Assembly (NCBI RefSeq): GCF_009834535.1
Contig: NC_045714.1
Location: 15,066,001-15,130,000 of the forward strand
Length of the DNA stretch: 64,000 bases
Direction: 5' to 3'
Source: Camelus ferus
Taxonomy: Eukaryota
A program made the position numbers and the translations under genes. This document shows positions 1 to 64,000 of the stretch, in pieces; position 1 is the stretch's first letter; every line of letters begins with the position of its first letter. A model generated the notes under the pieces. That model was not told where the DNA came from and ran no database searches. It worked only from the letters and a program-made list of their open reading frames with translations.

Positions 1-15
1 CAAAGTGCTGGCCAT
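1..15 (-). CDS. STMN3: Stathmin-3 (SCLIP), first coding exon, partial (runs off the window start)
   Basis: The reverse complement reads gccagcaccATGGCCAGCACTTTG = MASTL, with a strong Kozak context and a GC-rich 5'UTR at about 16-110. It resembles the STMN3 N-terminus (MAST[I/V]S) and is divergent from RTEL1, as in the conserved synteny. Confidence 0.8.
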
Positions 16-639
16 GGTGCTGGCGGTGGCGGGGTGGAGGAGGCTGGAGATGCGCGGGCGGCGGCTGGAGCTGCAGTAGGCGAATGCTGCAGTGGCGGGG
101 AGGGGAGGGAGCAGGGAGGGCGGGAGGCGGGCTCCGCGCGAGGAGAGGTTGGGGGAAGCGCCTGGCTGTGGCACGGGCTGCAGCCGTCAGAGGGAGGGGA
201 CAGTGGGAGGGGACCACGGGAGGGGAGAGATCAGCCTGGGACGCAGAGCAGAGCGCTGCAACCAGATGCTTATCCTCCGACCGCTCACAGCTGTGACCCG
301 CTGTCCTCCTACACACTTGGGTTTGTGTGTTTGGGGGGATGGTGAAGACAGCCCCCATTGCCTAGAGTGGGTGCAGCAGGAGGGGATAGGGCTCAATGTC
401 AGGGTTGGGCGAGAGCTCTTCACTGAGGCCAATGTGAGGGGCCTTCTGTGTGCCCAGGCCTGTGCTGAGGGCAAAGCAAGTCATGGACAGTGAGGGTGGG
501 TGGTCTGGAAGGCTTCCCGGGGGCATCCCCCAGGATGAGCAAACTGTAAGGCAGAGAAGAAGCTAAATTGAGGTGATGAGGCCTCAAACAAGGACTTTGG
601 AACAAGACAGAGATGGGAGCCAATGCTGTGTGACCGAGG

Positions 640-730
640 GGGAGTTTCTGACCTCTCTGGGCCTCCATTTTTCAGATGTAAGTTGAGACAATGGTGCCAG
701 ATTGTGAGGGAGAGATTTTCACACTTAGTG
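640..730 (+). mobile_element. MIR SINE fragment
   Basis: tttctgacctctctgggcctccattttttcagatgtaag...tgtgaggga resembles the MIR core (cttaacctctctgagcctcagtttcctcatctgtaaaatggg). Boundaries are approximate. Confidence 0.55.
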
Positions 731-1524
731 AGCAAGTGGCATCCTGCCCCCACCCCATCCTCTGGACTCAGATTGACACTCCCAAAGGGAGAGCCTTTCC
801 TGCAGTGACCATGTCACCTATTTGCCAATGGGGAAGGGAAGTCATTCCCAGACAGACAGAGTGTCACTCTTGTTTTAGGGACGGAGCCTCCGAGGCCAAG
901 AGAAGTGCTTACTCCATAAGCAGTTAAGTCCTAGGGCCAGGAAGAGAACTCTAGGGAAACTTGGGAACAAGCAGAGAAATGAGGAGAGCTCAGAAAGATG
1001 AAAATCAGGGAGAAACTCAAGGATCAGAGTCAGCCTGGAGCAGGGCCAGCAGGTGTGTGTATAAACTCACATGGATGTGCACATACAGCAAGTATGTAAT
1101 TGGTTAACATTTGTCTTGTGGTCCACATGGTGTCTGGTCCACCATGGGAGTCCCACAAAGCCAGCCAGAGCAGACCCTCAGTTCAGGTTTGCTGACTTGA
1201 TCGAGATCCCTGTGCCCACTGAATGGGGCTTGCGACAGCCAACCTCTGTCTCCTTTTCTCTCATCTCTTAGGGTTTGGTACAACAGCACTTCCATGTTAT
1301 AATTTACAGGAGGCTGGGAAGTCCCCATGCACAATGTGTAACCAAGGTCTTGGAGTCCTCAGCTCCAGTTCTGGCCGGGAAGTTCTCGAAGTCTCTGGGT
1401 CCTGACCTTCCCTTCCTTGGGCTTTTGTCGGGGGAAACACTACTACTCTCAGAAGATGGGGAGTCTGGAAGTGAAGAGTGGACTTCCGGCTCTGGGACTC
1501 GCTGCTGTCTTGGGGCAATCTACT

Positions 1525-1660
1525 AACCACTCACCTTGTGCTTCCTCTCCTCACCTGTAAGGAGTGGATCATAAAGGAACTTATCTCAGGGGTCACTGGA
1601 AGGACAAACATCTTAATGCCTGCATAGATGGTACTGAAACTTGTGCCTGGTCAGCATTCA
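1525..1660 (+). mobile_element. MIR SINE fragment
   Basis: ttcctctcctcacctgtaaggagtggatcata...gtgcctggtcagcattcagcaa is MIR-core-like. Boundaries are approximate. Confidence 0.5.
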
Positions 1661-2349
1661 GCAAGTGTGTGGCCAGGTCTCCTAATCTTCTCCAAGCTCC
1701 ATGCTGAGACAGATACTCTACCATCCCCTCACCAGAAACAGGTGGGTGCAAGTTGATGCTAATGTGTGCCAGGCACTTCCTCAAGCATGATCTCACACAC
1801 ATCAGCATGGACACACATGTGGCATAAAGGTGTCATCAGCGGGAAAGCATCTGGACATTAAACAGACTATGAGACACTTGCTCTAAAATCAGCGTCGGTA
1901 GCTGACTGTGGGCTGTCACTGCAGAGTCAATTTCTTCCGGTGCTTTTGGGGGCATGCTGGGGTCGCCTAGACAAACATTTCTGACCACACAGAGCTGTGT
2001 AGACACGTGGAACACCCCCTTCCCCGGTTGACTGCCAGCTTGTGCTCGGTGCTGGGGATTCAGAGGGGCCCGCGCTGTCTAGTGGGGGACATTGACTGTA
2101 AAAGCGGCTGCACCCAGGGGACAGTGAGGAGAGGAGCCAGTGAGACGGTCAGGAGCCGAGTCATGAGGAAGGAGCAGTCCTTTGCGAAATTTAAGGCGAG
2201 TGATAGGCTCAGATTCCAGAATTAAAAAGACCTCCGGGTGTTTCAAGAACCACAGGAAACCAATTTGAAGGCTTGTGCAGTTGTGGGGGCAGTTGTGTGA
2301 GGGGGCTTGGCCCAGGGAGGGGGAATGGAATGGAGGCCCTGGTGGGGAT

Positions 2350-3130
2350 GATATCGAGGGAGGAGAATGCGGGACCCCAGTTTCGTGCCCGCAAGTGAGG
2401 AGGTGCCAGTCCCTGGGCTCAGGGTCAACGGAAAGGGTGGGACTGGAACGCAGCGCGCCTATAGTGCGCGGGCCCCTCGGCAGGGGAGCGGTTTCCGGCC
2501 GGAGCACGCGCAGAGGACCGGAATTGGGGGCGGAAGTGCGGCGCGTCCAGGGAAGACTACGCGCCTCAACTCGCAAAGTCGGAAGTCCTGCGGGTTGAGG
2601 ACGCGGTGGTGGTGCGTCAGCTGGACTGGGGCGAATTCCTGGGGAGCCTGGTCGAGGAAGGCGTCCCACGGACACCCTAGCACTGGTACCTGTGCCCACG
2701 CGGGGGCTTCCGCAACTGCAACTCCCGGCAGGCCCCGCGCCGCCCTCGGGCCGCGCGCGGGCGAGTCTGCCGCGGGGCACTGTGGGGCGCGTAGTGCCGG
2801 CTGCGCTCGCGGAGGGGCCGACCCGCAGGAAGGGCCGCCGCACGGGGTCTAGCGGGGCGGACTGTTGGCCCCAGTGTCCAGGCGGAGCTGGGCCTAGTGG
2901 GGTTGAGCGGCTTGCTGGGCGCCGGGCGGGTTCGCGGCCCAGGGCGGAGCAGCACACGTGCTCTCTCGCCGCACCTGGGACCGCCCGGTGGAGTGGTGGT
3001 GGGCGGGAGAAGAGGCAGGGCGGACGAGTCGGTTCTTTGTGGTGGGACGTCACGGGCTCGCCTTCCGTCCAGTCCCCTGCAGGGACTGCACCAGCTGACA
3101 GGCGGAGTGGCCTGGCGCTCCAGAAAGGGT
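2350..3130 (+). promoter_or_regulatory. RTEL1 CpG-island promoter and probable non-coding exon 1
   Basis: Dense CpG, GC box plus ETS motif (ggggcggaagtg, about 2527-2538) and a candidate donor CTG|GTACCT at 2685/2686. The exon 2 acceptor is ctctgccctag|G at 3171/3172. Confidence 0.75.
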
Positions 3131-3321
3131 CGCTTCTAACAGTCTTGCTGTCATTCCGCCCTCTGCCCTAGGGGCTCCCGCGGAGAAGAGCATCATGTCC
3201 CAGCGCCACAGGCTGGCATCGCTTCCCTGCAGTGGCTGAGACCCTGAGATGTTCAGAGGGGTTTTGTCTCCCAGACCCACACAGCCTGCGTTTCCGCTAA
3301 CCTCTGCCCTCCCGAGAATAG

Positions 3322-30773
<27,452 letters not shown>

Positions 30774-31171
30774 ACGTGGAGACCCTCTGGGCGCAGCAGG
30801 GTCTGCAGAAGCTGCGGCTACCCCTGCCTTGGGCACAGCTTGGACACTTGTCTGTTGGCTAGGGGTGGGCCAGGCTTGACAGCACAAACCCCTTGGCCAA
30901 GAGCCCACCTGACAGGCCAGTCCAGTGTCTGTGGGGACCCCAGAGACGGCCCCAGGGTCTGGGCCCCGGGTGAGAAGCCTTGAAGCCACCTTGCTTTCTG
31001 GGGAGGGTCCTACTAGAAGGTGCTTCCTCAGAACCTCCCAGGCTGCCCTGCTGGCTTGTGGGTGGAGCCCCAGGAGCTTTGCTGCTGAGCTAAAGAGGAG
31101 GAAGGAGGGGAGCCCTGCCCCTCCTCTCTGGGGGACCTTCTAGGGACCTGCTGTTAGTCAGGGGCAGGGCT

Positions 31172-31177
31172 AATAAA
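31172..31177 (+). terminator. RTEL1 polyadenylation signal
   Basis: AATAAA about 400 nt after the long-isoform stop and upstream of the TNFRSF6B ATG. Confidence 0.7.
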
Positions 31178-31587
31178 GCTGCTGCCACTACTGGGATGGG
31201 GTCTGCGTGGCCTGGGCAGGGTGGTGGGTTTGAGGGTGCCGGGAAGGATGGGATGGATGTCTCGGCAGTCTCCCTTCCACCTGGTTTCAGCGGCAGGTGT
31301 CTCCAGGGACTTTGTCCCAGTTTGTCCTGTAGGAGGGGTGCTGCTCCCCCCTTCCACCCTCCCACTGCCAGGCCTGGGAAGGGGGCCATGAGCTGCCCAT
31401 GGTGCTTAGGGGCCCTCACGGGACCACCCTTCCCCTGGGCTCTGGGGAGGCGGGGGCCAGAAGTGGGTCAAAGCCTAGGCCCCTGGTCGCCGACGTCTCC
31501 CCCGGTGGGGAGGGGAGGGGCTCCCGCGGAGGCGCAGCCAGGCCGGCCCTTATATGACCTGGAGGCCCCCGTTGCTCCAGCGAGACC

Positions 31588-33035
31588 ATGAGGGCCCCTC
31601 CTTGGTCGCTGCCATCTCTGCCGCTGGCTCTCGCGGCCCACGGGGCGGCGGTGGACGCGTCCACCTACCCGTGGCGAGACGCGGAGGCGGGGGGGTGGCT
31701 GGTGTGCAGCCAGTGATCCCTGGGCACCTTCGAGCAGCGGCCTGGAGGCCGGGACAGCCCCACGACGTGCGGTACGTGCCCGCCCCGCCACTACACATAA
31801 TTTTGGAACTACGGGGAGCGCTGCCACTACTGCAACGTCATCTGCGCGGAGCGCAAGGAGGAGGCGCGGCCGTGCAGGGCCACCCATAACCGCGCCTGCC
31901 GCTGTCGCCCCAGCTTCTTCGCACACGGCGGCTTCTGCCTGGAGCACACACCCTGCCCGCCCGGCGCCGGCATGGCTGCCCCCAGTGGGTGCGGGTGCGG
32001 GGGGCCGCCGTGCCAAGACCTCAGCTGAGCGAGGACGATCCCCGGCTCTCCTGACCCCGTAATCTGTCCTCGTTCTCAAACACCCGCAGCCAGAGCACGC
32101 AGTGCCAGCCGTGTTCCTAGGCACCTTTTCAGCCAGTAGCTCGAGCTCGGAGCAGTGCCAGCTGCACAGCCCTGGGTCCGGCCTTCAACGTGCCGGACTC
32201 CCTTCCACGACACCCTGTGCACCAACTGCATGAGCTTCCCACTCGGCTCCAGCGAGCTGGGGGCACTGGGTGAGCCGGAATGGGGCGCGGAGCCCCAGCT
32301 GTCGGGTCCGAGGCCAGCCCTGGAGCGTGAGGCTTTGGCTGGCTCCCAGAAGTTGTGTGGGTTCGAAGGGCACCGGAGCCCCACAGAGCCAACTTTGGAG
32401 AGCTCGGGTGGTGGGGGTGGCCCAGGGAATGCACCACGCGGAGGGTTTTAGCGCTGGTGGGTGATGCCATTTCCCGCCAACGTCGGGAAACAGGCTCAGA
32501 GGGTTTAAAGGCCTCCCATGGGGTCAGGGTGGTGAAAGGGGACTGAGCCCCTTAGCGTCCCATCTCATCCCTGGAGTTGACCCACGAACCCCGCCCCCAA
32601 CCCGCCTCCCTGCTGCCGCAAGTCCCACAGCTGCGGTCGACCCGCCACCACAGCTCAAGCCTAGCCCACTTGTTAGCCCGCAGGGGTTCGTTCCTCCTTT
32701 GTTCTGTCCTCACCACCCCCTGCCCACAGAGCCTAGCGAGGACCTGACTGAGCCCCCACCTCGCCACACCCTCCTGCAGGGACCAGGGAGTGCGAGCGCG
32801 CCCTTGTCGACTTCGTGGCTTTCCAGGATCTCTCCGCCCAGAGGCTCCTGTGGCTGCAGCAGGCCCTGACCAGCCTAGGGGCATGGAGCCTGCCAACGCC
32901 GCTGCCGGCGGCAAGGGCGGGCCGCACGGCCCTGTGGCTGAGACTGGCGGCAGCTCACGGAGCTCCTGTGAGGCGCCGGACAGGCTGCCCGGGCTGGAGC
33001 GCAGCATCCACGGGCGCTTCCTCCAGGCGCCCTGA
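31588..33035 (+). pseudogene. TNFRSF6B: Decoy receptor 3 (TNF receptor superfamily 6B), unitary pseudogene
   Basis: Three exons (31588-31984, about 32080-32269, 32780-33035) with DcR3 motifs TYPWRDAE, DSPTTCG.CPPRHYT, FWNY.ERC.YCNV.C.ER, CRATHNRACRC, ECERA.VDFVAFQD and LPGLERSI..RFL. Lesions: TGA at 31714-16, TAA at 31798-800, exon 2 acceptor CAA instead of CAG (32077-79), and frameshifting deletions in exons 2 and 3. A TATA-like cttatat is at about 31549-55. Confidence 0.93.
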
Positions 33036-33133
33036 GCGCCCTCCCATCATTTATTCACTCCCGGCCTGAGCCCCCCGCGTGGGCGGCCCCCTAGCCGTAC
33101 CAAAGGAGGCTTCTGACCTGGTTCCTGGGTCAC

Positions 33134-33139
33134 TTTATT
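33134..33139 (-). terminator. ARFRP1 polyadenylation signal
   Basis: TTTATT on + (AATAAA on -). A second one is at 33050-33055. Confidence 0.65.
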
Positions 33140-34866
33140 TTTTATAAAGCGGATTTGTCAGTGTGGCGTCTGACCGGCCACAGTGGGCACACCTGGTGGG
33201 GAAAGACCTGGGCAGCCGACCTGAGTGTCCAGCACTCTCAGGCTGGCCCCACCCCCATCTGACAGACCTCAATGGACAGTGGGTGGTAGCTGTGGGGCGC
33301 GGTGGGGTCCGTGAGGCCCGCTCTGCAATCCCCCATTGCCTGCTCAGTAGGTAGAGCCTTATGGAGGGTGGGCGGCCAAGCCCAGGGGCTCTCACTGCAG
33401 AACAGATGGCAACCCAGGGCAGTGGGCACCAGCCAGCAGGCCCTGGGCACCAGGACTCCCACTCAACCTGACACTCCCGTGGACTCTGCCCATTTCAAAC
33501 AGCAGGGATTTCCTAGGAAGGGACAGCCAAGGCCTCCTGGGAGGCCTAGGGTGTCCCACTGGCTTTCTGGGAAATGAGGCTTTTCTCCTCTGGGGCAGGT
33601 TCAGAAAACGGCTTGACTCACCCACCCAGGGGGACTCTCAGCCTTACCCTTGTTCTGGGAGCCCTCCCTCCACCAGCCCTGGAGCCCCCTGCCTGACCCC
33701 CAAGGAAGGGCCCCAGTGAGAGGCAGGGTCACAGCCTTCCCATGAGTCATCCCACCTGCAGCAGGCCTCCACCCCTAGCCCTGACTCATCCCTTCCTCAG
33801 CAACTCCCACGCCCCACCAGGGAGAACAGTCTGGGGGGCCTGACCTTCAGACACAAAGCTGCCAGGTCTCCAGAGGAACAATGGATAGGAGCCATTCCAG
33901 CTGTCTATTTTGTCCATGGCTCGGCTCACTGGGTGTTGCCAGCCCCCATGGGGGCTGTGGGGAGGGTCCTCACCTGGGGGGCCCCTGCTCCTGGGCATAG
34001 GCCTGGAAAGGGATTTCTAGATGCCTTACACCAGACCCGAGGGGCACACCACCCCTCACCCCCAGCTAGGAATGCACCCGAGCTGGTGACCACAGTCATC
34101 CTAGACTGGTGGCAGGCTCAGAGGGGGCACCCACTCCCACCATGACCCCATAGCTTCCCCTCCTGGCTTGGGATCAGAACGAGGTGGCTGGGCCAGTGCA
34201 GGGGGCACACGGCCTCCCAGGCAGATCTCCCCTGCCCTGTCCTGAGGCTGCGTCACAACCCACAGCCCTACTGGCTTGCAGGGACTAGGGCCACGTCTCC
34301 CTCGAGGCCTCCAGCCCACCGCCAGGATCAGAGATGAAAGAGGCTGAAGACAGTCATGACCCCACCAGCTTCCTCCACAGGCACGATACCCAGAGCCGCC
34401 CTGCAAGCCACAGAGGACCCCACCACCCTGGAAAACCCTATTTCCAAGCAGGGTCCCCTAAGGCCCCACTGGGTGCCAGGCATGCTGGCCTGCTGGGGCA
34501 GCAGCTCCAAAAGGAGAGTTGGCCTGCCAAGGCCTTACCCCAGGGCCTGCAACCTGGGCCTTGGTTGGGGGGGGGGGGGTTGGTGGTGTCCAGGCCTGAT
34601 GTGGCCCTGGGCCCTGGGCCCCAGTAGGAGTCGGGTGAGGGTCCTGTGTGGCACTGGCCTGGCTTACTGCCCCGGCCCCCCTGGCAGAAGCCCTTGGATG
34701 CCTACACTTATCTGGACACAGAGAAAAGTTTGTCTTAGAGAAAAAACAAAGCAAATGAAAACCAAAGGGCACAGCAAACCCAGCCCCAGGATCAGCGGTG
34801 CAGAGCCAGCAGAACTCCTCTAGCACGCAGGGATGCACGGTGGGCACCAGGGGTCGCCGGCTGTCC

Positions 34867-37800
34867 TTACGTGATGTCCCGCTGCCGCGGCGGCCGGTGC
34901 AGATTCCGCACAACGCACTTCACCATCCACTCAATGCCCTCGCGTACGCCCTTGCTGTGGAGACAGTGGGCATGAGACAGGGCCGGCCTGGGCCCCAGCC
35001 CACAGGATGAGGGTCCCACTCACCCCGTGAGGGCTGAGCAGGCCTGGGTCAGGCAGTCGCGCCTGCCGATCTTGGAGGTGCAGTCGCTGAACGCAGTCTT
35101 GATGTCAGGAATGGAGAGGCAAGCCTGGAGGAGGCAAAGCCGTGAAGAGCAGGGCCCTGCAGCCAGGACCCAGCCCCAGGACAGCGCCTAGAGCTGCCTG
35201 GCTGGACATGGGGGCTGAGGAAGGATGCGAAGCAGTGGGGGCCCTGGGGCTACTCCACCTAGGAGGGGTCTGAGGGAAATGAGGGATGGACAAGATGCAC
35301 GTGGTCTGAGGTGCACCCCAGCTGTCACGCCACAGGAGCTCCAGGAACCAGCTGCCCAGTGGTCCCAGGGGTGACGCTGGCACAGCTGCTGTCTCAAGGG
35401 CAGCAGACAGGTCAGGGTCAGTGCCGGCTCCCACCCTGGGTCCTTTGGCGTTTCCTTCCCAGAGCTTGCAGCTGGGTCCACCGCTGAAGGCGGACAGAGC
35501 ACGGCTATCTCCAGCGGATGGAAGGCGCAGGGCAGACTGGGCTTGGGGCGTCTGAGGGAGACAGCAGCCCTCCCTGAACAGACCCCCATCCCCCAGGGGC
35601 ACTCACCTCAACGTCCTGCTTGTTGGCCAGCACGAGGATGGGGACGCCGTCCAGTGCCTCACTCGTGACCATCTTCTCTGGGGCGGGCAGACAGGCGGCA
35701 GTGAGCACCCACTGTCCACCTCTGCCCAGAGGTCCCCACCTCCCTGCCAACCTGTCTACAGCACAGACATGCTCTCAGCCACAGCTCTCCTGACCTGCAT
35801 CTGGCCAGCCTCCCCTTACACCCAGCTCTGAACATGTGGGATGTGCAGCCTGGACCCAACCACTCCACTCCCCCACTGCCTGGCTGGCCGCACCCACCAA
35901 ACGCGTGCTTGGACTCCGACAGTCTCTCCTCGTCCGTGGAGTCAATGACGTAGATGACGCCGTGGCACTCCGCGTAGTACTGGGCAGGAGCAGAAGCGGG
36001 TGCTGAGCCACAGGCAGGGCAGCCCCTGACTGGAAGACCCTGCTGGGGTGCTTCCTGGGGGTGGGGAGGTAGGCAGAGTGGTGACGTGGCCCCAGACCCC
36101 TTGGACTTGGGGAGCCCCCCCCTTCCTAGGTGCTGTGGCCAAAGCCCACTTCAGTGTCTGCTCCTGACAACCATTCACAACCGCTGGCCTGACGGGGCCC
36201 AGACCAGGGAGTCTCTGCAGACCCGGGGGTGGGGGGAGTACACGAACAGGGCCTCGTGCCTGCTCGGATGGCAAGCCTGACCGGCATCCACTGGTGAGCC
36301 AGAGAGAGGCCATCGAGGGGCAAGGCTAGATACTCAAAGCAGCTCTGCCCTCTGCACAGGAGGCAGCATCAGCGAACTCCGAGGCTTGCAGGCTGGACTG
36401 GAGCCAGGGTCTGGGGGGGTGGAGGGTGCTGGGCCTCCTGACAGCAAGGGCGACAGAGGGGACCCCACCAGAACCACCAGAGCCCACCTTGTGGGGAGAG
36501 TTACAGGGGGTGGCATGGAGCAAGGGCACAGGGACAGGGAGTCTGCCTTCTGTCCTGATCGGAAATAGCACGGAGTGGGGGAGAGTATAGCTCAGTGGTA
36601 GAGAGCGTACTTCGCATGCACGAGGTTCTGGGTTCAATTCCCAGCACCTCCATTAAAAAAATAAATAAGCCTAATCCCCCGCCTCAACCAAAAGAAAAGA
36701 GCGCTGCGTCGTGTCTCGTGGAGCGTGTAACTGCATCCTTGCGGCTCTGCCCCGGCTCCCTGCCCACTGTGAGCCCTGGGACCCGAACACCCGTATGCGC
36801 CACAGGACACGACACTGTGTTGGGCACCCCGACTCCAGGATGAGACAAGCTTCTGTTCTCCGGCCAGCCTGCTGGGTGATGTGAGGGCCGCAGGCTGGCC
36901 TTGCTGCTGAGATCCGGGAGTGGCAGCCCGACAGCCGAGGCCTCGGTGCAGGAAGGGACAGCGTGGGAATCACCGTGTGGCTCTGGGGGCGGCAGAGGAC
37001 ACCAACCCGTGTGCAACGGGGCCCTGGCAGACAGGCGTTGGATCCACCGCCACAACCGCTGGACACTAGGTGACAGCCCAGCTGTGGCGGCAGTGACAGG
37101 AGCCACACACCTGGGGCTGCTGTGAGCAGAACCAGGAGCGCAAGGGGCTGCCCCAATCCCACGGCACCTGCTCCACCCAGACCCCAGTGGTGACATCACC
37201 TGAGACTGCACGGGGTCCCACACAACCGGTGGAAAAAGACGAGCCCAGGCGTGGCCTCTGGGTGGGCACGCGCTGGAGGTCACCCAGGTGTGGCCTGAGG
37301 CTGGCGCACATACAGACCCGTAAGTGGTAGCACACAGGATGGGGCTGTGGGGTGGATGCGAGGAAGTGGGCTCGGGGAGTGAAGGTCCAGCACATGTCTG
37401 CCTGGGACAAAGCGACTCAGCTGGCCCATACGGTGGCATGGTGGATGGCGCGGGGCCAGGGACGGCCTCAGGACACAGCATCTGGGAACCAGGCAGGGAG
37501 CAGGAGCTCCCCTCTCCACCCCTCCTGGGGACTCACAGGGGACTCTTGCCGCATGTCCCTATAGCTCTAGGCTCTGCAGTATTGGGGTTGGGGTGTGGTC
37601 ACCCCATCACACCCACTCACCAGGGGTACTACAGGAGACCTGCTAAGTCGCAAACCCTGGCTGCCTCCTGAGCAGGTCAGGCAACTCTCGCCCAGGGGCC
37701 AGTGGAGCTTCCATCCTGGCACAGGTATCTGACCCCACTGGCAGAGCACCCACTGCGCTCCACAGGCCGGGGAGCATATGAGAAACCCAGGGAACCCCCA

Positions 37801-39876
37801 GTGAAGGCAAGCTCAGTGACCAGGGCTCAGCTCCTCGAGATGAGGTCATGCCACCTGCAGAAGTGAAAGCTGAGGACTCGACCAGGCACCAGGCTTGGGA
37901 AGAGCCAATCCCCAACGCAGAGCCTGAGTGCAGCGGGGACCTGCTACCTCGCTGCCTAGCAGGGCCCACTCTGACCCACAAAGAACCACCTTTCCACACC
38001 ACAGCTGCTTAGGGCAGCCCACCGTGATGACTTGCCCAGAGGATGGGAGTCTCGGCCAGCTCGGCCTGACAGGAGGCAGCCACCTGAGATGACCGCGGCC
38101 CGCCCAGTCCCGCATCCTCCCCACACACTTCCTGGTGCTGACCTCAACACATCCTACACCCTGATCTCTGTCACCGTATCTGCTCCTGGGACCCTGGCCT
38201 GTGACAGGACGTCAGGACCTCTCTGCCTCCCCACCTGGGTATATGGTTTGAACAAGCAGTCCCTGGCTTGGCTCTGCCTTGGTCCGACTAAAATGGCCAC
38301 AGAGAGCCTGTCAGTGACTCTGGCCACAGGACAGAACCTGTTCTCGTGACCGAAAAGTCAGGGCAGGAGGGGACAGTTTGGGGGGAATGAGGAAAAAGTG
38401 ACTGGGTGCTACTGCTGGGGTCAAACCAGAAAACAGGGCCTGGGCACCAGGCCCCAACAAGTGTTGGGGTGGGCACATCCGTGCCCCCAGCCCTGGGCTG
38501 CACCAAACCCACCACGCCAACCCACTGGGAAGGGGCGGGGGAGAGGCTGGCTCTCCTCTCACTACTGGACCCCACTGCCTGGCACAGGCTGAGCTGAAGA
38601 CGGACTCCAGTCTTGGGGTGTGTGGGGAAGAGCCCCATGCTGAGGTCTCAGAAATGCCTGTGTCCAAAGAGAAGGCAGCTGCTGTGGGCCTTGGAAGACA
38701 TCCTCCCCTGAGAGAAAGAGGCGACCCACAAGGACAGGCCCTAAGCCAGGACTGAGGGAAGAGGACCCAGTGGGAGAGACTCAGGCCCGCTGCTGAAGCT
38801 GAGCGCCAAGGAGGCGTGTGTCTCCCGCATGTCTGCTCCCTGGCTGTCCTTTAGCCTCGTCCCGTGCTAAGCAGCAACAAAACCTCCAAGCCAAAAGGAA
38901 CCAAGTGTGTCCCGCTCCTAGGGGAGCAACTCAAGAGCTGGAACAGCCCCGGGGAGGGGAAAGGGCGGCTCAGGAACCAAGTCGGTGACGGAAGTTGCTG
39001 ACAGGAAGGAAAGAAGGTAAGTCCAAGGTCTTCTGAGGAAAGGGAGAAGGAGACCCAGGTGCCACCTGGAGAGAAATGGTGCAAGGGGTGGGCTGGGAGC
39101 CCACGGGGCATCGCCCCAGTTACCTTGTCCCACAAAGACTGCAGCTCCTCCTGCCCTCCTAAGTCCCAGAACATGAGGCGAGCCTTTCCCACGTCCACAG
39201 TGCCGACTAGGGAAGAGAGAAAAACAGGTGAGGCTGTGGCCCTGGTCCCTGCACGCCACCTCCCAGCTCTCCTGGGGAGAAGCAGGCCACTTCAGCACCC
39301 CTCCACACTGGGGCCAAGGGGAGCCAGAGCAGTGCGTCACACACAGGGTTCTGGCCGCCTGTCTGCTGGCCTGCAGGCTTCACAGCACTCTCAGGGGCCT
39401 GTCCCCCAAACCCACAGCCCTAAGACCCTCCCTTACTGTTCAGACCCACGGTGGTGGTGATTTTGGACAGACTCATCCCCTTGTAATTCTTGTTAAACCG
39501 GGTTTTTGACTGCTCCAGGAAGGTCTGAGGGGAGAAGGAGAGAGAGGCATGAGGCAGGAACCGGAATAGTTTGCAAGACTGTTTCTCAAATATCCCTCCT
39601 TGGGGCTATTCCTTTAAAACAAAGCAAAACAGGACAACATTTTGCTTTTACAGCAGCTGGTGGTAACTGTCCCATGGTCTTATATGGGGTTTAGGTCCTG
39701 TCTGGGTGGAGAACGTGCAGCTAAAGGTGTAAAGCCAAAACGACCACTGCGGGGAGGGGGTGCTGGCGGGAACAGGCACCTACCGTCTTGCCGGCATTGT
39801 CCAGGCCCAGGATCAGGATGCAGTACTCGTCCTTCTGGAACATGTACTTGTACAGGCCTGACAGCAGCGTGTACAT
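34867..39876 (-). CDS. ARFRP1: ADP-ribosylation factor-related protein 1 (201 aa, intact)
   Basis: Exons (-): 39876-39784, 39524-39437, 39206-39124, 35979-35898, 35677-35607, 35124-35024, 34954-34867, totalling 606 nt. Motifs: MYTLLSGLYKYMFQKDEY, GLDNAGKT, WDLGGQ, NKQD, C-terminus RPPRQRDIT*. All introns are GT-AG. Confidence 0.98.
36578..36700 (+). mobile_element. tRNA-Ala-derived SINE, camelid Vic-1-like
   Basis: GGGGAGAGTATAGCTCAGTGGTAGAG (A box)...GGTTCAATTCCC (B box 36631-41)...CACCTCCATTAAAAAAATAAATAAGCCTAAT-CCCCC-A-rich tail. This matches the recalled Vic-1 layout. Confidence 0.85.
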
Positions 39877-39889
39877 CCTGCCTGGGCAC

Positions 39890-40900
39890 CCGACACCAGG
39901 AGTGGGCGATCCGGCCCGCACCCGCCTCCCAGCTTCCCCCAGGTGGCCAGCGGGGCCGTCTAGAGCCCGGCTTGGCCCGCCGCCCCTCCGCCGCCGCCGC
40001 CGCCGCCGCCGCCGTAACTGCTCCCGGCGCCCGCGACCCCGCTCCCCGACCCGGGGCTGCGGCCGGGCTTCGCTCCGCTCGGGTCTCCCCGCGCGCCGCC
40101 GCCAGCAGGCGCCTTTCCGAGGCGGGGCGCGTGGGTGCGGGCGGCGGCGCTGAGGGACTGCGGACCGGCCGCCGGGCCCAGCCCAGCTCTGCCCGCCCGC
40201 TCCGGCCTACCTCGCCCGCCCGGCCGAGCCGCCGAGCCGCCGAGCCGCCGCGGGTCTAACTCGCCGACCCCACGCCGACCCCGCGCTGACCTCGCGCGCC
40301 GCCCGACGGGACGCGGGCCGGCCGCCCGGGAAGGGGCGGGGCCGTCCCGGCGGCCCCCGCGCCGGGCACTTCCGCCGGCGGCGGCGGCGCTCGGGCGGAA
40401 GTGCTTGTGGGCTGCGAGGGCGGAAGCGGGGCGCTGGGCCTCTGCGGCCGGTGACGCCGCCGGGCGGTGTGTGGCGGCGGCCGCGAGACCACGCGGAGGA
40501 GGACCCGGCCGGGGACGCGACGGGGCCCGGGTCCGAGGTGACCGGCGGAGCGGGGACGGGCGGCGCGGGTCGCGGAGGGTGGGCCGGGCCCGGGGCCCCG
40601 GGCCGAGACTCGGAGAATCCGGAGGAGCCTGACAGCAGCTCCCGGGACGCCCGAGAAGGGAGCCGCGGCCGTGGGGCAGTGGCCAGGGGCCGGCTCTGGC
40701 TCCTCCACTCGGAGCTGGAGACCCCTCCGGCCCAAACCGGGAGAGCGGGCCCTTCGCGGCTCCGCAGGCTGTCCGCCGAGGGCGGCAGTCGGCGCAGCGC
40801 TCGGTGCCGGCCTTGCGGGGTGGCCGGTCCTGAGCTCATCTGGCTTCTTTCCCCCGCAGCGCTGGTCCTCACCCAGGGACCCGCCCCTGCCCGCCGCGAG
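39890..40900. promoter_or_regulatory. ARFRP1/ZGPAT bidirectional CpG-island promoter with non-coding first exons
   Basis: Very dense CpG. ARFRP1 exon 1 donor GAG|GTAGGC (-, 40211/40210), ZGPAT candidate exon 1 donor GAG|GTGACC (40537/8), ZGPAT exon 2 acceptor 40859/60. Inverted ETS sites at 40367-74 and 40396-403. Confidence 0.9.
39988..40014. repeat. (CCG)9 trinucleotide repeat in ARFRP1 intron 1
   Basis: Nine perfect CCG units were counted directly. Confidence 0.95.
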
Positions 40901-40922
40901 AAAGCAGCCCCCTCCTTGCAGG

Positions 40923-43900
40923 ATGGACGAGGAGAGCCTGCAGACCGCCCTCCGCACCTACGACGCGCAGCTACAGCAGGTGGAGCTGGCCCTGGGCGCC
41001 GGCCTGGATCCCTCCGAGCTGGCGGACCTGCGCCAGCTGCAGGGGGACCTGAAGGAGCTGATCCAGCTCACCGAGGCCAGCCTGGTGTCTGTCAGGAAGA
41101 GCAAGCTGCTGGCCACACTGGATGGAGAGCGCCCAGCCCGGGAAGATGCTGATTGCTTGGCTTTCCAGAAGGCCGTTGCTGAGGGAGCCGAGGTGCCAGG
41201 AGCCCCTGGGGCAGAGCTGGAGACTGTTCCTAAGGCAGAGACAGGGCCTGGACCCACCGAGCCTGAGCAGGAGGAGGAAGAGGGGGAGGACGAGGAGGAC
41301 GGGGCAGAGCTGAGCGGGAGGAAGGTGAACGCCCCCTACTACAGTTCATGGGGCACCCTGGAGTATCACAACGCTATGATCGTGGGCACCGAAGAGGCAG
41401 ACGACGGCTCCCCTGGCGTCCGGGTGCTCTATCTCTACCCCACGCACAAGTCCCTGAAGCCCTGCCCCTTCTTCCTGGAGGGGAAGTGCCGCTTCAAGGA
41501 GAACTGCAGGTAAAGCCTGGGGTCCTGGGCCCCTGTGGGGGGTGGGGGGCTTACAGATGAGACCAGGGCACGGCTGGCCCTCTGTGCTGTGTGTCGTCCG
41601 TCTCTGCCCAGCAGGGTACTGACAAGAAGAGAGTTTTGGCGGCCAGGGGATTCCTACAGCAGTGTCCTTGTTGAGAGGTTTACTCGGATTTTCCCAGGTA
41701 GAGCACGTGTAGAAAGGCTTGCTGAAAAGAATGGACGCTACCCACCCTACCATCATCAGTTGCACTGTTCAGATTGAAGCAGCTACAACTTACTTTTATT
41801 ATAGAAACTTTGTTATAGAAATTGCTGAACAGACAGGACGTTACAGAGTTGCATGCTGACTTCCCACCATCCCATCCAGCTTCATTGTTTGTTAACAATT
41901 TGCAGGTCTTGTGTCATCTTCCTGCCCCTGGATGGTTTTAAAGCAAGTTTTAGAAATTACTGGGGTTTTCACCTATAAATACTTCAGGGTGCACAAGTAA
42001 TCTAACTGATCAAAAAAGTCATTGCCACACGTAGCAAATTTAACGATAACACCTTGTTCATATTCAGGTTTTCACAGTGGTTGTGATGATGTTTTCCTTG
42101 AGCACATAACTTTAATTTTGTTTCTTTTTACTTTATCTTTGCAAGGAATATCTATGAAGATTTGTAAAATTTTTCTTTTCTAGCCAGTAGTCCAGGGTAA
42201 CTGTTTTGAGTTCTTTGGTTGTCTTATTTTTTTGTTTTGTTTTGTTTTGTTTTTTGACAACCAGGAAGTTTGTCTTATTTCTTTATAGGTTCTTGCAGGG
42301 CCCAGAGTCTTACTTGGCGCATTTCTCCCTTTCTCCTTTTTTTGTAAGTTTTGAAGAAATGCAGCGCACCTGCAGAAAAGTCCGTAGTTCATAAGCCTGC
42401 TTGAGTTCCCACAGAGTGGATGTACCTGTGTCACCAGCAAACATCAAGGAACAGAGGCGTAGGCCCTTCCATCTTTTCTGCCACTGGTCCCTCTGGAGGG
42501 TCCCCCTGCGTCCCTGCACAGGGTCCCATATGAGGGTGAGCGCTGCCGTGTCCATGTGCTGCTTCCTCTGGGCAGGCGCTGTTCCGAGAGTTTCCTACAC
42601 ACTAACTCAGGTGAGCAGCAGCCCTGCCAGGCAGGTCCTGCAACCCTCGGTTGCCCAGGTCACAGGGTCAGCCAGGCTCTGCAGTGCTCCCAGCCACTAC
42701 GCTCAGGGGCTGCTTGCTCTGTCCACCTTAGGCTGGACCAGTGCCGCCTGCAGACCCCCACATCACCACACCCCAGTCTCATAACTGTTTTCTTCATTTG
42801 CTTTGGGTTTTTAGAAGTGAAGTAACACAGATAATGTTGAAGCACACTGTGACCCACCGCTGTCCCCTCCCCTGCCGGGAGGCTCGGCATCACAGCGTTG
42901 GTGCCTCTCTCTAGTGCACGTTAGCTCTGTGGGAACATGTGTGTCTGTAAATAGTACACGGTTGTGCTTCATTTTCTAAATAAACAGTATCACCCTAGGC
43001 TTCATTTTGCAACTTGCGTGTCTCACTAAGCGTGTTGGTGGGAGAAGGCCCCGCTGGTGTCTGTGGAACTGTTTATTGTAACTACTGTGTGATTTTCTCC
43101 ACGTGAGTACACCACGTTCTATTTATCCTGTCTCCTGACGTTGTCCAGTTTTTATTACAGACAATGTGCTATGAACACTGTACTACATGTCTTTTTTCAT
43201 ACGCAGTGGGGTGAGAGCTTCCCTGAGGTGTGAGGCGTGGAGGGCACGTGCCTCTCTGTTCCTGCCCGGCAGGCAGTTTCCAGGCCCTGGTCTTCGCCAG
43301 GACCACCCGCGCTCGCCTTCTGTGACTCACGGCTTCCTGCCCATTGAAAGCTGGGGAAGTGGTCTTGATTCAACTTGTATTTTGTCAGTCATTACTGAGA
43401 CTGGGAATTCTCTCATGCACTGGCTCTAACTTAATCTCCATGTATCAGTATCCATATAAAACAGATGTAAAACAGAGATGACCATCATCTTTCGCAGCTG
43501 TTAGGAGAATGGAATGCATTAACATGCATTAATTAAAAATTTTTGAACAGTACCTAATATGTAGTAAGGACACAGGAGACTTAAAATTTTTATCTTGTTG
43601 TTGTAAATTAAAATCACATGCAGGAAGTACAGGTGTATCATGGGAATCATTGTAACACCCTAGTACTCACCGCTCAGATCAGAACTACAAATTTGCCAGT
43701 TACCCCGGAAGTTCTCCCTGTGCCTCAGCCTACATGCAGCTTTCCCCTCCTCGTCTCCCTCCTCCAGAAACCACCACTGTCCGGACTTTTCTGATGGTCG
43801 CCTCCTTATGTTCTGTATGGTCTGTCACTGGGGCCACAGGCATGAGCGTTGTAGTCTAACTCGCTCACGTTCTAAGCCTGCTGTGCCTGCATCTGGCTGT

Positions 43901-46900
43901 GCGCACCCTTTGCCCGCCGCCCTTGGACCCCAGTCTCACCGTTGAAGACCAGACCCTTTGACCATCAGCAAACACCCTGCAGCCGGCAGTGGGATCCAGG
44001 GACTCGAGGCGCTGTTCTTTACTAAGGAAGCACCTGATGTCTCCTTGTTCTTCTGTGGTGTTGGCTGCCAGTGATGCCCAACGCCTACATCCAGTGATTC
44101 GGTGCAGGTTGCCAAAAGAGATCTTTTAATTCTGTCAGTTGGGTTTAATTTACTTGCTGGAATGTTGTAGAGAGATACCTCTCCTCACCTCCGACCTGGC
44201 TACTTAGTGGTACGGCTCACATAGGGAAGGCAGGATCATGCCGAGCTCTTCTGTCTTGTTCACTTGGCCTCCCAGATAATGAATTGGTTCTCTTTAATCC
44301 TGAGAAGGTGATGAATTCGCTTTTAAAACAATGTTCAATGGCCTTATGGACTCATGGATTTAAGTATATTTGATTTTCAGTCACTGAGATTCTGATCTTT
44401 GTTGAAACTCAAATTGTCCCACCCTTGGCTCCTTTTGGCCCAGGAGTCAGGACTCCACACTCATCCCTGCTCTTCCTACTCCAAGCCCAAATGTGGCCAA
44501 GTCTCCCAGAGGCCCTTGCTTCTTCCAACAGGAGGCGGTATTTCAAGACCTCACGACAGGGGCCCTGGGACGCACTCTTGCTGGGCAGCCCCCGTTCTGG
44601 GTCTTTGCAGCAGATAGAGCCAGGAGATGGAGGTGGACACACGGATTTACACTGACTGTATCTGTACACATACTAGGTACTTGTTATTAAGGACGGAATA
44701 CCTTGTGAATTCATCATCTTTTCTGAGCCACACCTGTGTTTCCTTCTCTACCTCAAGGACACAAGAGGGTGGGCTCCAAACATCCCATAATTAATTTGTT
44801 TTACCCCATTTTACGTACATGATGCGCTCAGAATCACAACACTCTGTGATTTTTTATCTGTGATGACTGAAAACTGTTGAAAATGTTTTTACACACGCTA
44901 CCCGCGTGCTTCCTGCTGTCTGCACTAGACCCGCACCATCTCCCTTTTACTCTCAGCCTTCATCCCAGAAGAAACCTTGCTCTGTGTGCTCGACCTCGCT
45001 CCATCTGTCAGGGTCTTTCTGGTCGTTGTGGGCGTCTGAGGCCCACAGGAGGCCTGGCACGTTGCTTACCTTCTGTTTGTCTTTGCTTGAAGAGCAGTTT
45101 CACAGAATATGAGAGTCTTGGCTCATGTTCTTTCTTTGAACATTTTATATAACTTACTCCATTCTGACATAAAGTATTGTTGAAAAGTTTAATTTTTCCC
45201 ACATAAATCGGGGCTCTGATAAGGGTCTAGCTTCCAGCAGGGCTGATTGGCCAGGGCCCCGTGTTGAGACGTGACTGGTCACGTGTGTGGGCTGAGTTCC
45301 GGCTCTCATCTCGTCCGTGGGGCCACACGGTCGATTTATCCTGGGACGCACTATTTTGATGCCTGGCTCTGTGGTGAGTCTCGAGGTCAGGACGTGCATA
45401 GTCTTTTAACGCTTTCCCTTCCTCTCAAGGTGGTTTTGGGTATTCGGGACCCTTTGTAATTCTGTATCAGTTTTAAAAGCAGTTTGTTTCTGTGTAAAAG
45501 ATGGCAGGAATCACACTGGGTCTGCAGATACAATGCCAATTCTAATTCACGAGCCCAGGGTGTCCTTCCAGTCACGCTGGTCGTCTTCAGCTTCTCAGCG
45601 ACGCTCTGCAGCCTCACCCTTGGGTGGGGGAGTTTGTGGGGCTCTTCCTCGCTTTGATGCTGTTGTGAACGAAGCTGTCAGTTTCACTCCTAGCGTGGTC
45701 CTTGGTGATGTGTTGCAGCAGAGCTGATTTTTGCATGTCAGTCTTGTATCCTGCAATGTTGCCAGATTCATTTGTTAGCTCTGATGGGACTTTCTGTGGG
45801 TCATTTAGGGTTTTCTATATACACAGCCATGTCACTGGCAGATAGAGGTTATTTTGCTGCTCCCTCTCCTGTTTGGCTGCTTTTGTTTCTTTCTCATGCT
45901 TGATTGCTCTGCCCAGAACTCCCAGTACCATGTCACGCAGAAGTGGAGAGCGGGCATCCTCGCCTGCCCCTCATCGTGGGGAAGCACCCCGTCTTTCACT
46001 GCTGAGTAGGAGGCGAGCTGTGGGCTTCCCAGACGTGCTGCTTATCCAGTTGAGGAAGTTCCCTTCTCCCCCTGGTTGGCTGAGTGTTTTTATCATGAAA
46101 GGGTGTTGGGTTTTTCCAAATGTCTTTCCCTCATCAGTCGACACGCCCCTGGGTTTTCCCTTCGTTCTGTTTATGTGCTTTATTTCGTTGAGTGAAGGTC
46201 ACGTGTTGAACCACCCTTGCATTCCTGGGATAAACCACTCTTAGCTGTGCTAAATGCTTGTTCTCAGGTTCAAGTTTTTACTTAATCCTGGAGTGGATTT
46301 TTGTGAACGTTGTGAGGTAGATGACTGAGTGGTGTGTTTTGGGGTGGGTTTTTTTTTGGTATGGGAAACCAGTTTAGTTTTTTCGTGATGAAATCTGCAG
46401 CCCATCCCTTCCTGCCTCATTTGTGACGCTCGCTCTGTCCTGAGTGAGGTTGGCTGTGTGCAGAGAGCTCTCCAGGGTGTGCCTGTCATTCCGTTGGTCA
46501 GTCTCCCCCTCTCCTGGATTCACGTTCATTTTATGGGTGTGCCATTCACTGCTCCCCACAGTTGGGAATCTAGGTTATTTCCAAGTATCTCACATTTGGT
46601 TAACGTCCTTGTGGCTAAATCTGTGAGTAGTTTAGTTACTATTTGTTTAGAAGCATCTCTTGGAAGCCCTTCTGGGTTGAGGAAGGTACAAACTGTAGGG
46701 CCCTCATCTTACTGAGGACTCATGCAGGCATTTGGCTGGTGGTGTCTCAGGGTTATGTGTGTGTCAAGGGCGTATTTGACCAATGCACCCGGCGGGTAGG
46801 CCTCTGCTCCTTGGTTGAGCAGGGCTTTTCAACTGCAGTGTCCACCACAGTCCAGGTGGGGCCCGGTCTGGCAGCTGCTGGTGCCACTCAGTCATTGGCA

Positions 46901-49900
46901 GTGCCCTGGCCGCCTGAGGACAGGCAGATGTGGGAAGGAGCTGCCCAGAGTCCGGCCCCGGCAGGCCTCCGAGGCTGTCTTTGTCCGACCCGGGACATGA
47001 TGGAGGTACCTTCTGTTTTCCCTCTTGTCACTGCGAGGACAACCATGGCCCCGCTGGCTCTGGGCGGGGGGCCATGCTGTCCTGGCTGCTCCTGTGGGGT
47101 CAGAGCGGTTTCCTCTCTGCAGCAGCGGCACTCAGGGGCTGTGGGTGGCTTTTCATGTCTTTATTTGGCAGAGTTAAGGCTGCAGCCCTCTGTCCCCGCC
47201 CCTCCTCCTCCCCTCCTTCCTCCTCTCTCCCAATTTGCGTGTTGATTTCACCGTTTCACTGATGTCTAGACATCAGGGCCGCGCTGGTACAGCCAGGTCC
47301 TCCTGGTCAGCTGGGGAGGACCGAGTCCTGTGAGCACATGCCCCGCCTTGCTCACTCATGGTGTCCAGGCCCTGTGTCTGGCGGAGAAACAAGGGGTGCT
47401 CTCCTCACGGGGGGGATGCTGCCAGCCACGCTCTCCCAGGCAGTCACACAAAGGAGCTTGTCCTGGGGGCGCCCAGTCCATCCTGAGAGTGAGAGCTCGA
47501 GCACAGGGAGGATATACGCATACGCACGTGTGCGTGCCTGTGGTGTGCACACATGTATGTATGTGCAGTGTGAGCAAATGTACGTGTGCGCGTGTGTGTG
47601 CAAGCACGTGTGTGTGTGTCCCTGTCCTTCCTCCAGGGCAGCGCCCAGGCAGGTAGACTTGATTCTCCTGGGCCCGCGCGGCCCTGGTGGGCCATGTCTG
47701 AGTCTGCACCCTGCGGCCCTCTCCGCAGGTTCTCCCATGGGCAGGTGGTCTCTGTGGAGGAGCTGCGCCCCTTCCAAGACCCAGACCTGAGCTCTCTGCA
47801 GGCCGGCTCTGCCTGTCTGGCCAAGCAGCAGGACGGCCTCTGGTACCCAGCGCGGATCACTGGTGAGGCTGCCCAGGGCCTCCCTGACAGGGCCCTTCCT
47901 GGGAAGCCCTCTCCATGCATCACACGCATTGGTCCTGTGTGACCACCCCTTTGGTTGGGCATTGGGACCCCACGCCTTGGCCAGGAGGAGTGAGGCCACC
48001 CTTGGCCTCAGCCCCACCCTATTCCTGGCACCCGTTGTGGCTCTTGTCATGTGTTGAGGCCACTGAGCCCAGCTGTCTTGGTGCCCCTCCAGATGTGGAT
48101 AGCGGCTACTACACAGTCAAGTTTGACTCTCTGCTGTTGAAGGAGACCGTGGTGGAGGGGGACAGCATCCTGCCCCCACTGCGCACGGAGTCCACAGGGT
48201 CCTCTGACTCAGACAGCAGCGATGCAGACGACCCCAGCTATGCTAGAGGTATGGCTGCGGCTCGGCCTGGGAGCAGGACGGCGGGGGCGGGCAGCGTGGG
48301 CGGGCAGCGTGGGCAGCAGCCACCCCAAGAGACTCCTCCTGGTCAGGAAGAGGATGCATATCAGAGGGGGTGCTGGGTGTGGAAGCCCCCCAGAGGGGCT
48401 GGGGCTGATGAGCAAGTGTAGGACAGGTCTAGGGTAGGTCCAGAGACTCACGGACACAAAAATGCAGCCCTCATCTTCAAGAAGCACGTCAGCAATTACA
48501 GTCCCACAGGAGCCACGGGAGGGGCAGGGAAGAGAGGGGCGCCTGGTGCGCAGGAAGGAGCAGCTCCTTCCAGTGGCTCCCTTCAGGGCCCGGGTGCCCG
48601 GTGGATGGAGGAGGAGCTGCGTCCAGACAGCCGGAAAGGGAGAATTTCAGGAGGAGGATTGGCTGGCAGTGTCTGGCCCTCCTGAGGGGAGGTCCCTGCG
48701 GGACCTGTGATGTAAGCCAACAAGTGGAGGGGAGCGGAGCCCGCTTCCTGGGAAGGTGGGTCAGGAGAAGGGCCGTGCAGGATGGGGCCACCATGTGACC
48801 AGGTTGTGGCCCAGAAGCATGGAGAGGGCCAGGCTCTGCCACAAGCCCTGCCCATTGCTGTCACCACCACAGCCCTGGGTCGCCGGCAGGGAGCCGGAGG
48901 CACAAGGCATTGCAGCCCTGGCCCAGAGCTGAGCTCTTGGGCTAACCCTGGCCAGAGCCCCGCATGCTTTGGACCTGGCTGGGTCAAGCCACTGCCCTTT
49001 GATTGCGTAGTGGTGGAACCCAGCGCTGCTGACCCCGGGACCTGCAGCTCCGCCTTCGCTGGCTGGGAGGTGCACACACGAGGCATTGGCTCCAGACTCC
49101 TCGCCAAGATGGGCTATGAGTTTGGCAAGGGTAAGTGTGCCCTGCACCAGGGAGGTGAGGGGGCTCCCGCAGCTCAGCCCAGGGTTCCAGCAACAGTGCC
49201 AGCCCCATGTCCCCTCAGGTCTGGGCCGACACTCGGAGGGCCGGGTGGAGCCCATCCATGCCGTGGTGCTGCCGCGAGGGAAGTCGCTGGACCAGTGTGC
49301 GGAGATCCTGCAGAGGAGGACCCGGGCCAGCAAGGCCGGCACCAGCAGGCCCCCAAAATGCCGGGGGAGAGGGGTTGGACCTGGGGGCCGCCCACCCCCT
49401 CGGAGCGTGTTCGACTTCCTGAATGAGAAGCTGCGGGGCAGGGCCCCCGGGGCCCTGGAGGCGGGGGCCGCGCCCGCAGGGAGGAGGAGCGGCAAAGAGG
49501 TGTACCACGCCAGCAAGAGCACCAAGCGGGCCCTGAGCCTGCGGCTCCTCCAGACCGAGGAGAAGATTGAGCAGACCCAGCGAGTCATCCGGGGTATCCA
49601 GGAGGCCCTCACCCGCAACACCGGCCGGTACGTGCGGGCCTGGGCTTAGGGCAGGCTGGCCCTGACCAAGGGTGGCCGGTCCGGGGGTGCTGTGGGTTGG
49701 AGGATGATGGGAGAGGCCTGGGTGGGGGCTGGGCTGCCACGTGCAGAACCCAGGCGGAATGGCAGGCCCCTCTCTAGGCACAGCGTGACGGCGGCCCAGC
49801 TGCAGGAGAAGTTGGCAGGCGCCCAGCGGCAGCTGGGGCAGCTCCAGGCCCAGGAGGCAGGCCTGCAGCGGGAACAGAGGAAGGCAGACACCCACAAGAA

Positions 49901-49916
49901 GATGACCGAGTTCTAG
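40923..49916 (+). CDS. ZGPAT: Zinc finger CCCH-type and G-patch domain protein (514 aa, intact)
   Basis: Exons 40923-41509, 47729-47862, 48093-48248, 49011-49130, 49219-49627, 49778-49916, totalling 1545 nt. Motifs: MDEESLQTAL, CCCH finger CPFFLEGKCRFKENCRFSH, Tudor-like DGLWYPARIT, G-patch GIGSRLLAKMGYEFGKGLG, end KKMTEF*. Confidence 0.98.
41760..44900 (-). mobile_element. Multiple antisense old L1 (L1M/L1ME/L1MC-like) fragments in ZGPAT intron 2
   Basis: AT-rich decayed L1 3'-end-like text (ttgtccagtttttattacagacaatgtgctatgaacac, ttgttgtaaattaaaatcacatgcaggaagtacagg). Individual boundaries are unresolved. Confidence 0.45.
45480..46330 (-). mobile_element. Antisense L1M ORF2 fragment
   Basis: tttagggttttctatatacacagccatgtcactggcagatagag...ttgattgctctgcccagaactcccagtacc...ttgaggaagttcccttct...tttatcatgaaagggtgttgg...gttgaaccacccttgcattcctgggataaacc is classic antisense L1 RT-region text. 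Confidence 0.8.
47513..47619. repeat. Alternating purine-pyrimidine (TG/CA/CG-rich) low-complexity tract
   Basis: tatacgcatacgcacgtgtgcgtg...tacgtgtgcgcgtgtgtgtgcaagcacgtgtgtgtgtgt. Confidence 0.85.
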
Positions 49917-50172
49917 GGTTCCCATGCGCCACGCGCGCAGAGCCTAGGGGCCCTGGCCCCACTGCCCTCTGCAAGACCAGCCGTCACCCAGCGACTCAGA
50001 CGCCACCAGCAGAGGGGCCAGTCCAGCCCAGGCTAGACCCCACGGCTGGCCTTCCTGCCAGCCCAGGGCGCATGGACACTGCTGAGGGGCGCTGGGGCTG
50101 GGGGCACTTCTCAACACGAGCTTGCCCCTGAGCCCACCTGCCAGTGTCTTCAGGAGTCCGCTCAGGATGGAC

Positions 50173-50178
50173 ATTAAA
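50173..50178 (+). terminator. ZGPAT polyadenylation signal
   Basis: ATTAAA about 260 nt after the stop, followed by a GT-rich tract (gtgatgttgttgcagtgtc). Confidence 0.65.
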
Positions 50179-50699
50179 GTGATGTTGTTGCAGTGTCTCA
50201 CTGGAAGCTTGGCTGGCTGTGGGGTCTTTGTGGAGAGGGAGGGGTCTTTGCACCAGGACTCGGGTCGGGACTGGAGGGGTCCTGAATGAGGCAGAGGGCC
50301 CAGGAGGACTGGCATTCTCACTGCCCTCCCAGAAGGGGCTCTGCCAGCAGCTCTGAGGCAGATCAGAGCCTGAGGTGCCCCCCTTGTCGCCTGAACCACA
50401 GATGGGTGGAGCCGCTGCTGCCACAGGTGGGAGGAGACCGTGCAGGCCCCCAGGGGTGTTGGCAGCCCGAGAGTCTGGGTTCAGCCCCAGGGCTGGGCGG
50501 CCACAAGACCACCCAGTTCCCGTGCTGTGCCTGTCTCCTGGCTGGTGTGCCCACCTCGTCGTGACTGGAGACAACCTACGGCCAGCTCTCAGGACAGTGC
50601 TGGCTCACAGTGCACCCCCACCCGGTACCGCCGAGACCCCAGGCGGGGCCGCGGCAGGTGGCTGAGGCTGCAGTGCAGGGTTGAGTGGCTGTGTGGGGA

Positions 50700-50829
50700 G
50701 ACGCAGCCTGACGCACAGGCAGGAAGTGAGGTGGGAGCTGGGCTGAGGGCTGCACAAAGGCACCGCGCCTCAAGGTGCCCAGGCTGCCTGCTGCCCCAGA
50801 CAGCGGAGGAGGCGTGCGCCTCGGCCTTG
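50700..50829 (+). promoter_or_regulatory. Probable LIME1 promoter/non-coding exon 1
   Basis: ETS motif AGGAAGTG at about 50721 and a strong donor TTG|GTAAGT at 50829/30. The next acceptor, ctgcctccag|G (51692/3), lies just before the LIME1 ATG. Confidence 0.5.
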
Positions 50830-51713
50830 GTAAGTGTCTGCTCTGGTCTCCAGCCTGGCCAGGGCCCCAGGCCACTTAGTGCCTTCCTCGGACAGCTGAG
50901 GACTGGGGTCTGGGAGGATTGGGCCCTACCAGGTCAGGTCACTGGGCCCTGGGTCCTCCCTGGGTCTGGGCAGACTGGCCTCCACCTCCAAAACACCCCA
51001 TCCCCTGGCTCTGTGCTGCTGGACTACAAGACCATGCTGGTTGTGGGGTAGACGCCCTCTCCCCTCAAGCAGCTCTGTAAGACGCCAGGAAGCAGACGTC
51101 CAGTGGCAGAGACAGTTGGAGCGGTGGATGGAGAGGTGGGGTGGGGCAGGCAATGCCCAGAGCAGCCCTTCCTCCCCCTCCACCGGCTTTCCAGCCCCTC
51201 AGGGGCCAGCCTCTGTAGCGGACAGCTAGGGGGCATACCTGAGACAGGAGCCATGCCTGGGCAGGACGTGGCTGCAGGTGAGTGTGGCTCGTGGCTTGCA
51301 AGCCTAGGGTGTGACCTCAGGGCCTCCCTGGCTCTCAGGTTTGGGCTGCAGTGACCACAGCAGGGCTTTGGCCAGGTCACAGCTGCCCTGCCCCTCCTCA
51401 CTGGCCATGCTTGGCCATCACCTGCTCATCCTCACCAACTCAAGTGCCCAGGGGCCAGGCAGAGCACACCTCACACTCACCAGGAGTCCCCAGGCAGAGG
51501 TGGGAAGGTAGGCACCTGGGCTGTGTCCCCTCAGCCTCTGTAGGAAGGAGGGGTGCTGAGCCTTGGGGTTTCCTGTGTGCTGAGTCAGCACCCAAGGGGG
51601 AGGGAAACGCCCAGCAGCTGGAGTCGCAGGAGTGGGCCTGTCAGGGAGGTGCCCAGTCCCTTAGCCCCCAGCCCTCTGTCTTCTGCCTCCAGGCCTGTCC
51701 ACGGCTTTGCAGG

Positions 51714-52972
51714 ATGAGGCCACAGGTGCCCTTGGCCCCTCCTGCCCTCTGGGTCCTAGGGTGCCTCACCTTCCTGCTCTGGCTGTGGGTGCTGTGCTCA
51801 GCCTGCCACAGGTATGTCCACCCCTGGCCTTGGTGGGGCCTGGCTCAGCTCTGCAGCCAGAAGGGGTGGGGCTCCAGGCTGGCCTAGCACCAGCTCTGTA
51901 CACATGCCTCCCTGTGGGCCTCAGACCAGGGGCAGATGCCCTTGACCCGCGTGTCTGCCTCACTGGCCTGATGACCCTCTTGCCCCCAGGAAGCGGGTGC
52001 CAAGGCAGCTGTCCAGGCTGCAGGACAGTGTGATGCCAGCGGAAGGGGTGAGTGCCAGGCTGTCCCCGGGGCCAGGGTGGGGCCAGCAGGGCACCAGCCA
52101 GTCTTCCTCGCCCCCAGTCACTGATGAGACGGCCCTACCACCACTCCCTCAGCAAGTCGGACACCAGACTGCATGAGCTGCACCGCAGCCGGCCCTGCAG
52201 CAGAGGTGAGCCAGTGGGAGGGCCGGGCCTGGCAGTGGGCAGGCATCCCCTGACCCTGAGTGATCCCTTCCCTGACCCCAGCCCCAGCCCCACGGCCCGC
52301 CAGCGTGGATTTCCTGTGCCCACAATGGCCAGAGGTGTCCAGAGGCACTACCAGGCCCCCAGCAGCCTTCTCACACCTGGAGCTGCCCCTGGCTGCGCCC
52401 TCCACCGGCCCCGAGGCCACCTATTCCAACGTGGGGCTGGCTGCAATCCCCCGGGCCAGCCTGGCAGTCAGCCCTGGGGTGTGGACAGGGTCATGGCTGA
52501 CCAGCAGCTGTGCCAGGCCTGGGCCTGCGGCCAGACCCGTGGTGGCTGAGTATGCTTGCATCCAGAAGTTCAAGGGAACAGATCGGGGTCCCCAAGGCCT
52601 GGAGCTGGGGAAGGCTGAGCTGACCCCAGCCACTCAGGTATAGTGAAGGATGTGAGGCAGGGTGGGTTGGACTGAGCAGATCCTTGGCAGAACGGATGGT
52701 GCTGACCCCTCTCCGGGTTGGCTTCCTCTCTCCAGGTGGACCTCCTGTACTCCAGGGTCAGCAAGCCTAAAAGGAGGGACCCAGGACCTGCCACATGCCA
52801 GCCCAACCCCAATGGAGGGGGAGCAATTCTGGCTCTGAGGGGTGACTCGGCCTACGAGGTCCTTCCACTCAGGGGTCTGGGTGTGGACAAGAGCCTCCTG
52901 GAAAACGTGTATGAGAGCATCCAGGAGATGGGGGCTTCTGCGCACCTGGAGCCCCCTAGCTCGAGCTCCTAG
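51714..52972 (+). CDS. LIME1: Lck-interacting transmembrane adaptor 1 (276 aa, intact)
   Basis: Exons 51714-51811, 51990-52047, 52118-52205, 52288-52637, 52736-52972, totalling 831 nt. TM helix plus CSAC palmitoylation motif, [12 protein letters not shown], and tyrosine motifs YSNV, YACI, YSRV, YEVL and YESI. AATAAA at 53166-71. Confidence 0.95.
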
Positions 52973-53499
52973 CAGGAGAGGATATATGCAGGGCATGGAG
53001 CCCCCTGCTTCCTGTCTAAACACCCAAGTACCATGGTCCTTCCTCCAGAGTGGGGTGCCACCCTTCACTTCCCCCACAGTCCCCTCCCACACACAGCTGA
53101 CAGCAGAAATTCCAGATCGCAGGGCTGCCAGCCTGTGGGGTCCCTGGGGTCCAGGGCAGCCTCTCAATAAATCCCCAGCTCAGGCGCCGAACACAGCCTT
53201 GCCTCACCGCCTGCTCTTCTTGAAAGCCTGGGAGGCTGGGCGGGCAGGGAGTGTGGGGAGGTCGGGAAGTAGTTTAAAACCTCCCCTCGGGACGGGCTCC
53301 CTTCCGCCTGGGGACACCGGCGGGTCGGGCTCAGAAGACCGAGTAGGGAGGGAGGCAAGCCCTGGGGGGTGGTCCCTAGGCCAGTGGGCCCTCAGGGCAG
53401 TGAGCCGGCCCGCCCGGTGGCCGCCCCAGGGTGGGACCTGGACCCAGAATGTCAGGGAGGGCTCCGCCACCAGGCCCCTGGAGTTACATAAGGGGTGGG

Positions 53500-54600
53500 G
53501 GAGGTGGGCGGCCGTGCGTTAAAGAGTAACCTGCTCCCGGGAAGCCCGCCAAGGAGACGCGGCCCCCTCCCAGATCCCGCAGCTCGCGTAGCAGCAACCC
53601 GCGAGGAAGCCGGCCCGCCGGACGCCAGGGCCTGCCGGCGCCGAGCTCGGGAGGGGGCGGGGCGTTGAGCGGGCGGGCGCGGGCCGCACCCCTTCCCAGG
53701 CCGGCGCGGGAGCGACCAGCGCGGGAGCAGACGGACGGGGCGGGCCGGGCCGGGCCGCAGGGCAGGCCAATGGGCACGCGGGGGCGGGGCGGGGGGGCGG
53801 GGCCTCGGGCCTCGGGCCTCGAGGAGGGGGCGGGGCCGGCCGGCAGCCTCCGGGCAGCGAGGCGCGGGCGGCGGCCGATCCAGGGCGGGGGTCGGCGGCC
53901 CGGCCAGCCCGGCCCGGCCCGGCCCGGGGCCGCGTCCCGAGTGTCCGCCCTCGCCGCTGCAGCCTTGGCGCCCGGCCGGCCGGCCGGCCATGGAGGCCAA
54001 GCGTCCCCCGGCGCCCGGCCCGGGCTGCGGGGGTCCCCCTCCCCGCGCCGCCGGCCGGGACCCCGCGGCCACGCTCGTGTCGGTGCCCGCGCCGCCGCAG
54101 GTACCGGGCGTGGGGCACCGGCAAAGTTGCCGCTGCGAAGATGGCGTCGGGCTGCACGAACTTTGGGCCCCCGGGCGGGGCGAGCGAGGGCGGCACGTCT
54201 TCGCGCGTGTCCGTGGGGCTGGCGGGGCTGGGCCGGCGCCCGGAGCGCTTCCCGCCGCCGCAGCCGGGGGCGGGGCCGGAGGCGGGGGCCGCACCGGCCA
54301 CAGCCGGTTTGGGGGCGGGGCGCCAGCGAGTTGGGGTGGCGGCGGGGTTGGGGACCCGGCCGCTGTCCCGGCTGAGCCGCCCGCGTCCGCAGGGCCCTGC
54401 TGTGGAGTTCGCGCTGCCTCAGGAGCCGGAGCCGCGGGCCGCGGACCTCGGGGCCCCGGGGGCGGGGGCGGGGGCTGCGGGGCCCCGGGCGCCTTTGGCG
54501 CACGTCCCGGTGCCAGTGCATAGGTGAGCCGGGGCCCGCGAGCCGGGCCGAGGGGGGCGTGTGCACACATGCGCCCGCGTGTGCAGGGGTGGTGGGTGGG
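53500..54600 (+). promoter_or_regulatory. SLC2A4RG CpG-island promoter
   Basis: Dense CpG, CCAAT at 53767-71 followed by GC boxes (GGGGCGGGGC), plus short (GGGCCTC)3 and (GGCCC)n repeats. Confidence 0.8.
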
Positions 54601-57074
54601 GCACGGGCAGGAGCCTTCCCGACCCCACCCCCGTAGAGGGCCTCGGTGGAGGGCAGGTCAGCGTCCTGACCTGGGTTTCTGCTCCCACCTCCCAACTCTT
54701 CAGCCTTGGAGGAGTTAATCAGAAATGACCAATGTGTTAGTAGGCCTCGTTCCCCCCAAACCCTGGGGGCGAGTGCGCAGAACTAGGAGGGAGCGGTTGT
54801 CTGTCTCTGTGCAGAAGAGGCTGCGGGCCGGTGTGGAAGCGACTATCCAGGAATCCCGGGCCCCTGGTGGTCCATCTCCCCAGCTCTGCAAGCTGTGAAA
54901 CCCTCCAGGGTGCCTGACACCCTCGCTGACTGCGCAGGCAGGGGCGGGCTCTGGTCTGGCCGGCTGGGGCCTGGGGCCCGGCTTGTGCTTGGAGCCCAGT
55001 CTCCCCTGGCTGCTGCTGACTGCTGGCTGCTCCCGCCCTCCCAGGCCTGGCACTAGGCCCACAGCTGCTGTTGCACAACCCTGGTTAATGTGTGATTGGG
55101 GGAGGGCTGGACCTGGCCTGGGCTGGCCCCACCAGCGGGGCCTCAGACCCCTGTCCAGCACCAGGGTCTGAAGACACCACCTGGAACAAAGCCCAGGCTG
55201 CAGAGAAGTCAGGCTGAGGGAGGACCCCTGCCCAGGCCAGTTCTTGGTGGTTCCTGGAGATCTGGGGCTTGGCCACCTGAGCTGGGGGTGGGGCTGGGCC
55301 TCCTGCCCAGCTCCTGGAGTGAGGGAGTCTGGTGCACACACGTGCCCAGGCCTGCACGTGTACTGGGCCATGGGAGGGGCCTGAAGTACTTCCTGGGCCC
55401 CACCTGCACCCCGCCCCCATCTCCTCCAGAGCCCCCCGAGGAAAGGCCCAGCCCGATGAGGTCATGGCTGCCGCAGCCCTCACAAGCCTGTCCACCAGCC
55501 CCCTCCTGCTGGGGGCCCCAGCTGTAGCCTTCAGCACAGGTGAGACTTAGAAGCCTGGCTTGGGGTGGGGGTGGTGGCAGGACCCAGGACCACTGTCCCT
55601 CCAGTACCCTACAAACCTCCAAGCCCCTGTGCAGTAAGCAGAGGCCCCCTGTCCTGGAACACCATCTTCTAAATGCACCTCTTGAGGCCTAAAATGTACC
55701 TCAGGACCCCCTCTGCCCCTCACCGAGGCCCAAGCTGCAGTGCCCAGGCCCGCAGGCCTCTGTGACCTGTCCATCTCCTGGCTGGCTAGGCGTCTGCCCA
55801 CACGGGACTCTTCTGTTTTTCCTTCCATGTGCTGGAGAGGCTAGTCAGCTCCTACTGTAGCCAACTCCTGACCACTGCCTCTTCCAAGAGGTCCTTTCCC
55901 ACCAAGCTTACCTGAGAACAGGTGAACAGGTGGAGGCTCCGAGTTAAGGGCCTCGAAGCCAGTTTCTGAGCCCACCGAAAGTGCCAACAGTGGCACTGGT
56001 ATGTCCCCGCAGAGCCCAGCTTGGAGCCCTGGAAGGAGGCCCTGGTGCGGCCACTGAGCAGCTGCAGCAGCGGGGACTGGGGCTGGGACGTGGCCAGTGA
56101 CCAGTCCTCTCCATCTACACCGTCGCCCCCGCTGCCTCCTGAGGCAGCCCACTTCCTGTTCGGGGAGCCCGCCCTGAGGAAGAGGAAGGTGAGCCTGAGG
56201 ACAGCCCACTGGGCAGGATGGACACAGGTGGCCGAGCCTGACCCCTGGCCATTGTCACCCAGAGCTCGCTGCAGGTCCTGTTCCAGTGTCTGTGGAAGCG
56301 CTGCGGGAAGGTGCTGAGCACAGCCTCTGGGATGCAGAGACACATCCGCCTGGTGCACCTGGGGTGCGGTGGGGCCAGCGGTGGGGGGTGGGGGGGCGGC
56401 CAGACTGGGTTCCGCTTCAGCTCCACCCACCGCGCCCCCAGCAGGCGGCAGGCCGAGCCCGAGCAGAGTGATGGCGAGGAGGACTTCTACTACACAGAGC
56501 TGGACGTCAGCATGGACTCGCTGACCGAGGGGCTGTTCAGCCTGACCCCCGGGTCCCCCACGGCCTCCGTGCCACCCTCCTTCCCCCGCCTGGAGCTGCT
56601 GGAGCCCCCGGAGCCCCCAGCCCTGCCCACTCTGCTGCACCCACTGTCCCTGCCCCCACCCCCAGTGCTGAGCTCCGCAGCGTCCCCCCAGGTGTGCCAC
56701 CATGACCATGCCTACCAGGTAGGTGAGGCCACTGGCAGCTGCTGGGTCCGGGTCTTGGGGTGCTCTGGAGGGGTGTAAGGCCACAGCTGTGTCTCCTCTC
56801 AGGGCTGCCAGGCACCCACCCTCCTGGAGCCACAGCCCACCCCAGCCCTGCCCGCCAAGCTTGGTGCCAGTCTAAGGTGCGTGTGTGTAGAGGGGCTGGG
56901 GCAGGCACCAGGCAGGGAGGGTCCCAGCCCAGCAGCACCCATGGCCTCGTGTGTCCCCCCAGGAAGCCCCGAGGTGATGCCAAGAAGTGCCGGAAGGTGT
57001 ACGGCATGGACCGTCGGGACCTGTGGTGCACAGCCTGCCGCTGGAAGAAGGCCTGCCAGCGCTTCCTGGACTGA
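53990..57074 (+). CDS. SLC2A4RG: SLC2A4 regulator (GLUT4 enhancer factor/HDBP1), 362 aa, intact
   Basis: Exons 53990-54100, 54393-54523, 55430-55539, 56013-56188, 56263-56363, 56445-56718, 56803-56876, 56963-57074, totalling 1089 nt. Motifs: [22 protein letters not shown]2H2 finger CLWKRC...[16 protein letters not shown], and C-clamp KKCRKVYGM...[16 protein letters not shown]. Confidence 0.96.
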
Positions 57075-57665
57075 GCCCCCCCCCACCGAGGCCTCTCCTA
57101 GCCGCAGGGTTTTCTAACTAGGGGGGCCCCCACTGTTCAAAGTGCCTCTGAAGAAACCAGCCTTTTGCACTAAAGCCAAACCTCACAGCTGTCCCCTTGG
57201 CCCGGGATCCCCAGGGGTGGCCACCCCTGCCTGTCGGCCCTGGACCTGTCAGGGGTGTGATGAGCCCAGCTTTGTGGCCACATGGGGCCCAGTCCTCAAT
57301 GCACTTTGAGGGGGTGTTGGGGAGGGGGCTCCCCCACCTGCACTTAACCTGACCATTTGAGGGCCTGGGATGGACATTTGTACCGTGTTTTCAAAGCTCA
57401 GGTGTCTCGAGTCTGGGCCAAACCAGGCGAGAAGAAAAATTAAAGATTTGGGGTTTTTCCAAAAGCTGTTTCTGCCTCCTGGGTTGGGGAGGACATGGAA
57501 CTGGGGTCCTGCCGTGGGCAGGAGCAGTGGGGTGGGCAGGCAGGAGGCCAGCAACCAGGCTGCCTGGGGGTGGGGGTCACTGGCCACCTGGACCCAGGTG
57601 AGGCTGGAGGAGGGGACACTGTCTGAAACACACACGAGGCATCTACTCAAGCAGCAATTTCCCAA

Positions 57666-57671
57666 TTTATT
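57666..57671 (-). terminator. ZBTB46 distal polyadenylation signal
   Basis: TTTATT on + at 57666-71. A more proximal one is at 58518-23. Confidence 0.55.
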
Positions 57672-57852
57672 GAAAGTGATCGCTTTGCAAGAATGTCTAG
57701 CTAATCCCGTCACAGAAAGGCCCAGAGTGCGCCCAGGCAGACAAGAAATCTCAAGACCACTAGGCGAAGTACTGTTTACCTGTCAGCGGCACAGGGAGCA
57801 GACAACAGAGCTGTGATATCCCATCGACTGATTACGAAAAACTCCCCCAAGT

Positions 57853-57899
57853 AATAAACACGTCTCCAGCACAAACACAGGTTTGTAATAATTAATAAA
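57853..57899 (+). terminator. SLC2A4RG polyadenylation signals
   Basis: AATAAA at 57853-58 and 57894-99. Confidence 0.55.
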
Positions 57900-60405
57900 A
57901 GTCGGTATAATATAGATTATCCCCAGAAAAAAAGTCAACAGTCTTCAAACACTGCCTGTTTTTTGTCTGTTTTGTCTTTGTTGACAGGTTGAAAGCATGT
58001 TGAAAAAATAAATATTTAAGAGAAGCACACAGCGCCCTCACTACAAGTAGTTCTAAAAAGGGCCGCACACGAAAACACAACATAGGGTCTAAAAAACAGA
58101 AACACCATTAAGTATGGCTTTCTTAAGAGTTGCACATGTCACAGAATAAGCGAAAATAATATTATCTTTCATAATATTGCAAAAAGTTCCAGTTTTTGCA
58201 TTTTCTCAGGGTTTTCTTTTTAAAAGGAAGATGTGCAAAGTTGGAAGCAGTAGCTGTGTCTTGAGCAGAGGTCCCTATCGAGTCCTGGCAGTGTTGTGAC
58301 TGTCCCCCAGACCAGAGTCCAAACCTACAGCCTGGTCAGGATCCGGAGTTTGATACAGAAGTCTTGGTTTCCCGGCCCCCCACCCCACCCGCAAAGACCC
58401 TGCCACCTGACGGACTGTGTTCCACGGCGTTGCCAATGCCAAGTACAGACACACAAACGAAAAAGTACAAAATGTGAAATGTAATCTGCACGTCTTTTTC
58501 CTCTTCATAAAAAAATATTTATTAGTTTAAACATTGATTTTGGGGGAAAAAAATCACGTAAAAAAAACCATTACACGTCTTTTCCCTCCATGCCTCCTGA
58601 GAGGCTATGTGTTCGTCTCATCTCTGAAATTCAGCACTGAGTTTACCGCACACGAGAATAAACAACACTGGGGGCTCGGGGGCAGGAAGTGGGACCCTCA
58701 GTCTTCCTGGAAAGTACTGTTTCAGGGAAGAAAATGCCCTGGTGGCACTGACGGCGACACCCCAGAAAGGGGACAGGGCAGCAAGGGTGGTCCCGCGCGG
58801 GTAGCGAGCAGGGCGGAGAGCGGGAGTCCTGAGTGCAGGGCAGAGGTGGCCCGGGTCGTGGGCAGGACGGCCTGAGAGGTGGGCCCGGGACCAAACCCAG
58901 AGACACTTTGTAGCAAAGGTCTGGTTTCCAAATGCGTTTTATAAGAAAGGAAGTCTGTTTATAAAAGGGTTAGAAAGTTGGGGAAAGGGACACGGGTGAG
59001 CGCCCTGCTGACAGGCTCAGCCAGGCCTCGCTGTGAAAGGCAGAAGGGGACCGGAGCCCCCAGCACCGGACCCCCCGTCCCCCAGCCCCCGCGCCAGCCT
59101 TGAGCTCACAGCTTCCCCAGCTGAGGGGGGTGGAGCGCAGCCCTCTTCTACGGACGGTATCTAAAACAAAAACAAAGCTGTGACTTCTCCCCTGGGCAAG
59201 ACTTCAGGTCAGCACCCTTGGCCAGCCGCCCCCCAACCCCAGCAGGCCGGAGGCTGTGCTCCAGTCGCCACCACTGGCCCCAGACGGTCTGCGGGGTTTT
59301 CCTTTCTCCGCCTGGAAAACCTGCGGGGCTGACGGCTGTGGGAAACGAGTGGAAAAGCCCAGCGCCGCCTGTGGCGCCCCAGCTCAGCACCCAAGCGGTC
59401 CTGCACTGACAGACAGACGGCCCGCGACAGGAGGAGCGAGCTGGGAGGCACGGAATGTCTGTGTCGTGGGCCTGGTCAGGACCCGCGGGAAGGAAGACAG
59501 ACGGGTCTGTGCCCTGCAACCTGGGAGGGAGACGTCCTCACAGCACAACGCAGGGCCTTGGCAGCTCAGAAAAGAGCGCAGACAGGTCGCGAGCAAGACC
59601 TGGAAACACGCCAAAGGAAAGATAGCCCTCAGGCTTCGTCAGGTGAGAAGGATGATGCTGAACAGAACCATTTCACGCGATTACCTGCTACCTTAGGACT
59701 TAGGCAGTCTGGTTACCCACGCGGGGAGGGGCGCGGCAGCGGGACACCCTCCAGTGTTAGCAGCAACAAAGGCAAGCCCGCCGGGAGGGTCAGCAGGACG
59801 GGCCTGGGCGGCAGACGGCCCGGGCCCTGAGAAGTGCACGCAGAACGTGGAGCAGGCCCTGCAGCGGGAGCACCCGGCCCCGCCGCCGCCCCGCGGAAGA
59901 TAGCACCTGGGAGCCCGGCCCGCGGTCAGCAGCTGCCCCGCGTTCAGCACCAGAGCCCGGAGGCAGGGGGGCCGCGGGGCTTTCCGGACACGGGACCTGG
60001 ACCCGGACCCTGCAGGGTGGCCGCAGAGCCAGTGGCCTGGGGTGCAGCGGCCGCAGGCAGTGACCAGGCTGCAGAGGCGGAGGGGAAGAAGGGGGAGGGT
60101 GGACACGGTGCCAGGTCTGCAGCTCCTGGACCTGGGCCCCCGGGGACGCACCTGGGAGCCCAGCGGTGTCCACCCTTTCCTGGCCTCAGGCCACAGTGCG
60201 CCGGAGCCCAGACCATGGGCTCCCCCGTTGCCCACCACTCCCACCTGCTGTGGAGACCACACAGCTCCCTGGCTGCCCCCACGCCCCAGCTCCGCGCTCT
60301 GCTGGAGCCCCACTCACTTCTGAACCCACGGGCTGGCGTCTGCGCACGTCGGGGGTGGGGCACACACGCCAGCGGCGGAGGCAGACAGGAGGCCCCAGCC
60401 CCAGC

Positions 60406-61594
60406 CTAGGAGATCCAGGTGAAGTCCTTGTCGCCACCCCCCGCAGGGCTGTGGGGCCCCCGTGGCGAGTCCTCGTCCTCCTTGTCGTCCCCCAACAGCG
60501 CGTCCTCGTGGGCCAGGCCCACGTCGTCCTCATCCTCGCCCAGCTCCTCCTCGCCCTCGCCGCGCGGGTCCTCGGGGTCCTCCAGGTACGGCCCATCGCC
60601 AGCGAACAGCTCAGGGGAGCCCTCGGCGCCCCTGCCGTCCAGGGGCCCGGCCCCGCTGCGACCCGCGCAGTCTGCGCACACACCGTGGCGCCGCGAGCCA
60701 TGCTTGATGCCCACGCTGGCGGCCGACATGAACACGCGGCTGCACAGTTTACACACGTACTTCTTGTCCTTGCTGTGGACCTGCGGGGAGAGGATGGTCA
60801 GTGCCGGGGGAGGGTGGTCAGTGCAGGCGGACGGCAGGCAACAGGCCTGCTCAGGCCCCTGACTCTGTCTGGGACCACTGCACACACAGAACTGCAGGTG
60901 CCACCAACACTCATCCCTGTCCAGAAGGGCGTGGGCAGTCGGCGGGCTGTGTCCCTCCCCTCATCGGGGCTGGTCTGTCCGGAGCTCAGGCCTGCTTGAG
61001 AGTCATGCTGTCTCCTCTGCCTCGCTCCCTACACTTCTCTGCAGATGCTGAGCAATGATCTCTGAACTCTGCCCTCTGAGGGGAGGAGCTCCCACAGCTG
61101 CTGGCTAGGGCCTGGAGGCCTGAGGGGGCCAGGTGGTTTGGAGGCCGGGTGATGGGAGCCCCAGGACAGCGGTGACCGGCAATGACTCGAGGCACCTGTC
61201 TCCTGAGAAATCCAGTCAGGGCGTCTGGGAGCTGGGCCAAGTGCGGACCTGGGCAGGAGGGCCGGGGGCTCGCCAAGGGGGACCCCGACTGCCGCTTCAG
61301 TGCTCCTCCTACAGCTGTGAACCCGCTTCCTAGAGTGACCAGTGCTGCCTCCCTCCTCTAGGCCCAGGGCCTGCGAGGACCGCCCTGGACTCGACCCGCC
61401 GCCCCGCCGCCCGCTCACCAGCGTGTGCCGCTTCATGTGCTCGCGCCTGGTGAACTTCTTCCCGCAGATCTCGCAGGGGTAGGGCCGCTCGCCGGTGTGG
61501 GAGCGCATGTGCCTCTTGAGGATGCACTGGTGCATGGCCGAGAAGCTGCAGTACGGGCACTTGAACTTCTTCCTGATCACCGCAAACTCGTTGA
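60406..61594 (-). CDS. ZBTB46: Zinc finger and BTB domain protein 46, last two coding exons (gene continues beyond the window)
   Basis: Exon 61594-61419 ([58 protein letters not shown]) and exon 60780-60406 ([27 protein letters not shown]...DKDFTWIS*), with canonical splice sites. Confidence 0.96.
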
Positions 61595-61902
61595 CTGGAA
61601 GACAACAGACGGTGGTGAGCCCGGCGCCGTGCGCCCGCCGCCTCCCACAACCCACTCGGAACCCTGCCCTGGAGCCCAGTCTCCACTCGGGGCTTGGGCG
61701 TCCCTGCAGGGCTGATGTCCGGAGCTGCGGGACAGGCCGGGGCCCCAGGCCAGAGGTGACGGCCCCCACTTTCTAAGAACACTTCTCAGGTCAGCTAGCA
61801 TCTCCCGCATCAGCCCCCAAAACACAGAGTCCACACACGGAGTCCCGGCAGGAACGCCAGCACGGACGCGGGCAGGAGCCAGCGGGGCCGCCGCCCCATC
61901 GA

Positions 61903-61997
61903 CACGTCTCACGCCCGCACGCCCGCATGCCGGGACACCCGCACGCCCTCACGCCCACACGCCCTCACACCCGCACGTCCTCACGTTCACGTCCGCA
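61903..61997. repeat. Degenerate ~8-bp minisatellite, CACGCCC(G/T)
   Basis: cacgtctcacgcccgcacgcccgcatgcc...cacccgcacgccctcacgcccacacgccctcacacccgcacgtcctcacgttcacgtcc. Confidence 0.8.
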
Positions 61998-63569
61998 GGC
62001 TGGTGGCTTTACCCAGAGCAGAGCTGCTGCCTGGTGGACACAGCCCAACAAGAGGCCGGCCAGCCCCAAAGGCACAGTGAACCTCTGCCGCAGGGTGTGG
62101 GTCATCCCCACTCTCCCTCCCCTCATGAGGGGAGTTAGAAGTCGGGGTCCCCGGTGTCAGTCCTGCCGTGCAAGGCCCCCCACTGGGCACAAAGGCAGCT
62201 CACCCTGAGTGACGCCACAGCCACCCCCTCTGGCGTCAGGGGCATCTGCCCTGTGCCCAGGCCCCAGGCCCCCTCACCCCAGGCTCACTGGGGTTGCTGG
62301 GAGCAGCCCAAGTGCTGGGCGGCATTTCCTCCCACGGGAGAAGCCTGGGGCAGCCGTCTGGTCTCCGGTGTCTGGGAGCAGCTTCCTGGCGCTCACGCCG
62401 CCCACAACCTGGATGGCCACAGCGGACACCCGCCAGCTGTGCAGTGGCACCGGCACCCAGGGGACAGACCCAGGGTCCCGACAGGCCGGGCCAAAGGCAG
62501 GCTGGTGGAACCAACCCTAACCAGCAGGAGCGGGACCCTGATCAGACCCCTACCGAGCATCCAGGCACAGCAGGCTCCGGCCTCCATCACAGCCACCCCT
62601 GCAGATGCCAAGAGGGAAGCAGATGAGAAAACAAAGGCCACAGTGTCACGCTGCCCACAGGAGTGGGGAGAGGCTGGGAAGCTGACCAGAAGCCAGCCCT
62701 CCTCGCTGGGGGGAGCCAGCCAGTCTGCTGCAAGAAGACCAGACAGCTTAAGAGCCCTGCACCCCGGACCCCGGGTCACACAGAGGCAGGGACCCTCGCC
62801 ACCATCTCCCTGAAGTGTGCCGCCTGGGCCCCCACCCATCCTGCTGCTCGGACCCCCAGCCATGGGCACGTCACCACTGAAATGGCACCAACTGGGCGGC
62901 CCAGCGCGGTGACCCTGAGCACTGTGGCCTGGACGCCAGGCCCCTGCACACGTGTGGCTGCGCCGGCTCTGCAGCTCCGTTCCTGAAGCACGCCCGCTGG
63001 AGTGTGGGAAAACACCGAGCGGAACATTTTCTCTGATTCCTTAAACAAGCTGTGCAGCCTCTCCTGAGACATCGTAAAGGGGGTCCATGCATCAAGCAAC
63101 CAGATTTCTTTATCTTCCAGAACACAGGTCAGCGAGGCCATCTGTGGGTCTGCCAGGAGCCTGTCCGCTCTCCTGGACCTGAGAGCTCCTTACTCTGGGA
63201 CCTCCTGCACCCCACAAATGCCAGGCCGTAGCGGGGGGACACCACCCCAGGTGACCCTGTACCTGCTCAGGCCTGACGGCTGCCCCAGCTGAGGCCATCA
63301 CGGCCCCAGGACAGGGCTGTGTGGACGGCATCATAGCTGATACGTGGCGCTGCCCTGGGCCCAGCCACCCGTCCACCCCCCTCACGGTTTCCGTGCCAAA
63401 CGCCTGGGAACGGTCACCAGGCACTGTCCTAAGAGGCGAGGCATTTTGGTACATGCAGGAGCGTGTGTGAGCGCGTGTGGCTGGGAGCTGGGGCGGGAGG
63501 GCTGGCGCCTCCCTGGGGAAGGCACACGAAGCAGGAGACGGGGACAGTCCCCGTGTCCCATCACACACA

Positions 63570-63770
63570 GTAGCCACGGTCCACCACGTACCATGCTGAG
63601 ACCACCTTTCACGCCATGATTTTTATCTGTAAGTTCTTAAATGTGTGAGTGTGTCATATTTGATTAGACAGAAATCCTCCTGTAGAACGTGTATGTTGTC
63701 TAGGTTTTCTACCCTATGAATGATGCTCCGTAAGGTCCCCACGGGAGAACATCTGCACTCAGAGATAGAC
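63570..63770 (-). mobile_element. Antisense old L1 3'-end fragment
   Basis: AT-rich tcatatttgattagacagaaatcctcctgtagaacgtgtatgttgtctaggttttctaccctatgaatgatgct resembles an antisense L1M 3' end. Confidence 0.45.
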
Positions 63771-64000
63771 CCTGAGTCGCGCGCCAAGCAGGCCCGTGCG
63801 CCGCGCTCTCAGCCTCCTGAGGGCACGGGGGACACAGACCACGGCCACACTGCCAGCAGCACTGCACCCTGCAGACTCAGCCGGCGGGCCGGGGAGGCAA
63901 GCAGAGCGTCCAGCAGCTCTGCCGTGGGTGAGGAGCCAGCCCTCCCCAAGCAGGGCTCCCACGCCCCGACGGAGGGCCCCCCCCAGCCAGGGAGTCCCGC

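What the first reader, a model, noticed from the sequence alone, without database searches (positions are those of the whole stretch)
31588..33035. TNFRSF6B (DcR3) is a unitary pseudogene: an apparent independent gene loss in this lineage
Seen: Cys->TGA (31714-16), Gln->TAA (31798-800), loss of a CRD cysteine (RPC->RPG, about 31744), exon 2 acceptor CAG->CAA (32077-79), about a 1-nt deletion giving TAG (32118-20), about an 11-nt deletion at 32161/2, about a 2-nt deletion near 32190, about a 2-nt deletion near 32947 and a larger deletion with TGA (32969-71) in exon 3. So many mixed lesions, with intact neighbouring genes, argue against sequencing error. Established: DcR3 is a soluble decoy for FasL, LIGHT and TL1A and is missing in mouse and rat. 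Inference: convergent loss in camelids with unbuffered FasL/TL1A signalling. The indel-free, CpG-rich exon 1 suggests a fairly recent loss. Indel sizes rely on the recalled human sequence.
Basis: partly seen in the sequence, partly recalled or inferred. Interest (0 to 1): 0.85.

Follow-up and report, generated by a model that had tools for sequence, protein, structure and literature searches.

The report
Camelid DcR3 (TNFRSF6B) is a pseudogene
The camel copy of the immune decoy-receptor gene DcR3 (TNFRSF6B) is a dead gene whose main defects are shared with alpaca, so the whole camel family lost it long ago, independently of mice and rats.

Summary
Window 31588-33035 (+) is the syntenic TNFRSF6B/DcR3 orthologue, lying between RTEL1 and ARFRP1, and it cannot encode DcR3. 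The window is 100% identical to Camelus ferus GCA_009834535.1.

I aligned it with intact warthog, orca, goat and donkey genes and with five other camelid assemblies: alpaca, two dromedary, one further Camelus and a second C. ferus.

- **Shared by alpaca and all camels (seven lesions):** TGA 31714-16, loss of the Cys codon at 31744-46, TAA 31798-800, intron-1 acceptor AG>AA at 32078-79, a 1-nt deletion near 32114, a 2-nt deletion at 32944/45 and a 42-nt deletion at 32976/77.
- **Camelus only:** TAG 32118-20 and a 2-nt deletion at 32200/01.

Crown-camelid dN/dS is 0.89 against 0.27 in intact lineages. Exons diverge as fast as introns.

So this is an old, family-wide loss that predates the camel/llama split, not a recent one. 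I found no paper reporting it. One automated 58-mammal screen that included alpaca and Bactrian camel lists TNFRSF6B loss only for muroid rodents. Consequences for FasL/LIGHT/TL1A signalling were not tested. Interest is moderate.

The parts
31550..31555 (+). TATA-like motif about 35 nt upstream of the ATG (TTATAT). It is conserved as CTTATAGG in intact orthologues and mutated to TTACAC in alpaca.
   Evidence: Alignment. A promoter role is inferred, not tested.
31588..31984 (+). Remnant of exon 1 (signal peptide, CRD1-CRD3). The only open frame from the ATG is 42 codons.
31714..31716 (+). Nonsense mutation TGC (Cys) > TGA. Shared by alpaca, dromedary, the third Camelus assembly and C. ferus.
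31744..31746 (+). Conserved CRD cysteine codon lost (GGA in camels, GAA in alpaca).
31798..31800 (+). Nonsense mutation CAG/CAA (Gln) > TAA. Shared by all camelids examined.
31984..31986 (+). Last base of exon 1 changed G>A (31984, Camelus only). The GT donor at 31985-86 is kept in camels. In alpaca the donor is CT.
32078..32079 (+). Intron-1 acceptor AG > AA. Shared by all camelids examined.
32080..32269 (+). Remnant of exon 2 (CRD3-CRD4).
32113..32120 (+). A 1-nt deletion inside a conserved Cys codon, shared by all camelids. In Camelus the shifted frame immediately reads TAG (32118-20).
32161..32162 (+). Junction of an 11-nt deletion lying between two CTGCAC repeats. Among six camelid assemblies it is present only here. 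Twelve runs of two organism labels hold all 5 sampled words around it, so it is probably a segregating allele.
32200..32201 (+). Junction of a 2-nt deletion. Camelus only, not in alpaca.
32780..33035 (+). Remnant of exon 3 (C-terminal, heparan-sulfate-binding part in human DcR3). The ancestral stop TGA at 33033-35 is kept.
32944..32945 (+). Junction of a 2-nt deletion. Shared by all camelids examined.
32967..32971 (+). Extra T at 32967, which puts TGA 32969-71 in the local ancestral frame. It is found only in this assembly. Whether it is a private variant or a consensus error is unresolved.
32976..32977 (+). Junction of a 42-nt deletion. Shared by all camelids examined.

Best explanation
Window 31588-33035 is the unitary pseudogene of TNFRSF6B (decoy receptor 3) in Camelus ferus. 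It sits at the ancestral position between RTEL1 and ARFRP1 and keeps the ancestral three-exon layout.

The gene was inactivated in the common ancestor of living camelids. By the time Old World camels and alpaca/llama split, it already carried:
- two nonsense codons;
- a lost CRD cysteine;
- a destroyed intron-1 acceptor;
- two frameshifting deletions;
- a 42-nt deletion.

Since then it has drifted neutrally and each lineage has added its own lesions:
- Camelus: a 2-nt deletion and TAG;
- alpaca: a lost donor and three more frameshifts;
- dromedary and the third Camelus assembly: further Cys>Tyr changes;
- an 11-nt deletion apparently still segregating in two-humped camels.

No DcR3 protein can be made. 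At most, a 42-residue peptide (signal peptide plus 17 residues) could be translated.

Inferred, not shown: camelids, like muroid rodents, lack the soluble decoy that in other mammals neutralises FasL, LIGHT and TL1A.
For: - **Identity:**
- **Synteny and exon structure:**
- **Species:** the window is 100.000% identical to GCA_009834535.1 over 21,078 bp. The nearest named protein cluster is camelid ZGPAT.
- **Lesions across six camelid assemblies and four intact outgroups:**
- **Read support:** at least 14 runs from three organism labels hold 0.90-0.93 of the 31-mers. The junction of the 11-nt deletion is held by 12 runs.
- **Relaxed selection (NG86 with least-squares branch lengths):** omega is 0.27 (0.20-0.36) on intact branches, 0.67 (0.37-1.49) on the camelid stem and 0.89 (0.47-1.70) in the camelid crown.
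- **Relaxed selection (GY codon model):** omega is 0.093 in intact species against 0.449 in the crown.
- **No constraint on exons:** alpaca-camel exon divergence is 7.4% against 6.1% in introns and flanks, with equal indel density.
- **No camelid DcR3 protein:** none appears among 78 DcR3 hits in 5.8 billion proteins. The best identity of any hit to the window is 75%.
Against: - I could not lay reads on the locus. Read support therefore rests on shared-word shares, not on per-base pile-ups.
- I could not scan the whole genome for a second copy.
- Public annotations of four camelid assemblies carry a 287-298-residue gene model on this locus. I could not see its name or sequence.
- The GY codon-model omega for the crown (0.45) is below 1.
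- RNA-seq assemblies hold most of the locus, so it may still be transcribed.
Confidence: 0.95

Rival explanations
1. The lesions are assembly or sequencing errors in a GC-rich region, and the real gene is intact.
For: Four indels are private to this assembly: +T at 32039, the 11-nt deletion, +G at 32538 and +T at 32967. Over 31965-33200 they are its only differences from a second C. ferus assembly. This pattern is typical of consensus errors. Other first-stage notes report frameshifts in RTEL1 on the same window.
Against: The two stop codons, the Cys loss, the acceptor mutation and the 1-nt, 2-nt and 42-nt deletions recur in six assemblies of four species built from different data. Runs hold 0.90-0.93 of the words. 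Even the 11-nt deletion is held by 12 runs.
Confidence: 0.01
2. The loss is recent and specific to Old World camels, or to this species, as the first reader inferred from the indel-free, CpG-rich exon 1.
For: Exon 1 has no indel in C. ferus or dromedary and keeps a CpG o/e of 0.85.
Against: Alpaca shares seven disabling lesions at identical positions. Stem omega is already 0.67. CpG count in exon 1 is down from 48-66 to 34-43.
Confidence: 0.02
3. The locus is kept for a non-coding or alternative-coding role. Candidates are an RTEL1 read-through transcript, a CpG-island regulatory element, or the 287-298-residue models in public annotation.
For: - RNA-seq assemblies of four runs hold 0.88 of the words of 31400-33200, introns included.
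- The TATA-like motif and the CpG-rich exon 1 persist in camels.
- Gene models are annotated on the locus.
Against: - Exons diverge at least as fast as introns and take indels at the same density.
- Crown omega is compatible with 1.
- The annotated models differ in length between species. The C. ferus model ends at a different stop (33069) from the others.
- In the window, no one- or two-intron model from the ATG gives an open frame of that length. Only models with three cryptic introns do.
- There is no Rfam match.
- The alpaca TATA motif is mutated.
- Unspliced coverage in RNA libraries can come from DNA carry-over or pre-mRNA.
Confidence: 0.04

Closest known systems
Functional TNFRSF6B / DcR3 of other mammals (human structures 3mhd and 3k51; warthog, orca, donkey and goat genes)
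   Same: - Same chromosomal neighbours (RTEL1 upstream, ARFRP1 downstream on the other strand).
- Same three-exon layout.
- The best sequence match is to DcR3.
- The remnant still scores as a TNFR cysteine-rich domain.
   Different: - No open reading frame.
- 3 of the 20 cysteine codons conserved in the four intact species are lost in this window.
- Splice acceptor destroyed.
- 14 codons of the C-terminal part deleted.
- Evolves neutrally.
Loss of TNFRSF6B in muroid rodents (mouse, rat, Chinese and golden hamster, prairie vole)
   Same: Lineage-wide loss of the same decoy receptor. The mouse genome has no DcR3 (PMC5477258). An automated screen lists erosion in five muroids (PMC7498332).
   Different: It is an independent event inside Cetartiodactyla, whose other branches keep the gene. 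In camelids a nearly full-length, alignable remnant survives, so the order of lesions can be read. The same screen included alpaca and Bactrian camel but did not list them for this gene.
Other camelid-wide unitary pseudogenes (for example CETP erosion in Bactrian camel and alpaca, PMC7498332)
   Same: Same kind of event: a single-copy gene disabled before the camel/llama split.
   Different: A different gene and pathway. I made no claim or test here about the phenotype.

Membership tests
TNFRSF6B / DcR3 orthologue | Best sequence match is to DcR3 rather than to OPG or other TNFR members | tested here: met
   human DcR3 at E 1.7e-29, OPG at 9.8e-12, DR6 at about 1e-6.
TNFRSF6B / DcR3 orthologue | Conserved position between RTEL1 and ARFRP1 | tested here: met
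   warthog, orca, donkey, goat; camelids. The window is identical to L009.
TNFRSF6B / DcR3 orthologue | Three coding exons with conserved boundaries | tested here: met
   The homologous boundaries are found. Both donors and the intron-2 acceptor are kept. The intron-1 acceptor is mutated.
TNFRSF6B / DcR3 orthologue | TNFR cysteine-rich domains | tested here: met
   piece 31801-31983 hits PF00020 at 38 bits (cut-off 29.4). Intact warthog gives 95 bits over 4 stretches.
Functional DcR3 gene | Uninterrupted reading frame of about 300 codons for a secreted protein with all CRD cysteines | tested here: not met
   two nonsense codons, frameshifts, and 3 of 20 conserved Cys codons lost.
Unitary pseudogene | Disabling lesions are real, that is, seen in independent data | tested here: met
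   Six assemblies of four species. Word shares of 0.90-0.93 in at least 14 runs. No per-base read pile-up was possible.
Unitary pseudogene | Orthologous to a working single-copy gene in relatives, and neither a retrocopy nor a duplicate | tested here: met
   Introns lie at the ancestral positions and the neighbours are syntenic.
Unitary pseudogene | No functional copy elsewhere in the genome | tested here: inconclusive
   No camelid DcR3-like protein appears among the hits, and no other note exists in this genome. No whole-genome scan was possible.
Unitary pseudogene | Neutral evolution after inactivation | tested here: met
   Crown omega is 0.89 (0.47-1.70) against 0.27 (0.20-0.36) in intact lineages. 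Exon divergence is at least as high as intron divergence. The GY model gives 0.45 against 0.09.

The most novel reading that the evidence does not exclude
The ancestral camelid loss of DcR3 was not merely tolerated. It either was adaptive or forced compensating changes in the FasL-Fas, LIGHT-HVEM/LTBR and TL1A-DR3 axes. That would make camelids a natural large-animal DcR3 knockout, with altered control of apoptosis and mucosal inflammation.
Probability: 0.12. Interest if true: 0.65.

Novelty: new member of a known kind. Interest (0 to 1): 0.45.

Why it matters
DcR3 is a soluble decoy that neutralises FasL, LIGHT and TL1A. Its physiology is hard to study because mice lack the gene (PMC5477258).

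A second, independent and ancient loss in a family of large domestic animals has three uses:
- It shows that the gene is dispensable outside rodents.
- It offers a natural comparison group (camelids against pigs and ruminants) for the FasL/LIGHT/TL1A axes.
- It warns that DcR3-based biomarkers or reagents cannot be carried over to camels, llamas and alpacas.

It also affects annotation. Gene models of 287-298 residues are placed on this dead locus in public camelid annotations.

Tried and rejected
There is therefore no per-base read or splice evidence.
- **Antisense ORF search.** I searched the protein collection with the long antisense ORF 31471-32124, hoping to pull camelid Logan contigs. 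The best hit was a goat contig.
- **Ancestral reconstruction.** I did not try it by other means. I used least-squares branch lengths on pairwise dN and dS instead.
- **Supplementary tables** of the 58-mammal screen are not held.
- **Literature searches** for TNFRSF6B or DcR3 together with camel, alpaca, pseudogene or gene loss found no report of a camelid loss.
- **Annotated 298-residue model.** Brute-force search of intron sets found 94 stop-free three-intron models and none with one or two introns. The annotated model could not be identified.
- **Rfam** gave no match.
- **Rejected readings:** assembly artefact for the core lesions, and recent species-specific loss.

Full report
**What is there**

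The ATG at 31588 opens a frame of only 42 codons, ending at TGA 31714-16. A second stop, TAA, follows at 31798-800. The stop-free piece 31801-31986 matches human decoy receptor 3 structures (3mhd, 3k51) at E 1.7e-29, far better than OPG at 9.8e-12. It also scores as a TNFR cysteine-rich domain (PF00020, 38 bits against a cut-off of 29.4). A search of 1.84 billion representatives and then of 5.8 billion proteins returned DcR3 of more than 60 mammals.

**Intact reference genes**

I fetched the genomic loci of warthog, orca, donkey and goat. In all of them the gene lies between RTEL1 and ARFRP1, with ARFRP1 on the opposite strand. Exact splice mapping gives three exons. The homologous exons in the window are 31588-31984, 32080-32269 and 32780-33035.

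**Checking the lesions**

- TGC>TGA at 31714-16.
- TGC>GGA at 31744-46.
- CAG/CAA>TAA at 31798-800.
- Intron-1 acceptor AG>AA at 32078-79.
- A 1-nt deletion inside a Cys codon near 32113/14, after which the shifted frame reads TAG at 32118-20.
- An 11-nt deletion at 32161/62.
- A 2-nt deletion at 32200/01.
- A 2-nt deletion at 32944/45.
- An extra T at 32967, which produces TGA at 32969-71.
- A 42-nt deletion at 32976/77.

In addition, the last base of exon 1 is G>A (31984). The ancestral stop codon (33033-35), both donors and the intron-2 acceptor are retained.

**Whose genome, and who shares the lesions**

The open frame containing ZGPAT exon 1 (40542-41510) finds a camelid ZGPAT cluster at 99% identity. 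The next best hits, in ruminants and hippo, are at 88-90%. The cluster members are named Camelus ferus, C. dromedarius and Vicugna pacos.

I used those proteins to fetch their genomic loci with 10-kb flanks. That gave the DcR3 region of six camelid assemblies:
- GCA_009834535.1 (C. ferus), which is 100.000% identical to the window over 21,078 bp, so it is the source of the window.
- GCA_000311805.2, a second C. ferus assembly, with N gaps in exon 1.
- GCA_048773025.1, a further Camelus assembly at 99.79% identity, species label not shown.
- Two dromedary assemblies, at about 99.0% and 98.7-99.1% identity.
- Alpaca, at 94.7-96% identity.

| Distribution | Lesions |
|---|---|
| Alpaca and all camels | TGA 31714-16; lost Cys codon 31744-46 (GGA in camels, GAA in alpaca); TAA 31798-800; acceptor AG>AA; 1-nt deletion in exon 2; 2-nt deletion at 32944/45; 42-nt deletion |
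| Camelus only | G>A at 31984; TAG at 32118-20; 2-nt deletion at 32200/01 |
| Alpaca only | 1-nt deletion just before the TAA; intron-1 donor GT>CT; 1-nt deletion in exon 2; 2-nt deletion in exon 3 |
| Single assemblies | Extra Cys>Tyr change in dromedary; another Cys>Tyr change in the third Camelus assembly |

The gene was therefore already dead in the last common ancestor of Old World and New World camelids. [quoted passage not shown] Commonly cited dates, from my own knowledge, are about 16-25 million years.

**Features private to this assembly**

Over 31965-33200 the window differs from the other C. ferus assembly only by four indels:
- +T at 32039;
- the 11-nt deletion;
- +G at 32538;
- +T at 32967.

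All four are absent from every other camelid assembly.

For the 11-nt deletion, which lies between two CTGCAC repeats, I searched a 90-nt stretch centred on the junction. Twelve runs of two organism labels hold 5 of 5 sampled words, and one run of the same study holds 1 of 5. So the deletion very probably exists in animals and is polymorphic. This rests on five sampled words only.

The three single-base insertions remain unverified. They may be private variants or consensus errors.

**Read support in general**

At least 14 runs, mostly marked as probable DNA, from three organism labels hold 0.90-0.93 of the 190 sampled 31-mers of 31400-33200. The ten fixed lesion sites overlap about 17% of all words. 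A share of 0.93 therefore leaves room for only a few missing sites. It roughly matches the about 7% of words that overlap the four private indels; this is an inference.

**Selection**

I built a codon alignment in the ancestral frame, with stops and gapped codons masked.

| Branch set | omega, NG86 with least-squares branch lengths (bootstrap 95%), | omega, GY codon model, |
|---|---|---|
| Intact lineages | 0.27 (0.20-0.36) | 0.093 |
| Camelid stem | 0.67 (0.37-1.49) | not fitted |
| Camelid crown | 0.89 (0.47-1.70) | 0.449 |

Alpaca-camel divergence is 7.4% in exons against 6.1% in introns and flanks. There are 7 indel events in exons and 6 in non-coding sequence, over similar lengths. This is neutral decay.

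The indel tally points the same way: three frameshifting or large deletions on the stem, against three in alpaca and one or two in Camelus.

Exon 1 is still CpG-rich (43 CpGs, o/e 0.85) but depleted against intact species (48-66 CpGs, o/e 0.93-1.06). Persistence of a germline-unmethylated CpG island is the likely reason; this is an inference.

**Other copies and annotation**

No camelid DcR3-like protein is among the 78 hits. The best identity of any returned protein to the window is 75%. I could not scan whole genomes.

The annotations attached to four camelid assemblies carry a gene model of 287-298 residues on this locus, with no Pfam hit on record. In three assemblies the model runs from the ATG to the ancestral stop. 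In C. ferus it ends at a different stop (33069). In the window, no model with one or two introns gives such an open frame. Only sets of three cryptic introns do. I could not see the models' names, so I cannot say whether databases flag the locus as low-quality or as a pseudogene.

**Transcription**

Four (meta)transcriptomic runs hold 0.88 of the words of 31400-33200, including introns and flanks, and two more hold 0.36-0.49. This fits unspliced RNA, read-through from RTEL1, or DNA carry-over. I could not tell them apart. There is no Rfam family in 30900-34500.

**Known or new**

DcR3 neutralises FasL, LIGHT and TL1A and is absent from the mouse genome (PMC5477258; PMC11762692). An automated screen of 58 mammals that included alpaca and Bactrian camel lists TNFRSF6B erosion only for mouse, rat, two hamsters and prairie vole (PMC7498332). 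Full-text searches found no paper reporting a camelid loss.

I file it as a new member of a known kind: a lineage-wide unitary pseudogene of a gene already known to be dispensable in rodents.

The functional consequence, unbuffered FasL/LIGHT/TL1A signalling, is an inference from the human literature and was not tested here.

Noticed in passing
window 32039, 32538, 32967: Three single-base insertions, all absent from five other camelid assemblies including a second C. ferus. Together with the 11-nt deletion they are the window's only differences from that assembly over 31965-33200. If they are consensus errors, frameshift findings elsewhere on this window, such as the RTEL1 notes, need read-level checks.
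   Followed up: partly
L009 666-2147, L010 660-2116, L008 662-2115, L006 779-2250: Public annotations of four camelid assemblies place a 287-298-residue gene model, with no Pfam hit on record, on the dead DcR3 locus. The C. ferus model ends at a different stop from the others.
   Followed up: partly
L007 1-1973 (C. ferus GCA_000311805.2): In the older C. ferus annotation, the RTEL1 gene model (1258 residues) runs on into the DcR3 remnant, as a read-through fusion model would.
   Followed up: no
It may be another decaying copy, although Rhynchocyon petersi has a normal one (P0132).
   Followed up: no
L004 4001-5398 and L005 (goat): The goat protein P0168 ('hypothetical protein, partial', 265 aa, 62% identical to the pangolin query P0002) appears to be a mis-modelled annotation. 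In the ancestral frame the goat gene reads intact, with no stops or frameshifts.
   Followed up: partly
window 31550-31555 and L006: A TATA-like motif about 35 nt upstream of the ATG is conserved in intact species (CTTATAGG). It is slightly changed in camels (CTTATATG) and destroyed in alpaca (CTTACACG).
   Followed up: no
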